From Parcubacteria bacterium C7867-001 (GTDB taxonomy: Bacteria > Patescibacteriota > Minisyncoccia > Phycocordibacterales > Phycocordibacteraceae), in the NCBI GenBank assembly GCA_001189095.1, contig LFCK01000002.1, positions 1,937-65,936 on the forward strand: 64,000 bases of DNA, read 5' to 3'. The translations under genes were made by a program, and so were the position numbers. This document shows positions 1 to 64,000 of the stretch, one piece after another. Within the stretch, counting starts at the first letter, position 1. Every line of letters begins with the position of its first letter. A model generated the notes under the pieces. The model worked only from the letters and a program-made list of their open reading frames with translations, was not told where the DNA came from and did not search any database.

Positions 1-183
1 GTTTCACTTCCCGAGGTTCGCGATCTTCCTTGCGGAAGAACAATCCATACGGATTTGGTTTCCCTATTCGGACATTTCCGGATCAAAGGTTACAAGTCAC
101 CTCCCCGAAACATTTCGCAGACTAGTCACGTCCTTCATCGCTGTTGTAAGCCTAGGCATCCACCGTGCGCCCTTAATTGTTTC
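1..183 (-). rRNA. rrl: 23S rRNA, 5' end (partial, continues beyond window start)
   Basis: Reverse complement reads ...AATTAAGGGCGCACGGTGGATGCCTAGGC...GCGATGAAGGACGTG...GGGAAACC...GGGAAGTGAAAC, matching the universally conserved 5' domain of bacterial 23S rRNA; 5' boundary approximate. Confidence 0.85.
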
Positions 184-493
184 CTGTGCGGAAACCTGAA
201 CACCACATGTTCATTATGATCTTTTGCAATTCTTCCTCGGCACTAACAAATGCCGAGGTCGATTACCTTTTCTTTTTTCTTGCGTATTCAGTTATCAAGG
301 AGCCCGTATCTCTTGAAACGAAAACCGCCCCGAGGGGCGGCTTTCGTGTTTCCACGATGGGTCAGCGACCCGTTCCGCTCCTTGGTTTAGGTAGACTTCG
401 TAGTGATAGACACGTAGGGAGGAGTATATGCGTGTCCCCCTACCCTGTCAACACCTCGGGGTTTCAGCTGCTTTCTGGGGATACTGGGGACAG

Positions 494-520
494 AAAAAGC
501 CCGCATTTGCGGGCTTTTTC
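494..520 (-). terminator. rho-independent terminator hairpin (aaaaagcccgcatttgcgggcttttt), bidirectional in form
   Basis: Perfect GC-rich stem with flanking A/T runs, immediately 3' of the minus-strand gene ending at 542. Confidence 0.6.
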
Positions 521-541
521 TGTCGAACAAACGTTCGGAGA

Positions 542-1222
542 TTACTTGATCTCCTCGCGCATCTTGTCGAGGAACTTTGCTGCTGAAGCCTGACCTCCGA
601 GACCGAAGGAAAGACCGAGCGCGAGAGCGACGGCAACCACCACACCCGTGAAGAGGGTCTGGACGAATCCGGTCGCAACCTGAAGCTGGTTGAGGGCCGC
701 AAGGACTGCGAAGATCCAGATTGACCAACGAGCGATAGAGCCGAGGAGGTTTGCTGAACGCATGTTCGCCGTAGCTGCTGCACCTGAGACGACGCGCTGT
801 GCTGCATCCGCGACAACCGCTGCAACAAGAAGAATAAGGACTGCAACGATGACCTGTGGGAGGTAGCCGAGGACTACCGCACGGAGGAAGATCGTTACCT
901 GCGTAAGACCAAGCACATCAAGCGCTGCAACGAGGAAGACCACGATGAAGAACCACTTGACGAGCATGCCGAGGAACGCGCCCGAATTAAGCTTGAAGCC
1001 CGCGCGCTCCATGACTTTCTCAACGCCAGCGGCGCGGAGTGCGGCATCAACGCGAAGCGAGGAGATAACCTGCGCAACAACGCGACCGAGACCAGCGCCA
1101 ATAAGCCAGCCGACGACGAAGATGATAATCGCAACGATGAGATTCGGGATGAAGTCCACGAGACCAAAGAACAAGCTCTGGAATGAGGAATTCAACGTAT
1201 CAGCCCAAGTGGTGAGGAACAT
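542..1222 (-). CDS. Integral membrane protein with conserved TM-helix repeats (MscS-related N-terminal module / CmpX-like)
   Basis: 226 aa, multiple hydrophobic helices with repeated LxxxxVxxAxxxL pattern typical of PF05552-type TM repeats; own terminator. Confidence 0.5.
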   Translation of the reverse strand: MFLTTWADTLNSSFQSLFFGLVDFIPNLIVAIIIFVVGWLIGAGLGRVVAQVISSLRVDAALRAAGVEKVMERAGFKLNSGAFLGMLVKWFFIVVFLVAALDVLGLTQVTIFLRAVVLGYLPQVIVAVLILLVAAVVADAAQRVVSGAAATANMRSANLLGSIARWSIWIFAVLAALNQLQVATGFVQTLFTGVVVAVALALGLSFGLGGQASAAKFLDKMREEIK

Positions 1223-1363
1223 ACGTAAATTACTTAAGGTAGGTTAACGGAGTAATAGCAGCGCAGTCTGATAGGCAGTTCTGCTATCTATAAGTGTAGC
1301 AAGCGGGGGTAGCGGTTAGAGACCCTCTGTGGATAGGCCATTAGAGGCCAAAATAGCAAGGTT

Positions 1364-1936
1364 TTAGGAGAGCGAGCTCTTCTCGAAGACCGTTCGATGG
1401 GCGTAATCGAACACATCGCGAACAAGGCGGTCATAAACACCGACGCGATAGCGAAAATCCTGACTCGTAAAGGACGCGTAGCGCAATTCCCTGCCGAGCT
1501 CTGCTTCAAGCGCGTGCACTGCGGTCGAAAGGACGCGATCGTCGAGTCGATCACCAATTACGAGTATGTCGACTTTCGGTTCTAGGGCGCCAGTGAAAAC
1601 ACCGGTGAGGGTGATTTGGCGCAGGGTTCCTGCTTTCTTCAGATTCGAGATGATACGCGCATCGCTGATCTCGGTCGTATCGCGCACGAAGCGCTGGAGC
1701 GCGTCATAGACGCCGATGCGTCTGTTGGTCGTGAAGAGTGTACGACTCTGCACCGTACGCTTCTTTAAAACTCCCGCGGAGACGAGAAGCGCAAGCTCTT
1801 TTCGTGCTTGACTGAGCGAAACCTTCGCACGGAAGGCCGCATCTTTAGCGGAAAAAGCAGTGTCATCATTAAAAAGGAAGAGACGGAGAAGCTTCAGTCG
1901 AGCAGCAGAACTAAAGAGTTTCGAAAGGGTTTCCAT
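1364..1936 (-). CDS. Winged-helix (ArsR-like HTH) transcriptional regulator, probable
   Basis: ORF track 1364..2050; likely start at internal Met (METLSKLFSSAARLKLLRLF...), N-terminal HTH-like segment; remainder uncharacterised. Confidence 0.45.
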   Translation of the reverse strand: METLSKLFSSAARLKLLRLFLFNDDTAFSAKDAAFRAKVSLSQARKELALLVSAGVLKKRTVQSRTLFTTNRRIGVYDALQRFVRDTTEISDARIISNLKKAGTLRQITLTGVFTGALEPKVDILVIGDRLDDRVLSTAVHALEAELGRELRYASFTSQDFRYRVGVYDRLVRDVFDYAHRTVFEKSSLS

Positions 1937-2075
1937 GCAAGTCCGGTCATTGTACGTACTGGGCTCCCCCTTGCGCAAGCCAGAGAAACGAGACGTAAAT
2001 CCCCCTTCTGAAGGTACTTGCAGATTGTTGTTGTATATGTTGTAATACACTCAACCTAACAATTTGGAGGGTTAC

Positions 2076-2402
2076 ATGAAAAAGTTGTTCTTGTGTCTGA
2101 GCGCACTGGTCCTGCTTGCTGCGTGCGATCAAAAGTCCATGGAAAGTGCCTTCGGAAGTCCGAACAAAGAAGTACTCGGCAAGATCGAATCCCAGGAAAC
2201 GGTGACGAGCGACGGCAAAACTCTTTGCCAAGTCCGCTACACCATCCCTGAGGAGAAGGATGCGAGCATCCACACGGGTCTCGTGCTGAAGACAGAGGAT
2301 ACGGAGGGCTTGTTCCTCCGATGCAGCATGCTGAAGCAAGGCGATGTCGTCCACGTCCTTAAGACGCAGGCTTTCATCGCCATCAACTGGCGCAAAAGCT
2401 AA
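2076..2402 (+). CDS. Small lipoprotein of unknown function
   Basis: Start refined to MKKLFLCLSALVLLAAC (signal peptide plus lipobox Cys) with GGAGGG RBS 4 nt upstream; followed by tandem terminator hairpins at ~2423..2487. Confidence 0.65.
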   Translation: MKKLFLCLSALVLLAACDQKSMESAFGSPNKEVLGKIESQETVTSDGKTLCQVRYTIPEEKDASIHTGLVLKTEDTEGLFLRCSMLKQGDVVHVLKTQAFIAINWRKS

Positions 2403-2422
2403 CGCTCGACGCCAAATCCACA

Positions 2423-2487
2423 ACGGGCCGCCCTTCGGGCGGCCCGTTTTTCATACAAACAAAACCCCCGCGAGAGCGGGGGTTTTG
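2423..2487. terminator. Two tandem GC hairpins with T/A runs (bidirectional terminators between lipoprotein gene and rplL)
   Basis: acgggccgcccttcgggcggcccgttttt and aaaacccccgcgagagcgggggttttg; approximate coordinates. Confidence 0.6.
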
Positions 2488-2504
2488 CATAGAGGGGGGT
2501 TGGA

Positions 2505-2969
2505 TTACTTAAGGGTAACCTTACCGCCAGCCTCTTCAATCTTCTTCTTGAGTTCGTCAGCTTCCTCCTTCTTCATGCCTGCCTTGAGGACCGATGGAGC
2601 GCCATCAACGGCGTCCTTCGCCTCCTTGAGACCGAGACCGAGAGCTTCCTTAACTACCTTGATCACGGCAATCTTGTTGCCGCCTGCATCAGAGAGTTCA
2701 ACGTCAAACGATGACTTCTCTTCTGCCGCTGCACCGCCGGCTGCAGGACCTGCAACCGCGACTGCTGCTGCGGATACGCCGAACTTCTCTTCGAAGACCT
2801 TCACGAGCTCGGAGAGCTCGAGGACCGTCATCGCTTCGATTTCCTCGACGATTTTCTTAAACTTAGCCGGAACTTCGACTTCTTTCTTTTCTTCTACTGC
2901 AGGCGCTGCCGGAGCTGCAGTTTCTTCAACTGCTGCCGGAGCTGCTGCATCTGCCTGTACTTCGTCCAT
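2505..2969 (-). CDS. rplL: 50S ribosomal protein L7/L12, with ~35-aa Ala/Pro/Glu-rich N-terminal extension
   Basis: [37 protein letters not shown]...[31 protein letters not shown] matches full-length L7/L12; extra low-complexity N-terminus. Confidence 0.93.
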
Positions 2970-2988
2970 AGTGATTCAATTAAATAAG

Positions 2989-3483
2989 TTACGCTGCCTT
3001 CTTCTTTGCGATTTGGTCGAGAACAATCGCCATGCCCTGAATTGGGCTGTTGATTACGTTCACGAACATACCACGGAGAACTGGAAGCGGAGGAATAGTT
3101 GCGATTGCAGTCATCTTCGCTGCATCGGCGTATACGTTTTCGAACACGCCGCCGACGATACTGAGCGCTCCGTCATGTTTCTTGCCCGTCTCGTAAATGA
3201 GGCGCGCAGGTGCCGTAGCGTCAGTGTTGCTCCATGCAATTGCTATCTCACCGGGGAGCTCGGGAATAGTTCCCGTGTAGCCCTTCTCGGCAAGCGCGCG
3301 CTTGATGAGGCTTTTCTTGGCGACATAGTAGCCCACCTGCTCATCGCGCAAACCCTTACGCATTGCGTACGTGTTCGCAGCCGAAAGGCCGGTGAACTTA
3401 ACGAAAACCACCGAGGCCGCGTCTTTGAGCGACTCGCTGACTTTTCCTACGATGTCTACTTTCTTTGCTTTGGTAATTGCCAT
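2989..3483 (-). CDS. rplJ: 50S ribosomal protein L10
   Basis: Family-level similarity, position immediately upstream of rplL. Confidence 0.9.
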   Translation of the reverse strand: MAITKAKKVDIVGKVSESLKDAASVVFVKFTGLSAANTYAMRKGLRDEQVGYYVAKKSLIKRALAEKGYTGTIPELPGEIAIAWSNTDATAPARLIYETGKKHDGALSIVGGVFENVYADAAKMTAIATIPPLPVLRGMFVNVINSPIQGMAIVLDQIAKKKAA

Positions 3484-3672
3484 AATTGGTTTTACGTACA
3501 GAAACGAACAAGGTCATCCGTTATGGATGACCGAGGAGACAGTAGAACGAGAACGCGCCGAAACGCTTCCCCGTTCGTCCCTCGGCAGGAAATTAAGGCC
3601 TTTCGACCACCCGCTGTCTTCGGTCCGTACAGGAGGGACTATACCGAAGCTGGGCCGTTCTTGCAAACGTGG
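3484..3672 (-). promoter_or_regulatory. Long 5' leader of rplJ (candidate L10 autoregulatory leader)
   Basis: 189-nt untranslated region with stable hairpin (ggtcatccataacggatgacc) directly upstream of rplJ; functional assignment is inference only. Confidence 0.25.
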
Positions 3673-4317
3673 CTACACGATTGCCTGAGCAATTGATCCC
3701 ACCACAAAGGCGGCGAGGAAGTTAAATACAAAGGAGAGGAGAATGAACGTGCGCATGCGCATCTTCGTAAACCCTAGGATAGTGATACCAATCTCGTCCG
3801 GGAGCGGCGACGCAATGATGAGACCACCCACCAAAAACGCGAGCCAGCGCAACGACTTGAGCGACATGAGCCGCTTAAAGCGCCGATATGCGCCCTGCTC
3901 AGCAAGGAGTGAGGTGAGATGTTCGGAGAAACGATCGCGTATAAAGCGGAAGATGATGAGATCGCCACAGACCGCACCGAGCGCTGCCCAGAACGCCGTG
4001 AACAAAACCCCCTGCCCTAACGCGAGCTCACCAATGGTCACCGTCGCGGGAGCAACGGTGAGAAGCGACGTGAAAAAGATTCCGGCGATGAACGTACCGA
4101 GTATCGAAAGCTCTTTGGTCTGCTCGAGGAGAAGCGCGAACGAATTATTGCCGATAAGAATTCCGGCAACCACAAGACTTATCGCTATGATGACGAGATC
4201 AAACCAGATCTCCTGATGAGCTTTGGCTAGGCGTCGTCTCATGAGAAGCGGATTACCACGGAACACCGACTGAAGTAAAACGAAGCACGAGAAGCGCAAC
4301 CGCGAGAATGAGCGCAA
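3673..4317 (-). CDS. Integral membrane protein, unknown function
   Basis: 214 aa ORF, 5-6 predicted TM helices; start may be internal Met (MRRRLAKAH...). Confidence 0.5.
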   Translation of the reverse strand: MRSFSRLRFSCFVLLQSVFRGNPLLMRRRLAKAHQEIWFDLVIIAISLVVAGILIGNNSFALLLEQTKELSILGTFIAGIFFTSLLTVAPATVTIGELALGQGVLFTAFWAALGAVCGDLIIFRFIRDRFSEHLTSLLAEQGAYRRFKRLMSLKSLRWLAFLVGGLIIASPLPDEIGITILGFTKMRMRTFILLSFVFNFLAAFVVGSIAQAIV

Positions 4318-4376
4318 ACCCTGACGCGAATTTCATAAACTCGAAGAAGTAGCGCATACGTTTACCCTAGTATAAA

Positions 4377-4406
4377 CGAAAAACCGCCCCGTAGGGCGGT
4401 TTTTCG
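4377..4406 (-). terminator. rho-independent terminator (aaaaaccgccccgtagggcggttttt)
   Basis: GC stem plus T-run 3' of the 4448..6367 gene. Confidence 0.6.
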
Positions 4407-4447
4407 TTTCCTAACTTACGTTAGGGACCTACACATTAATCCGTAGA

Positions 4448-6367
4448 TTAACGCTTCGTGACGAAGACGAGGTCGCTCTTGAACGAGTCAAGATTCGACG
4501 TGTAGTAGGTGGTGCTGAGCGTGCTCGACGGACCGTAGTTGATACCAACGAGGGTAACACCAACGTTTCCAGCGGTCGGCGTACCAGTGGTGGTAGCGAT
4601 GAACGTGGAAGTGAAGGTGAACGTACGGCTCGTGTTTGCCGAGACCTTGTACGCAGTACCAGCAACGTCGCCGTTGATGGTGTCTGCGGCCGTGACTGCA
4701 GAGCCCTGCGGTTCACCCGTAGCGCCCTGAGTCGAGCCAGTCGACGTAGCGTAGTTCACACCGCCTGCCGAAGCTGACGGAGTGGTCGAGACAGAAGCCA
4801 CCTTGGTGGTTGCTGCACCGATGAAGACGTCCGTGTCACTTGCAGTGACTGTGAACGGCATCGTGAAGGTAACGACGTCGCCCGCACCTGCGAGACCTGC
4901 CGTAACCGTCTTCGAGAACGTACCCTTCGTAACCGAAACGCCGGTTGCGGTAAGGGTCTGGGTGTAACCGAGGACTGCCGACGACGGAGTAACCGAAGCG
5001 CCGTTGTCATCCGAGACATCCCAACCATACGTCGTGGTCGACGCGATGAGCGTCGTTCCGTCTGCGTATGCGCTGTCGCCCTTGAGGTCAACAACAACAT
5101 CGAGCGTAACGGTTTCGTCAGCATCGATATCGAGGTCAACACCATCGAAGGTCGTGGTACCGAAGGTACCAGTTGAAACGGTCTTCGACTTGAGGACGGT
5201 CGAACCGTTCATAAGCTTCACAGTCGAGATAACATCGTTAAGATTGTTATCCGAAGTGCCGAGCTGGACCGGGAGGTCCGTCACGGTGACGGTCTGATTC
5301 TTCGCCTTGAGTTTGAGCGAGAGGATCTTCACGCCAGTCGTGGTCGAGCTCGAAACAGCAACCTGGCTTGCGCGAGGAGAGCTGTCCGAGAGGCTCGAGG
5401 TAAGCGTACCAGCCGTGCTTGCCGAGACGGTGAAGTCCTGGGTGATAGCAGTGCTGACGTAGGTGTCCGAGATACCATCTGCACCGGCAGCGCGGAGGCT
5501 GTCAACGAGAAGTTTCGCGGTAACCGTCTTACCATCTTCGTTCGTGCCGATCGAAGCGACCGGGGTAACTTCGACGTAGATGTTGCCCGTCTGACCATTC
5601 TTCACGACCGTGTTGAGGTTCGAGAAGCGGAAGGTCCACGTGCGTCCATCCTTGTCGCCGTCCGAAGCATCCATCGAGGCAACTTTCTTGCCATCGATGT
5701 AGAGGCTGACCGTATCGACGTACTTGTCGAGGTTCGAGCTCTGGCTTGAAACGTTTGCGACCACGAAGGTTGCATCAACGCGCTGAATCATGACATCGCC
5801 ATCCGTAGCATCTCCAGAGACGCCGACGACTTTCGTCACTGCATCGCCCTCATCGAGGTCGGTGGTGACATCGCCGAGCGAGGTGATACCGGTGAGGCGG
5901 CCATTGCCAGTGAGGCCGGTGGTCGTACCAGGAGTGCTGGTCGTGCCGCCTGCCATAGCATTGACTGCTGCGCGGGTCTTCGGACCGAAGTAGCCAGCTG
6001 CCGGCGCAATGCCGTTAGCTGCCTGGAAAGCTGCGACTGCTGCCTGGGTCTGAGAACCAAAGTAGCCAGTTGCGCCTGCCGGGATCGAGAAGCCCTTGCT
6101 GATAAGCCAGTTCTGAAGACCGGTTACGTCAGTTCCCTTTGAACCGATAGTAAGGTCTGAATTGAACATGGTGCTTCCTGTTGAGTTGGAACCACCAGCC
6201 TGCGCCTGAAGGGCTGCAATCTGCGCCATAAGAGCGCTGATCTGTGCCTGAATATCAGTCGAGGTAGCTGCCTTCGCCGGAACGTAGGCAAACGACATCG
6301 CAACGAGACCGAAACCGGCCACTACCGCTGCGATTTTCGCGACTGTATTTGTGTTTGCATTAGACAT
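4448..6367 (-). CDS. Secreted/anchored surface protein with two peptidoglycan-binding (PG_binding_1-like) repeats and a long Thr/Ser/Val-rich beta-rich region
   Basis: N-terminal hydrophobic anchor; GSKGTDVTGLQNWLISKGF...AAVAAFQAANGI repeated twice; low-complexity T/S/V-rich C-terminal 450 aa. Confidence 0.7.
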   Translation of the reverse strand: MSNANTNTVAKIAAVVAGFGLVAMSFAYVPAKAATSTDIQAQISALMAQIAALQAQAGGSNSTGSTMFNSDLTIGSKGTDVTGLQNWLISKGFSIPAGATGYFGSQTQAAVAAFQAANGIAPAAGYFGPKTRAAVNAMAGGTTSTPGTTTGLTGNGRLTGITSLGDVTTDLDEGDAVTKVVGVSGDATDGDVMIQRVDATFVVANVSSQSSNLDKYVDTVSLYIDGKKVASMDASDGDKDGRTWTFRFSNLNTVVKNGQTGNIYVEVTPVASIGTNEDGKTVTAKLLVDSLRAAGADGISDTYVSTAITQDFTVSASTAGTLTSSLSDSSPRASQVAVSSSTTTGVKILSLKLKAKNQTVTVTDLPVQLGTSDNNLNDVISTVKLMNGSTVLKSKTVSTGTFGTTTFDGVDLDIDADETVTLDVVVDLKGDSAYADGTTLIASTTTYGWDVSDDNGASVTPSSAVLGYTQTLTATGVSVTKGTFSKTVTAGLAGAGDVVTFTMPFTVTASDTDVFIGAATTKVASVSTTPSASAGGVNYATSTGSTQGATGEPQGSAVTAADTINGDVAGTAYKVSANTSRTFTFTSTFIATTTGTPTAGNVGVTLVGINYGPSSTLSTTYYTSNLDSFKSDLVFVTKR

Positions 6368-6790
6368 AATAACGTTTTTGTAAGTTTAGGATGCGTGCGA
6401 CGCGGCGGTGCTAATAATGTGTCGCGCCGCGCGCATCTTGCATTCTTTGTAATTGGTGAGTACGGACGCGCGTGGCGCCCAGTACTCGTTCGCACATTCC
6501 TTGACTACCCGACGAGGAGCATTATCGACACGCTTCTCATCGGCTAGCTGGTAAAGTGGGTTCTTTCATTCTGAAGCACATCCGTAGCTGGGAGAATCAT
6601 CCGTTCTGGTCCCGCCTTATACGCTGACGGGCAAGCGGGCGTAGGATTACGCCTTGAACAATCAATTCCCTATTCGTTTTTCAACGAACAATCCTTACGG
6701 AAGCGCCCCAGAGGCGCAAGGTACAGTATCGCCTGCGCCCTAGGGTTTTCCTCGTTTTTTCATGTGGATAACAACACAACTTAGGTACGA
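6368..6790. other. ~530-nt region without convincing ORFs (long leader of the surface-protein gene / candidate structured RNA)
   Basis: Only short, low-complexity ORFs; several GC-rich inverted repeats; lies between divergent regions of differing GC. Confidence 0.3.
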
Positions 6791-6816
6791 AAAAGAGACC
6801 GTCTCCGGTCTTTTTT
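6790..6816 (-). terminator. rho-independent terminator (aaaaagagaccgtctccggtctttttt)
   Basis: Perfect hairpin plus T-run 3' of gene 6901..7674. Confidence 0.6.
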
Positions 6817-6900
6817 CATGCATGAGTTATGCCCATACCACCCCTCCACCCTACCCCAATTATGAAGAAAGGTCAATTCAGTCCGAGCCCAAACGAGGGG

Positions 6901-7674
6901 TTAGGAAATCGAGTATTGCGTCCAACGTCGATCCCCGCTTCGGGTAACCACCCCCTCAACCACAAGTGCTTGGAGTTCGCGCTGGATAGTCTTTTCGCTT
7001 ACATCCCGAATGACGGTCGAGATATCCTTTATATAGGAAGGGCTCTTTGTACGAAGGACAGAGAGGATTGCGTCCCTCCTCCCCTGCTGATTGTCCTTTA
7101 TGTCTTTTATCTGGACCTTGTGACCTGCCTCTTGGACAACCACTGGTTCTGGGACAGAAGTCGAAGCGACTCTTGCTTTCGGTTCGTAGCGCGGCTGAAC
7201 TGATGCGCGAGCCAGAGCTGCGAGCGTTGGAGCTTCCCCGAGACTCACCCGCGGCATTTCGTACGAAGCTGCTTCTTGCAGAAGAACATGCGCCTCCTCA
7301 GAAATAAGGTCTGCATTCATAGGAGAAAGTATGCCCGCACTTCTCGCTATTGAAAGAATGCTCGAAAGTGCGAGCAATTCCTTTGAAAGCGATTCAAGAG
7401 AAAACGCGACTCCACCAATGGTCGCATCGATAAGAGCGACTGATACGCGGTCGACGCGATCTCTCAAGGACGGATGGTCCCTGAATGCTGGCGTCACGAG
7501 CGTAAGAGCTTTTGAAAGGCGCTCGGCTTTCTTGTAGATATATATCCTTTGAATGTCTTTATTAAATACGTTGTTGAATATCGATTTTTCTAGGACGAAC
7601 GAGTCTGAATCAGCACCCTTGATTCGTGATTTATACTTCTCTATGTCCTTTATGTGTCCCTTGTTGGTATCCAT
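6901..7674 (-). CDS. Hypothetical protein with C-terminal winged-helix (DeoR/GntR-like) DNA-binding domain
   Basis: 257 aa; C-terminal ...ISTVIRDVSEKTIQRELQALVVEGVVTRSGDRRWTQY; AAGGA RBS and TTGCTC-17-TATAAT promoter upstream; visibly lower GC than neighbours. Confidence 0.55.
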   Translation of the reverse strand: MDTNKGHIKDIEKYKSRIKGADSDSFVLEKSIFNNVFNKDIQRIYIYKKAERLSKALTLVTPAFRDHPSLRDRVDRVSVALIDATIGGVAFSLESLSKELLALSSILSIARSAGILSPMNADLISEEAHVLLQEAASYEMPRVSLGEAPTLAALARASVQPRYEPKARVASTSVPEPVVVQEAGHKVQIKDIKDNQQGRRDAILSVLRTKSPSYIKDISTVIRDVSEKTIQRELQALVVEGVVTRSGDRRWTQYSIS

Positions 7675-7807
7675 TGTCCTTAATGTCGTACAGGGATTAT
7701 ACGTCCTTGAAATAGAGCGAGCAAATTATCCTGCTGCCCTATAGAAATCCGTGGCGCTAAGAGAGCGCTACGGCGACTGGGGACAAGGGTGATGGTGGTA
7801 AAATACC

Positions 7808-9970
7808 TTGATGAAGCGCAGCAAAAAGCGTGCGGAAACCGATTACGGACCGCTCATAAAATGGGTATCGGTCATTCTCCTTATAGCGTCGGGACTCATC
7901 CTTGGTGTTGCGGCGCTCGGCATAACAAATACTGGCGATGGCCAAGGATTCCTTGTAAACGAGGTCTTCGGATTCACTCGTACCCTCTTCGGTGTGGGTG
8001 CCTACCTCGTGCCGATTCTGGTCATCCTCCTTGGCCTTGGCATCGCACTGAAACGCACCTTCATCGGAGCACTTGCCGGCATTGGCATCGCCCTCATTGT
8101 GCTCGGCACCCTCGCGCTCCTTGGCATGTTCTCCGAACCGCTTGGCGGAATGCTCGGCACCTTTATTGGTGGACTTGCCAAAGACTTCCTTACGGTTTGG
8201 GGCGCAGCCATACTCCTGCTCGCGCTCATTGCGGTAGGCGTACTCATTGCGGCTGATGTGCCTGCCATTATTGCCGGCATACTGTCCTTTATACAAATGC
8301 TTCGCGCTCGGATTAATGGTGTCACACTTCCTGAGATCTCACTCAATCGAAATAAAGGAGACGAGTCTGCAGAAGACTCTGAGTCCGAACAACCTTACGA
8401 CGAACCGGTCCACACACCTTCAGCGGAACCTACGGTGACCGTTTTCAATCAGAATCAAACGAAGGGCAAGGCGCCGATGATTCCGAACTTCGATGCTGAA
8501 TACGACCCGCCGCCCGTTTCCCTTCTGAGCGAAGATAAAGGTAAACCGGGAGTCGGTGACATTAAGGCGAACGCAAATATCATCAAACGCACCTTCCAGA
8601 ATTTCGGTATCTCCGTCGAAATGGATGAGGTGTCTGTCGGCCCAACCGTCACCCGCTACGCAATAAAGCCGGCCGAAGGTGTTCGCCTCTCAAAAGTGGT
8701 GAGCCTCCAGAGTAATCTTGAGCTTGCCCTTGCCGCGCACCCCGTCCGCCTCGAAGCACCGATTCCGGGTAAGTCACTCGTCGGCATCGAAGTTCCAAAC
8801 GCAACAAAAGCGACCGTCGGTCTTGGCGGGGTGCTTTCAGCGCCAGAATGGGGCTCTTCCCAGAAGCCGCTCCTTGCTGCCGTCGGCCGCGACATCACCG
8901 GTACGCCGCACTATGTGAATATCGCCAAGATGCCGCACGGACTCGTTGCCGGCGCGACCGGTTCCGGTAAGTCAGTTGCCATACACGCACTCATCACCTC
9001 ACTCCTCTACCGCAATGGCCCGAACCAGCTTCGCTTCATCATGATTGATCCGAAGCGCGTCGAGCTCACGCTCTATAACGGTATTCCCCACCTCCTCACG
9101 CCAGTCATCACCGATCCGAGAAAATCAATTCTTGCGCTCAAGTGGGCAGCAAAAGAAATGGATCGCCGATACGGCATCCTCGAACAGGAGCAAGTGCGCG
9201 ACATTGAGTCATATCACAATTCGGTACTCGAGCCGGCTCGCAAGAAGAAGCAGACCGATCTTCCTGAAGCGATGCCCTACATCGTCATTGTGGTGGACGA
9301 ACTTGCCGATATCATGCAGACCTATCCGCGCGAACTCGAAGCCGCTATCGTTCGCCTTGCTCAGATGTCACGCGCCGTTGGTATTCACCTCATCCTTTCG
9401 ACCCAGCGTCCATCGGTAAACGTTATCACCGGCCTTATTAAGGCAAACGTCCCGACGCGCATGGCGCTTCAGGTTGCTTCCCAAATCGATTCGAGAACCA
9501 TTATCGACGGCGGCGGCGCAGAATTACTTCTTGGCGCCGGCGACATGCTCTATCTTTCCGCTGATATGCAGAAGCCGATACGTCTTCAGACCGCATACAT
9601 CGCCGAGACAGAAGTGAAAAAAATCGTGAGCTATATCAAGCAGAACAACGCCGGCTCACTCGATGCGCTTGACCTCGGAAATGGTGCGAATGGTACCGGT
9701 AACGAGCCAAACGATGCGCTCATGCTGCAAGACGAGGATGTCGATGACGATCTCTATGAGGCAGCTAAGGCGGCCGTCGAAGAAGCTGGAAAGGCCTCCA
9801 CCTCCTATCTGCAGCGCAAACTGCGTGTCGGATACGGTCGTGCCGCACGCCTTATCGACCTCCTCCACGAAAAAGGTGTTGTTGGCCCAGCCGATGGAGC
9901 TCGTCCTCGTGAAGTCTTAAGCCGTGCGGGAGCGGCTCCTTCGTCAGACGCGTCCGACGAGGTCTTCTAG
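7808..9970 (+). CDS. ftsK: DNA translocase FtsK/SpoIIIE
   Basis: N-terminal TM segments; C-terminal motor with Walker A GSGKSVAIHALITSLL and conserved FtsK gamma-like tail. Confidence 0.93.
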   Translation: MMKRSKKRAETDYGPLIKWVSVILLIASGLILGVAALGITNTGDGQGFLVNEVFGFTRTLFGVGAYLVPILVILLGLGIALKRTFIGALAGIGIALIVLGTLALLGMFSEPLGGMLGTFIGGLAKDFLTVWGAAILLLALIAVGVLIAADVPAIIAGILSFIQMLRARINGVTLPEISLNRNKGDESAEDSESEQPYDEPVHTPSAEPTVTVFNQNQTKGKAPMIPNFDAEYDPPPVSLLSEDKGKPGVGDIKANANIIKRTFQNFGISVEMDEVSVGPTVTRYAIKPAEGVRLSKVVSLQSNLELALAAHPVRLEAPIPGKSLVGIEVPNATKATVGLGGVLSAPEWGSSQKPLLAAVGRDITGTPHYVNIAKMPHGLVAGATGSGKSVAIHALITSLLYRNGPNQLRFIMIDPKRVELTLYNGIPHLLTPVITDPRKSILALKWAAKEMDRRYGILEQEQVRDIESYHNSVLEPARKKKQTDLPEAMPYIVIVVDELADIMQTYPRELEAAIVRLAQMSRAVGIHLILSTQRPSVNVITGLIKANVPTRMALQVASQIDSRTIIDGGGAELLLGAGDMLYLSADMQKPIRLQTAYIAETEVKKIVSYIKQNNAGSLDALDLGNGANGTGNEPNDALMLQDEDVDDDLYEAAKAAVEEAGKASTSYLQRKLRVGYGRAARLIDLLHEKGVVGPADGARPREVLSRAGAAPSSDASDEVF

Positions 9971-9973
9971 CCC

Positions 9974-10300
9974 ATGTTTCTGCGCGGCGCCATCGTTCTT
10001 GCTCTCGGTGCCCTCCTTATATACGGACTGGTGAAGGGCTACCCGCTTCTGCGCGGCCCCGAGCTTGCCCTAGAGTCCCCTGTTGACGGCGCTTCAGCGG
10101 AAGGCGGCTTTATCCTTGTACGCGGCACGGCCCATAGGTCTGAGACGCTCACGCTCAATGGCGCCCCGCTCCTTATGGACAAGGAAGGTCATTTCTCAAA
10201 GGAACTCCCCCTCCCTCGCGGGGGCGCTATACTATCTCTAACGGCGCATGATCGGTTCGGTCGGGAGATAACCGTAGAGCGTAGCGTCTTTGTTCCTTAA
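9974..10300 (+). CDS. Small membrane-anchored hypothetical protein, translationally coupled to ftsK
   Basis: ATG 4 nt after ftsK stop; N-terminal TM helix; no recognisable domain. Confidence 0.45.
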
Positions 10301-10344
10301 CCGTTCGTGTTTGGACGTTACCTATAAAAATTAATGCGTTAGCT

Positions 10345-11436
10345 ATGGCGAAAAAGACTGCAAGCAAGAAAGCTTCGAAAATCAAAGATACTGCCGAAGA
10401 TATTCCCCTTCACGTAATGGAAGAGGGTGATTTGCCTAAAGGAAAAGCGGAAGCTGCGAAGAGTAAATCCATCGAGCTTGCGATCAAAGAAATAAAAACG
10501 AAATTCGGCGAGGAAGCCATCATGACGTTCGGAGCAGGAAAAATCGCTGCGGTCCCTTCTATACCAACAGGCTCCATCGGCCTTGATGCCGCACTCGGCA
10601 TCGGAGGGCTTCCCCGTGGACGCATCATTGAAATTTTTGGACCGGAATCTTCCGGCAAAACAACCCTCGCACTTCATGCAATCGCTGAGGCGCAGAAGAA
10701 AGGCGGCGTATGCGCCTTCGTCGATGCAGAGCACGCACTCGACCCAGCGTACGCACGCCGCATCGGCGTGAAGCTTGAGGAGCTTCTCATCTCGCAACCC
10801 GACACCGGAGAGCAAGCACTTGAAATCGTTGACTCCCTTGTTCGCTCGAATTCGGTCGATATTATCGTGGTCGACTCAGTCGCTGCTCTTACGCCAAAAG
10901 ACGAACTCGAGGGTGAAATGGGCCAGCAACACATGGGCCGTCAGGCGCGACTTATGGCGCAGGCGCTTCGCAAGCTCACCGGCATCACCTCAAAATCAAA
11001 GACGATTATTATTTTCATCAACCAGATCCGCATGCAGATTGGGGTGATGTTTGGTAATCCGGAAACGACACCGGGGGGCAAATCACTTAAATTCTATGCG
11101 TCCGTGCGTCTCGATATTCGCCGTATCGCCCAGATAAAGAAAGGTGAAGAGGTTGTGGGAGGCCGCGTACGCGTGAAAGTGGTGAAGAACAAAGTCGCTG
11201 CGCCATTCAAGACAACTGAATTCGACCTTCTCTACAACGAAGGCATTAGTCGCGAAGGAGAAATCATCGCGCTTGGAGAGAAGCACGATATCATTCAGAA
11301 ATCAGGAGCGAGCTATAAGTACGGCGAGACCGCACTTGGCCGCGGATACGACGCGACTCGCACCTTCCTCCGCGACAACAAGCCGATAACCCGAGAAATC
11401 CTTAAGCAGATTGAGGCGAAGATTGCTGCCGAGTAG
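10345..11436 (+). CDS. recA: Recombinase RecA (with ~40-aa N-terminal extension)
   Basis: [46 protein letters not shown]... canonical RecA core. Confidence 0.95.
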
Positions 11437-11450
11437 CGGCGACGTTCCTC

Positions 11451-11768
11451 CTAAGCGCGAACGAGAGTGGTGTGCCCAATAGCGTGGGCGGTTTCGCGTG
11501 CGAGCCAGATGAGCGCGCCGAGGGAAACGATGGAGAGCGCCTGAACGACGAAGCGAGTGTTGAGGAACGCTGCGGTGAGGTAGGTGGTGATCGTCCCGTT
11601 CCCGAGCGCATTCGAAAGATTCTCGAACACGTGTGCCACCCACACTTCCCTTCCAATGCCATAGAGCGCAAGGACGAAAACGACCAGCGAGAGTGCGGTT
11701 GCAGAGACAAGCGGACGCAACGCATGGGCGGTGCGCACGCGAGACATAACGATTGATTTGGTATCCAT
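11451..11768 (-). CDS. Small membrane protein downstream of ECF sigma factor (candidate anti-sigma factor)
   Basis: 105 aa, two TM helices, 8-nt gap after sigma gene; anti-sigma role inferred from position only. Confidence 0.4.
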   Translation of the reverse strand: MDTKSIVMSRVRTAHALRPLVSATALSLVVFVLALYGIGREVWVAHVFENLSNALGNGTITTYLTAAFLNTRFVVQALSIVSLGALIWLARETAHAIGHTTLVRA

Positions 11769-11775
11769 ACGAAAA

Positions 11776-12348
11776 TTATAGCTGGTTGGTTTCTTGTAAT
11801 GCGTCCTTGAACTGCTTCTTGGCTCGATGTACGCGAGTCTTTACTGCCGACACCGTACTTCCCTCAAGCGCCGCGATTTCCTCCTGCGTCTTCCCTTCTA
11901 TGAACTGAAGCCTGAGGATGCGGGCGGCCGTATCGGGAATACGCGCGAGCGCAGCAAGCACTTCGCTTCGTATTGAGAGATCTTCGAGAAACACATCTTC
12001 TTCTCCCAACTTTTCATATAACTCGGGATCAAGGTCTTGGGTTACGCTGCGCTTTTTCTTCAGTTTCTGGTAGCGCGTGAAGGCAAGACGCGTAAGGATG
12101 GCGTACGCCCACGAGGAGAACGACGCCCCTTCCTGTGGTGTGTACCGGTCCGCATAGACGTAGATGCGCGTAAAGGCATCCTGCACCACCTCTTCCGCGT
12201 CCTCATGGCTGTAGATGATGGACTTCGCTTTCCGAAGAAAAGCTGCCTCGTACCGATCAACGAGCACCGCAAAGAGTTCTGGATTCTTTCGGGACGCCGA
12301 AAGAACCTCCTCGTCTCTAAGGTTGGTAGTTTCGGTTGAAATGCTCAT
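11776..12348 (-). CDS. RNA polymerase sigma-70 factor, ECF subfamily
   Basis: Region 2 (EEVVQDAFTRIYVYADRY) and region 4 HTH (RLQFIEGKTQEEIAALEGSTVSAVKTRVHRAKKQFK); start refined to internal Met (ORF track 11776..12423). Confidence 0.85.
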   Translation of the reverse strand: MSISTETTNLRDEEVLSASRKNPELFAVLVDRYEAAFLRKAKSIIYSHEDAEEVVQDAFTRIYVYADRYTPQEGASFSSWAYAILTRLAFTRYQKLKKKRSVTQDLDPELYEKLGEEDVFLEDLSIRSEVLAALARIPDTAARILRLQFIEGKTQEEIAALEGSTVSAVKTRVHRAKKQFKDALQETNQL

Positions 12349-12407
12349 GATGTCCTGTATGATACCCCTATCTCGCCCTTGGCGATATTTTTTATAACCC
12401 CGCGACC

Positions 12408-12983
12408 ATGGCAATCCTCTCATACAACGAAATCGTCCAGAAAACCGTCATCGACTACAACGGCGAGCCGTACAAAGTGCTCTCTTCGCACGTCTTCCGC
12501 ATGCAGCAGCGTAAGCCCGTGAACCAGACCAAGCTTCAGCACCTCGTGTCTGGCAAGGTCGTTGAAATCTCCTTCCATCAGAACGAAAGCGTTCCTGAAG
12601 CGGAAATCGAGCGCATGGAGACCACCTACCTCTACACGAACCGTGGCGAAAGCTGGTTTGCTGAGAAAGGAAACCCTAAGAATCGTTTCTCCTTCCCCGA
12701 GGACGCCGTGCATGAAAAAGTTCAGTGGCTCATACCAAACTTCGAAGTCGAAGTGCTTGTCTACAAGGAGAAACCAATCACGCTCGAAATCCCCGTGAAG
12801 GTTGAGCTCAAGGTTACCGAAGCACCTCCAGCAGTTAAAGGTGACACGGCAACTGGAGGAAATAAATTAGTTACGCTTGAAAGCGGCGCGACCGTTACTA
12901 CTCCCCTCTTCATCAATGAGGGCGACCTTGTGAAGGTGAATACTGAGACTGGAGAATACGTGGAAAGGATGGAGAAAGCATAA
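12408..12983 (+). CDS. efp: Translation elongation factor P
   Basis: EF-P KOW and OB-domain signature over 191 aa. Confidence 0.85.
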   Translation: MAILSYNEIVQKTVIDYNGEPYKVLSSHVFRMQQRKPVNQTKLQHLVSGKVVEISFHQNESVPEAEIERMETTYLYTNRGESWFAEKGNPKNRFSFPEDAVHEKVQWLIPNFEVEVLVYKEKPITLEIPVKVELKVTEAPPAVKGDTATGGNKLVTLESGATVTTPLFINEGDLVKVNTETGEYVERMEKA

Positions 12984-13285
12984 CAGCGCACTGCTGCGCT
13001 GTTATGCTTTTCGAAATCGGCCGGAGGCATGTTTTGCGAGCACGCAAAACAGCCGAGGCGGGATCGCGGAAGTTTGCGAGCGACGGGGAGCAAAATATCC
13101 GTGATTGGAGAAAGCGTAACCTTCACGAAATAAGCACACGGAGGCGTGCTATCGTTCGATGAGAAGTTCTGTTAGCCCGCAGGAACTATGGAGCGAAACG
13201 GGTCCTGTTGGGCTTCGCGGGCACAACCCGTTACGCAATTCAAAAGGCCCGCCGCATATGCGGCGGGCCTTTCTCATTTGCCTAG

Positions 13286-13492
13286 TTAGGCCTGGAGGTA
13301 CGGCATGAGCGCCATATAGCGGGCGCGCTTTATCGCAAGCGTGATTTCGCGCTGCTTCCCTGCTGAAACGCCCGTGCGCTTCTTTGAGAGAATCTTTGCG
13401 TACGGATTCGTGAACTGACGCAGATACACCACGTCCTTGTAGTCGACGAATTTCTTATTCTCTATTTCCTCCCGTTCTGCTTGAAATGCCAT
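13286..13492 (-). CDS. rpsR: 30S ribosomal protein S18
   Basis: YKDVVYLRQFTNPYAKILSKKRTGVSAGKQREITLAIKRARYMALMPY. Confidence 0.92.
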   Translation of the reverse strand: MAFQAEREEIENKKFVDYKDVVYLRQFTNPYAKILSKKRTGVSAGKQREITLAIKRARYMALMPYLQA

Positions 13493-13526
13493 AGTTCCCC
13501 CACCTTATCCTAGAGCGTCCCTGATG

Positions 13527-13982
13527 TCAAAAAGGAATATCCTCGGGATTGATCTCTTCGTCAGGGTACTGGATATCGCCGCCCTTATCCGATGGAGCGT
13601 CCTGACCGTAGTCTTCGCGCGGCGCCGAAGAGCGACTGCCACCCCCTTCGCCCGTGCCACCACCCGAGCCGAACTGGAAGGTGTCGACGATGATTTCAGT
13701 TCGATAGTTCTTCTTACCGTCCGCTTCCCACGAACGGGTCTGAAGTCGTCCTTCGATAAAAAGCGGACGCCCCTTCTTCATGTACTGACCGATGACTTCC
13801 GCCGTGCGACCGAAGGCAACGACATTGTGATACTCGACCTGCTCCTGCTTCGCGCCATTCTTGTCCTTGTAGGTACGATTCGTCGCAATCGAGAAATTAG
13901 CGACCTGCTGCCCCGACGGAAGCGCTTTCACTTCCGGATCGCGGGTGAGGTTACCGTATAAAAATACTTTGTTGAGATACAT
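13527..13982 (-). CDS. ssb: Single-stranded DNA-binding protein
   Basis: OB-fold core (VFLYGNLTRDPEVK...FSIATNR) and Gly-rich tail ending in acidic DIPF motif. Confidence 0.92.
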   Translation of the reverse strand: MYLNKVFLYGNLTRDPEVKALPSGQQVANFSIATNRTYKDKNGAKQEQVEYHNVVAFGRTAEVIGQYMKKGRPLFIEGRLQTRSWEADGKKNYRTEIIVDTFQFGSGGGTGEGGGSRSSAPREDYGQDAPSDKGGDIQYPDEEINPEDIPF

Positions 13983-14086
13983 ATGCAGTGATTTATGAGT
14001 CTTCTAGAAGCGAGGCCGCACCGCCAACTGACGAAGCGACACGCTACCCGTAAGTATACCCCTTCCTTGGGTACGCGCGATAAAAG

Positions 14087-14116
14087 AAAAGAGCCCGTAG
14101 GTACGGGCTCTTTTCT
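14087..14116 (-). terminator. Intra-operon hairpin plus T-run between rpsF and ssb (attenuator/partial terminator)
   Basis: aaaagagcccgtaggtacgggctcttttct; approximate coordinates. Confidence 0.45.
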
Positions 14117-14132
14117 GCGGAGAAACTAGTGG

Positions 14133-14639
14133 TTATACGCCAACCTCTTTGAGAGCAGCATCGATCTCAGAATCTGAGACCTCTTCATCCTGCCCTTCGT
14201 CGGCACCCGCCTTCTCTGCGGCCTTGAGCATGATCTCATGCATCTCAGCTGCATGGCGGGCGGCATCCTTGTCCGTACGAATATCGAGGAAACGGAACAC
14301 GCTCTTCTCGGCGCGAACGGCCTCCTGTACGGCCTGATGACCTTCGCCGTCAGTTTCGTATGCAATCCACGCGAAGAAACTTGCGGAAAAATCGCGGCGA
14401 CCTGCGGTCTCCATGCGCGAAACGACGTACGCGAGCTGAACCTTTTGTGGTTCGCCCTCTGCGACTACTTCTCCAGCCTTCGCGATCTGCTCGCGCACAT
14501 GCTTGTAGACCTGAGCGGCATCCTCAGCAGGAAGCTCGCCATCAATATGGAAACCAAGTTCATACACACGCTTTTCAGCGTGGTCGGCATCAATGAGTTC
14601 TGCCTCGTTTTCGAGGACCTCCTTTTCCTTCTTAGCCAT
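14133..14639 (-). CDS. rpsF: 30S ribosomal protein S6 (with acidic C-terminal tail)
   Basis: RVYELGFHIDGE...QKVQLAYVVS...FRFLDIRT pattern of S6; canonical rpsF-ssb-rpsR order. Confidence 0.8.
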   Translation of the reverse strand: MAKKEKEVLENEAELIDADHAEKRVYELGFHIDGELPAEDAAQVYKHVREQIAKAGEVVAEGEPQKVQLAYVVSRMETAGRRDFSASFFAWIAYETDGEGHQAVQEAVRAEKSVFRFLDIRTDKDAARHAAEMHEIMLKAAEKAGADEGQDEEVSDSEIDAALKEVGV

Positions 14640-14748
14640 GATTGGGGCATCCTACCACGGCCCATTTTGAACAGCAAATAGGCCTAAGCCACAAAAAACC
14701 CCGGAGCTTGTAGCTCCGGGGTTGTGAACCGTGTGTGTTCGGTTCGAT

Positions 14749-15591
14749 TTAGAACACGAGGACCGAGACGGCATACGCCATCCCGACTTGGCCGCCGCCA
14801 TAGGCGAGGGCCGAGGCGACATTCTTCGTCGACACCATCTGCTCGAGCGTTTGCCAACGCACGATCAGGAAGTCGACGAGCCAGCCGGCGATGTACAGGA
14901 ACAAGAGCCCTGCCGCTGCCGTAATGCCGAATGCCGTTAGGTCTTCGGCCCAGCCGGTGAACTGGCCGCCGGCCGCCATCGCAATGATGAGACCGAACGC
15001 CCAGAACTTCGCACCCATGATGACGCCAGCCGACAGATTGCCGGCTTCGACTTCTTTCACGAGCGCCGCTTTCCCATGAACGAGGGAGAACGACCACGCC
15101 ATGAACACGAGCGCGAGCTGACCGAGCGCGAAGAACGCGATCACGGGCAGCATGCCGCCGTTGGCGCCGCCAATGGCCGCGTGGGCGATGAGGCCCGTTG
15201 CGACCATGCTGCCGACTTCAGTCGCCGCGACGGCGCTGTTGCCGCCCTTCACCGCTGATGAGTTCGCCACGTTGGGGAGAACGAGTGCATCGTTCACCAA
15301 CAGCGCGATCTGCATCATCACGATGAGAAGGCCGGCGTATTCAGCCGTCACGATGAGGTCCGCAGTGAGATTGCCGCTCGACTCGCCGACGAGGATGCCG
15401 GAAAAGCCGATGAGCGTGCCAAGCAGGAAGCCGCCGCGGCGTAAGCCGATAGCGTTGTTGCCCGCGAGGAATTCAGCCGACGAAGTGGAGCGTTCCCGAA
15501 TCCTTAGCAGGAAGTCGGAAATGACCAATGTCAGCACCGCTACCCCAAGATAGGGCAGCAGCAGAAGCAGTTTCGGCAAAAGTGCCGTCAT
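14749..15591 (-). CDS. Membrane protein with tandem DUF350-like repeats
   Basis: Two repeats of NxAxGLxxGGxxLG pattern within hydrophobic helices; very high GC. Confidence 0.45.
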   Translation of the reverse strand: MTALLPKLLLLLPYLGVAVLTLVISDFLLRIRERSTSSAEFLAGNNAIGLRRGGFLLGTLIGFSGILVGESSGNLTADLIVTAEYAGLLIVMMQIALLVNDALVLPNVANSSAVKGGNSAVAATEVGSMVATGLIAHAAIGGANGGMLPVIAFFALGQLALVFMAWSFSLVHGKAALVKEVEAGNLSAGVIMGAKFWAFGLIIAMAAGGQFTGWAEDLTAFGITAAAGLLFLYIAGWLVDFLIVRWQTLEQMVSTKNVASALAYGGGQVGMAYAVSVLVF

Positions 15592-15685
15592 AGAGGAATC
15601 CTCCGTTTGTGTAGTCCAACGAACTGCCGACCTCGACTGAGGCCTGCAATCCGCTCAGGACCATAGCATTAAAAGTACCCTAGTG

Positions 15686-16480
15686 TCAATTGTTCGGGAG
15701 CGCGAACATTAGACGAGCATTCTGCAGGAGACTTGCTCGAACCACCTCTTCGTCCTCACTACGAATGGAGGCAAGAGCCTTCACCACGTCCCGAACGGCC
15801 AGTGGATCATTGCGTTTACCCCGATTCCCTGCCGGCGCAGCATACGGCGCGTCAGTCTCGGTGAGAATATTTGAAAGCGGAAGCGAACGAATCGTCTCGT
15901 CGTAATCGTGCGTAAAGGTAAGAACGGCTGTATAGGAAAGCGTGAAGTCAATCGAGACGAACTTCGCAGCAGTCACAGCGTCACCCACGAAGAAATGCAT
16001 ATCACCTCGCAGCTCCTGATGCGCATCCTTGTAAGGTTTTAGAATGTCGAACGCATCATCATAGGCATCCATCGTTCCCTTACTCGGTCGCGCGTGAATC
16101 ATGAGTGGTTTTCCAGTCTCTATCGCAAGTTCAATGTGCTTCTTAAAAATATCTTTTTGTCGTGCCTTTTCGGACTCCGGCTCTTCGGGACGATAGTAAT
16201 CAAGTCCGCATTCGCCTATCGCAACGACGTTCGGGCTCTGCGCAAGTGCGCGCATCGCGTCCATATCAAAAACCTCGTCCGGCGTATCGTTCGGGTGAAG
16301 GCCCACCGAAGCGAAAAGCGTCACACCGTTAGCGAGCGCGATCGCTTTCTCGGATGATTCCCTATCAACCCCGACGATGATGCCGCCAACTTCCGCCTCT
16401 TTCATGGAGGCGATGACCGCACTACGATCATCGTCATACTGATGCATCTGGATGTGGCAGTGAGCGTCGAAATACTTCAT
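15686..16480 (-). CDS. tatD: TatD-family metal-dependent deoxyribonuclease/hydrolase
   Basis: MKYFDAHCHIQ...GLHPN...GECGLDY...ETDAP motifs of TatD. Confidence 0.9.
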   Translation of the reverse strand: MKYFDAHCHIQMHQYDDDRSAVIASMKEAEVGGIIVGVDRESSEKAIALANGVTLFASVGLHPNDTPDEVFDMDAMRALAQSPNVVAIGECGLDYYRPEEPESEKARQKDIFKKHIELAIETGKPLMIHARPSKGTMDAYDDAFDILKPYKDAHQELRGDMHFFVGDAVTAAKFVSIDFTLSYTAVLTFTHDYDETIRSLPLSNILTETDAPYAAPAGNRGKRNDPLAVRDVVKALASIRSEDEEVVRASLLQNARLMFALPNN

Positions 16481-16533
16481 GCAGGAACCTTACCATAGGA
16501 GAGGCCACGCATCGCTGCGTGGCCTCATCCCCT

Positions 16534-16743
16534 TTAGTCTTCGGCTGGGGGAGCCGGAAGTGCAGCGACGAGCGCCGCAAACGCGGTTGGGGCGGAAAGC
16601 CCGAACGCGCGCCGAGCTTGAGCGAACTCCTTGATGCTTCCATCGTAGAGGTCGAGCTCGTTCTTCATTTGACCGATGATCTGAGCGCTTTCAGCCATTC
16701 CGGCGTAGAGCGTCTCGAGCGTCGAATCTTGTTCTTGGGCCAT
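16534..16743 (-). CDS. Small hypothetical protein (69 aa) co-transcribed with tatD
   Basis: AAAGGAGAA RBS 4 nt upstream of ATG and consensus sigma-70 promoter (TTGACT-17-TATAAT) ~40 nt upstream. Confidence 0.55.
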   Translation of the reverse strand: MAQEQDSTLETLYAGMAESAQIIGQMKNELDLYDGSIKEFAQARRAFGLSAPTAFAALVAALPAPPAED

Positions 16744-16789
16744 TCGTTCTCCTTTCAGGGGTCAGAGGTGGCACCACACCCTGATTTCT

Positions 16790-16818
16790 ATTATATAACA
16801 ATATAGACAGATAGTCAA
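16790..16818 (-). promoter_or_regulatory. Consensus sigma-70 promoter TTGACT-17nt-TATAAT
   Basis: Read on minus strand upstream of the 69-aa gene; approximate coordinates. Confidence 0.6.
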
Positions 16819-16871
16819 TATACCCAAGGACGGCCTAGGTAAGGCCTCTGTCCGTAAACGGCAGCAGACTG

Positions 16872-18308
16872 CTAGCCCAGTCTGGGAAAGAGGTTCTCGG
16901 GCTTTTTATTTTCTTGTACCGCAGCGAGTATTTTCGCCGACGTCTCCGGCATAACGCATGAAAGGTGTACCGTGAGTTTCGCGAGGTGACGCACGAGCTT
17001 TTCGATATCCTCCTTTGCTTCGTCTTTGGTAGCCTCGTCTTTTATCTTCTTATACGGTTCCCTGCTCGTCATATATTCATCTCCCTTTGCGACATGTTCG
17101 AAGATGAGATCCATTGCTTCGTTAAAGGCCTGATTTTTTATTTTGAGCGAAAAAGCAGTCTCAACCGGCGTGTTGGTTTCCGAAAGAGATACTGACTCAG
17201 TGCAGTGCTCTTCAGCAAGCTTCATAATGCGTGCAACGAGATTGCCAAGACCGTTCACGAGATTTGCGGTGTACCACTCATCGAGTTTCTCCCACGTAAC
17301 ATCAGAGTCTTCAGTTGGGTGCACGTGACGCAGGAGAAGGTAGCGCGTTGCTTCGGCGCCGTATTTCGCAACGAGCTCGTACGGGTTAATGACGTTCCCA
17401 AGTGACTTACTCATCTTCTGACCGCCACTCGTGATGAAGCCGTGATAGAACACCTGATCGGTATTCTTTACGTTTGCAGACATAAGCATCGCCTGCCACA
17501 TGAGCGACTGGAAACGCACCTGATCCTTCCCCGCTACCTGAAGCGTCGTGCCGTTCACCCAGAACTTCTCGAAATTGCCGTTCGGATCGCTCGGCCAGCC
17601 AAGCGTTGAAACGTAATCAGTAAGCGCATCGAACCAGACGTACATGACCTGCGACTCGTCATCCGGTACCGGGATACCCCACGAAAGACGCGACGCTTCG
17701 CGCGAAATACTGAAGTCCTCAAGACCGTTTTTTACGAAGTTAAGGGCTTCCTCGCGTCGCCACGAAGGAATGACACAGTCTGTGCGCGAAAGATACGCGA
17801 GGAGACGATCTTGATACTTCGAGAACGCAAAGAAATAATTCTCTTCTTGAATGAGCTGCAGCTCAAGATTGGGATGGAGAACGCAGCGATCATTCTCTAT
17901 TTCGCGCTCAGTCTTAAACGCTTCGCATCCGACACAGTACCTGCCGGTATATTTTTTCTTATAGATATCGCCCGCCGCATTGCAGCGGCGCCACATCTCC
18001 TGCGCCGCCTCCACATGGTGCGCGTCGGTCGTGCGGATGAACGTCGGATTATCGAGCGCAAGCGCGTCCTTCAGTTTTCGAAACTCGGCCGCATAGTGAT
18101 CCACGTATGCCTGTACGCTCTCCCCTTTCTTCTCGGCCGCCTCGAAAATCTTTTGCCCGTGCTCATCAGTACCCGTGTTGAAAAAGACCTCTTCGCCTTC
18201 GCTCCGATACTGACGAACGAGCACGTCGGCTTGTACGAGCTCGAGTGCAAAGCCGATGTGAGGATCGGCGTTCACGTATGGAAGAGTTGTCGTTATGTAT
18301 CGAGGCAT
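16872..18308 (-). CDS. metG: Methionyl-tRNA synthetase, short form lacking C-terminal tRNA-binding domain
   Basis: N-terminal HIGH-region variant, zinc knuckle CVGCE...RC, KMSKSLGN. Confidence 0.92.
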   Translation of the reverse strand: MPRYITTTLPYVNADPHIGFALELVQADVLVRQYRSEGEEVFFNTGTDEHGQKIFEAAEKKGESVQAYVDHYAAEFRKLKDALALDNPTFIRTTDAHHVEAAQEMWRRCNAAGDIYKKKYTGRYCVGCEAFKTEREIENDRCVLHPNLELQLIQEENYFFAFSKYQDRLLAYLSRTDCVIPSWRREEALNFVKNGLEDFSISREASRLSWGIPVPDDESQVMYVWFDALTDYVSTLGWPSDPNGNFEKFWVNGTTLQVAGKDQVRFQSLMWQAMLMSANVKNTDQVFYHGFITSGGQKMSKSLGNVINPYELVAKYGAEATRYLLLRHVHPTEDSDVTWEKLDEWYTANLVNGLGNLVARIMKLAEEHCTESVSLSETNTPVETAFSLKIKNQAFNEAMDLIFEHVAKGDEYMTSREPYKKIKDEATKDEAKEDIEKLVRHLAKLTVHLSCVMPETSAKILAAVQENKKPENLFPRLG

Positions 18309-19361
18309 TTACACCGCGGTTTGCGCGCGCTTGCCGCGATCAAGGTCGTCTATGAATTCACGGAGTGCGGCAGCAAGCGGAACGGAGAGGAGAACACCGA
18401 GGAATCCCGCGAGTGTGCCACCGGCGATAAGCGCGAGAATGACGAGGAGCGGCGGGATGCCCACCACCTTATTCACCACGAGCGGATAGAGGAGGTTCGC
18501 TTCAAACTGGTTCACGATGAAATACCAGCCTGCAACAAGAAGACCGAGCGTGAGGCCGCCCGAGGAAAGGGCGATGATAACCGCAAGTACGCCAGCAAAG
18601 GGCGAACCGAAGATCGGAATGAGATCGAAAATAGCTGCGAGAACCGCGAGAAGCAACGCGTACGGAACACCAAGAATAAGAAGTCCGAGGTAGACGAGTA
18701 CGCCCACGAGGAGCGAAAGGATGAGCTGGCCCTGCATCCAGAGACCGATTTTACGCTTCGCACGCTGCCATAGGTCGACGACATACTCCTCGTGCCTTTG
18801 CGGCGTAACGAGTCGTAGGAAGTCGTCGACACCGGTGTCGCGAATCGCGAAATAGAACGAGAGCACGATGACAAGCATGAGCGAGAACAAGCCCCCGAAG
18901 AATGAGGAGATGACACGAACGGCGCCCGACGGATCACCAAATGCTGACTGGAACGCGAACAGCATGTCGATGAGCGACTGGCCTTGGCTTTGTGTTTCCG
19001 AAAGAAGCGGAGTTACTGCTGGATCAAGTGAATGAGGAAGATCGAGCGTTTCAAGATACTGCGGGAGACCGGTCACGAAGCCTCGAGCGTCATCGACGAT
19101 AGGCGGGAACATGAAATACACGACGCTGAAGAGCGACCCGAACACCACGACATACATGAGCAGCACCGCGAACACGCGCGGAAGCTTATAGCGCATGATG
19201 CCAGCGACACCCGGCTCGATAGCGGAAGCGAGGACGATGGCAGTGATCACCAGAAGGGCCATGTCGCGCAGCGCCCAGAGCGCTGCTGCGACTGAGACAA
19301 TGACCAGAATCCGGATCATTGTGCCGGTCGTAATGGAGATGGTGGTGACGGGCTTTTCCAT
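18309..19361 (-). CDS. AI-2E family transporter (PerM/YdiK-like)
   Basis: 350 aa, 7-8 TM helices, conserved C-terminal PLAAALREF-like motif. Confidence 0.8.
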   Translation of the reverse strand: MEKPVTTISITTGTMIRILVIVSVAAALWALRDMALLVITAIVLASAIEPGVAGIMRYKLPRVFAVLLMYVVVFGSLFSVVYFMFPPIVDDARGFVTGLPQYLETLDLPHSLDPAVTPLLSETQSQGQSLIDMLFAFQSAFGDPSGAVRVISSFFGGLFSLMLVIVLSFYFAIRDTGVDDFLRLVTPQRHEEYVVDLWQRAKRKIGLWMQGQLILSLLVGVLVYLGLLILGVPYALLLAVLAAIFDLIPIFGSPFAGVLAVIIALSSGGLTLGLLVAGWYFIVNQFEANLLYPLVVNKVVGIPPLLVILALIAGGTLAGFLGVLLSVPLAAALREFIDDLDRGKRAQTAV

Positions 19362-19406
19362 AGCTGGATACTAGCATACAGCGGCGGATTTCTCCGCCGC
19401 TGCGTG

Positions 19407-19871
19407 TTATGCCCTTTCTTGATAGAGAACGAGCTCTTCGCGGAGCTTCATCCAGATCTTGCCGAGCATATTCTGCCCTTTTTGATCTGGACCCCAGCCC
19501 CAGAACGAATCCTTGTGGGAATCCTCAATGATTTCCCGCGTGCCCGTCTCAAGGAGACGCCGACGAATGAATTCGTGTTGCTGCAACTTGGCGCGGCAGA
19601 TCTCTTCCATAACAGTAATCTTGATAGATTCCCAGTCCTCGCGCTTGTATTGCTCATTTGCATGAGCGATCAGTTTTGCGTCATGTGCCGATCGCGCTTG
19701 CTGAATGATGCGCTTGAGGTGCGGACTCGAGAACTTCGCCGCTTGATAGGCGTGCTCGGACGTCATCCAGAGCTCGTCGCGCCATTCAACGGCGAACGAC
19801 GCAAAATTCGAAAAGCAATAGAACCGCCGCTCGTAGAAGAGCACTGGCTCGAGAACAGTATCCGACATCAA
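19407..19871 (-). CDS. NADAR domain protein (YbiA-like N-glycosidase, DUF1768)
   Basis: FYxxxxxxxCFSNF...W.TSEHAYQAAKF hallmark. Confidence 0.8.
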   Translation of the reverse strand: MMSDTVLEPVLFYERRFYCFSNFASFAVEWRDELWMTSEHAYQAAKFSSPHLKRIIQQARSAHDAKLIAHANEQYKREDWESIKITVMEEICRAKLQQHEFIRRRLLETGTREIIEDSHKDSFWGWGPDQKGQNMLGKIWMKLREELVLYQERA

Positions 19872-19919
19872 GAGTCTCCTTCTTCTGCCGAAGATACTAC
19901 TCGAAGGAGGGGTGAAAAG

Positions 19920-21239
19920 CTATGCGCGCAGACTATCCGCAAGTTCCGAAATCGGAACACGCTTCTGCTCGCCGGTGTCGCGGTCGCGAAGCGTCACGGT
20001 GTCCGTATGTTCTGGATTCTCACCGAGTGTGTCGAAGTCAATGGTGATGCAGGCCGGCGTACCGATTTCATCCTGTCGTCGATACCGCTTTCCAATGTTG
20101 CCGTTGTCGTCGAAGATAACCGAGACACCCGCCTTTTTAAGTATTGAAAAGACTTCGCGTGCTTTCTCGACGAGTTCTGGCTTATTCTTCAAAAGCGGAA
20201 AGACTGCTGCGCGGTACGGCGCAACGCTCGGTGAAAGCGCGAGGTACACACGCTTCTCGCCTCCAAGCTCATCCTCACGGTACGCCGATGCAAGAATTGC
20301 GAGCACGGTACGGTCGACACCGAGAGATGGCTCGATGACGTGCGGCACGATGCGCTCCTTGGTTTCTTCATCGAAATATGAGAGTTCGACACCCGACGCT
20401 TCTGCGTGGCGGGAGAGGTCGAAGTCGGTGCGATACGCAAGACCCCAGAGTTCTTTGCGGCCGAACGGATAGTCGAATTCGAAATCTATGGTGCGCTTGG
20501 AGTAGTGAGCGCGATCCCCATCGGCAACCTCGAGCTCGTGAACGCGCTCCTTGGTGAGACCAACCGCCGCAGCGAATGCGTGCATAGTCCCCTGCCATTC
20601 AGTGAACGCAGCTGCCCACGCCTCAGGCTTTACGAAATACTCCACCTCCATCTGCTCGAGCTCACGCAGGCGGAAGATGAAATCGCGCGGAGCTATTTCA
20701 TTTCTAAAAGCCTTTCCTATCTGCGCGATGCCGAACGGAAGCTTCGGGTGGAAGGAGTCGATGACGTTCTTGAAGTTCACGAAGATGCCACCGGCCGTCT
20801 CAGGACGAAGGTATGTTGCCGATGACTCATCTTCAGTAGCACCCACATTCGTGCGGAACATCATATTGAACTGGCGCGAAGGGCCGAGTGATCCTCCGCA
20901 ATTTGGACAAATGCCAGACTCATCAAGATGATCGGCACGGAAACGGCGCTTACACTTGGTGCACTCGACCAGCGGATCAGAGAAGCCGGAAACGTGTCCT
21001 GAAGCTTCCCATGCTTTCGGATTCATAAGAATGGCCGCATCGACGCCATACATGTCCTCGCGATCAGTAACGAACATCTTCCACCAGAGGTTCTTCACGT
21101 TCTGCTTGAGGGCGACGCCGAGCGGTCCATAGTCGAAGGTACCCGCGAGGCCGCCATAAATCTCCGAGCCGGGGTATACGAAACCGCGACGCTTAGCGAG
21201 CGAGACGATGTTCTCCATGAGGTTCGATTCCGAAGCCAT
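19920..21239 (-). CDS. glyQS: Glycyl-tRNA synthetase, alpha2 dimeric type
   Basis: Class II aaRS motifs, zinc-binding CTKCKRRFRADH...CPNCGG insertion; start refined to MASESNLMENIVSLAKRRGFVYPGSEIYGG. Confidence 0.92.
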   Translation of the reverse strand: MASESNLMENIVSLAKRRGFVYPGSEIYGGLAGTFDYGPLGVALKQNVKNLWWKMFVTDREDMYGVDAAILMNPKAWEASGHVSGFSDPLVECTKCKRRFRADHLDESGICPNCGGSLGPSRQFNMMFRTNVGATEDESSATYLRPETAGGIFVNFKNVIDSFHPKLPFGIAQIGKAFRNEIAPRDFIFRLRELEQMEVEYFVKPEAWAAAFTEWQGTMHAFAAAVGLTKERVHELEVADGDRAHYSKRTIDFEFDYPFGRKELWGLAYRTDFDLSRHAEASGVELSYFDEETKERIVPHVIEPSLGVDRTVLAILASAYREDELGGEKRVYLALSPSVAPYRAAVFPLLKNKPELVEKAREVFSILKKAGVSVIFDDNGNIGKRYRRQDEIGTPACITIDFDTLGENPEHTDTVTLRDRDTGEQKRVPISELADSLRA

Positions 21240-21243
21240 AATC

Positions 21244-23121
21244 CTACTGTTGTACCTCACCCTTGGAGAATTGGTAAGCGGGGTCGGTTTCGGTGCGCGT
21301 ATCGAGCGGGTCCGCATCGCTCTGCACCTGCTTACCTATGAAGCGATCGAAGCCCGAGAGCGTCTGCTTCCCTACCAAGACCGGCGAGATACCGCGCTGG
21401 GAAAGACTTGGAGTAAGCGCAACTTGGAAGGCTGCCTCACGGGACGTTCCTGCAGCCACATCTCCCAAATCCCACGTCACCACGCGGGAATTCTCGTTAT
21501 ACGTCACCGAACCGTTCGTTTTTCCGGTAAAGCGCACGTAGGAAGGCAGTGTCATCGTTGCCGTGCCTTCAGCAACTGAGTTCACGCTGTTGGTCGCAGA
21601 CAAGATGATGGTGTAGGTCGACTCTTTATCAGCGACCGGAGGCCATGGACCGGTGTTTACGAAAGGACCTACGGTCTTTACGACGCGCGAGGAAAGAAGG
21701 AAGTCAGTCGCGACCTTTAGGGTGCGCGTGATGGTTGAATTGACCGACGTCGGTACACCGGTCTCCCCTACTCGTTGGCCTGAGACTGAAACCGAAAGAT
21801 TGATGACTGGATTTCTAAGTGACGCGAGCGCACTGCCGGTCTTCGTCATGAGTGAGAACGAGCCGTTTCCAGTGTCCCCCGGCTGCAAGGAGCGAAGTCC
21901 CTGATCCTTATCGGAACTGAAGAGAATGCTTGTGTCGGACGAGCGATAAAAACCAGTTCCGCTCGTTATCTGTGCCGGATCGAGTGCCGAGCCTGAAAAC
22001 TTCACAATAATCTGAGCGTTCTTAATAGGCGTCGAGAGCGTGTTCTCCCACGAAAGGAGTCCTTGGATTGGCGTACCCCCTTGAACGATGAGAGGATCTG
22101 TTTCGTTTTGATTAATTGAGAGACGCGCAGCGAGGAAGGGCTTGCTTACCGTGAGCGGAACTTCCGCACTCGTATACGTGACGCCGAGCATCTGGCTCGT
22201 AATGCCGGGGGTACCGACATCAAAATGGAAGACGCGCTGTTCGTTGTCGGCTGCCGAGAGCGCTCCGGTGATGGTAATCTTGCGCTCTTCACCCGGCGCA
22301 AGCGTTCCAAGCACGAACACACTTCCTGTCTCCGGCTGCGGGTCTGCCTTAGTTACCGAGAATCCAAACGGATACGTTCCAATGAGTTCAACATTCTGGA
22401 GTGGCGTCGCAGAATTCGAACGCACCGTGATTGCAATAGTGAATGGCTGTGCCGACGAAACCTCCGAGAGCGTATTCACTGAGAGCCCCACCGGCGATGT
22501 GCCTATCGTAAGACTGTACTCGGTTTTCTTCTGGAAAATAGCTTTTGAGCCGTCGGTCTTGTATTCAAGCATAATCGGAATCACGACGCGCTGATTTTCA
22601 TTCCCGAAGAGCGTCGCACGAATGGTGCGTACGGCAGTCGCGCCCGCAGGAATGGTGCCAAGTGTATCGGCGTAATGCGAAAGCGGCGTGTTCTGTTCAT
22701 CACCCGAATAGGTCCCTTCCGGAAAATCGATCACGAGATTCGTATCGTTCATATCGACCGGATTGTTGTTCTTTATGGAAATGAGAAGCGGTATCGTATC
22801 GCCGCCCGCAGACGTCGTTGGCCCCTGCACCTTTATATCAATATGATCCGTCGAGACCGACCGACCGCCAGCGAACACAAGCCACGCAGCCACACCACAA
22901 GCGATAAGGAAGAAAACCGCCGCACCAATGAGGAAAATAGTTGAAGCGGCAATCTTCTTTTTTGGAGCAACTGGTACTGGCGCCGGTTCTTGCTGCCATC
23001 CGGTCGGTACCGAGGTGTCGCGGCGCGAAACAGTACGTTCGTTGAACGCTTCGGTTGGTGCCGGCGCATAGAGCCGTTTATTGAGCCGCTCAAGCGGGCT
23101 TCCTCCCTGCTCGCCTTCCAT
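21244..23121 (-). CDS. Large membrane-anchored extracellular protein with repeated beta-rich domains
   Basis: Pro-rich N-terminus, single TM helix, ~520 aa of S/T/V/N-rich repeat domains (DUF11/CARDB-like by composition). Confidence 0.55.
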   Translation of the reverse strand: MEGEQGGSPLERLNKRLYAPAPTEAFNERTVSRRDTSVPTGWQQEPAPVPVAPKKKIAASTIFLIGAAVFFLIACGVAAWLVFAGGRSVSTDHIDIKVQGPTTSAGGDTIPLLISIKNNNPVDMNDTNLVIDFPEGTYSGDEQNTPLSHYADTLGTIPAGATAVRTIRATLFGNENQRVVIPIMLEYKTDGSKAIFQKKTEYSLTIGTSPVGLSVNTLSEVSSAQPFTIAITVRSNSATPLQNVELIGTYPFGFSVTKADPQPETGSVFVLGTLAPGEERKITITGALSAADNEQRVFHFDVGTPGITSQMLGVTYTSAEVPLTVSKPFLAARLSINQNETDPLIVQGGTPIQGLLSWENTLSTPIKNAQIIVKFSGSALDPAQITSGTGFYRSSDTSILFSSDKDQGLRSLQPGDTGNGSFSLMTKTGSALASLRNPVINLSVSVSGQRVGETGVPTSVNSTITRTLKVATDFLLSSRVVKTVGPFVNTGPWPPVADKESTYTIILSATNSVNSVAEGTATMTLPSYVRFTGKTNGSVTYNENSRVVTWDLGDVAAGTSREAAFQVALTPSLSQRGISPVLVGKQTLSGFDRFIGKQVQSDADPLDTRTETDPAYQFSKGEVQQ

Positions 23122-23143
23122 ATTGGACTAGTATACCCCGCCG

Positions 23144-23704
23144 CTATAGACCGGATGCCGCGAGGCCGCGGTTGATACGCGAAACGATTGCGGAACGATC
23201 AGAAACAATCGCCGAAAGCGACTCGGGAACGAACTCAGTCGATGGAATCTCTCCGGCATCAAGACCCAGAATGCGCACAATGCGCAGCGCAACGAGACAC
23301 TCAGCAGCATCTTGCTCAGTCTCGCTAAGCGAGGGCAGCGCCGCGAGAAACGAAGCGAACGCGCCATAGAGCGCGATGTCCCCCGCTTCTCCATGCACGA
23401 GCCGCTGGATGAGGGAGGCGATACGTCCGGCGCGCAAACGCGCCGACCGCGAAAGCTGCCTAAACCAGTTCGTGCCGAGCACTGCGTTCGGAATCCTCCA
23501 CCCCTCTTTGCCGCGAACGAGCATGAGATCCGATTCGCAGAGTGTCTGGAGCGCTGACGAGAGCTTAGCCGAAGGAGTACGAACACCTTGCACGCGGGCG
23601 CGAATGAGCCCGAATTCGGGCGTGAGAATCGTAACGAGGAGTGACGCTTCCGCGAGCGGTATGCGAGAAAGGACAATGCCCGTCGTTACGTATTTATGGC
23701 GCAT
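23144..23704 (-). CDS. recO: DNA repair protein RecO
   Basis: [34 protein letters not shown]... OB-fold N-terminus. Confidence 0.8.
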
Positions 23705-26700
23705 GCTTCTTTAACGAGAATGCAACGGTGCCCGTCGAAAGCTCTGCTTTATGCGGACCTTCACCACGAACCGCTTCGACCGAATCCTTCGGCGAGAATC
23801 CTTCAGTCTTGCGCGCCTCGGCAACCGCACGGAGGAATGCTCGCTCATCCCCTTCCGCAACAAGCTCGGGAGTGAGATTCGTATCGAGCGAAATTTCGGA
23901 AGCATTCGGGAGTATCTTCTTTACATTCACTTCATCCGCGAGAATGGCTGCGAGCTCATCTGGAAGTCTGTCCGGAATCGAAAGCGACGCGAGCGGCTGA
24001 CGCACAATGACGCCGGCCTTCTGACGGAGCTTGAGCGCTTCGGAAGCGCGCGCCCGAACGAGACTCATCGCCTCAATAAGAGCTGGGTTCCTGTTACCAC
24101 CGATAATGCTTGAGAACGTGAACGGAAGGATCTGCACCGGCCAATTCGCGAGATGCACGCTTTCCGGATCATGCTCCGTACGCACGGTCTGGAATACCTC
24201 TTCCGCGAGAAACGGCGCGAACGGCGCAAGCATGAGCGCAGATACTCGAAGGGTCTCGCGGAGCGTTCGCAAAGCGGCAACATCGCCATCGCGCGCACGA
24301 TCGCGAACACGGCGGACGTACCACTGCGAAAGGTCCTCGAAGAGGCCTGCGAGTGTACGCGACGCTTCGTACAGCTTGTACGCGTCGAGGTGCTTCGTAA
24401 CAAGCATGAGCGTTTCGTTGGTGCGTTCTCGCATCCACTTATCGATAACCTCTTCCTTCCCTCCTTGGAGCGATTCGGTTTTGAATAGTTCGTAAAACTT
24501 TGCGCTGTTATCGAGCCATGAAAGCACGCGCGCCGTTTCCTTCACCGTTTTCGGATCGAAGTTCTTTGAATCGCCCGGCTGGTTCACATAGTACATCCAG
24601 TAGCGCAACGTATCGGCGCCGTATTCATCCATTGCCGAGAACGGTTCGATGACATTTCCTTTTGATTTACTCATCTTCTTTCCTTCCGCGTCGAGGAGAT
24701 GACCAAGGGAGACGACATTTTTGTACGGAGCGCCGCGACCCATAAGCGTTCCCACAGCAAGCAGCGTGTAGAACCACCCACGCGTTTGGTCTATCGCTTC
24801 TGAAATGTAGTCAGCGGGATACACGACATTTTTGGGATCCTGCGCGAACGGCATAGCGCCCGAGTCGAACCAGACATCCATAACTTCGGGTGTGCGGCGC
24901 AGTTCGGCTCCTGAATCACCGACAAGCACAACATCGTCAATGTACGGACGATGGAGATCGAGTTCGTAGTTATCGTTATGCGGGAGCGGAACAAATGGGA
25001 GTTCAACTGGTTCGGCATGCTTAGTGTCCATTGCGTCAATGCGTCGCTTTGCTTGGTCACTCGTAAGCCCCTCAGTGACCGCAGTCATTGATTCGACACC
25101 CACACCGTGGGTGATGATGAGAATAACTTCGTTTGAGTATGTTGCCTCAAGCTCGTAGAGAAATTCACCAAACCGCTGTTTGGCATCGAAATAACTTTCG
25201 CCGTTTGGCATTCGATCCGTGAACGAACTACCCTTACGCCACGCAAGAAATGTCTCGAACGGACCTCTATTTAAATCGCCGAACCGGAGCTCGCGCAGAC
25301 GATCGTCGTAGATAATATTCGATGCGTCGAGACCTAGGTTCTCCGTCATAATTTCCGCGGTTTGCCGCGTTCGTTCTATAGGAGACGCGAATATTTTCGT
25401 TGGGATTCCGGGCAGCTTCCCTGCGGCACTTTTCGCTTGCTCCTTCCCTGTTTCCGTAAGTCCGTACGTATCGTTGTCTGAGCAGAGAATATGCGCGACG
25501 TTGTTTTCCGCTTCTCCATGACGCACGACAATGTAGCGATTACCGCTCTTTTTGGTGCGCGACTTGAGTTCCTCGACCGAACCGGGGACGAACCGCTCCT
25601 TCTTGTCCGAGCTTTCCCACACCGGAAGCGGCGTGCCCCAATAGCGTTCGCGGCTTATCGCCCAATCCTTTACGTTTGCGAGCCATTCGCCCATGCGCCC
25701 TTCGCGCAAGTATGACGGTTCCCAATTCACCGACTGGTTCGACGCGAGGAGCTTTTCTTTGAGATCCGTCATACGGACATACCACGAGTCACGCGCGTAA
25801 TAGATGAGACGGTTCTTGCTGCGCCAGCAGTGCGGATAGGAGTGCGTGTAGCTTTCCTTCGCGAAATAGTTGCCGCGTTCCTGCAGATCTTTCAGGACTT
25901 CTATGTTCGTTTCCGCATCAATCACCGACTTTCCTTCGAGGAAGCCTGTCCCCCTGAGGAAGCGGCCATCGGGTCCGATAAGATGCACTTTCGGAAGTCC
26001 TATTTTCTGCCCGAGCTCAAAATCGTCCTGACCATACATGACGGCGGTATGCACGACGCCCGTACCGTCTTCGGTCGTAACAAAATCAGCTGCGTGCACT
26101 TTGTACGCATTCTCAAACTTCGATTTTTCGCTTTCTGCCGCAAGCTCTTTCGCAAATGAATAGAGTGGCTTGTATACCTTTCCGACCAACTCGCTCCCCT
26201 GCACATCCTTTTCTTTGGTCCACCCTTCACCAAGTTTTGCAGCCAGTGCATTCGCGATGACTACGCGTTCAGCGTCCTTACTATAGACTCCGTATGTAAT
26301 ATTTTTTCCTACCGCGAGCGCGACATTTCCCGGAAGCGTCCATGGCGTCGTCGTCCACGCAAGAATATAGGTGTTTGGTTCGTCGACAAGCTCGAACTTC
26401 GCGGTGAGTGAGAGGTCCTTCACGTCTTCGTATCCTTGCGCGAGTTCGTGACTTGAAAGCGCTGTTCCGCAAACCACACACCACGGCACCACTTTAAAAT
26501 CCTTGTAGAGTCGGTCATCATCGTTAATCTTTTTAACGACGCCAAAGAGCGCTTCCATGTAGGAAACGTCGAACGTGAAGTATGCCTGCGTACGATCGAC
26601 CCAATAGCCGATGCGCTCGGTGAATTTATCCCAGAGGTCGATGTAGGAAAGCACGCTCTCGCGGCATTTTGCATTGAACGCAGCAACACCGTACTTCTCT

Positions 26701-27020
26701 ATCTCCGGCTTTCCAGAAAATCCGAGCTGTTTCTCTACCTCGAGCTCGACCGGAAGACCATGCGTGTCCCAGCCTGCTTTGCGCGGAACGTGATAGCCGC
26801 GCATCGTCTTATAGCGCGGAATAGCGTCTTTGAAGGCTCGTGCCTCAAGGTGATGGATACCGGGTTTTCCGTTCGCGGTCGGAGGACCTTCAAAAAATAC
26901 GAAGTTCCCTTTCGGCGCCTTCTTGGCGAGCGTTTTCTCGAAAATCTTCTGCTCCTTCCAGAAAGCGAGGACCTTCTCTTCGCGCGTCGCCGCGTCCGAT
27001 TTCTGCACTGGTTCGGCCAT
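23694..27020 (-). CDS. ileS: Isoleucyl-tRNA synthetase with an internal histidine-phosphatase (PGAM-like) domain insertion
   Basis: HIGH region ([20 protein letters not shown]), CP1 editing domain, KMSKSKGN, anticodon-binding tail. Residues ~494-680 (nt ~24981..25541) carry [25 protein letters not shown] and ITHGVG, the catalytic signature of the histidine phosphatase superfamily, in place of the usual CxxC zinc-ribbon segment between PLPVW and LHRPYID. Confidence 0.9.
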
Positions 27021-27046
27021 AATTACTTATCCTATCGTTTGCGTCA

Positions 27047-27082
27047 TGAAAAAGAAACAACCGGCGCGTTTGCGCCGGTTGG
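27047..27082 (-). terminator. rho-independent terminator (caaccggcgcgtttgcgccggttg plus T-run on minus strand)
   Basis: 3' of gene 27119..27388, upstream of ileS. Confidence 0.55.
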
Positions 27083-27118
27083 GTGGTTTTTTTGCGATCG
27101 CGAGTCTAGTGAAGAGAC

Positions 27119-27388
27119 TCAGGCGGCCGCTTCGGAGAGTTCGAGAACGCCGAGCACATAGTGCCGGACGTGGTGCGGAATGAGCGGGGTTCTGCCCGTC
27201 TTCGCTTCGCGCGACCACTTGAATCGTGAGATGTTGTCCTCCCATAATTCGTGTTTGAATTCACGCCTTCCTTCAGCTGCGGTCTTCGCTTTCGCGAAGA
27301 GGCACTCGACAGAGCAATTGAGTTTCTTGCGGGCTGCCTCCATCATCTGGAGCCATTCCCAGCCAGTTCCCTGCTCTACTGAAAGCAT
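27119..27388 (-). CDS. Small hypothetical protein (89 aa)
   Basis: ORF track 27119..27481 begins with GTG; internal ATG (MLSVEQGTGWEW...) has GGAGG RBS. Confidence 0.45.
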   Translation of the reverse strand: MLSVEQGTGWEWLQMMEAARKKLNCSVECLFAKAKTAAEGRREFKHELWEDNISRFKWSREAKTGRTPLIPHHVRHYVLGVLELSEAAA

Positions 27389-27535
27389 GTACGCCTCCGT
27401 TATATGTACCCCTGCAGAATGCACGGGTCCAGTCGCGAAGCGTAACGTGAAGCGTTCATGAACGCAAGCAAGGTTATGCACGCATGAAAAACCGCCGCAC
27501 CAAAGGTGCGGCGGCGAATCACGTACGGAGCAGCG

Positions 27536-27718
27536 TTACTGCTCCTGTGCTTTTCGAGCGAATTCACTTGGTTCGATAGGCGCATCCGGATCCCGTACAG
27601 GGTGACGTGCTTCGAACATCATGCGGTCGAAATCTTGTCGCGGGGACTTTCCTTGTTTCCAACTATCGAACGTCGAGGGCGGTAGATCCACCTTCGGTGG
27701 CGTCGATTCTTCAGTCAT
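27536..27718 (-). CDS. Small hypothetical protein (60 aa)
   Basis: Start refined to MTEESTPPKV with ACGGAGT RBS; own hairpin terminator at ~27486..27514. Confidence 0.4.
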   Translation of the reverse strand: MTEESTPPKVDLPPSTFDSWKQGKSPRQDFDRMMFEARHPVRDPDAPIEPSEFARKAQEQ

Positions 27719-27808
27719 GAATGTACTCCGTGTGTATCGTGTATATGACGATCCACCTGTTCCCAATCTTGTAGACGGGCTGTGGTGTCTCGTATTACTT
27801 CACTAGAT

Positions 27809-29443
27809 TTACATTCGTTCTGGCGCGGGTATCCCAAGGAGCGTAAGTCCGTTGGTCATCGTCATCACAAATGCTTTCGCGACCCGCAGCTTATAACTCC
27901 TGTGACTACCGTCAAGGATGCGTTCTTTGGCATAAAAAGAATTCCACTCTCCCGCAAGCTGGGTGAGGTACTGCGCAATGTGGTGTGGAGCGCGTTCACG
28001 CTCGGCGCGAGCAGCGATTTCTGGAAAGCGCGCGATGAGTCGCTCGATGAGATACGGCGCATCTGGAGCATCTGTAACTTCAGATTCTTCCTTCGCCGCC
28101 GCAAGCACCGACTTTGCTCGCACGAGCGCGTACTGGAGATAGGGACCGGAGTCACCATCGAGTGAAAGCGACTTTTCAGCATCGTACACAATGCTTCCTC
28201 CTGCAGCCTGACGCAGAATCATATATTTCAGCGCCGCAACACCGACCTGCTGCGCAATCAAAGGATCTGCATTCTTTTCTCCTGCGCGCGTAATGACCTC
28301 CGACAAGAGACCGTTCGCGGTAATGGTGTTGCCGAGACGCGAAGACATCTTTCCGGTTGTAAGCGTCAAGAGACCATGAGAAATATGGCTCGTCTTTTCT
28401 GCGAGAAGTGGAGCGATTTCAGCAAGTGCTGCGAGGAATACTTTGAAGTGACCGACCTGCTCTGCACCTGTTTCGATAATGACTGCGTCGTTCGGTATGC
28501 GTTCTTCCTTATAAAAGGCGAGACCAACGTCTTTCGCTTCGTAGGTGGGAGTTCCGCGGCTCGTAATGAACACGAGCGTATGGAGTCCTTTTTTCTCTCC
28601 CGGATAAATGACCGCTCCGTCGCTTTCGACAAAAACACCCTTGGCGAGCGCGTCTTTCACCACCTCCATACCTTGCGGCGTTACTTCGCTCTCAAAGAAG
28701 TAGTAATCGAACTTCGTTCCGAGCACGACATAGATCTCGCGGAATGCTTCGAGACACACTTCGCGACACTTGCGCCACAAATCCATGAGTGCTACGTCTT
28801 CGCCTTTATAAATTGCAACATTCAGTGCGTTGATCTCGGCTTTTGCGTTTTCACTTTCTTCATACGCTTTTGCGCCGTGCGCATACGCTTTGTCGACTTC
28901 GCTGGCATTCGCCACATCAGTCACACCATCCCGTTGCAGCGCCCAAAGCGCTTTTGCAACATGCGGACCAACATCGCCTCCGTACGAGTCGCGGATAACG
29001 GTGGCGCCCGAGTTTTCGATGATGCGCGAGACCGATTCGCCGATGACCGTACTCATCAGGTGTCCCACATGCATTTCTTTAAACGGATTCGGGCAGGAAT
29101 ATTCCACAACGATACGCTTTCCTTCATTCTGTATTCCCTTCCCCCACTCTTCCTTGATTGCTGCTTCCATCGCCTCAGCAACCGCTTTCGCTGAAAGCGT
29201 AATGTTGATAAACCCCGGACCAGCAACATCTACGCGCTGCGCAATTTCGCCAAGCGCCTCCCGAATCTTCGGCGCAAGCTCCGCGGCAAGCTCGCGTGGA
29301 TTCTTACCAAGCGATTTTGCTGCAGCGAGCGCCACGTTCGTAGCGTAATCACCATGCGAAGCGTCCGTCGGGGTTTCAACCGCAAACGCAACTTCTACAC
29401 CCCCAAGCGCTTTGTGTACGGCATTTCGTATAAGGTCTTCCAT
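27809..29443 (-). CDS. argS: Arginyl-tRNA synthetase
   Basis: N-terminal Arg-tRNA add-1 domain, HVGH variant (MHVGHLMSTVIGE), C-terminal DALK domain. Confidence 0.93.
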   Translation of the reverse strand: MEDLIRNAVHKALGGVEVAFAVETPTDASHGDYATNVALAAAKSLGKNPRELAAELAPKIREALGEIAQRVDVAGPGFINITLSAKAVAEAMEAAIKEEWGKGIQNEGKRIVVEYSCPNPFKEMHVGHLMSTVIGESVSRIIENSGATVIRDSYGGDVGPHVAKALWALQRDGVTDVANASEVDKAYAHGAKAYEESENAKAEINALNVAIYKGEDVALMDLWRKCREVCLEAFREIYVVLGTKFDYYFFESEVTPQGMEVVKDALAKGVFVESDGAVIYPGEKKGLHTLVFITSRGTPTYEAKDVGLAFYKEERIPNDAVIIETGAEQVGHFKVFLAALAEIAPLLAEKTSHISHGLLTLTTGKMSSRLGNTITANGLLSEVITRAGEKNADPLIAQQVGVAALKYMILRQAAGGSIVYDAEKSLSLDGDSGPYLQYALVRAKSVLAAAKEESEVTDAPDAPYLIERLIARFPEIAARAERERAPHHIAQYLTQLAGEWNSFYAKERILDGSHRSYKLRVAKAFVMTMTNGLTLLGIPAPERM

Positions 29444-29445
29444 AG

Positions 29446-30702
29446 TTATGCAAAAGATTCAGGTATCGGGAACTTTTGCGCAAGTTCCTTAACCTCTGTG
29501 CGTACGCGCTCGACCGAGCTTTCGCCATTTTTGAGAACATCGAGCATAAGCTCCGCGACTCGTGTCGCTTCGACGCGGCCCATACCGCGAGAAGTAATCG
29601 CAGGTGTGCCAAAGCGGATACCGGACGGGTCGAGCGGCTTCCGCGTATCATCCGCGATCACGTTCTTGTTGAGTGTCATGCCAGCGGCATCGAGAAGCGT
29701 CTCTGCTTCGTGCCCTGAAATCCCGAACGAACTCCAGACGTCAGCAAGGATAAGGTGGTTGCTCGTGCCGCCCGCGATGAGACGTACTCCGCCTTTTTGA
29801 AACGCGATGGCCATTGCGCTCGCATTCTCGACGACCTGCTTTGCGTATGCCTCGAAAGAAGGTTTCAACGCTTCGCCGAAACACACCGCTTTCGCTGCGA
29901 TGGTATTCATCAAAGGGCCGCCTTGAAGGCCGGGGAATACCGCCTTGTCTATTTTCTTCGCGAGCTCTTCGCTCTCGCGCGTGAGTATGATTCCGCCGCG
30001 TGGGCCGCGTAGCGTCTTATGCGTCGTTGAGGTCATTACGTCGAATCCGTAATCAAACGGATTCTTTACTGCCTTTCCTGCGATGAGTCCGGCGATGTGC
30101 GAAATATCCATCACCGCAACCGCGCCGACTTCCCGCGCGATAGAAACAAACTTCGCGTAATCAAGTTCACGCGAATACGCGGAATATCCCGCAAGCAGGA
30201 CTTTCGGCTTCTCCCGTTTCGCGACTTCGAGCATTTCGTCGTAGTCGATCTCTCCCGTCGAAACATCTTTCATCTTGTAACGAATGAAATTGAACACCTT
30301 CGATATATAGGTCACGGGATGGCCGTGCGTGAGGTGGCCACCATGGGAAAGATCCATACCCATAACAGTGTCCCCCGGCTCCATAAGCGCCATGTAAAGG
30401 GCGATGTTCGCGTTGGCGCCTGAGTGTGGCTGCACGTTCGCGAACTTCGCACCGAAGAGTTGCTTCGCGCGCTCTATCGCGATGGTTTCCGCTTGGTCGG
30501 TGAATTCTTGGCCGCCATAGTAACGCTTCCCTGGATATCCTTCCGAGTACTTATTCGTGAGCACGCTGCCGAGCGCCTCACGCACCGCGAGCGAGACATA
30601 GTTTTCAGAAGGAATGAGCTCGAGCCCTTCAGCTTCGCGCTTCTCTTCCCCGTCTAGTGCGACAAAGACTTCCGCATCCCCTTGTTTAAGGTGTTCGTAC
30701 AT
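29446..30702 (-). CDS. glyA: Serine hydroxymethyltransferase
   Basis: LELIPSENYVS...TTHKTLRGPRGG PLP-lysine motif. Confidence 0.95.
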   Translation of the reverse strand: MYEHLKQGDAEVFVALDGEEKREAEGLELIPSENYVSLAVREALGSVLTNKYSEGYPGKRYYGGQEFTDQAETIAIERAKQLFGAKFANVQPHSGANANIALYMALMEPGDTVMGMDLSHGGHLTHGHPVTYISKVFNFIRYKMKDVSTGEIDYDEMLEVAKREKPKVLLAGYSAYSRELDYAKFVSIAREVGAVAVMDISHIAGLIAGKAVKNPFDYGFDVMTSTTHKTLRGPRGGIILTRESEELAKKIDKAVFPGLQGGPLMNTIAAKAVCFGEALKPSFEAYAKQVVENASAMAIAFQKGGVRLIAGGTSNHLILADVWSSFGISGHEAETLLDAAGMTLNKNVIADDTRKPLDPSGIRFGTPAITSRGMGRVEATRVAELMLDVLKNGESSVERVRTEVKELAQKFPIPESFA

Positions 30703-30711
30703 ATCGATATC

Positions 30712-31140
30712 TTATACGCCCGTCGAACCGAATCCGCCACGCGTCGCGACGCCGTGGGTTGCCACTTCGTTCCATGTAACTCGATCGAACGGGAGGACAA
30801 TGATTTGCGTGATGCGATCGCCCCGCGCGACCGTAACCTCGGCGTCCGTAAAATTGTAGACAACCGCATGATACTCATCATCGTCGCCCGAAAAGTCTTC
30901 GTCGAAGATTCCTATTGCATTCGGGAGGAGGAGTCCCTTCTTATGGAGCGAGCTGCGCGCGGCCATGATGACGGTGTAGCCCTTAGGAGGCTTCACGCCA
31001 ATATTAAGAGGAACATACGCAATACCACGCGCCGGAATCACCGTATCAACGCGTGCTGCGCAGTCCATGGCGACAGCGCCTTCCGTTTTATATTCGGGAA
31101 GAGATAGTTCGGTATCAATCCGACGAATGTCTACGTGCAT
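30712..31140 (-). CDS. dut: dUTP diphosphatase
   Basis: Start refined to MHVDIRRIDTEL... (ORF track 30712..31335); dUTPase motifs AARSSL, GIFDEDFSGD, RGGFGSTG. Confidence 0.88.
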   Translation of the reverse strand: MHVDIRRIDTELSLPEYKTEGAVAMDCAARVDTVIPARGIAYVPLNIGVKPPKGYTVIMAARSSLHKKGLLLPNAIGIFDEDFSGDDDEYHAVVYNFTDAEVTVARGDRITQIIVLPFDRVTWNEVATHGVATRGGFGSTGV

Positions 31141-31227
31141 GGACTCTATACTACTTGAAAAAGCCTGAATTGACCTGCTGCGCTTGAACGGTAGGATGGA
31201 GAAAGCAACCATCACTGGAGACTGCTT

Positions 31228-32112
31228 ATGGAGTATCCCTATAAACCTCAAGGAGAGCGGACGCCCGATACACAGTATCGGGATCGACTCCGCACCATTC
31301 TTGAAACAGGAGTCCGTGTTGCCGACACGCCGCAAGGCGTTGGGGCACTCACCTGCTTTGGCACCCTTTCCCCGATGGTATTCGATCTTTCAAATGGCGT
31401 TCCGCTCATCACTGAACGGAGTATCGGCTTTTGGCGGAAACCGGTGGCGGAAATAATCGCGTTCATGAACGGCGCGCGTACGATTCCGGAACTCGAAGCC
31501 TTTGGCTGCGATTTCTGGGGCGACTACCGCGGCAAAGGAAGCGAGCTCGGCCTCGACGCCGACGACCTTGGTCCGGGTTCCTATGGCCCCGGATTCCATG
31601 ACTTTGAAATTCCGGGCGGAGGTTTTCTTAATCAGTTCGCGCAAGTCGTTGACCAGATTAAGACGTATCCTTCGATTCGCACGCACTTGGTATCACCTTG
31701 GAAGCCGTATTACACGGCGCGCGGTCCAAACCGTAAAGTCATCGTGGCACCCTGCCACGGCTGGCTCCACTTCCGCGTGATCGACGGCAAGCTCCACATG
31801 CGGATGGACCAACGTTCGGCGGACATGCCAATCGGCGTCCCTTCGAACATGATCCAATACGCTGCGGTCCTGCTCATGGTGTCGCAGGTAACGGGGATTC
31901 CTCCCGGAACCTACATCCACAGCTTTGCGGATGCGCACATCTACGAAGACCAAGTTGAAAAGGTGCAGAAGCTCCTCGAACGCGAGCCACGGCCCTTTCC
32001 GGTCATGAAACTCGATCCTTCGATCACTGACCTGTTCGCGTTTCGACCCGAACATTTTACGATCGAAGAATACGACCCGCATAAGGGAATGCTCATTCCC
32101 TATCGGCCCTAA
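31228..32112 (+). CDS. thyA: Thymidylate synthase (ThyA family; divergent N-terminal region)
   Basis: APCHGWLHFRV nucleophile-Cys motif, MDQRSADMPIGVPSNMIQYA (Asp/Asn dUMP-specificity residues), C-terminal HIYEDQ; N-terminal DRTGTGT motif not recognisable. Confidence 0.75.
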   Translation: MEYPYKPQGERTPDTQYRDRLRTILETGVRVADTPQGVGALTCFGTLSPMVFDLSNGVPLITERSIGFWRKPVAEIIAFMNGARTIPELEAFGCDFWGDYRGKGSELGLDADDLGPGSYGPGFHDFEIPGGGFLNQFAQVVDQIKTYPSIRTHLVSPWKPYYTARGPNRKVIVAPCHGWLHFRVIDGKLHMRMDQRSADMPIGVPSNMIQYAAVLLMVSQVTGIPPGTYIHSFADAHIYEDQVEKVQKLLEREPRPFPVMKLDPSITDLFAFRPEHFTIEEYDPHKGMLIPYRP

Positions 32113-32117
32113 TGCGT

Positions 32118-32150
32118 ACGCCCTCCCGAAACGGGAGGGCGTTTTCGTTT
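32118..32150 (+). terminator. rho-independent terminator (acgccctcccgaaacgggagggcgtttt)
   Basis: Immediately 3' of thyA. Confidence 0.6.
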
Positions 32151-32178
32151 GTGAAAGTTCGCGTGGTATAAGAAGCGA

Positions 32179-32643
32179 ATGAAGAAGCCAATGGTGAATA
32201 CCATAAACGCTGATGTGATGCCTCGAAGTGACTACGGTCAGGTACTGAAAGCAATCTTGAAAGAGGGTCTCTGCCCATTTTGTGAAAAAAACTTGTTCCG
32301 TCATCACTCCAAACCCATTCTCATAAAAACAAAGCACTGGTTGGTGACCGAAAACGCTTGGCCGTATGAGGGGACGAAACACCACTTCGTTTTCATTGTT
32401 CGACATCACATCGAGGGCGCCGAACACCTTACACCTCTCATGTGGGCCGATCTTGGTGCTGCATTTAAGAAACTTATAAAGAAAACGAAGATCTCTGGAG
32501 GCTCATTCGTGATGCGTAACGGAAAGATGGAGTACACCGGAGCTTCAGTGCGGCATCTTCATGCGCAATTGATCGTTGGCGTACAACGCTCAAAGCAGAC
32601 CGAGCCCCTCAAGGCCCTCATCGGATACAAACGCAAAAAATAA
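32179..32643 (+). CDS. HIT-family (histidine triad) nucleotide hydrolase/transferase with N-terminal CxxC
   Basis: HLHAQLIVG histidine triad; CPFCE zinc-binding pair. Confidence 0.75.
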   Translation: MKKPMVNTINADVMPRSDYGQVLKAILKEGLCPFCEKNLFRHHSKPILIKTKHWLVTENAWPYEGTKHHFVFIVRHHIEGAEHLTPLMWADLGAAFKKLIKKTKISGGSFVMRNGKMEYTGASVRHLHAQLIVGVQRSKQTEPLKALIGYKRKK

Positions 32644-32654
32644 CTCCTCGCCCA

Positions 32655-33515
32655 TTATGAGCGAGGAGTTTCGATAACGCGGATAATTTCTATCCCGTTA
32701 GCACGCAGCGCATCCGCTCCGTTGATGAGTGAATACCCATCGGCAAAATAAAGACGCCGGATTCCGGACGCCGCGACTGCAGCAGCGCAGGGCGGGCACG
32801 GAAACGTCGTGACGAAGAGATCGCAGCCGCTTGTTGCAATACCGCAGCGAGCAGCTTCAGCAATAATCGCCACTTCCCCATGGAGCGCAGTCGAGACGTC
32901 GATACGCTCGCCCGGCTCAAAGGAGCTGCGGGGGTCGCCTTCAAGGTACGCCGTTTGTTCGTGCGGCACATGCCGATTGAACGCGCTTAGCACCATAACT
33001 CCGTCTCTTGCGAGAACGGCACCTACTTGGCGCCACCAGTCAGGACTTTTAGCCGCTGCTTTTCGGGCTTCTCCAATAAGCGCTCGATCGAGCTCATCGT
33101 ACGAGATCGTTCCTTGTTCAGGAGCCGACGGCTTCGTCGATGCGCTCCAGTCCCAGCGCAGGCGCCATCGGTCATCGTGGATGATTGATAGGTCCTCGCC
33201 GTAGGATCGTCGCCATGCATGCATGACGTCTTCGTCCGGCATGATGATCGAATCAAAGGAGCGGAGCTCCGGTAGAGTTTCGTGCGACAAAATACGAACA
33301 TCCGGAAGAATTCCGAGCGCTTGAATCATTACCGCCGATTCCGCAGGAGTATTGCCTGGCAAATGCTTAACGAGCGATAGATTCTCGGCGACAAACTCGT
33401 CGCCGAGAATGTAGAGCGTCGCTGTCGGGTACGCACGCAGGAACTTGAGGTATCCCGCATGCGGAGACGCGACATACATGACGAGCGCAACATTATTGTT
33501 TTCCGTTGAGCTCAT
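32655..33515 (-). CDS. Two-domain protein: N-terminal domain of unknown function fused to dCMP/cytidine deaminase domain (ComEB-like)
   Basis: C-terminal VGAVLARDGVMVLSAFN...HGEVAIIAEAARCG...TFPCPPCAAAVAASGIRRLYF = zinc-deaminase H-x-E / PCxxC; N-terminal ~160 aa unassigned; start refined to MSSTENNNVALVMYV. Confidence 0.7.
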   Translation of the reverse strand: MSSTENNNVALVMYVASPHAGYLKFLRAYPTATLYILGDEFVAENLSLVKHLPGNTPAESAVMIQALGILPDVRILSHETLPELRSFDSIIMPDEDVMHAWRRSYGEDLSIIHDDRWRLRWDWSASTKPSAPEQGTISYDELDRALIGEARKAAAKSPDWWRQVGAVLARDGVMVLSAFNRHVPHEQTAYLEGDPRSSFEPGERIDVSTALHGEVAIIAEAARCGIATSGCDLFVTTFPCPPCAAAVAASGIRRLYFADGYSLINGADALRANGIEIIRVIETPRS

Positions 33516-34179
33516 TGCGTGCCTCCTCAATCGCCTGCAGCAGTTTCGTTGACACTTTTTCAAGCGTCTCGATCCCACCATCGATGGCTAGAATGCGAAT
33601 GCGCGCAGTTGTCGACGTTTCCGCCTGCGGCGGAAGATTAACGAGATGTTCGCATTGCGCACGTATCGTGTCGTGGTCCGATGGCAGATCCTTCGTTGAT
33701 TCCGAAATGACCCGTACATCGTGATCGATAAGCGTGTAGAGCTGGTTCGCCTCGTACTGCGGAACAAGAATGTCCACAGTGCCGAGTTCGCACAAGATCT
33801 CATAGCGTTCCGCTTCAGGAACGATCGGACGCTTGGGGCCTTTGCGCTGCTTGGTGAGCGCATCGGTATCAACGCCAACCACCATGATGACGTGTTCGGC
33901 ATCTGGATAGAGCTGTCGTGCAGCCTCTTTTCCAGCGCGAATATATTTTGCGTGACCGATGTGGAAGAGATCCCACACGCCGGTTGTAAACGCAATAACG
34001 CAGCCCATAGAGCGGAGCTGCCCAATGACTTCGCTGAGTTCGTCGTGGTTCGGGAAGAACTTGTCGTCGAATTTCGCGTTGCCCTTGAGAATACGCGCTG
34101 CCCGCAACTGCGTCGGGTTCACGCGCTTTGAGTTTCGAGCGCCGGCTGTAGTAGATGCCTTTGCCATTGCATCGTCCAT
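33493..34179 (-). CDS. Cytidylyltransferase-like nucleotidyltransferase (HxGH family) with ~90-aa C-terminal extension
   Basis: FTTGVWDLFHIGHAKYIRAGKE (T/HxGH motif); start refined to MDDAMAKAS with GGAGGTG RBS; 23-nt overlap with downstream gene. Confidence 0.65.
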   Translation of the reverse strand: MDDAMAKASTTAGARNSKRVNPTQLRAARILKGNAKFDDKFFPNHDELSEVIGQLRSMGCVIAFTTGVWDLFHIGHAKYIRAGKEAARQLYPDAEHVIMVVGVDTDALTKQRKGPKRPIVPEAERYEILCELGTVDILVPQYEANQLYTLIDHDVRVISESTKDLPSDHDTIRAQCEHLVNLPPQAETSTTARIRILAIDGGIETLEKVSTKLLQAIEEARNELNGKQ

Positions 34180-34272
34180 GATACACCTCCAATGAACAAC
34201 GAGCCTGCCGAGAGAGTACCTTCGGTAAAGCTGCTTGTGCAACGAGCAAAGACGTGTCGTATAGTTTGTCTC

Positions 34273-34704
34273 ATGGATGAACTCCTAGGCGACCGACAGA
34301 CCTTCATCACCTACGTTCCCTTACGCACGGAAGTTCGCGCGCTCGACAACATCTCCCTTCCTCGAGGTGCGAATGTATACGAAATCGCGCCGCGCGCAGC
34401 CCTTGATCCGGTAGCTGAAGCGGCAGCGACACTCCGTACTGCAGGCGAAACGAAAACCGTCATACTCATTCCCGGTCGGAAATTCGATGCGGCAGGCACT
34501 CGGCACGGGCAAGGTGGCGGATGGTACGACCGTTTTCTTGCTCGAGTTCCGCGAGAGTGGCTGCGTGTCGGCTTCTGTTTCGAGCAGCAATTCTCGAACG
34601 AACCACTCCCCCGCGAGAACTGGGATCAAACAATGGATATCGTCTGCGTCGTCCGCAAGGATGGAATACTAGAAGTACGGGATATTCGTGCTAAGGTTCC
34701 GTAG
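34273..34704 (+). CDS. 5-formyltetrahydrofolate cyclo-ligase (MTHFS family)
   Basis: GQGGGWYDRFL signature; start refined to MDELLGDRQ (ORF track 34192..34704). Confidence 0.75.
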   Translation: MDELLGDRQTFITYVPLRTEVRALDNISLPRGANVYEIAPRAALDPVAEAAATLRTAGETKTVILIPGRKFDAAGTRHGQGGGWYDRFLARVPREWLRVGFCFEQQFSNEPLPRENWDQTMDIVCVVRKDGILEVRDIRAKVP

Positions 34705-34721
34705 GATTTATGGAGGACAAA

Positions 34722-35231
34722 ATGAATCACCGCATCAGTATGATCGCCGCACTTGGCACGGACACCCGCGCCATCGGCAAAGGCAACGATCTCATCTGGG
34801 ACATTCCACAAGACAAGAAGCGTTTCCGCACGATTACCAAAGGTCATCCGGTCATCATGGGTCGGAAGACGTGGGAGTCGCTACCGACGCAATTCCGTCC
34901 CTTGCCGGGGCGGGCGAACATCGTCATCTCGCGTGACCCAAACTACGAAGCGATCGGCGCCGTGTCCTGCACGTCGCTCGTAAAAGCGCTCGAAATCGCA
35001 CACTTGGCGCCCGGCAGCGATGAGATATTCATCATCGGCGGCGGCGAGATATACAAGGAAGGCCTCGCGCATGCGGACCGCCTCTATCTCACGCTTGTTG
35101 AGAGCAAAGCTGCGGGTGATGTGTTCTTTCCCTCATACGATGAGTTTACGAAAGCCATCGAGCGAGTGTCGTACTCGTATTTTAAAGACGGCATTCGTTT
35201 GCCGTATACTTTTCTAACGCTTGAACGATAA
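34722..35231 (+). CDS. folA: Dihydrofolate reductase
   Basis: ISMIAALGTDTRAIGKGNDLIWDIPQDKKRFRTITKGHPVIMGRKTWESLP...; start refined to MNHRISMIAAL with GGAGGA RBS. Confidence 0.9.
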   Translation: MNHRISMIAALGTDTRAIGKGNDLIWDIPQDKKRFRTITKGHPVIMGRKTWESLPTQFRPLPGRANIVISRDPNYEAIGAVSCTSLVKALEIAHLAPGSDEIFIIGGGEIYKEGLAHADRLYLTLVESKAAGDVFFPSYDEFTKAIERVSYSYFKDGIRLPYTFLTLER

Positions 35232-35234
35232 ACG

Positions 35235-35270
35235 AAAACGCCGGCGCGTAGCGCCGGCGTTTCCCTTTTG
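35235..35270. terminator. Bidirectional terminator between folA and rplK (aaaacgccggcgcgtagcgccggcgttt)
   Basis: Perfect GC stem flanked by A/T runs on both strands. Confidence 0.65.
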
Positions 35271-35279
35271 GAGTTTTCT

Positions 35280-35702
35280 TTACTTTACGTCGATACCCAT
35301 ACTTCGAGCCGTACCTTCAATGATGCGGTCCGCTGCTTCAGGAGATGCTGCCGTAAGGTCAGGGAGCTTCTGTTGGCTGACGGCTCGTACCTGCGCCTTT
35401 GAAAGCGTTGCGACTGCCTTGCTGCCACCTGCTTTACCCGAACCCTTCTCGATACCGAGGATCTTGAGGATGAGGCGGGACGCTGGCGGAGTCTTAAGGA
35501 CGAAGGAGAACGTGCGGTCCTCGTAGACCGAAAGGTCGACTGGAATGATGTCGCCCATCTTGTCGCGAGTTGCTTCGTTGAACTTGTTCACGAAGTCGCC
35601 GATGTTGACGCCTGCGGGACCAAGCACGGTACCCACCGGCGGAGCCGGAGTCGCTTTCCCTGCTGGGATCTGGAGCTTAATGAGTTTTACTACTTTAGGC
35701 AT
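35280..35702 (-). CDS. rplK: 50S ribosomal protein L11
   Basis: [34 protein letters not shown]... Confidence 0.95.
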
Positions 35703-35737
35703 AGTGGAATGACTTTACGCGAGAGGATAAGAAAAGT

Positions 35738-36307
35738 CTACACTTTTCGTATTTGAAGGAAATCGAGCTCGACCGGCGTCTCGCGACCGAACATGGCGAC
35801 AAGCACCTTCACCTTGCCGCGCTCCTCGTCGACTTCACCGACCTTACCCTCGAGGTCCTTGAATGGGCCGTCGGTAATAGCAACGTGGTCATCCTTCATG
35901 AGGTCGATGCGGTGCTTCGGAGCTTCTGCGCCCATGCGCTTCATAAGGGAGGAGATTTCCGCTTCCTCCATCGGAACGGGCGTCGTGCCCGAACCGACAA
36001 AGCCCGTCACGCGCGGCGTGTTGCGGACAACGAACCACGAATCCTCGTCGACAATCATCTTAACGAGAATGTAGCCCGGATAAATCTTTTCTTCCTCGAC
36101 AACGCGCTTCCCTGCCTTCACGCGAATCTTCTTTTCCGTCGGGACGACGACTTCGAAAATCTTGCTTTCCATGCCAAGCGATTCGATGCGCTGCTTCAAG
36201 TTACGCTCCACGGCATTCTCATAGCCTGCGTAGGTATGGATGGTGTACCAGCGCGGCTCGCTGTTAAGCGCGTCTTCGGAAAAATTTGGAGTGGTGTGGG
36301 TTTCCAT
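35738..36307 (-). CDS. nusG: Transcription termination/antitermination factor NusG
   Basis: NGN domain plus KOW (KDDHVAITDGPFKDLEGKVGEVDEERGKVKVLV). Confidence 0.93.
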   Translation of the reverse strand: METHTTPNFSEDALNSEPRWYTIHTYAGYENAVERNLKQRIESLGMESKIFEVVVPTEKKIRVKAGKRVVEEEKIYPGYILVKMIVDEDSWFVVRNTPRVTGFVGSGTTPVPMEEAEISSLMKRMGAEAPKHRIDLMKDDHVAITDGPFKDLEGKVGEVDEERGKVKVLVAMFGRETPVELDFLQIRKV

Positions 36308-36318
36308 AGAGAATCGGA

Positions 36319-36504
36319 TTACTGGCTAATAATCTGCGCGACACCCGTTGTGAAGAGGTAATCGAGACCTGCAATGAAGAGCGCGACCACCACCGAGATA
36401 ATGATGATGAGCACGGTGTTCGAGACGCCCTTCTGCCAACTTGGCCAGACGACATGCGAGAGCTCCGTGCGAACATGCGAGAGATACGAGACAAGTGATT
36501 TCAT
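36319..36504 (-). CDS. secE: Preprotein translocase subunit SecE
   Basis: 61 aa, single TM, canonical position upstream of nusG. Confidence 0.85.
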   Translation of the reverse strand: MKSLVSYLSHVRTELSHVVWPSWQKGVSNTVLIIIISVVVALFIAGLDYLFTTGVAQIISQ

Positions 36505-36515
36505 AGGGTGGGCTA

Positions 36516-36541
36516 TTTAAAAACGCCCCTTCGGGCGCGTA
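36516..36541 (-). terminator. Leader hairpin CGCCC-GAAG-GGGCG followed by TTTTT between promoter and secE start (candidate attenuator)
   Basis: Read on minus strand; sits inside the 5'UTR of secE-nusG-rplK. Confidence 0.4.
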
Positions 36542-36549
36542 CGTTGGCA

Positions 36550-36577
36550 ATTATACTCCTTTCCACACATGCGTCAA
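36550..36577 (-). promoter_or_regulatory. sigma-70 promoter TTGACG-16nt-TATAAT for secE-nusG-rplK
   Basis: Near-consensus hexamers read on minus strand ~45 nt upstream of secE ATG. Confidence 0.6.
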
Positions 36578-36630
36578 ATGACTACGGGCGCCACGCAAAG
36601 CGTGGCGCCCGTGTCCCTTTCCCTGAAATC

Positions 36631-37011
36631 CTAGCCGGCGAGACCCTTCGCGACGAGCATTTGCACGCGCGCGCTGATCTTCGGACCGAAGTCCCCTTCA
36701 CGGCAGCCGTCGTCGAGGACGCGAACCGCCATGCGGAGATACGCCGGCGTGAGCGTGCGTTCTTCGATCATCGTGACGATGTCGTTGAGCGCGAGCGAGC
36801 GTTGCGAGCGGACCGATTGACCCTTCGGGTAGTAGAGCGTACGCACGGCACGCTTCCACTTTTCGAGAGTCGCGGTATCCGGTTGGGCGGTTGGCTTCGC
36901 CGGCACAACGAGACGCAGTTCGTTCCGGCGAGCCGGAAGTTGCGAGATCTCACCGCGGGCGAGTCGGTCGCCGAGGGATTCGGGATGGGACGTTTTCGCA
37001 GCAGCAGCCAT
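36631..37011 (-). CDS. Hypothetical protein (126 aa)
   Basis: ORF with strong hairpin (gggcgccacgcaaagcgtggcgccc) 3' of it; no recognisable domain. Confidence 0.4.
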   Translation of the reverse strand: MAAAAKTSHPESLGDRLARGEISQLPARRNELRLVVPAKPTAQPDTATLEKWKRAVRTLYYPKGQSVRSQRSLALNDIVTMIEERTLTPAYLRMAVRVLDDGCREGDFGPKISARVQMLVAKGLAG

Positions 37012-37077
37012 GAGAGGCTCCTATCTGTGCCTGACCTAAACAGTGTTGAGGTGGGTCAGGGGTCACCTGCTAATTTA

Positions 37078-37099
37078 TAGTATATAACACTATATACTA
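37078..37099. promoter_or_regulatory. Perfect AT-rich palindrome TAGTATATA-acac-TATATACTA (candidate operator / -10 region)
   Basis: 9-bp inverted arms; upstream of gene 36631..37011 on minus strand. Confidence 0.35.
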
Positions 37100-37114
37100 T
37101 AAGTCAAGAGCATG

Positions 37115-37140
37115 AAAAACGGCCTATTCAGGCCGTTTTT
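37115..37140. terminator. Bidirectional terminator (aaaaacggcctattcaggccgttttt)
   Basis: Perfect hairpin flanked by A5/T5. Confidence 0.65.
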
Positions 37141-37162
37141 CATGCTCTTGCGAGACTGGGTT

Positions 37163-37963
37163 TTAGCGAATCTCGTAGGTGATCGAAACCGAGACGTTCG
37201 TCTCGTTCTGTCCTACCGGAAGATTCGGTGCTGCCTCAACAGCAGCGTCCATGGCTACACCACCCTTTCCGTATCCGTACATCATCGGATACCCGCCGCC
37301 ATTCTCAGAGAATGCGACGACTTTACCAAGACGAACGCCAAGCTGCTTCGCAAGCTTCTCCGCCTTTTCTCGAGCGTCTTCAATGGCTTTGCCGCGAGCT
37401 TCAGCGGTTACTTCGCTTGTGTCGTCGACGGTAAAGTTCGGTCCCGAGATATTCTGAACACCGAGCTTACCGAGACCCGCGAGAACCTCGCCCGCCTTCG
37501 CGGTATCGCGAACCTTAACTTCGATAGACTCCGTAACTTCATAGCCGATGATCTTTGAGGACTGCTGGATGCAGTAGACTCCCGGCGAGCAGTTCTGCGT
37601 CTCGTACTTCGGATAGACGTTATAACCGGATGCCTGTACATCCTTATCATCGATATCCTGCGACTTTACGAATTCGAGCGCAGCATTTGCCTTCTTCGTT
37701 GCAGCAGCCTGAGCATCAGCGACGGTCGCTGCTGATTCAGTGACCGAGAACGAGATGTGTGCGATGTTCGGAACCGCAGCGCTCTTCCCTGTTCCCGAGA
37801 CGGTAATCGTATTCGAGTACGGAATATTCGAGCGGCCGAAATCGCTTATCGCATTGAGCGAAATGACGAGCAGGAAGACGGCGAGAAGCCCGAGAGCGGC
37901 CGTAGCTGCATAGCGAACCGGTCGGCTCGCCGCAACGATTTTATCTATAACTGAATCATTCAT
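37163..37963 (-). CDS. SIMPL-domain protein (DUF541 / BP26-like), membrane anchored
   Basis: N-terminal TM anchor; SIMPL-like core ...VSFSVTESAATVADAQAAATKKANAALEFVK... Confidence 0.7.
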   Translation of the reverse strand: MNDSVIDKIVAASRPVRYAATAALGLLAVFLLVISLNAISDFGRSNIPYSNTITVSGTGKSAAVPNIAHISFSVTESAATVADAQAAATKKANAALEFVKSQDIDDKDVQASGYNVYPKYETQNCSPGVYCIQQSSKIIGYEVTESIEVKVRDTAKAGEVLAGLGKLGVQNISGPNFTVDDTSEVTAEARGKAIEDAREKAEKLAKQLGVRLGKVVAFSENGGGYPMMYGYGKGGVAMDAAVEAAPNLPVGQNETNVSVSITYEIR

Positions 37964-38046
37964 GGAAAATCTATGAGGGTTAATAAGCGTTTAGACGAAC
38001 AAAGTCTATCACGCTTACCGATACGGTTTTATGCTAGGCTTTTCGC

Positions 38047-38775
38047 ATGTACACCCTACCTGTGATCGGCATCGCGCTCGCCGCCTGCCTTGCAACCTTC
38101 ATCGGCGGCAGCATCGCGCTCAAGCTTAAAAATAAGATCCATCTCGTCCTCGGATTCTCCGCCGGAGCGGTTGTTGCTGTTGCCCTCTTCGATCTTCTTC
38201 CTGAGGCAATTGAGCTTGGTGAAGGTTTCTTCTCAACCACGACCCTTTTGCTCTGGGCTGCTATAGGCTTCTTCGCGTATCTCGTACTCGATCGCACCAT
38301 CATCATGCACACGCATCATGACGATGGACATGATCACGAGAAGCGCGGGAAGCTTGGCGCCGGCACACTCTCCCTACACAGTTTCATCGACGGACTCGCC
38401 ATCGGTGTCGCCTTTCAAGCCTCGGTGCCTGTCGGCCTTGTCGTCGCGGCCGCAGTCCTCACACACGACTTCTCGGACGGAATCAACACCGTGAACCTCA
38501 TTCTCAAGAACGGCGGCACACGCAAAGAGGCGATGAGGTGGCTCATACTTGATTCGCTCGCACCGGTACTCGGCGTCCTCTCGACACTCTTCTTCACTCT
38601 CCCGCAGGAGTGGTTGGCGCTCGTACTTGCAACGTTCGCTGGATTCTTCCTCTATATTGGTGCTTCAGATCTCATTCCCGAGAGTCATCATGCCCACCCT
38701 AAATTTCTTACGACCATCATGACGCTCCTTGGCGCTGCTGTGCTGTATGTCGTCGTACGTATTGCGGGAGTCTAG
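38047..38775 (+). CDS. ZIP-family divalent metal transporter (ZupT-like)
   Basis: His-rich loop HHDDGHDHE, conserved HSFIDGLAIG and HDFSDG motifs. Confidence 0.85.
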   Translation: MYTLPVIGIALAACLATFIGGSIALKLKNKIHLVLGFSAGAVVAVALFDLLPEAIELGEGFFSTTTLLLWAAIGFFAYLVLDRTIIMHTHHDDGHDHEKRGKLGAGTLSLHSFIDGLAIGVAFQASVPVGLVVAAAVLTHDFSDGINTVNLILKNGGTRKEAMRWLILDSLAPVLGVLSTLFFTLPQEWLALVLATFAGFFLYIGASDLIPESHHAHPKFLTTIMTLLGAAVLYVVVRIAGV

Positions 38776-38776
38776 G

Positions 38777-39448
38777 CTACTGAGAGAGCTGGATAGTTCC
38801 AAGAAGTGAGAGAAGTGCCTTGTGCGAGGGAAGCTCCTCAAGTACGAGTTTCGGATTGGTCCAGTCAAACACATTGCGCTCGATGACTTCAAAACGAAGG
38901 ACGTCCTTCTCGCGCGCGAGATAGTACTCGGTGTGAATGATTGCTTCGAATCGTTCGACGGTTATCACGTAGAACGTGTGCGTACCAATTGTTTTCTTCT
39001 TGAATTCAGAAATTGACTGAGGCTGATTTCCTGAAGTTTCAAACATGGTGTTCGCGAGAATCGCGTCAGTCGCCTTCTTCCCTTCCGGAATCGGATACCG
39101 GCGAATAACAAGCGAGTCAGGAGGAGTCGTAGTTCCCTGCTTATCGAGTACGACACGTAACGTTTCGTCTGGACCTATAGCGTCCGGATTCGAGACAAAG
39201 CCATTCGGAATAACGAACCCGAGTCCGATGGCCGCATCTTCAGCGTTCGGCAGCGGGCAAGCCGGAAATGCGCAGTTCGGACCTTGGCGACCAAGCCCCG
39301 TACCGTCAGGGCAAATTTTCGCATCGAGTGTGCAGACCGTTTGGTTATTGTTTCCGTTCGGCGCTGGATGCTCAAGCGTGTTGCGGTAGAAGAATCCGCC
39401 GAGGCCGATGAGAATGATGAGTACGATACCGAGAAGGAGTCCTTTCAT
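38777..39448 (-). CDS. Cys-rich secreted/anchored hypothetical protein
   Basis: Start refined to MKGLLLGIVLIILIGLGG (TM anchor); 6 Cys in CTLDAKICPDGTG...CAFPACP. Confidence 0.5.
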   Translation of the reverse strand: MKGLLLGIVLIILIGLGGFFYRNTLEHPAPNGNNNQTVCTLDAKICPDGTGLGRQGPNCAFPACPLPNAEDAAIGLGFVIPNGFVSNPDAIGPDETLRVVLDKQGTTTPPDSLVIRRYPIPEGKKATDAILANTMFETSGNQPQSISEFKKKTIGTHTFYVITVERFEAIIHTEYYLAREKDVLRFEVIERNVFDWTNPKLVLEELPSHKALLSLLGTIQLSQ

Positions 39449-39449
39449 A

Positions 39450-39839
39450 TTATTTCTTGAGCGCGTCGCGGATCTGTTCGAGCACAATAAGCTCCTCACT
39501 TTTCTTCGGCGCTTCTGCCGCGACCTCTTTTTGCTTCTGCAGCTTATTGAGACCCTTGAGCGCTAGAAAGAGTACGAATGCGATGATGACGAAATCGAGC
39601 ATTGCCTGCAGGAATACGCCGTACTTGATGAGTACTGGAGCGCCAATTCCCGTTTGAAGCGCAAATGCGAGGTCCGAGAAGTTCACTCCCCCGATGAGGA
39701 AGCCTACCGGCGGCATGATAATGTCTTCCACGAGCGAAGATACGATTTTGCCAAACGCTGCGCCGATGATAACCGCGAACGCGAGATCAATGACGTTGCC
39801 GCGCATCGCGAACGCCTTAAATTCTTGGATGAGTTTCAT
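39450..39839 (-). CDS. mscL: Large-conductance mechanosensitive channel
   Basis: Start refined to [33 protein letters not shown]... canonical MscL. Confidence 0.9.
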
Positions 39840-39857
39840 ATACGGGGAGTATAACAA

Positions 39858-39885
39858 AACGGGAGGATCAAAGATCCTCCCGTTT
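39858..39885 (-). terminator. rho-independent terminator (aacgggaggatcaaagatcctcccgtt plus T-run)
   Basis: 3' of gene 39889..40452. Confidence 0.6.
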
Positions 39886-39888
39886 GAC

Positions 39889-40452
39889 TTAGGCCACGAG
39901 TGACCGCGCGAGCGGCATGGTCGTGTGGACGACCCATTCGTTCGCTTTGCGTTCATAGAGCGTGACGGCCGGAACCTGTATTTCCATCGGAAATGCCGGA
40001 ACCTTGGACGCCTGAAACGCGTCCCAGACCTGCTCGTAGTACTTCGTCTTGAACTGCCGCGCAAGACTCACGTGCGGCGTGAAGTGCCGGTGATTGTCGC
40101 GACCGAGGTAGTAGAGAGCCGCGTTATGTAGCGCTCTAAGCTCCTCAAGGCAATGGTCGCCGATTTTTGCATAGACAACTTCATCGTCGAAATGATCGAG
40201 ACCGACGAGTGAAAACGTGAGCGGTTGAACGTTGCCAATGAGCGCAAGGCCGCGTTCGACCTGATCGATTCCTTTGGTCGTCTCGATTTCGAAGGGAGAG
40301 ACGAGTGTGAGATGAAGCGGGGCGAGACCCTGACTTATCTTCACGTCGACGCCCTGCTTGGTGAGTTTTTCCTGCGCTTCGGTTTGCAGCATCCAGAGAC
40401 GATCGGCAGCGCCTTTCGGTAAATGGATGCCCAAGAAATAGCGAGTTCCCAT
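39889..40452 (-). CDS. 2H-phosphoesterase family protein (LigT/ThpR, 2'-5' RNA ligase-like)
   Basis: Two H-x-T/S-x motifs (PLHLTLV, TPHVSLA); start refined to [11 protein letters not shown] with GGAGG RBS. Confidence 0.8.
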
Positions 40453-40557
40453 TCCACAATCCTCCATCGAGCGTGATGCCCGATCTTGCTCGAGCATACG
40501 AGCTTTTTTGAATTATTCAAATACCGCTGGGCAATACTCATGCGCTGTGCTTAGATT

Positions 40558-41010
40558 TTGGCAGAACGGAGAAAACACATGATCTTCGATACCGAACCCG
40601 CGGACTTCAGCGCTCGCATGCAGGTGGTCGGCTGCTATGTCGAACACGCAGGCAGGATACTCTTGCTGCGTCGTCATGAGAAAAAACCGGAAGGCGGCAC
40701 CTGGTGCGTTCCGGGTGGAAAAATCGATGCCGGAGAGGCTGTCCTCGAGGCGGCGATTCGCGAAACCGAAGAAGAAACCGGCTATCGCATTCCGCCTGAA
40801 CTCATCACCGAACACGAGATGGTATTCGTTCGGTATCCAACGGTCGACTTTACCTACAAGCTCTTCCACGCAAAGCTCGACGAGCGTCCGCACATTATCC
40901 TGCGGCCGAATGAACACACTGACTTCAGGTGGGTACTGCCACACGATGCACTCACCTTCGCCCTCATCGAGGATGAGGGCGCGTGCATCCGACGGATCTT
41001 CAAGATATGA
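40558..41010 (+). CDS. NUDIX hydrolase
   Basis: Nudix box GGKIDAGEAVLEAAIRETEEETG. Confidence 0.88.
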   Translation: MAERRKHMIFDTEPADFSARMQVVGCYVEHAGRILLLRRHEKKPEGGTWCVPGGKIDAGEAVLEAAIRETEEETGYRIPPELITEHEMVFVRYPTVDFTYKLFHAKLDERPHIILRPNEHTDFRWVLPHDALTFALIEDEGACIRRIFKI

Positions 41011-41040
41011 AAAGCGCCGCCCTCTGGGCGGCGCTTTTTT
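41011..41040. terminator. Bidirectional terminator (aaagcgccgccctctgggcggcgctttttt)
   Basis: Between nudix gene and tRNA-His. Confidence 0.6.
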
Positions 41041-41052
41041 CTTTCTCTGTTG

Positions 41053-41126
41053 GGCGACTTATGGGACTCGAACCCATGACCGCCTGGACCACAACCAGGA
41101 GCTCTACCAGCTGAGCTAAAGCCGCC
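41053..41126 (-). tRNA. tRNA-His (anticodon GTG) with genome-encoded G-1; CCA not encoded
   Basis: Hand-folded: G-1:C73 pair, acceptor GCGGCTT/AAGTCGC, D-arm GCTC-AGCTGGTA-GAGC, anticodon arm CCTGG-TTGTGGT-CCAGG, T-arm ATGGG-TTCGAGT-CCCAT. Confidence 0.8.
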
Positions 41127-41159
41127 ATGCTTCGTCCTTATAACACGCAAACGACAACG

Positions 41160-41182
41160 AAAAAAGCGCCGAAGCGCTTTTT
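41160..41182. terminator. Hairpin terminator between tRNA-Leu and tRNA-His (aaaaagcgccgaagcgcttttt)
   Basis: Perfect stem flanked by A5/T5. Confidence 0.55.
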
Positions 41183-41188
41183 CCTTAG

Positions 41189-41270
41189 TGCCCAGGAGAG
41201 GACTCGAACCTCCACGCCTTGCGGCACATCCACCTCAAGGATGCATGTATACCAATTTCATCACCTGGGC
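41189..41270 (-). tRNA. tRNA-Leu (anticodon GAG), type II with long variable arm
   Basis: Acceptor GCCCAGG/CCTGGGC, discriminator A, anticodon arm CATCC-TTGAGGT-GGATG, variable arm TGCCGCAAGGCGT, T-arm GGAGG-TTCGAGT-CCTCT. Confidence 0.8.
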
Positions 41271-41947
41271 CTGTATCGTCTCGTACTGAGCGACTCGCCC
41301 ACTATACGCAAAGCGCGTTGTATTTTCAACCGCTTCCGCGCAAGACAAACCACACCTCTTCCAGAATACATCTTCCGTAAAATGAGCAGCGATTCTCTCT
41401 TTCCGTATTTCAATTGAATAACGGTGGTGAGTTTTGATTTTCCGATATGGCCACGAACGCCAAGTAAGCGTAAAAGAGTCTCCCGGACCCAGCTTATGTG
41501 AGCTTCGCTCGCGGAAACAAAAGCGAGATAGAAAAGATAGCTAGTTTTCCAGCGCGGATCAAAATAACTATAAAAAGAGCCGTCGCCATCATGGTGACCA
41601 CGAAGGAAGTCGAAGAAATAAAGATCTGGAATGGCAAGTTTACCGAGTGTCTTTGTCTTACCCGAGGAAAGCCCGATTGAAACGAGAAAACGGTACAGCG
41701 TAACGTCGCTAAATTGAATCCGTGTAATCTGCCTACCAGTATACCCAGAGACTTTTTTAGTTATAGAAACCTTCTTACCAATGCACTTCATGAAATTCCT
41801 CAGCTGCTGAATGTCCTTCGACGTAATTTCTATGTGACGTCCGTCGATAGAAAGGCAGCCGTCAGTGGCGAGCAAACCAACAGCGTACGCAATATTCGGC
41901 GACCATTGCACTTCCCTTCTTATTGGTCTGCGTCCTCGTTCTTTCAC
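41261..41947 (-). mobile_element. LAGLIDADG-family homing endonuclease gene (two-motif, single-chain), GTG start
   Basis: Motif 1 AYAVGLLATDGCLSIDG, motif 2 FLRGHHDGDGSF ~100 aa apart; AT-rich relative to flanks; 3' end overlaps tRNA-Leu 5' end by ~10 nt; -10 TATAAT just upstream. Confidence 0.75.
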
Positions 41948-42017
41948 CCATCAATTATAAGCGCATACCATTTAAAATAAAAAGAAACTCGGCACGTGGC
42001 CGGAGTTCTTCGGGAGG

Positions 42018-42548
42018 TTACGCTGCAGGAGCTTCTGCTTTCTCTTCAGCGACCGGAGCGGCTTCTTCTACAGCCACTTCGACTGCCTGAGCCTCTTCTG
42101 CGCTCATGTCTGCCTCTGGAGCAGCCTCGATAGGTGGTGCGGTTTCCGCAATCGGCTCAGCGACTTCCTTCTCTGCAAAGTCATCGGTAGAGACGTTCAT
42201 CATGCGCATGTTGCGGAGCTGGCGCTTCACTTCACGAGCGACCTTTTCACGGATGAAGTAGAGCTTTGCACGACGGACCTTCGAGCGACGGACGATTTCT
42301 ATTTTCTCGATGAAAGGAGCGAAGAGCGGGAAGATGCGTTCAACACCGATGCCCGACATAGTTGCACGAACGGTGAAGGTCGCACCTGCTTCTGTACCGT
42401 GCTTTACGGCAAGAACGAGGCCTTCGAAGACCTGCGTGCGGGTCTTCCCTTTTTCGACGATCTTCTGGTGGACGCGGACGGTATCGCCCGGGCGAATCCC
42501 GAGTTTCGTGCGCTCCTCTGTTTTGACTGGAGTGATGACGGTTTGCAT
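42018..42548 (-). CDS. rplS: 50S ribosomal protein L19 with ~60-aa Ala/Glu-rich C-terminal extension
   Basis: Start refined to MQTVITPV...; core [31 protein letters not shown]...[10 protein letters not shown]. Confidence 0.9.
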
Positions 42549-42658
42549 AACTTTTATGCGCGGAACTGTACCACGCATCCCCCGTAAAAGCAAAATGGCC
42601 GTGTTTTGACCCGTCGCTCAGCAAGCTATAGTATCGAGACAGAAAAGGAGGCCTACCT

Positions 42659-43312
42659 ATGCAACTGGTCTACGGAACAATGAACAAAGGCAAGCTCGCC
42701 GAGGTGAGCCGTCGCTTCGGCGATCATGGATTCACCATTGTAGGCCTTGCCGATATGGGCATTCCCGATATCGACATCCCAGAAACCGGTACGACCCTCG
42801 GCGAGAATGCGGCACTCAAAGTGCGCGGCTATCTCGAAGAGATTCGTAAGACGAATCCGAACGATACCGTCGTACTCTTCTCAGATGATACGGGGCTTGA
42901 AATCGACGGACTCGGTGGCGAGCCGGGAATTCACGTGCGCCGCTGGCGCGACCGCTCGACGCGCATGAGCGACGAGGAAGTCATTGAGTACGCGCTCACG
43001 CGTATGCAGGGACTCACTGGAGACCAGCGCGCCGCGCGCTTTAGGTGCATTCTTACCGCAGGCATTCTGTACCCAAACGGTACAACCTCGAAACTCATAT
43101 CATTCTGCGGAACGCTGAAGGGTCGAATTCTCGAAGAGCCGGAAGCCGAGCGAATGGAAGGATTCCCCTTCGCCTCGCTCATGTTCATCGACGAATGGGG
43201 CATGCTGCTCGGCACCGCCGAACGGCTACCGCAAGGCGAAAAGGAAAAATATCTGAGTCACCGCGAGAAAGCGATCGACTTCGCCATCCCCTTCCTTACC
43301 GGTATCAAATGA
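42659..43312 (+). CDS. rdgB: Non-canonical purine NTP pyrophosphatase (RdgB/Ham1 family)
   Basis: TTLGENAALKV...SDDTGLEIDGLGGEPGIH. Confidence 0.85.
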   Translation: MQLVYGTMNKGKLAEVSRRFGDHGFTIVGLADMGIPDIDIPETGTTLGENAALKVRGYLEEIRKTNPNDTVVLFSDDTGLEIDGLGGEPGIHVRRWRDRSTRMSDEEVIEYALTRMQGLTGDQRAARFRCILTAGILYPNGTTSKLISFCGTLKGRILEEPEAERMEGFPFASLMFIDEWGMLLGTAERLPQGEKEKYLSHREKAIDFAIPFLTGIK

Positions 43313-43351
43313 ACAACGGGCGCCGCTAAAGCGGCGCCCGTTTCTTTGTGT

Positions 43352-44074
43352 TTAAAAACTGAAACGCTTCGCGCTCTCCGCAAGGTCCGGCGGGAGCGGT
43401 GATTCAAGAATCTTTCGCTCTCCACTTGGAAGCGGAATATCGAGTTTATGGGCATGCAGGCCAAGCCGGTTGAACCCGAGATCCGCCGCGTGATTTGGTG
43501 CGTAGAGGGGATCCCCAACAACGGGATGATGAATAGCTTTCAGGTGCACGCGAATTTGGTGCGTACGTCCTGTGAGCGGCATCATGTGCAAGAGTGCGTG
43601 TTTTCCTTCGGCGTCTTCACCGAGCACTTCGTACTTCGTAAGTGCTTCACGCATGGTGCCCTTCGCTTTCGGCTGCGCGGAACGTAAGCGGAAATCCTTC
43701 CGTGAACGACCGATGGCGAAATCAATAGTTCCCTTCCGCTCTTTTGGTGTGCCGTACACAAACGCGAGATACGACTTGTGAACCTCGCGATTCTGAAATG
43801 CTTCTTTAAGAAAAGCGTGTGCTTCCTGCGTTTTCGCGAAGACGAGGATGCCTGATGTCTCTCGGTCGAGACGATGAACAACGCCGGGGCGCGTTATTTC
43901 CGTGCCATCCACCAGTCGCTGCATCTCGCCTACCGTTGCACTTTCTGGATATCGCCTCGCGAACCAGTCGCTCGCCGTTTCCTCGGTCGTCTTTCCGTCT
44001 GGGTGCGTCATGACGCCCGCAGGCTTATCGACCGCAACGATATCGGTGTCTTCGTAGATAATAGGTAGCTCCAT
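43352..44074 (-). CDS. RluA-family pseudouridine synthase
   Basis: Catalytic HRLDRETSGILVFAKT motif. Confidence 0.88.
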   Translation of the reverse strand: MELPIIYEDTDIVAVDKPAGVMTHPDGKTTEETASDWFARRYPESATVGEMQRLVDGTEITRPGVVHRLDRETSGILVFAKTQEAHAFLKEAFQNREVHKSYLAFVYGTPKERKGTIDFAIGRSRKDFRLRSAQPKAKGTMREALTKYEVLGEDAEGKHALLHMMPLTGRTHQIRVHLKAIHHPVVGDPLYAPNHAADLGFNRLGLHAHKLDIPLPSGERKILESPLPPDLAESAKRFSF

Positions 44075-44174
44075 GTCACTACCCTACTATCAAGTGAGCG
44101 AGAAACATAGATGCGTCTTCGCATCTATGTTTGAGCGAACGCTGAGAGCAAGCGGTGCGAAGCAGCCGCTTAAC

Positions 44175-44861
44175 TTATTTTCCGTGCCGGCGCTCGCGCT
44201 CAGCGTATTCAGCGAGAATGGCGTTGAATTCTTCTTTCGAAAAATCAGGGAGCTGCGTATCGATAAAAAAGAGTTCGCTATAGACGGACTGCCACGTAAG
44301 GAAGTTGGAGAGGCGTTTCTCGCCGCCAGTACGGATAATGATGTCAGGATCACTAAGCCCCGCACTCCACATCGCGCCACGCAATTCTTCTTCAGTTACC
44401 TGCTCACGATCTTTGGCAAGAAGCGTATTCACCGCATCGAGAATTTCGGCGCGGCCACCATAGGAAAGCGCGAAGGTGAGAATTCCGCTCGTACCGTCTT
44501 TCGTTTCTTCTTCAGCCAACGTCATGACCTCCTGAACCTTTGGGGAAAATCGTCCGCGCTCACCGATGAACCGAATGCGAACCTTCTGCTTTTTCGCTTC
44601 GTCTTTCCATGTGCCAAAAAACTCCACGAAGAGATCCATGAGGTACGCAACCTCTTCCGGAGCTCGATTCCAGTTTTCTGTTGAGAACGCGTAGAGAATA
44701 AGCTCTCCGATACCCGCTTCATTCGACCATGAGATGAGCTCTTTCAGCTTTTCAGCGCCGCGACGGTGCCCTTCGAGCGTCGGCAGATTCCGTGCTTTTG
44801 CCCATCGGCGGTTACCGTCGAGGATAATGCCTACTGAGCGCGGTACCGAAGAATTATTCAT
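44175..44861 (-). CDS. uppS: Undecaprenyl diphosphate synthase (cis-prenyltransferase)
   Basis: GIILDGNRRWAK...ILYAFSTENWNR. Confidence 0.9.
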   Translation of the reverse strand: MNNSSVPRSVGIILDGNRRWAKARNLPTLEGHRRGAEKLKELISWSNEAGIGELILYAFSTENWNRAPEEVAYLMDLFVEFFGTWKDEAKKQKVRIRFIGERGRFSPKVQEVMTLAEEETKDGTSGILTFALSYGGRAEILDAVNTLLAKDREQVTEEELRGAMWSAGLSDPDIIIRTGGEKRLSNFLTWQSVYSELFFIDTQLPDFSKEEFNAILAEYAERERRHGK

Positions 44862-45132
44862 ACGCGATGACGAATTTCATAAACTCGCCGGTTGCGGGAT
44901 GCCAACTTGGCGACACGGTGTCGACTTTTGAGAGAAGCGAACCTTTGTGGAGACGCGCGAGAAGACGTTCGAGTGATTCACGCGAACCTTCTGCGACAAC
45001 GCGGACCGTCCCATCCGGAATATTCTTCACGAAGCCCGTCAATTTGAGTCCGCTCGCCTTACGCTGCACGAAATCGCGATACATGACGAGCTGCACGCGA
45101 CCTGAAACAGTCGCCTCCAATCGTTCGTTCAT
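44854..45132 (-). CDS. acyP: Acylphosphatase
   Basis: VSGRVQLVMYRDFVQRKASGLKLTGFVKNIPDGTVRVVAEG. Confidence 0.85.
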   Translation of the reverse strand: MNERLEATVSGRVQLVMYRDFVQRKASGLKLTGFVKNIPDGTVRVVAEGSRESLERLLARLHKGSLLSKVDTVSPSWHPATGEFMKFVIAYE

Positions 45133-45206
45133 AGGGATAAGAACCGATACTAGCGTGGAAACGTTACTTTAAAAAGTGCGCCGAGTGCGCTATGGTCATT
45201 CGGTAA

Positions 45207-45279
45207 GGGCGCTTAGCTCAGTTGGTAGAGCACCCCGTTTACACCGGGATGGTCAGAGGTTCGAGTCCTCTAGCGCCCA
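45207..45279 (+). tRNA. tRNA-Val (anticodon TAC)
   Basis: Acceptor GGGCGCT/AGCGCCC, D-arm GCTC-AGTTGGTA-GAGC, anticodon loop TTTACAC, T-arm AGAGG-TTCGAGT-CCTCT; C27-A43 mismatch. Confidence 0.78.
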
Positions 45280-45281
45280 CC

Positions 45282-46718
45282 TTACGCAGCTTTCTTTTTA
45301 GGTCCCTCGGCCTTTTCTTCCGACTGCCCCCTTGCCCACATCGGAACAGTTTTTTCTTCCGAACGTTTCGCGTTCGCTGCTATTTTCTCAATAAATGGCT
45401 TGAAGTCGCCTCGAATTTTCGTGATCAACGAGAGTTGTACGTAGTTGAATGCGCCTTCGAGTTCTTTTTTCGTAACTGATTTCTTCTCTCCTATCCTACG
45501 CAAGATAGCCGCGCGAATTTCAACGAACTCGGCGCGATTACTAGGATCTTCGATACAGTCCTTAAGGAAGACGTGTACTTCTTCGCGCGGAGCCTTGTCG
45601 GTTGTTCGACCATCAAAAAACCCTTTGATTTTACTCTTCCCTTCGAGGAGAGCGCGCTCCTTCCGCGCAACAACCTCTTCCACGGTCTTCGATAGGGTTT
45701 CGGGAATCTTGCCGAGCGCACGCGCTTGTTCGTAGACGTAGCTCGCTTTGCGGTGTTCTTGTTTCGTTGCAGTTAAATCAACCGCATACCTATTAAGAAG
45801 ACCAATCTCGAGCGCAATGCGTTCGAAAAACTTCTTAATTCCGGCGAGTTCATTGAGGGTTGGATCGAGAATCAAGGCGCCCTCCATTTTTTGCTCTCGT
45901 AGTCGTTGCGCTGATTTTGTTCGAGCATTGTGTGGCGTGCGTGATGCTGGGGATTCGCGTACGTCGCGATCAAGTATCTTTCGTTCTGATTCAAAATATT
46001 CTTGAAGTTCGTTAAATGTTCTGAGGAGAACGGCGGCCTGACCATCGAAATACTCGCTCTCGACGTCTACCTCTCCCTTTCGGGGCGCATGAGCACGGAT
46101 ATGCTCGGGGTCTAGTGCCTCGAGTGCCTCATTGAACCTTTCGATTTCGTGACTAAATATCGCTGCTTTTTCGGGGAAAAGACGTTCCAGCTGATTTTCG
46201 ACCACATCGAAATCGTAGAGTCGTAGGCGCTCCACAAGATCCGAAACTCCTTCGGAGGTTTCTTCATAATCCTCGCGTAGTTGTTGTATGTCAGCGTTAA
46301 ATTCTGAGTCGAACTTTTCGCTCGTTGCGTATAGGTCCGTCTTCTTGGCGCCGACTGCTTGCGCTGCCTCCTTGCGTTTCTTGTTCCGATTCGCTGCCGC
46401 CGTAAGCACCTCCTTCGAGTTTATGGACTTGCGCGCCATTCCTTTCGTGATGATCTTCTCGACTCCAGCATGTAAGCCGGCCCACACGGAACGATCGCCG
46501 CGAAGCACGGCACTTGCGTATCGCGTGAGAGCAACGTTGAGTTCTCTGGCGAGTTGCTCAGGCGTCTTTGGTCCCTTTTCTGCCTTCGCCTTTTTTTTAG
46601 GCTGTTTGTCAGGAGAATGATTCGGCCCAGCGCCTATGCGCGCAACAATTTTTCCAGATTCAATACCCATACAGAGCATTGTAGCAGCCGACTCGACGAG
46701 CGCGTTTATTGTCCTCAC
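45282..46718 (-). CDS. Hypothetical highly charged (K/E/R-rich) protein, 478 aa
   Basis: Long ORF, coiled-coil-like composition, no recognisable catalytic motif; stop abuts tRNA-Val 3' end on opposite strand. Confidence 0.5.
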   Translation of the reverse strand: MRTINALVESAATMLCMGIESGKIVARIGAGPNHSPDKQPKKKAKAEKGPKTPEQLARELNVALTRYASAVLRGDRSVWAGLHAGVEKIITKGMARKSINSKEVLTAAANRNKKRKEAAQAVGAKKTDLYATSEKFDSEFNADIQQLREDYEETSEGVSDLVERLRLYDFDVVENQLERLFPEKAAIFSHEIERFNEALEALDPEHIRAHAPRKGEVDVESEYFDGQAAVLLRTFNELQEYFESERKILDRDVRESPASRTPHNARTKSAQRLREQKMEGALILDPTLNELAGIKKFFERIALEIGLLNRYAVDLTATKQEHRKASYVYEQARALGKIPETLSKTVEEVVARKERALLEGKSKIKGFFDGRTTDKAPREEVHVFLKDCIEDPSNRAEFVEIRAAILRRIGEKKSVTKKELEGAFNYVQLSLITKIRGDFKPFIEKIAANAKRSEEKTVPMWARGQSEEKAEGPKKKAA

Positions 46719-46758
46719 GTCTTGGTGATGCTAAGGTTCTCGCAGAAAGGAGGGTCTC

Positions 46759-47073
46759 ATGACACCAGAAAAGATCCTTGCCGTCGCACGCATGTATCGG
46801 GAGCGTCTTGAACGCGAACATATTCCGAAGCACGCGATGGATCCGAACAGACGGTTCAGTCCGAATATGACCGGCTTCCATCACCAAATGCTCGGACACG
46901 CGCACTACATGCTCGACGCGGTCGAACAATACGCGCCTGATCCGTCTCGCGAGCAGAAGACAATGCAGCGACTCGCTGCCTGCCAGACACTGCTCTGGCT
47001 CGCCGGCTGGTACACCAAGAATGAGATCAAGAGCCATCTGCAAGAAGCAGACGAGCTCGCCGCCATCGACTAA
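46759..47073 (+). CDS. Small hypothetical protein (104 aa)
   Basis: AAAGGAGGG RBS; strong terminator immediately downstream. Confidence 0.55.
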   Translation: MTPEKILAVARMYRERLEREHIPKHAMDPNRRFSPNMTGFHHQMLGHAHYMLDAVEQYAPDPSREQKTMQRLAACQTLLWLAGWYTKNEIKSHLQEADELAAID

Positions 47074-47075
47074 CG

Positions 47076-47113
47076 AAAAGCGCCGCAGCAAAGCTGCGGC
47101 GCTTCCCTCTTTT
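47076..47113 (+). terminator. rho-independent terminator (aaaagcgccgcagcaaagctgcggcgcttccctctttt)
   Basis: Abuts tRNA-Leu(CAG) on opposite strand. Confidence 0.6.
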
Positions 47114-47114
47114 G

Positions 47115-47196
47115 TGGGCATGGGGAGACTCGAACTCCCAAGGATTGCTCCATACGCTTCTGAGACGTACGCGTATACCAATTCCGCCACATGCCC
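47115..47196 (-). tRNA. tRNA-Leu (anticodon CAG), type II
   Basis: Acceptor GGGCATG/CATGCCC, discriminator A, anticodon arm TACGT-CTCAGAA-GCGTA, variable arm TGGAGCAATCC, T-arm GGGAG-TTCGAGT-CTCCC. Confidence 0.75.
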
Positions 47197-47347
47197 ACCG
47201 CTCGCTTTCGCTTGTGTCACGGATATTTCCTCGCCGACGCTCGGAAATTCCGCGACCCCACCTCGCGGTTTTGCCTGCTGGCAAAACATCGCTCCGGCCG
47301 CACATGGGCAAGAGCCCTTTGCGCAGGCAAAGTGCTCATGTCCCATG

Positions 47348-47419
47348 TGCCCCCGCTAGGAATCGAACCTAGAATAGCGGCTTAGAAGTCCGCAGTTATA
47401 TCCATTTAACTACAGGGGC
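47348..47419 (-). tRNA. tRNA-Arg (anticodon TCT)
   Basis: Acceptor GCCCCTG/CGGGGGC, D-arm GTTA-AATGGATA-TAAC, anticodon loop CTTCTAA (identical to E. coli argU loop), T-arm CTAGG-TTCGATT-CCTAG; A31-G39 mismatch. Confidence 0.7.
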
Positions 47420-47436
47420 TCCTAAAGCCTAGCGCA

Positions 47437-47742
47437 TCACCGCGACGGGTCAATAAACCGATACTCCTTTTTATAGCGTTCTTCCTCTACCGCTCGTGCA
47501 TCAAAGACCGTCTGTGCGGCTGAAAGCGAGGCAGTATCAAATAAAGGGGTCGTCGAGGCTGTCGCGGAACCGAGCGACTCTCCGTTAAGGACGCGGTAAA
47601 ACAGCCAGACATTCCATCCGACACTCGCGACGAGAAGAACCGCGCTTACGATAAGAAGAACGAACCAATCACGCAGTGGATGTATGTATTCACCGTAGGA
47701 GAACGAACTGAGTTTTAGTTTTGAAAGAAAAGGTAGAGTCAT
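47437..47742 (-). CDS. Small single-TM protein coupled to pilO (candidate pilus assembly accessory protein)
   Basis: Start refined to MTLPFLSKL... giving ATGA overlap with pilO stop. Confidence 0.45.
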   Translation of the reverse strand: MTLPFLSKLKLSSFSYGEYIHPLRDWFVLLIVSAVLLVASVGWNVWLFYRVLNGESLGSATASTTPLFDTASLSAAQTVFDARAVEEERYKKEYRFIDPSR

Positions 47743-48284
47743 GGTTTTGTCGTCGAAGCTGTTTGTGGTGCGCGTGTTCCGACAGTAATTGCTCCCGTTG
47801 CTGTCCACGTCGTCCCCTTCTCTCCCATGGAACTGGTGAGCGTAAGATCGTTCACCACAAGATCGCGCGGTGCGTATTCGAGCGCGCCCACGGTGCGCAT
47901 TACTGCGTCAAAACTTCCATCTATCTTGAGCGCAATCGTAAGATGCGGCGGCTTCGTTGCGTTATCTGCAGAAACAGACACAACATCGACTGAGGCACCG
48001 AAAGGCTTGCCTTTCGCCTGCAGTTCCTCGAGGAAGGCAACGATACCCGTCTGCGAGACAAAGTATGAGTTGATAGCGTCTTCATTGCTTACGACTGACG
48101 CGAAGGCGGCACGAGCAACGGCAATGCGTGCCACCTCATCGTTCTTCTCACTGACGCTCTGCGTGAGCGTTGCTGCGCGCTCGCTCAATCCAATAACCGA
48201 ACGGTACCAAAAGAAATAGCCCGCACCGATCGCGCAAACGATCAGGGTTGTGATTACAAGATGAATGAGCGCGGAGCGTGTCAT
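47739..48284 (-). CDS. pilO: Type IV pilus assembly protein PilO-like
   Basis: N-terminal TM plus coiled coil, position after pilN, 4-nt overlap. Confidence 0.55.
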   Translation of the reverse strand: MTRSALIHLVITTLIVCAIGAGYFFWYRSVIGLSERAATLTQSVSEKNDEVARIAVARAAFASVVSNEDAINSYFVSQTGIVAFLEELQAKGKPFGASVDVVSVSADNATKPPHLTIALKIDGSFDAVMRTVGALEYAPRDLVVNDLTLTSSMGEKGTTWTATGAITVGTRAPQTASTTKP

Positions 48285-48841
48285 GGCGTTAGTGATCCCG
48301 TAAGCGTTATCGTAAACGGAATGTCGGAATCTTTTGCGAACGCAGCTATGGGCAGATCCGCATTATCGACGAACGGCAGCGCAGCAAGCGCCGCCTGATA
48401 AGCCCGCAACGCTTCGCGCGTCGACGCAGAACCGGTGAGTACCATACGACCAAGGGCTCCGGCCTTCGGTGGTGCAAAGGTAAGGCCGGAAAGCGTGATG
48501 CCGTTTGGTGTCACTGCGAGCACCGCGCGTATCGCCGCACTTGCGGTAGGGGTTGAGCCGAGACGTGCAAGATATTTGGTATCAGTCGCGAGTGCTGCGA
48601 GACGCGCGCTCGTTTCTCGTTCCTCCGTTGAGTCTAGGTGCGAGGAAAGTGTCTGTAACTGGTGGTCGCGCTCGTCGACCTGCTGCGAAAGGAACGCATA
48701 GGATGGTATGAGCATCACGGCGTGCAGCACAAGGAGCGCACCAAGGAGCGCAATGATTACCGTAACGAGACGAATGAAATATTCGCTTCTGAATGCGCGT
48801 CGGCGATCACGTGGAAGGAGGTTGGTAAGCTGATGCGACAT
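48281..48841 (-). CDS. pilN: Type IV pilus assembly protein PilN
   Basis: N-terminal xxNLLP motif (MSHQLTNLLPRDRRRA), single TM. Confidence 0.65.
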   Translation of the reverse strand: MSHQLTNLLPRDRRRAFRSEYFIRLVTVIIALLGALLVLHAVMLIPSYAFLSQQVDERDHQLQTLSSHLDSTEERETSARLAALATDTKYLARLGSTPTASAAIRAVLAVTPNGITLSGLTFAPPKAGALGRMVLTGSASTREALRAYQAALAALPFVDNADLPIAAFAKDSDIPFTITLTGSLTP

Positions 48842-48843
48842 AT

Positions 48844-49926
48844 CTAAGAATTATATTCGCGTAGAGCAAGACCTATCGCGGTCCCGTAGGCGAGCGATGC
48901 GGTGTAGTCCATCGGCGGGAGCCAGTCGTCTCGTTTTGCCATATTTATGAATACATTACCCTCTTCGACCGGAAGTTTAAGGGTTGACTGCAGATACTCC
49001 GGAAGTCCGCGCACCGTTGCATTACCGCCGACAAGAATGACTCGCTTGATGAGATCCTCCTGTTTCTCGCCGACGTGCGTCTGCCAATAATCGATACGTC
49101 GACCGATTTCTTCCCTCAGCACCGACACCGTCGAGAGCATCGCGGAAAGATATTCTTCATTCCCCGCAGACGGAGCGATACCCTTCTCTGCTTTCACCTT
49201 CTTTGCCTCCTCTTCGGTTACACCGAAATGTTTTTGGACAGCGAGCGTGAGCGCATGTCCGCCAATGGTAAGCGTCGTCGCAAAGCGCGGTACGCGGCCG
49301 GAGACCACAAGGAGTTTGGACGTTGTCTTGCCAATATCGATAATGAGAACGGTTTCTGTACTGTCGTGCGAAAGAAGCGCGCGCGGGAGCGCGAAATTCT
49401 CACTTTCAATGGAACGGACGCGCAGTCCAGCATCTTCAAGCACCGCGAGTGTCGTATCAATAACGCGGCGCGCGTAGCCAATGCCGATTACGTGCGTTCC
49501 CTTTTCCGTCTTTTCTTCCGAAACAACGTCGAATACGACTTCCGCGGGTGGAAGCGGTACGAGCTCGTCGATGCGTGACTCGACGGCCGAGCGGCGGGCT
49601 GCAGGCGAATCGCCTTCGACATCGGTTTCAAATAAATATCCGCGCGCCTCAGGCAGTGCGATGTTGACCGTGTGTACGTGATGCGTTTTTGCGAGCTTTT
49701 TTATGGCCGCGACAACCGCGGACTGGTCAGTAATCTCGCCATCAGTAACCGCACCGAGGTTAAGCGGCTCTTCGCCGAAGGCTTCGAGCTCAAGACCATG
49801 CAGTGTCTCTTTAAGGCGTGCGATTTTTATCCCGCTGGTTGAAATATCGATGCCCGCCGTCGGAAAACCGAGGAAATTGGGTGGGGGGAAAACGACGCGA
49901 GCGAACCGAGCAAATGAACTATCCAT
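48844..49926 (-). CDS. pilM: Type IV pilus assembly protein PilM (actin-like ATPase fold)
   Basis: 360 aa; GIDISTSGIKIARLKE N-terminus and FtsA/PilM-like fold signature. Confidence 0.75.
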   Translation of the reverse strand: MDSSFARFARVVFPPPNFLGFPTAGIDISTSGIKIARLKETLHGLELEAFGEEPLNLGAVTDGEITDQSAVVAAIKKLAKTHHVHTVNIALPEARGYLFETDVEGDSPAARRSAVESRIDELVPLPPAEVVFDVVSEEKTEKGTHVIGIGYARRVIDTTLAVLEDAGLRVRSIESENFALPRALLSHDSTETVLIIDIGKTTSKLLVVSGRVPRFATTLTIGGHALTLAVQKHFGVTEEEAKKVKAEKGIAPSAGNEEYLSAMLSTVSVLREEIGRRIDYWQTHVGEKQEDLIKRVILVGGNATVRGLPEYLQSTLKLPVEEGNVFINMAKRDDWLPPMDYTASLAYGTAIGLALREYNS

Positions 49927-49976
49927 GCGTATGAGTATACCTTGCAGGCAGGGTCTCCCAATACTGAATCTATGAA

Positions 49977-50312
49977 TTAGTGAGTCTTGGTGCCGGACGG
50001 AACCTCTCGATGCGGCGAGAGGAACGCAAATGAATCGCCCTCGCCTGCCGCAAAGAGCATGCCATTACTCTCGATACCTTTAATAGTACGTGGCTCGAGA
50101 TTCGTAACGAACGTAAACTGCTTTCCGACGAGCCATTCGGGCTCAGGAACGTAAGCGGCGATACCTGAAACAATCGTGCGCGGACCTGTTTCCTCACCGA
50201 AATCGACGGAGAGCTTGAGGAGCTTATCCGTTTCTAGAACACGCTCGGCTGCACGAACCGTACCGAGACTTACTTCGACCTTACTGACATCAGTAATGCT
50301 AATTTTTTCCAT
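49977..50312 (-). CDS. Stand-alone tRNA-binding protein (Trbp111/CsaA, MetRS-C-terminal-like OB domain)
   Basis: Start refined to MEKISITDV...; LLKLSVDFGEETGPRTIVSGIAAYVPEPEWLVGKQFTFVTNLEPRTIKGIESNGML. Confidence 0.75.
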   Translation of the reverse strand: MEKISITDVSKVEVSLGTVRAAERVLETDKLLKLSVDFGEETGPRTIVSGIAAYVPEPEWLVGKQFTFVTNLEPRTIKGIESNGMLFAAGEGDSFAFLSPHREVPSGTKTH

Positions 50313-50700
50313 GGTGGGAGAGATAGCTCGTAAGAATAAGGGCTGCGGCGGCTGCGTCAACATGTCCAAGGTCACCGCGGCGCTCCCCTTCTATGGTGCG
50401 GCTTGCTTCCTGCGTCGTAAGCGCTTCCGGCTCAAAGTCGACCGTACGCCCAGTCCTCTGCTCAAGCAGCTGTGCGAATGCGCGGGCCGCGTGCGCAACC
50501 GGATTATCCTTTCCGGAGAAGTCACGCGAGTCTCCCATGACAACATGATCAACGTTCTTCTCGGCTATGATTCGCGTGACTTCGTCGATAAGTCGTCCGT
50601 CGTTTGGGACTATGGCGTGCGGAAAACCCATCGTCCCCGCTTCGTCTGAGAGTGCGAGTCCAACTTTTCTGCTACCAAAATCAATCCCAAGATATCGCAT
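50299..50700 (-). CDS. ruvX: Holliday junction resolvase-like protein YqgF/RuvX
   Basis: MRYLGIDFGSRKVGLALSD... Confidence 0.85.
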   Translation of the reverse strand: MRYLGIDFGSRKVGLALSDEAGTMGFPHAIVPNDGRLIDEVTRIIAEKNVDHVVMGDSRDFSGKDNPVAHAARAFAQLLEQRTGRTVDFEPEALTTQEASRTIEGERRGDLGHVDAAAAALILTSYLSHHGKN

Positions 50701-50761
50701 ACAGGCATCCTACACCACTTGGTTGCAGAATCATCTCCGACAGAATAGATTCATTCATACG

Positions 50762-50789
50762 GGAGGAGTGGCAGAGTGGTCTATCGCAC
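50762..50789 (+). repeat. 28-nt direct repeat identical to the 5' end of tRNA-Ser (partial tRNA copy)
   Basis: ggaggagtggcagagtggtctatcgcac occurs at ~50762 and again at 50855 (start of intact tRNA-Ser). Confidence 0.7.
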
Positions 50790-50854
50790 TTGTATTGTTC
50801 AATGAGACAACGAGCGCGGAGCGCGACTATGTCGAATTAATCCCGATTCAGCGC

Positions 50855-50939
50855 GGAGGAGTGGCAGAGTGGTCTATCGCACCTGTCTTGAAAACAGGAG
50901 TGGGGCAACCCACCGTGAGTTCGAATCTCACCTCCTCCG
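50855..50939 (+). tRNA. tRNA-Ser (anticodon TGA), type II
   Basis: Acceptor GGAGGAG/CTCCTCC, discriminator G, anticodon arm CCTGT-CTTGAAA-ACAGG, variable arm AGTGGGGCAACCCACC, T-arm GTGAG-TTCGAAT-CTCAC. Confidence 0.85.
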
Positions 50940-50968
50940 CGGTGCATCGGGGAAAACAATTTAAATAG

Positions 50969-50986
50969 GAATCTCACCTCCTCCGC
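50969..50986 (+). repeat. 18-nt direct repeat of the tRNA-Ser 3' end (att-like remnant)
   Basis: gaatctcacctcctccgc repeats tRNA positions ~50923..50940, ~30 nt downstream of the tRNA. Confidence 0.65.
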
Positions 50987-50997
50987 TAAAGAGTGCT

Positions 50998-51501
50998 ATG
51001 CACTGGTGGTATCATACGAAAGGTATGCCGCCGTTCGCAGTATTCGCTTGGGAAGCGAAAGAATACGTTCACGAAGAAAAAGGCGCCGATTGGTACTGGG
51101 CGCTTGGCATTATTGCGACCGCCGTCGTTATCGTTTCTATCCTTTTCAACAATATCCTTCTCGCGCTCGTAATAGCCGCCGGTACCGGCGCGCTCGCGCT
51201 CGCCGCCGCTCGTCGTCCGGAAATACACCGCTTCGCAGTGACGCGAGAGGGTGTCGCTATCGATTCAAGTCTGTATCTCTTCAAGAACATGCGTTCATTT
51301 TCTATTCTCGAGTACGTCGACAGCACGATTCCTCCCACTATTTCTATAAAGACGAATCATATGCTCTCTCCGCACATAACCATGCCTATCGTCGGCTACG
51401 ACCCGCTCGAAATCTACGACTACATCAGCGAGCACGTTCCCGAAGGAAATCATCACCACCCTTCCCTTATGGAAGAGGTGGTCGGTCTTCTTCGTCTTTA
51501 G
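50998..51501 (+). CDS. Hypothetical membrane protein (167 aa)
   Basis: ORF with 2 TM helices and His-rich C-terminus; weak RBS. Confidence 0.4.
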   Translation: MHWWYHTKGMPPFAVFAWEAKEYVHEEKGADWYWALGIIATAVVIVSILFNNILLALVIAAGTGALALAAARRPEIHRFAVTREGVAIDSSLYLFKNMRSFSILEYVDSTIPPTISIKTNHMLSPHITMPIVGYDPLEIYDYISEHVPEGNHHHPSLMEEVVGLLRL

Positions 51502-51599
51502 CTGCACCCAAGAGTACTTCCAATTTCTAAACTTAAGAAAGTAAAGAAAAAGGGGCGCGTCTTGCGAATCGCGTATTGAGACGGTACAGTCATTTTCAC

Positions 51600-51671
51600 G
51601 CTCCCGTCGTTCAATGGATAGGACGCATCCTTGCGGAGGATGTAATGTAGGTTCGATTCCTACCGGGAGCA
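51600..51671 (+). tRNA. tRNA-Arg (anticodon GCG as read; unusual)
   Basis: Acceptor GCTCCCG/CGGGAGC, D-arm GTTC-AATGGATA-GGAC, anticodon arm CATCC-TTGCGGA-GGATG, T-arm GTAGG-TTCGATT-CCTAC; followed by hairpin terminator ~51680..51716. Confidence 0.65.
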
Positions 51672-51897
51672 CAAAAGACAGAAACGCCTGCCCTTCGGCA
51701 GGCTTTCTGCTTTTGTGCTCCCGGAGGAAAGCGTCTGCACGCTTTCCGTTAGGAATCGAAAGGCGCAGCGATGTTCGGCCAGCAGGCCGAACCGCGAGCC
51801 GGGGTCGAGAAATTTTGTTTGCGTCGGCAAACAAAATATTCGTGACCGAAAGGCGTAATCGCCGGTTCCTACCGTAAAAAATGCTATAACTCCTCCA

Positions 51898-51972
51898 GCT
51901 CCCGTCGTTCAATGGATAGGACAGCTCCCTCCGAAGGAGCAAATGCAGGTTCGATTCCTGCCGAGAGCACCA
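51898..51972 (+). tRNA. tRNA-Arg (anticodon CCG), CCA encoded
   Basis: Shares first 25 nt with preceding tRNA-Arg; anticodon arm GCTCC-CTCCGAA-GGAGC; acceptor has C5-A68 mismatch; terminal A of CCA is the A of the next gene's ATG. Confidence 0.7.
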
Positions 51973-52670
51973 TGCAAGAAAAAGTTTGGGAACGCGAATA
52001 CCGCTCAAAAAAGATGCTCTCGCCGAGCAATGTTCCGCATGCCGATGTCGTGCGCTTCGCGAAGTGGTACAAGAAGCGTGAGCGCCAAATTGATCGTGAA
52101 TTCGATTTCGACCGCGTTACGATTCTTGATTTAGGTTCCGGTACTGGGAGGAACGCTTTTTACTTCGCGGAACGCGGCGCAAAGGCCATCGGATATGAAA
52201 TCTCAGATACGGCGCTTTCCTACGCTCGCTCCTTCGCGAGCGACGCTGGACTTTCGATTACGTACGAGAAACGCAGCATCGGTGAACAATTCGCACTCCC
52301 TGACGCATCTATCGATATCATTCTCGACATCACTTCTTCCAATTCCCTTTCGGACAGCGAACGCGCGGTCTATCTCGCAGAAACCCATCGCGTCTTAAAA
52401 CCAAATGGGATTCTTCTCGTTCGAGCGCTTTCAAAGGAAGCTGACAAACACGCCAAAGAACTCATCGCCCGCTTCCCCGGCCCCGATGAGGACACCTACA
52501 TACACCCTGACCTCGGCGTTACGGAAAAGGTATTTACCAAAGAATCCTTCACAAAAACATACGGTGACCACTTTTCTTTCATCGACCTTGAAAGGATCGA
52601 ACACTACGCAACGGTCGCTGGGCGTAAGTACAAACGACAATACTGGCTTGCGTATCTTGCCAAGAATTGA
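51972..52670 (+). CDS. Class I SAM-dependent methyltransferase
   Basis: Motif I ILDLGSGTGRNAFYFAERGA; start refined to MQEKVWERE (ORF track 51912 start lies inside the tRNA). Confidence 0.7.
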   Translation: MQEKVWEREYRSKKMLSPSNVPHADVVRFAKWYKKRERQIDREFDFDRVTILDLGSGTGRNAFYFAERGAKAIGYEISDTALSYARSFASDAGLSITYEKRSIGEQFALPDASIDIILDITSSNSLSDSERAVYLAETHRVLKPNGILLVRALSKEADKHAKELIARFPGPDEDTYIHPDLGVTEKVFTKESFTKTYGDHFSFIDLERIEHYATVAGRKYKRQYWLAYLAKN

Positions 52671-52729
52671 CTTGAGTTAAATAGATCGGTACTTTCAAGA
52701 ACGACTACCTGACATAAGGAGGAGTCGCC

Positions 52730-53653
52730 ATGATCTTTGAAGGATCGAGGGAGGTGCTTGAGCGCTTACACCTCAAACAGAAGTTGTTGCGCGAAAAAGA
52801 TCCTGCGCATGAAGAAATTCGACCCGCGCTCCTCATTTTAAGTGGAGTTATGCGTGGAGTGTATGGAGGAGGTCAGACAATCGCTCTCCACCAGCATGGA
52901 CTAAGCAATGTCTTCGACACGGTCGTTGGAATATCGACTGGTGCTCCCGTTGCTGCGTACTTCGTCGCAAATGACATTGAACGCGGTCTTACCATCTACT
53001 GGAACGAGTGTGCGACACCGGAATTTCTCTCTTTTAGAAGAAGCTTTGGCGCTGAGCGCCCGATGGACATCGACTATCTAGGGAGTGTATTCCGCGGAGA
53101 AACAGCTCGAGGAGTGCGTCTTAGTCAGGAAGCACTGTCTCGCTCTCGCTCCGCGCTTTACACAGGCGTGACCTGCAGACGCACTGGCGAGGGTATCTTT
53201 CTTGATGCAAAGCTCGCGCAACCAGATGTTGTGCAAGCAGTTCAAGCCTCACTCGCAGCGCCATGGCTCTCTCACGGCAACGTTGTGGTCGATGGTAACT
53301 CATACATCGATGGTGCTGGCGCCCTTCCCTTTCCTGCACAGGAAGTGATTGAACGGTTTCGCCCAACAGACTTGCTTGTTCTTGCAAACTGTTCGCCGGA
53401 ACTGAAGTCTTCGCTGCCTCGTTCACTCCTGCGCTCGATTCTTGTAGCTTCACTCCCGCCGAGTGTACGCGATGCGTTTGCGACGATGGACACTCGATTC
53501 CAATCGAGTCTTGCGTATCTTCGCTCGCAGGAGGATTGCCGCTACGCAATTGTATGGACCGATGACGACCTCACGGGGTTCGAACAAAATCCCGTGCGAT
53601 TGGAGTGCGCCGCAGAACGTGCACGAAAACACCTTAGCGATCTTCTTGCTTAA
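52730..53653 (+). CDS. Patatin-like phospholipase
   Basis: Oxyanion GGG (GVYGGGQ), nucleophile elbow GISTG (GxSxG), catalytic Asp in VDGNSYIDGAG; lower GC and different codon usage than core genes. Confidence 0.78.
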   Translation: MIFEGSREVLERLHLKQKLLREKDPAHEEIRPALLILSGVMRGVYGGGQTIALHQHGLSNVFDTVVGISTGAPVAAYFVANDIERGLTIYWNECATPEFLSFRRSFGAERPMDIDYLGSVFRGETARGVRLSQEALSRSRSALYTGVTCRRTGEGIFLDAKLAQPDVVQAVQASLAAPWLSHGNVVVDGNSYIDGAGALPFPAQEVIERFRPTDLLVLANCSPELKSSLPRSLLRSILVASLPPSVRDAFATMDTRFQSSLAYLRSQEDCRYAIVWTDDDLTGFEQNPVRLECAAERARKHLSDLLA

Positions 53654-53667
53654 CTAGCTTGAAAAAT

Positions 53668-53702
53668 AAAAACCCGATGCAGAGCATCGGGTTTTCTTTT
53701 TT
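53668..53702. terminator. Bidirectional terminator (aaaaacccgatgcagagcatcgggtttt)
   Basis: Between patatin gene and rpsT. Confidence 0.65.
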
Positions 53703-53946
53703 ATTTCTTCGCTCCGGCGAGTGCCTTTGCGAGGCGAGCCTTCTTGCGGTTCGCCGTGTTCTTCTTGATGACTCCGCGCTTTGCCGCCTTATCGATTGCC
53801 TGATAGGCCTTCGAGAGGGCTTCTGCGCTCATCTCCTTGCGGACATCCTTTACGGCCGAACTGAGGGCGCGCTTGCGGCGAATGTTGAAAACACGCTTCG
53901 TGAGAGAGGCGCGGTGAGCTTTCTTCGCGTTCTTGGTGATTGCCAT
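53701..53946 (-). CDS. rpsT: 30S ribosomal protein S20
   Basis: MAITKNAKKAHRASLTKRVFNIRRKRALSSAVK... Confidence 0.9.
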   Translation of the reverse strand: MAITKNAKKAHRASLTKRVFNIRRKRALSSAVKDVRKEMSAEALSKAYQAIDKAAKRGVIKKNTANRKKARLAKALAGAKK

Positions 53947-54004
53947 GTGAACTCGAATATACGCTACCGGCGTCCTTTACGCAATATTTGCTACTATACG
54001 TCTA

Positions 54005-54553
54005 ATGATCCGTGAAATTAGAGGAAAAGTGTTGAATGTTGAGGCTGACGGCGCGGTTATCGACGTGAACGGCTGGGGGGTCAAAGTCTGTATGGCCACC
54101 CACGAAGCCCTTGTTCCAAGCTCCGAGGTCCGTCTCCTCACCTATCTCGCATTCAAGCAGGATGGGGCCGAGCTCTACGGCTTTAGCGAAGAAGCTGACC
54201 GTCGCTTTTTCGAGCTTGCCCTACTGGTCCCCGGCGTTGGCCCTAAGACCGCCATTTCCCTCCTACGCCGTGCGCCGCGCGAATCTCTTGAAGGCGCCAT
54301 CGGACGCCGTGATGTGAATTACCTCACGCGCGTCGTCGGCCTCGGAAAGAAAGCGGCAGAGAAGCTCGTCGTTGAGCTCGCAGAGAAAATCGGTAGCGAG
54401 GGCAGGGCTCCGGTGAGCGGAGATGACGAGGTGTTCGACATGCTGGTCGCTCTTGGTTACACCGAACGCGAAGCGCGCACTGCGCTTACGAAAATTCCTA
54501 TGGAGACCACCGGCACCGATGCGCGCTTCAAAGCGGCGCTCGCCGCTCATTAA
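54005..54553 (+). CDS. ruvA: Holliday junction DNA helicase subunit RuvA
   Basis: MIREIRGKV...VNGWGVKV OB domain, HhH (VPGVGPKTAISLL), C-terminal domain III. Confidence 0.9.
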   Translation: MIREIRGKVLNVEADGAVIDVNGWGVKVCMATHEALVPSSEVRLLTYLAFKQDGAELYGFSEEADRRFFELALLVPGVGPKTAISLLRRAPRESLEGAIGRRDVNYLTRVVGLGKKAAEKLVVELAEKIGSEGRAPVSGDDEVFDMLVALGYTEREARTALTKIPMETTGTDARFKAALAAH

Positions 54554-54554
54554 T

Positions 54555-55814
54555 ATGGGTGCGCTCAAGCCCGTCATCGCTCGCCTGCTTCCCCGCTCGA
54601 TGTATCGAGCGCTTCTTTCTCCGTATCACTATCTCTGGGCGTTCGGCTCCGCACTTGTCTACGGCTTCCCAGGGAAGAAGCTCACCGTCATCGGCGTTAC
54701 GGGCACGAAAGGAAAATCATCCGTCTGCGAAATGCTCACGGCCGTCCTTGAGGCGCATGGCTACAAGGTCGTGCTCTCAAGCACCATCCGCTTCTCAATA
54801 AACGGCGAATCGCGCCCGAATCTCTACAAAATGACGCTTCCGGGGCGCGGGTTCCTCCAGAAATTCCTCCGCGACGCACTCGACTCCGGATCGACCCACG
54901 TCGTGATTGAGCTCACCAGCGAGAGCGCGCTCCAGTACCGCCACAGCTTTACCTATCTCAACGCGCTCGTGTTCACAAATCTTCAGAAGGAACACATCGA
55001 GTCGCACGGCAGCATGGAGAAATACTTTGGGGCCAAGTTTTCGCTCGGGAAGGAACTTGCACGTTCACCGAAGCGCCCACGTGCCATCATCGCAAATGCT
55101 GATGATGAGTACGGGAAGCGATTCCTCGAACTTCCGGTCGAGCAGAAGATAGACTTCTCATTCGCGAATGCGCAGAACGTGCGCAGCAACGAGTCCGGAA
55201 TCTCGTTTGAGTTCGCGGGCATGAGCGTCTCCCTTAAGCACCCCGGAAAATTCTCGCTCTTGAACGCGATTGCAACGCTTAAAGCAGCGGAATTCCTCGG
55301 CGTTCCTCTTTCAGAAGGAGCAGAAACACTTGCAGCTCATGCACGCATCCCCGGGCGCGCTGAGCGCATCGATCGCGGACAAGACTTCCTCGCCGTTGTC
55401 GATTATGCGCACACGCCCGATTCCCTTTCCGCGCTCTACGACGCATTCAAAGACAAGCGAAAGATTTGCGTGCTTGGCAACACCGGCGGCGGACGCGACA
55501 CATGGAAGCGTCCTGACATGGGCCGCATCGCGGATGAAGCGTGCGCGCATGTGATTCTCACCGACGAAGATCCATACGACGAAGATCCGAAGAAAATCGT
55601 CGACGAAATGGCTGCGGGAATGAAACGAACGCCAAAAGTCATCATGGATCGCCGCGAAGCTATTCGTGAAGCGCTCATACTCGCGCAGCCGGGGGATGCC
55701 GTGCTCATCACCGGTAAAGGAACCGACCCGTACATCATGCAGGCTGGCGGAAAAAAGCTTGAGTGGAGCGACGCACGTGTAGTTGCTGAAGAACTCGAAC
55801 GAATGAAACCGTAG
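54555..55814 (+). CDS. murE: Mur ligase family protein, MurE-like (short N-terminus)
   Basis: Start refined to MGALKPV (TAATATG junction with ruvA); P-loop GVTGTKGKSS, C-terminal ILTDEDPYDEDP resembling MurE TSDNPRxEDP. Confidence 0.7.
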   Translation: MGALKPVIARLLPRSMYRALLSPYHYLWAFGSALVYGFPGKKLTVIGVTGTKGKSSVCEMLTAVLEAHGYKVVLSSTIRFSINGESRPNLYKMTLPGRGFLQKFLRDALDSGSTHVVIELTSESALQYRHSFTYLNALVFTNLQKEHIESHGSMEKYFGAKFSLGKELARSPKRPRAIIANADDEYGKRFLELPVEQKIDFSFANAQNVRSNESGISFEFAGMSVSLKHPGKFSLLNAIATLKAAEFLGVPLSEGAETLAAHARIPGRAERIDRGQDFLAVVDYAHTPDSLSALYDAFKDKRKICVLGNTGGGRDTWKRPDMGRIADEACAHVILTDEDPYDEDPKKIVDEMAAGMKRTPKVIMDRREAIREALILAQPGDAVLITGKGTDPYIMQAGGKKLEWSDARVVAEELERMKP

Positions 55815-55830
55815 CTGGTATCATTAGCGC

Positions 55831-56775
55831 ATGCAGAGCGACATTCTTTTTTTCCTCGGTGTTTTCCTCTTTATCTTCATTGTGTGGGTCGCGACCGGCG
55901 GCCCTGATCGTCCGATCTCATTTGCAGGCCCCTATCTCTACCCCATCACGACCTCTGGCGTGAACGCGACCGCGTACGGCACTGCGCGCACGCAAGGAGA
56001 TGCGCCGAAAGGCAGCATCGGCTCGCAATTGAAGGGCGCGGAACAGAATCTCGAAGAGCTGAAGAAACAGGTCGCTGATCTTAAGACGTGGGGAGAGTCC
56101 TCGCCCTACCGCGGCCTCGTAACCATCGACCACAGTACAAGCGGCCCATCGGAAACTGATCGTAAGAAGGAATACGTCACCATCCGTCTTTCTTCGAGCG
56201 CAGACACCGACGTGAACATTAGTGGCTGGAAACTTGAATCTGCAGCGAGCAACCTCTCCGCAACCATAGGACATGGAGCGAAGACCGCGCGCACCGGCCA
56301 CATCAATAACGACGCGCCTATCGTCCTCACGCCGGGGGATTCCGCTATCATCGAAACCGGCTCCTCCCCTATCGGCGAATCCTTCAAGGAAAATATCTGC
56401 AGCGGGTACCTTGAGGAGTTCCAAGATTTCAATCCTTCCCTTTCGCAAAGCTGCCCTGCACCTGCGGATGAATTCAAATATTACGAAGGCAACGACACGC
56501 CGCGTGCTGATCAGTGCTACGACTACCTGAAGACACTTCGTCGCTGCACACTCACCACGGAAGTTCCGAAGGGTGCCTCAAGCGAATGTCGAAACCTCGT
56601 GCAGGATTACCTTAATTACAACGGTTGCGTGAGCGCCCACCAGAACGAAAGCAAATTCTACGGTACTGCGTGGCGCGTCTTCCTCGGAAAGAGCAAGGAG
56701 CTCTGGCGCTCCGCGCACGAGACCATCCGCCTCATCGACCAGAACGGTAAGACGGTCGACGTCTTCGCCTACTAA
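55831..56775 (+). CDS. Membrane-anchored protein with lamin-tail-like (LTD) domain and Cys-rich C-terminus
   Basis: N-terminal TM; EYVTIRLSSSADTDVNISGWKLES...IVLTPGDSAIIETG resembles LTD; 8 Cys in C-terminal 120 aa; followed by terminator at ~56781..56809. Confidence 0.55.
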   Translation: MQSDILFFLGVFLFIFIVWVATGGPDRPISFAGPYLYPITTSGVNATAYGTARTQGDAPKGSIGSQLKGAEQNLEELKKQVADLKTWGESSPYRGLVTIDHSTSGPSETDRKKEYVTIRLSSSADTDVNISGWKLESAASNLSATIGHGAKTARTGHINNDAPIVLTPGDSAIIETGSSPIGESFKENICSGYLEEFQDFNPSLSQSCPAPADEFKYYEGNDTPRADQCYDYLKTLRRCTLTTEVPKGASSECRNLVQDYLNYNGCVSAHQNESKFYGTAWRVFLGKSKELWRSAHETIRLIDQNGKTVDVFAY

Positions 56776-56823
56776 AAGACAAAACCCGCGCCACTGGCGC
56801 GGGTTTTCTGACGTTGAGCCTCT

Positions 56824-57075
56824 TCATGAGGTCCGTTCTTCGTAATCCGTCGGATCGAAGTCCCAGCGCGCGCCAAATATCCAGATCAGGATATAGAGCG
56901 CGAATAGCGTAGAGCCGATGTAATTCGTGTACGGAGTCGAGAGGATGAACACAAAGAAGATGAACGCTATCCGGAGCAGAAGCACCGGAAGTCCGAACGT
57001 ATAAGCGATGCCGCCGAGTATCCCAGCGACCCAGTTATGATCCGAAACTTTCTTGAACGGCTTGCGAGCAAGCAT
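56824..57075 (-). CDS. PspC-domain membrane protein
   Basis: Start refined to MLARKPFKKVSDHNWVAGILGGIAYTFGLPVLLLRIAFIFFV... Confidence 0.75.
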   Translation of the reverse strand: MLARKPFKKVSDHNWVAGILGGIAYTFGLPVLLLRIAFIFFVFILSTPYTNYIGSTLFALYILIWIFGARWDFDPTDYEERTS

Positions 57076-57251
57076 TACTGTCTCCTTTTCTTGCCTAAGA
57101 GGCACATTACGCCAGCGCCGCATTTTGTCCACTCATTAGAAATTACGCTATCTTTTTGCTAGTATCCAAGCACGCGCCCATATGGAAATGCCCATATGGC
57201 CGCTCGTTCGGCGAGACAGAGTGCCTTCGGGCATTCTATCTGCCTCACTTC

Positions 57252-57324
57252 GCGCCCATAGCTCAGTCGGTAGAGCAACTCCCTTTTAAGGAGTGGGTCC
57301 CTGGTTCGAGCCCAGGTGGGCGCA
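57252..57324 (+). tRNA. tRNA-Lys (anticodon TTT)
   Basis: Acceptor GCGCCCA/TGGGCGC, anticodon arm ACTCC-CTTTTAA-GGAGT, T-arm CCTGG-TTCGAGC-CCAGG; hairpin terminator at ~57333..57359. Confidence 0.85.
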
Positions 57325-57472
57325 CAAAGACGAAAATCCTGACCTGCGTCAGGATTTTTCGCTTTGTGCGAGGCGGAGCCATGTCGCCTTAGCGACGGCG
57401 AGCCCGGGTCGGGGTTGCGAGCTAGATTGCGAAGACATGGAGCAATCTAGCCGCAAACCGTGACCACATGAA

Positions 57473-57985
57473 TTAACTCTGATTTTCTAGTATTTCTCTA
57501 AAATTCTTCCTTAATTCCTCTTTGGCTTTTTTTAATTCATCTTCCGAAATTTCGTAAGCCTTATACCATTGATCATAAGATATTTTTCCATCCGCCAGCT
57601 GCTCCGAAAAGTTTGAACTTACTAAATTACTTAACACGCGAATGGAAGCGTCAATAAAATTTTGAATTGCTTCCGAGGAGCCTTGATTAAATAGAATCTC
57701 TTTTTTTAAGAAAAAAGATCTTAGGGCATAAAGTTGATTTAGAAGCATCTGAACCTCTTTTTTCTTTTCCTCTAGGCGATCTCCGCCAAACATTGAACCT
57801 TTCGTTGCAATGTACTTCCTTAGACTGTCTTCCAAATCGATAACTTTTTCGAAAACATCTTCAATATGCAGAAGTTGTTTTTCGTAAAGTTTCTCGAACT
57901 TATATCTTCGTTTGGCGAAAAAGTATGTAAGGACTGCGGCTGCCAACCCGCTTGCAAGGGCTTTAACTATATCGGGGTCCAACAT
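57473..57985 (-). CDS. Hypothetical protein, strongly AT-rich gene (probable horizontally acquired)
   Basis: 170 aa, N-terminal TM then K/E-rich coiled-coil-like region; base composition and codon usage unlike the surrounding high-GC genes; 1 nt after holA-like stop. Confidence 0.6.
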   Translation of the reverse strand: MLDPDIVKALASGLAAAVLTYFFAKRRYKFEKLYEKQLLHIEDVFEKVIDLEDSLRKYIATKGSMFGGDRLEEKKKEVQMLLNQLYALRSFFLKKEILFNQGSSEAIQNFIDASIRVLSNLVSSNFSEQLADGKISYDQWYKAYEISEDELKKAKEELRKNFREILENQS

Positions 57986-57986
57986 A

Positions 57987-58640
57987 TCAACTCAAATTTA
58001 GAGCCCACCTCTCCAAACTCTCCTTCAGTGGGAGCTCTCCACTCCTTGAGTCACTCAACAACTCAATCAAATCCCTCGATAACACCCTCGTCTCCTCCTT
58101 CGTCCACCCCTTCCCTCCTTTCTGCATCATGTCCCTCGCCTTCCAGTGAAGAAGACCATGCAGCATTTCGGGAGCATCTCCCTGCCGCTCTGCTTTTACG
58201 ATCTCCTTCCAGAGCGCGAGCGCATCCTTTGATGCGAGCGCGTTTACGAGCGCACCATTAAAACCACGCGCTGCCGGTTTTTCTTTTGCATCGACCGTGA
58301 AAACCTTTTCTGCTTTCGCTTCGATTTTCTTCGCACGCGCAGCGAGGAGTTTCGGTGCAAGAATTGCAACAACATTTTCTGAATCCTTAAGTTCTCCGAG
58401 ACGCTCGAGCACAAGCTCGCCTGCTTCGCTTAGAGCAAACGGATCATCAAGCAGAACGAGAGACTTCGCGTGGAAGAGTCCGCGCGATGAGAGTGCTTCG
58501 TTGAGGACCGCTTCCGAAAGATCGTCCGCCGGAATGCGAAGGTACGGAGCGTCAGGAGCTTTCGCACGGGCCGCAGCGACCCATGCGAACGCCTTTGCGC
58601 GCACCTTCCCTGAGTCAGAACCCGTAAAGAGGTAAATCAC
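57987..58640 (-). CDS. holA: DNA polymerase III delta subunit-like (HolA, short)
   Basis: MIYLFTGSDSGKV... N-terminus and overall pattern resemble HolA; weak. Confidence 0.45.
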   Translation of the reverse strand: MIYLFTGSDSGKVRAKAFAWVAAARAKAPDAPYLRIPADDLSEAVLNEALSSRGLFHAKSLVLLDDPFALSEAGELVLERLGELKDSENVVAILAPKLLAARAKKIEAKAEKVFTVDAKEKPAARGFNGALVNALASKDALALWKEIVKAERQGDAPEMLHGLLHWKARDMMQKGGKGWTKEETRVLSRDLIELLSDSRSGELPLKESLERWALNLS

Positions 58641-58709
58641 GCTTGTATTCTAGACCAAAAAAGCTAAGGGCGCTCCTTGCGGAGCGCCCTAGTCACACGC
58701 GATTCGTGG

Positions 58710-58844
58710 ATCAGTTGAGGAGTGGCTTCAGTACGAGCGCCCACATGAGCGCACAGTACAGAATCACGCCTACTGCCACGAGACCCGGTGAAAGCTTTTT
58801 CGGTTTCGGAACGTTCTGTTCCGAAGAACGAGCAGGTGAGATCA
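58710..58844 (-). CDS. Candidate 44-aa small membrane protein (not in ORF track)
   Basis: Translated by hand: MISPARSSEQNVPKPKKLSPGLVAVGVILYCALMWALVLKPLLN; GGAGG 5 nt upstream of ATG; between polA and holA-like genes. Confidence 0.35.
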
Positions 58845-58869
58845 TTCTGTCCTCCCTTGAACCCTTCTA

Positions 58870-61281
58870 TTATACCAACTTTGTTTGGTCTTGTAAAGCA
58901 TCTAGTTGTCCCCAGTTCTTCCCCGTCTTGCCCTCGGCTATGACTGGCACATTGTGCGCCTCCTCGAGGGGAAGGATAGATTCCATTACCTCCTTTATCT
59001 TAGGCGCGATACTGCCCACAATAGACTCCTCCACCTCGAAGACTAGTTCGTCGTGAACTTGGAGCAAAAGGTGCACTTTCTCGCGGACGCCCTCTTTCCT
59101 GAGCATTTCTTCGATGCGCACCATCGCGAGCTTAATGATGTCGGACTGCGTTCCTTGAAGCGGTGCGTTAATAGCCATGCGTTCTGCCTGCGCCCGAACA
59201 TATGGGAGTGACGATTTCATTTCTGGGAACTGGCGGCGTCGGCCGAAGATGGTTTCTGTGTAGCCGTGCTTACGTGCGAAGCCCTTCGTGCTCTCGAGAT
59301 ACGCGGAAAGTGTGGTGAAGGTGCCAAAGTAATCATCGTAGAACTTATGCGCTTCCGCGGTTGAGGAACCAAGCGAAGCACGGAGCGAATTTACGCCCAT
59401 CCCGTAGAGAATACCGAAGTTGATTATCTTCGCGCGTCGACGCATTTCGTAGTCGACCTTATCGGGCTCTACCTTGAATACTGCGGCCGCGACTTCCTTA
59501 TGAACATCGCGTCCCGAGCGAAAAATGTCGCAGAGCTTCTCATCGCCGGAAAGGATGGCCGCGAGACGTAGCTCGATTTGCGAATAATCGAGTGCAATTA
59601 ATACCGAGCCTTTCGGTGCGACAAACGCATTGCGAATAGCTTTCCCGCGATCGCTTCGAATCGGAATGTTTTGTACGCTCGGATTCGTGGTCGCCATGCG
59701 TCCAGTCACCGCGCCCGTCTGTATGAAATGCGGATGGATGCGCCCCTCCTTGTCCATAAGCGGCGGAATCGCATCGATGTAGGTGCCCAACAGCTTCTGT
59801 ATTTCCCGATATTCAAGGATATCTTCCACGATGGGATGGAGATCGCGGATTTTCTCGAGCTCGCTCTCGCGCGTCGAGCGCTGACCGGTCGAGGTTTTCT
59901 TCTGTCCCTTCGCAACAAGTTCAAGGTCATCGAAGAGAACTTCCGCAAGCTGCTTAGGCGAACCGACGTTGAACTCCTTCCCCGCATGCTTATGGATGCG
60001 CTTTTCAATTATTGAAAGCTCGGCGTGATATTTCTTTGCAAGCTCAGCGAGTGCCTTCTTGTCGATGAGAACGCCGTGCGTTTCCATCTCGCGGAGAATT
60101 GGCACGAGCGGCTTCTCGATGCTGTCATACACAAAGGAAAGCTTACCTGTTTCCTTAATGAGTCGCTCCAGCTCCACGTAGGCATCATCGAACTTGGTCT
60201 TCTTCGTGAATGCGAGTACGTCCTCGAGCGAAGGATTCGTGAAATCAGACGCCACAAGCCAGAGCATTACCTTCGCTTCGTCGAGACGAATAGGGTCAAC
60301 CGACTCCTCGTCTATCTCGTCTTCGATTTCTTCGTCTGCGTCGTCACCCTCATGACCGAGTACTGATTTTGCACGTGCGCGCAGCGAGCGGAATCCGAGC
60401 TCATCAAAGAGATTAAGGATGGTCGGAAGCTGCTTACCGTCCTTCCACTGGGAGTCTTCAAGTGAGAACGCGATGGGCGCGTCCGTCCGAATGGTCGCGA
60501 GATGCTTCGAAAAACGCGCATCCTCTTCATGCGTCTTTAAGAGTTCGACGATGCGCGGCTTAATACCGACTTCGATGAATTTTTTATCGCTCTTCGCGAG
60601 CGTCTTATACATATCCTCAATGGTGCCGAAGTTCTTGATGAGTTCCGTCGCCGTCTTTTCGCCGATGCCCGGTACCCCCTTGATGTTGTCGGACGGATCA
60701 CCGCGCAAGCCCTTGTAGTCCGCAATGAGGTTAGCCGGGAATCCGTAGCGCTCCTCGATGGCCTTTGCGTCGTAGAGGATGGTGTCATTGATTCCCTTCT
60801 TAAGGGTGTACACCTTCACGCGATCGCCCTCGGCGAGCTGCATGGTATCCATATCACCCGACGCAATGATGACTTCGAGTCCTTCCTCATTTTTCATGAG
60901 CTCAGCGACCGTGCCGAGAATGTCGTCCGCTTCAAATCCTTCGCGGTCGTACATAGGAATCTGGAACGCTTTGAACACATCGCGTGAGCGCTTCAACTGC
61001 GCGATGAGAAGTTCGTCTGTCTTTGCGCGCGTACCTTTATAGTCCGCATACACTTCGTGGCGAATCGTCGGCTTCGGAAGGTCATAGCACGCTGCGATGT
61101 AATCGGGTTCGAGGTCAGCGACGATACGCAGCAGCATCGACGAGAGGCCGTAGAGGGCTCCGGTTGGTTCGCCGGTAGGCGACGTGAAGTCAGGAAGCGC
61201 GTGATACGCGCGATGGATGATTGCATGCGCGTCGAGAAGGACGAGCTGCTTCTTCGAGCGGTTGATGGTTCGTTTAGGCAT
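58870..61281 (-). CDS. polA: DNA polymerase I (5'-3' exonuclease plus polymerase domains)
   Basis: FEN-like N-terminus, HhH (KGLRGDPSDNIKGVPGIGEKTA), pol motifs RRRAKIINFGILYG and QVHDELVFE; start refined to MPKRTINRSKKQLVLLDAH. Confidence 0.92.
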   Translation of the reverse strand: MPKRTINRSKKQLVLLDAHAIIHRAYHALPDFTSPTGEPTGALYGLSSMLLRIVADLEPDYIAACYDLPKPTIRHEVYADYKGTRAKTDELLIAQLKRSRDVFKAFQIPMYDREGFEADDILGTVAELMKNEEGLEVIIASGDMDTMQLAEGDRVKVYTLKKGINDTILYDAKAIEERYGFPANLIADYKGLRGDPSDNIKGVPGIGEKTATELIKNFGTIEDMYKTLAKSDKKFIEVGIKPRIVELLKTHEEDARFSKHLATIRTDAPIAFSLEDSQWKDGKQLPTILNLFDELGFRSLRARAKSVLGHEGDDADEEIEDEIDEESVDPIRLDEAKVMLWLVASDFTNPSLEDVLAFTKKTKFDDAYVELERLIKETGKLSFVYDSIEKPLVPILREMETHGVLIDKKALAELAKKYHAELSIIEKRIHKHAGKEFNVGSPKQLAEVLFDDLELVAKGQKKTSTGQRSTRESELEKIRDLHPIVEDILEYREIQKLLGTYIDAIPPLMDKEGRIHPHFIQTGAVTGRMATTNPSVQNIPIRSDRGKAIRNAFVAPKGSVLIALDYSQIELRLAAILSGDEKLCDIFRSGRDVHKEVAAAVFKVEPDKVDYEMRRRAKIINFGILYGMGVNSLRASLGSSTAEAHKFYDDYFGTFTTLSAYLESTKGFARKHGYTETIFGRRRQFPEMKSSLPYVRAQAERMAINAPLQGTQSDIIKLAMVRIEEMLRKEGVREKVHLLLQVHDELVFEVEESIVGSIAPKIKEVMESILPLEEAHNVPVIAEGKTGKNWGQLDALQDQTKLV

Positions 61282-61705
61282 AAGAAATGATACGTCCCTC
61301 TCCTTCAACCCGAAGCGAAATTGCGTGATCGGCGTTCGGTAGTCCGTCTGCAACGAGCTCCGGCCACTCGAGGCATACGAGTGTTGCTGGATCCTTCAGC
61401 AGCTCGTCAAAACCGAGCGCCGGAAGATCCTTTCCTCCTTTAAGCCGATACGCATCGATATGCGCGAGGCGCGCATATGGCCCCTTCCCTGTTGCATAGA
61501 CTTTCTCGAGCACGAACGTCGGACTCGTCACCGCGTCCTCAATGGCAAGCGCGCGAGCAAGTCCCTGCACAAAGGATGTTTTCCCCGCACCAAGCTCACC
61601 GATGAGCGTGACGAGGGTCGCCCCCTCCGTTTTCGGCGAAAGCTTCTGGGCGAATGCTGCTGCCTCTTCCTGCAGCATCTCGAGGTTGGCGAGGTGTTTC
61701 TCCAT
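61274..61705 (-). CDS. tsaE: tRNA threonylcarbamoyladenosine biosynthesis ATPase TsaE
   Basis: Walker A GELGAGKTSF, YjeE family. Confidence 0.85.
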   Translation of the reverse strand: MEKHLANLEMLQEEAAAFAQKLSPKTEGATLVTLIGELGAGKTSFVQGLARALAIEDAVTSPTFVLEKVYATGKGPYARLAHIDAYRLKGGKDLPALGFDELLKDPATLVCLEWPELVADGLPNADHAISLRVEGEGRIISYA

Positions 61706-61750
61706 CTACGCATTCTACCAAGCGAGGCTTCTAAGCGTTATCATGGCTGT

Positions 61751-63424
61751 ATGCCCGCTCATTTCGACTCCGACGCGCAAGACGCGAAGCTCGCCTCGAT
61801 GCGCGAGCAAGAAGAAGAGGATCTTGCTCGTATCCTTTCCGAGAAATACGGCCTTGTGTACGCCGACCTTTCCCTCGCCTCGATAAACGGCGACGCGCTC
61901 CGACTCATACCTGAAGAAAAAGCGCGTGAAGCGGAAGCGGTCGCGTTCGATAAGGTTTCGAAGAATGTCTCCGTCGCGGTGAGGAACCCGAACAACCCTG
62001 CACTCCCTCCCATCATTAGCGGGCTCGAAGAAATGGGATTGCGCGTCCAGCAGTTCATGGTGTCGCAAAAGAGTATCGATCGCGCACTCGCGCGTTATAA
62101 GGATCTTTCTCTTGCGCATGAAAGCACTGCCGGCACGTTCGACATTTCTGGCGCACAGCTCGATACCCTTTCAGCGCAACTCACGAGTGTGAAGGCGCTC
62201 ACGGACCACCTCGCGTCTATCGTCGAGCAAAAGAAAGGCGTGCAAATCTCTCGTGTGTTCGAGGAAGTGCTCGCGGCAGCATTCGTGCTCAAAGCGTCCG
62301 ACATACACATGGAGCCGGAGGAAACGCAGGTGCGTCTGCGTTTGCGCCTCGACGGTCTTTTGACCGACGTGTTCATGTTCGAGCCGAAGGGATACCACTT
62401 CCTCAACTCGCGCGTGAAGCTTCTTTCCGGATTGAAGCTCAACGTTACAAACCGCGCGCAAGACGGCCGCTTCAGCGTTGCGGTGAACGGAAAGGCGGTT
62501 GAGATACGCACCTCGGTCATTCCGGGGAATTATGGCGAGTCGGTGGTGCTTCGTATTCTCGATCCGAATTCCATACAGCGAACGTTCGAAGACGCTGGCG
62601 TGAACCCGAAACTGCTCGCGCGTTTGCGCGAGGAAATAAAGCGCCCGAACGGCATGTTGCTCACCACCGGTCCAACCGGCTCCGGTAAAACGACGACGCT
62701 CTATACCTTCCTTCGCGAGATGCATACGCCGGACGTGAAAATCGTCACGATTGAAGATCCGATTGAATATCACCTCGAAGGAATCGTGCAGACGCAGACG
62801 AACGGCAAAGACTACACCTTCGCTTCCGGACTTCGCTCCGTGCTCCGCCAAGACCCTGACGTCATTCTCGTCGGAGAAATCCGCGATGCAGAAGTCGCGG
62901 AAACAGCGATACAAGCTGCGCTCACCGGACACTTCGTGTTCTCAACGCTCCACACCAACAACGCAGCCGGCACCTTCCCTCGCCTTGTCGACCTCAAAGT
63001 CGATCCGAAGCTCTTTGCGTCCGCAGTTACGGTCGCCATGGCGCAGCGCCTCCTTCGCACACTCGACGACTCGACGAAAAAAGCGCGTCCCGCGACTGAC
63101 GCCGAAAAGAAGCTTATGGAGAAGGTCCTTTCAACGCTTACCGATAAATCACTCATCCCTGCGTCGTTTGATACGGTCTATGACGCAGTTCCGAGCGACG
63201 ACGGCTCAACCGGATATAAAGGACGGCTCGGTGTGCACGAAGCCATATTCATGGACGACGAGCTCGGCACCTTCCTCCGCGATAATCCGTCTGAGGGCGA
63301 CATTGCCAAGAACGTTATCCGTCAGGGCTACCCCACCATGGCGCAGGACGCGGTGCTTAAAGTACTCGCTGGTCGCACCACCCTCGAAGAAGTAACACGT
63401 ACGGTGGATCTCCCACGCGACTAG
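61751..63424 (+). CDS. pilB: Type IV pilus assembly ATPase PilB (GspE family)
   Basis: Walker A TGPTGSGKTTT, Asp box, His box (TLHTN), GspE N-terminal domain; start refined to MPAHFDSD (ORF track start 61460 is antisense overlap with tsaE). Confidence 0.9.
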   Translation: MPAHFDSDAQDAKLASMREQEEEDLARILSEKYGLVYADLSLASINGDALRLIPEEKAREAEAVAFDKVSKNVSVAVRNPNNPALPPIISGLEEMGLRVQQFMVSQKSIDRALARYKDLSLAHESTAGTFDISGAQLDTLSAQLTSVKALTDHLASIVEQKKGVQISRVFEEVLAAAFVLKASDIHMEPEETQVRLRLRLDGLLTDVFMFEPKGYHFLNSRVKLLSGLKLNVTNRAQDGRFSVAVNGKAVEIRTSVIPGNYGESVVLRILDPNSIQRTFEDAGVNPKLLARLREEIKRPNGMLLTTGPTGSGKTTTLYTFLREMHTPDVKIVTIEDPIEYHLEGIVQTQTNGKDYTFASGLRSVLRQDPDVILVGEIRDAEVAETAIQAALTGHFVFSTLHTNNAAGTFPRLVDLKVDPKLFASAVTVAMAQRLLRTLDDSTKKARPATDAEKKLMEKVLSTLTDKSLIPASFDTVYDAVPSDDGSTGYKGRLGVHEAIFMDDELGTFLRDNPSEGDIAKNVIRQGYPTMAQDAVLKVLAGRTTLEEVTRTVDLPRD

Positions 63425-63430
63425 AAAGAA

Positions 63431-64000
63431 ATGAGCGCTGAAAAACGTACATTCACACCGACCGAAGCAGACCTCACGTTAGTGCGTGAGACGCGAAAAG
63501 CAGCTGACCCGACAACAATTTCTGAAATTGGTCCTCAAGAACTGCGGTTTGCAGGAACTAGTCTGTATAGACGCAACATATATACCGATGAGGTCGGTAA
63601 CCGCTGGCACCAGATGAGCGAACATAAACATCCGCAAACACAGCAATTTCTCGCGGGACTTTTAAAAGGTCTTGTGAATATTTCTGACGTGGTGAAAGCC
63701 CCATCGGGCGAGTACGTTTCTAAAGAGCTTGATCTAGAAAAAATAAAGAAAGAGACCCTCTTGCCTGAGGTTGAAGCGGAGGTGGCACTCCTTGCTGTTC
63801 TTGGCGATGTTGACCACTCCTCCACCAAAGAGCTCTACCACCCAGACGGCGTTCTACACAATATACGCTACGAAGATGAACGAGTTGCATACTTTGATAC
63901 TGAGTTTGCTTTCCGTGGATTATTTGAAAAGCCGCAGGATGCCGTTGTGCCTCTAGCTGAGGAGGAGATGCGGAAAATGACTCAGCTTGGTTTTGATGAA
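63431..64000 (+). CDS. Partial ORF (runs off window): hypothetical protein with protein-kinase-like HxDxxxxN motif
   Basis: Hand-translated open frame from ATG 63431 to window end (MSAEKRTFTPTEADL...LYHPDGVLHNIRY...DTEF); lower GC than core. Confidence 0.4.
   Translation, partial: MSAEKRTFTPTEADLTLVRETRKAADPTTISEIGPQELRFAGTSLYRRNIYTDEVGNRWHQMSEHKHPQTQQFLAGLLKGLVNISDVVKAPSGEYVSKELDLEKIKKETLLPEVEAEVALLAVLGDVDHSSTKELYHPDGVLHNIRYEDERVAYFDTEFAFRGLFEKPQDAVVPLAEEEMRKMTQLGFDE

Follow-up and report, generated by a model that had tools for sequence, protein, structure and literature searches.

The genomes of Parcubacteria are tiny, and few mobile elements or defence systems have been recognised in them. 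In the genome of Parcubacteria bacterium C7867-001, one strongly AT-rich gene, here called ORF170, lies between the end of the polA-holA operon and a tRNA-Lys gene, and the question is how it came to be there and what its product may do. The original prediction described it as a recently acquired cargo gene, encoding either a small membrane effector of phage defence or abortive infection or part of an addiction module. The window analysed in this study is the whole 64-kb stretch of DNA around the gene, and unprefixed coordinates refer to it; loci from other genomes carry the prefix L and homologous proteins the prefix P. The following features surround the gene.

57473..57985, minus strand: ORF170, ATG start, 170 aa (ORF call on the window); hypothetical protein ABA06_02695 in the NCBI annotation
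57987..58640, minus strand: holA-like gene, 217 aa, DNA polymerase III delta subunit; last native gene of the tsaE-polA-holA operon
57252..57325, plus strand: tRNA-Lys(UUU), convergent with holA
56824..57132, minus strand: gene for a PspC-domain membrane protein (Pfam PF04024, E 3e-8), of normal GC

The holA-like ORF matches TIGR01128 (holA) with an E-value of 3e-8, below the curated cut-off, and its homologues are named DNA polymerase III delta subunit by JGI; it can be aligned with the relatives' holA from end to end. As originally described, exactly 1 nt (57986, the sole intervening nucleotide) separates the holA stop from the ORF170 ATG, giving the junction UGAuAUG. The distance from the ORF170 stop to the tRNA-Lys 3' end, estimated earlier at about 150 nt, was measured as 147 nt. 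The foreign segment (57469-57986, 518 bp) contains this one gene and is wedged between a structured element and the holA stop codon.

The contrast with the high-GC flanks was confirmed by sliding-window GC and codon-usage analysis. Bin 57501-58000 has a GC content of 0.362, the lowest among the 128 500-bp bins of the window; the next-lowest bin is at 0.446 and typical bins are at 0.51-0.58. Compared with the 68 window ORFs of at least 90 aa, ORF170 ranks lowest in overall GC (0.363 against a host mean of 0.544, z -6.0), in GC2, and in GC3 (0.347 vs 0.594 +/- 0.063, z -3.9). Its protein is rich in K, E, L, I and F (K 11.2%, E 10.6%), and recoding it with host codon preferences gave a GC content of 0.462 vs the observed 0.363; about half of the GC deficit can therefore be assigned to amino-acid composition and about half to foreign synonymous codons. 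The codons CTA and TTA together make up 11 of the 22 Leu codons, vs 7% in the host, and CTC, which accounts for 45% of Leu codons in the host, is not used at all.

Relatives were gathered by a polA-based scan of GTDB species representatives and by a holA-based protein search. Several of the relatives' assemblies end just past holA. Sixteen related loci include holA plus sequence past its stop (polA identity 53-72%, holA identity 29-77%), and ORF170 is absent from all 16. Gene order is conserved in sufficiently long loci: tsaE-polA-holA, a convergent tRNA-Lys, an LTD-domain gene, murE and ruvA. The slot between holA and tRNA-Lys is empty in six of the 16 loci (L005, L006, L007, L009, L011 and L014), where 3-25 nt separate the holA stop and the tRNA-Lys 3' end, and is filled by unrelated cargo in seven.

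L044: a 581-aa protein with HTH_3 and PEP-utilizer domains
L010 and L043: a basic ORF of about 20 codons, a terminator and a tRNA-Lys 3' end fragment
L015: an 88-aa ORF
L042: a 91-aa ORF with two transmembrane helices, then an inverted tRNA-Lys
L008: 770 bp with no convincing gene
L045: a convergent membrane-protein gene

Because the cargo differs from relative to relative, the holA/tRNA-Lys site is an insertion hotspot, a hypervariable slot. Judged from the comparison of these loci, a gain of ORF170 in this lineage is far more parsimonious than many independent losses, and it is later than the split from the closest available relatives, those with 77% holA identity. Five assemblies of the strain, from separate samples, are identical over 20.5 kb including ORF170; neither an empty-site allele nor any polymorphism at ORF170 was found among them over this length. 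It could be argued that ORF170 is an ancient native gene made AT-rich by its K/E/I/F-rich protein, and amino-acid composition does account for about half of the GC deficit (0.462 expected vs 0.544 in the host). This reading is hardly tenable and runs counter to the evidence: none of the 68 ORFs has a lower GC3, the gene is missing at the orthologous site in every relative examined, including the six with holA abutting tRNA-Lys, and no homologue above 48% identity was found in protein searches. An equally AT-rich copy of the gene at this position throughout the lineage, which would have pointed to an old gene, was not seen in the relatives. The claim that ORF170 is acquired, not native, was thus borne out by its foreign codon usage and by its absence from the same site in all relatives found. 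The gene was very probably acquired by horizontal transfer from a donor of low GC, which probably belonged to another Patescibacteria lineage.

On the 5' side of tRNA-Lys, the PspC-domain gene is a second insertion specific to this genome; it has no tblastn match in any relative's locus, and in the relatives the LTD-domain gene directly follows tRNA-Lys, where the PspC gene intervenes here. The proposed island position of ORF170 was supported in part. As in tRNA-linked genomic islets, the insert lies next to a tRNA 3' end, has a strongly deviant composition and codon usage, and is absent in relatives, with other cargo in other lineages and, in L010 and L043, a slot that holds a duplicate of part of the tRNA-Lys 3' end. 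It differs from such islets in being only 518 bp and one gene long, in the lack of any Pfam match to an integrase, recombinase or transposase on called genes within +/-10 kb, in the lack of convincing flanking direct repeats (att sites) in the window, and in having a conserved, pre-existing structured element between insert and tRNA. The only direct-repeat candidate (10 nt, 9/10 match, 57305-57314 and 57998-58007) is probably a chance match, as its second copy falls within conserved holA coding sequence. As horizontal gains at tRNA hotspots go, the case is fairly ordinary; the gene family that it brings in is unannotated but testable. The locus offers a clean example of recent gene gain at a tRNA-linked hotspot in a reduced genome, in which a foreign gene has been grafted onto the end of the essential polA-holA operon.

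Only one promoter-like site was found on the minus strand, and it lies downstream of the ORF170 ATG. As there is no such site upstream and the start codon is 1 nt past the holA stop, the most likely course of expression is transcription of ORF170 by read-through from polA-holA and translation by termination-reinitiation coupling at UGAuAUG.

A word-indexed protein search with ORF170 retrieved only the query itself, and its family emerged only when 1.84 billion cluster representatives were searched exhaustively with phmmer. Matches to 43 representatives were obtained at E <= 1e-3, 16 of them at E <= 1e-10. Most homologues are 166-178 aa long and align end to end, the best being 48% identical over the full length. 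The conserved motifs are RRYxFEKL next to the membrane, KKEIxLD where helix 2 ends and LKxxFRK in the C-terminal part, and all of them are retained in the full-length ORF170 (RRYxFEKL, KKEI, FRE). Close and distant subfamilies were linked by hhalign (probability 99.6%, E 7.7e-25). An AlphaFold2 model built with a 25-sequence alignment reached a pLDDT of 94.7 and a pTM of 0.82. Homologues, motifs and pLDDT show ORF170 to be an intact, real gene.

The original description of a 170-aa, K/E-rich protein with one N-terminal transmembrane helix was confirmed. The best 19-residue Kyte-Doolittle window covers residues 6-24 (score 1.77), and a single N-terminal hydrophobic segment is present in 25/25 aligned members. 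The coiled-coil-like region thought to follow it was not supported: the model has helices at residues 4-61, 68-98, 101-129 and 133-167, and the predicted fold is a transmembrane helix plus a compact antiparallel four-helix bundle, not an extended coiled coil, with the first bundle helix running on from the transmembrane helix. No K or R precedes the transmembrane helix of ORF170 and five follow it; in the aligned members none lies ahead of the hydrophobic segment, with one exception, and one to five lie behind. Under the positive-inside rule, this distribution predicts a bitopic protein whose N-terminus is outside and whose C-terminus is inside, with the four-helix bundle in the cytoplasm. We are confident in this modelled architecture, although somewhat less so than in the horizontal origin of the gene.

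Scans of ORF170 against Pfam, PADLOC, PHROG and NCBIfam gave nothing significant, and the Pfam scan of the 25 aligned members gave scattered coiled-coil-type noise and no family. A profile search against PDB sequences returned only E >= 0.18. The best matches in a PDB fold search were generic four-helix bundles (Tar/Tsr, LytS-N; E >= 0.027, TM-scores 0.4-0.58). In BFVD the best fold matches were uncharacterised phage proteins (top TM-score 0.68, E 2.9e-3); an ORF of the int-cI region of phage HP1 was among the matches, as a weak fold match, and one weak match was a PspA/IM30 protein. The ORF170 family is unnamed, unannotated and sparsely distributed.

The genes around homologues elsewhere were examined for the kind of setting in which the family occurs.

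L021, L032/L033, L034-L037 and L039: homologue 70-600 nt downstream of a tRNA
L026: within a type III restriction-modification operon, in the order Mod, homologue, DUF3800, Res
L024: DUF3800 gene immediately downstream
L028: type IIG restriction-modification enzyme, then an OLD/GajA-like TOPRIM protein
L034: tRNA-Asp, homologue, type II methyltransferase and DpnII-like endonuclease, in an AT-rich islet
L046: AbiTii/Schlafen-AlbA_2 gene and umuDC
L027: prophage integrase, directly beside homologue P0046
L030: IS110 transposase

Homologues had nothing but housekeeping or unknown genes beside them in about half of the contexts that were informative (L023, L031, L033, L040, L041). Homologue GC was below that of the flanks in 21/21 loci, and homologue GC3 was the lowest among neighbouring genes in 7/11 loci; it equalled that of the neighbours solely in L026, L031 and L033, whose genomes are very AT-rich and appear to be where the family naturally resides. 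The family is patchily distributed and AT-rich, and it tends to occur in mobile or defence contexts. The DUF3800 domain resembles RNase H2; it serves as an accessory of type VII retrons (PMC7736814) and is also associated with many structured RNAs (PMC5737381). The distant homologues P0030 and P0047 lie immediately upstream of DUF3800, once in a type III restriction-modification operon; no DUF3800 gene is found near ORF170. In PADLOC these two homologues match no defence family. Two sub-alignments searched against IMG/VR viral contigs found no ORF170 relatives, and tblastn against INPHARED phages and PLSDB plasmids gave no ORF170 match.

The phage-defence or abortive-infection reading gained from the homologues, which lie near restriction-modification, DUF3800, OLD-like, AbiTii/Schlafen, integrase and IS110 genes, and it found no echo at the locus itself. 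No defence-protein model of PADLOC-DB 2.0 matches ORF170 at E <= 10, ten neighbouring proteins gave just a generic methyltransferase-domain match and one marginal match, and no defence genes are present within +/-10 kb, so that the gene stands solo here. Neighbourhood and architecture together suggest, as its most likely role, that ORF170 may be a membrane-anchored phage-exclusion or defence-accessory protein, with a short N-terminus outside, one transmembrane helix and a bundle in the cytoplasm. It could act alone at the membrane, like superinfection-exclusion and abortive-infection proteins, or it could tether or sense for a partner nuclease; the copy studied here would then be an orphaned solo copy without its partner. 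The evidence for a defence or exclusion role is circumstantial, drawn from the neighbourhoods of homologues and from architecture, and we regard the role as possible but doubtful. Against it stand the lack of a sequence link to any known defence protein and the generic nature of the four-helix-bundle fold. The explanation as a whole, in which an AT-rich gene was acquired from a low-GC donor into the slot bounded by the holA stop and the structured element and encodes a bitopic bundle protein of phage exclusion or accessory defence, seems to us slightly favoured on balance.

The same architecture, one transmembrane helix with a helical bundle, would also suit a protein that was acquired and is unrelated to phage, serving membrane stress or envelope maintenance in the manner of LemA or PspA-type proteins. 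The PspC-domain gene inserted independently across the same tRNA-Lys, the homologues amid housekeeping and small membrane-protein genes (L023, L031, L033, L040, L041) and the weak BFVD match to PspA/IM30 are in its favour. We nevertheless consider it unlikely, as 0/25 members match LemA, PspA or any other envelope family in Pfam, and both the recurrent restriction-modification, DUF3800, Abi-like, integrase and IS neighbours and the patchy, AT-rich distribution at tRNAs fit the usual picture of mobile accessory genes, not that of envelope housekeeping. ORF170 might instead be the remnant of a larger islet, its partners deleted and the gene functionless or decaying here. Homologues are the first or an internal gene of restriction-modification clusters in L026, L028 and L034 and precede DUF3800 in L024 and L026; ORF170 is alone and tightly packed between holA and the tRNA element, and decayed remnants, including the tRNA-Lys 3' fragment, occupy the same slot in L010 and L043. 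Decay is hard to reconcile with a gene that has its full length (170 aa vs 166-178 aa in close homologues) and all motifs and is identical in the five assemblies from separate samples; solo homologues also lie beside tRNAs in L032/L033 and L039. This account is quite improbable, more so than an envelope function.

The addiction module of the original prediction was not supported by the analysis. A toxin, an addiction-module component or a holin-like lysis protein would be small, horizontally acquired and provided with a single transmembrane helix, as ORF170 is. The neighbours are holA and a non-coding structured element, and no small partner ORF is adjacent; a plus-strand ORF (57866..58261) lies inside holA and ORF170 and is unsupported. 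There is no match to a toxin-antitoxin or holin family, a well-folded cytoplasmic bundle of 145 residues is unlike holins, and ORF170 is stably co-oriented with an essential operon. We consider this reading very improbable.

Prophage superinfection-exclusion membrane proteins of the lactococcal Sie2009 type and HK97 gp15 are about 150-200 aa long, have a single N-terminal membrane anchor and are carried as accessory cargo. ORF170 resembles them in size, anchor and cargo status (a comparison by description, not by sequence), and the likeness is extended by homologue P0046 beside a prophage integrase and by the weak fold match to the HP1 int-cI ORF. It differs in having no demonstrated sequence similarity or significant fold similarity to them, in lying outside any prophage and in having no homologues in phage collections. 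The LemA family (PF04011) combines one N-terminal transmembrane helix with a helical-bundle domain, and is similar to ORF170 in architecture and length; however, PF04011 was neither among the Pfam families reported for the 25 members at E <= 1 nor a match when ORF170 was scanned, and no LemA structure is among the top PDB fold matches. The antiparallel four-helix-bundle geometry is shared with 4HB_MCP, Tar/Tsr ligand-binding and LytS N-terminal domains. Such sensor domains sit in the periplasm, flanked by two transmembrane helices, and serve as input to signalling modules, whereas ORF170 has one transmembrane helix, a predicted cytoplasmic bundle and no output domain. The recurrent restriction-modification, DUF3800, OLD-like, Abi-like and integrase neighbours make the ORF170 family a reasonable candidate for defence screens.

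The 147 nt between tRNA-Lys and ORF170 are GC-rich and strongly folded (-56.9 kcal/mol, z -5.6). A perfect 10-bp inverted repeat had been noted in this spacer as a feature of the presumed island. The repeat exists (GCTAGATTGC at 57421-57430 and GCAATCTAGC at 57442-57451, with an 11-nt loop), but it belongs to an element that is found in L010 and L044 without the gene.

57321..57370, plus strand: hairpin H0, with 23-nt arms and a CUGC loop; its 5' arm starts inside the tRNA-Lys 3' end
57362..57470, plus strand: two-domain structured element, recognised by fold, identity to L010, covariance model and covariation
57421..57451, plus strand: inverted repeat and loop, the apical hairpin of domain D2 of the element

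Domain D1 has the form GGC-GGAG-C.AUG-hairpin-GCGAG-CC and domain D2 the form GGGUCG-GG-long hairpin-CC-GUGAC; the 3' end of the element is GUGACCAC. The spacer is 77% identical to the L010 sequence downstream of tRNA-Lys (E 5e-20). Compensatory changes between the window and L010 occur in both hairpins, and the pairing of the D2 repeat is kept in L010 through changes of T-A to C-G and of T-A to A-T. In L010 and L044 the element likewise lies downstream of tRNA-Lys, and the three sequences cease to be homologous immediately past GTGACCAC at 57468, which leaves 4 nt to the ORF170 stop.

A covariance model built from two sequences, those of the window and L010, was used to find further copies. 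The window contains four copies, including that beside ORF170, and the additional copies in it and in the relatives are listed below.

L044, 5527-5641: after tRNA-Lys
L015: truncated at the contig end
Window, 51754-51852, plus strand: between two tRNA-Arg genes
L008, 15282-15382: orthologous to the window copy at 51754
Window, 47211-47307, minus strand: between tRNA-Arg and tRNA-Leu
Window, 13010-13111, plus strand: just after efp
L021, 135-233: after tRNA-Gln

Each copy has the orientation of its upstream gene. In D1, 77/77 pair cells are standard pairs and 7/11 pairs have changed on both sides, this pairing being reached by 0/500 shuffles while slid controls were 38-53% paired; the structure had been derived from the very sequences tested. 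This conserved, multi-copy and covarying element predates the insertion of ORF170.

Several readings of the element were rejected. An integron attC site opens with R'' (RYYYAAC) in the 5' position, closes with R' (GTTRRRY) in the 3' position and is accompanied by cassette arrays or an integrase. The stem, whichever strand is read, runs from GTTGCG (5' side) to CGCAAAC (3' side), an order opposite to that of attC; the copies stand behind tRNAs and efp instead of cassettes, and there is no intI gene. Each copy contains GGAG-N3-ATG, which could suggest a small peptide, yet the frames run from 3 to >36 codons and are unconserved, and the stems covary. Derivation from a MITE or an IS200 element is unlikely, given copies that are highly diverged within one genome, compensatory changes and orthologous positions across genera. 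Rfam gave no match over 57326-57472 at E <= 10; with Rfam 15, window matches at the gathering score were tRNAs and rRNA alone, with none for the element copies of relatives, and the element matches none of the Rfam DUF3800 motifs.

The element is arguably more novel than ORF170. Covarying, present in several copies downstream of tRNAs and absent from Rfam, it is a candidate non-coding RNA of the Candidate Phyla Radiation and may deserve study. In a wider and rather unlikely scenario, the ORF170 family would be a new membrane-anchored anti-phage component, either a single-gene system or a partner or sensor of DUF3800 and restriction-modification nucleases, spreading among Patescibacteria and other bacteria as minimal cargo; separately, the three-hairpin element (H0, D1, D2) would represent a novel structured-RNA class, one that marks or gives rise to hotspots of insertion behind tRNA genes in these reduced genomes. 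Hairpin H0 looks terminator-like on both strands. A long CUGC-loop hairpin precedes every element copy, beginning within the tRNA 3' end where the copy follows a tRNA, and the window copy at 51754 also has an upstream hairpin with a CUUC loop.

A structured element, one copy of which trails tRNA-Lys, was found in four places in the window and at five loci in other genomes, either homologous holA loci lacking ORF170 (L008, L010, L015, L044) or the locus of an ORF170 homologue (L021).

Copies of the structured element
Window 13010-13111, + strand
Window 47211-47307, - strand
Window 51754-51852, + strand
Window 57362-57470, + strand
L010 3917-4032
L044 5527-5641
L021 135-233
L008 15282-15382
L015 4616-4668, truncated

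The element always follows the orientation of its upstream gene. It usually lies directly 3' of a tRNA, and once after efp; copies in different genera occupy orthologous positions. Each copy has a long CUGC-loop hairpin on its 5' side (the window copy at 51754 carries a CUUC-loop hairpin as well), and behind this lie the conserved domains D1 and D2. From copy to copy, the stems of both domains show heavy covariation. The element is absent from Rfam 15 and is a candidate for a new non-coding RNA, or for a processing or termination module.

Other contents were found in relatives in the slot, the variable stretch between the holA stop and the 3' end of tRNA-Lys. In two relatives it contains a basic mini-ORF, conserved and about 20 codons long (MAKGMTHKKEKKKPKK...), together with a terminator hairpin; adjoining these is a fragment similar to the tRNA-Lys 3' end (GTGCGCCCGCTGGGA).

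L010 about 3760-3800, basic mini-ORF, terminator hairpin and tRNA-Lys-like fragment
L043 about 3770-3807, the same three features

An old site-specific integration event seems to have left the GTGCGCCCGCTGGGA fragment behind as an att-type remnant. At L008, holA and tRNA-Lys are separated by about 770 bp (11114-11883), in which no convincing ORF, Rfam match or copy of the structured element was detected.

On the 5' side of tRNA-Lys, the window holds a further membrane-protein gene, of normal GC.

Window 56824-57132, - strand, PspC-domain membrane-protein gene between tRNA-Lys and the LTD-domain gene

No relative has a PspC-domain gene at this position; lineage-specific insertions have thus occurred on both sides of tRNA-Lys. 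Ten nucleotides spanning the tRNA-Lys 5' end (CGCGCCCATA, window 57251-57260) recur 78 nt upstream, within a small palindrome (GCGCCCATATGG...CCATATGGCCGC, window 57173-57203). This repeat may be due to chance or may be a remnant of rearrangement.

In two unrelated genomes, a member of the ORF170 family is followed by a DUF3800 gene.

L024 8001-9182, ORF170-family member and DUF3800 pair
L026 5477-12577, the same pair inside a type III restriction-modification operon

The gene order in the L026 operon is Mod, ORF170 homologue, DUF3800, Res. The recurring pair may form a functional two-gene module.

Two more features were noted in the window.

Window 58641-58869, small ORF between polA and holA (gene callers)
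Window 1-186, - strand, match to Rfam LSU_rRNA_bacteria (106.5 bits), the 5' end of a 23S rRNA gene, at the edge of the window

The small ORF has no Pfam match; ORFs of 44-88 aa were called in the polA-holA interval here and in several relatives (L042-L045).
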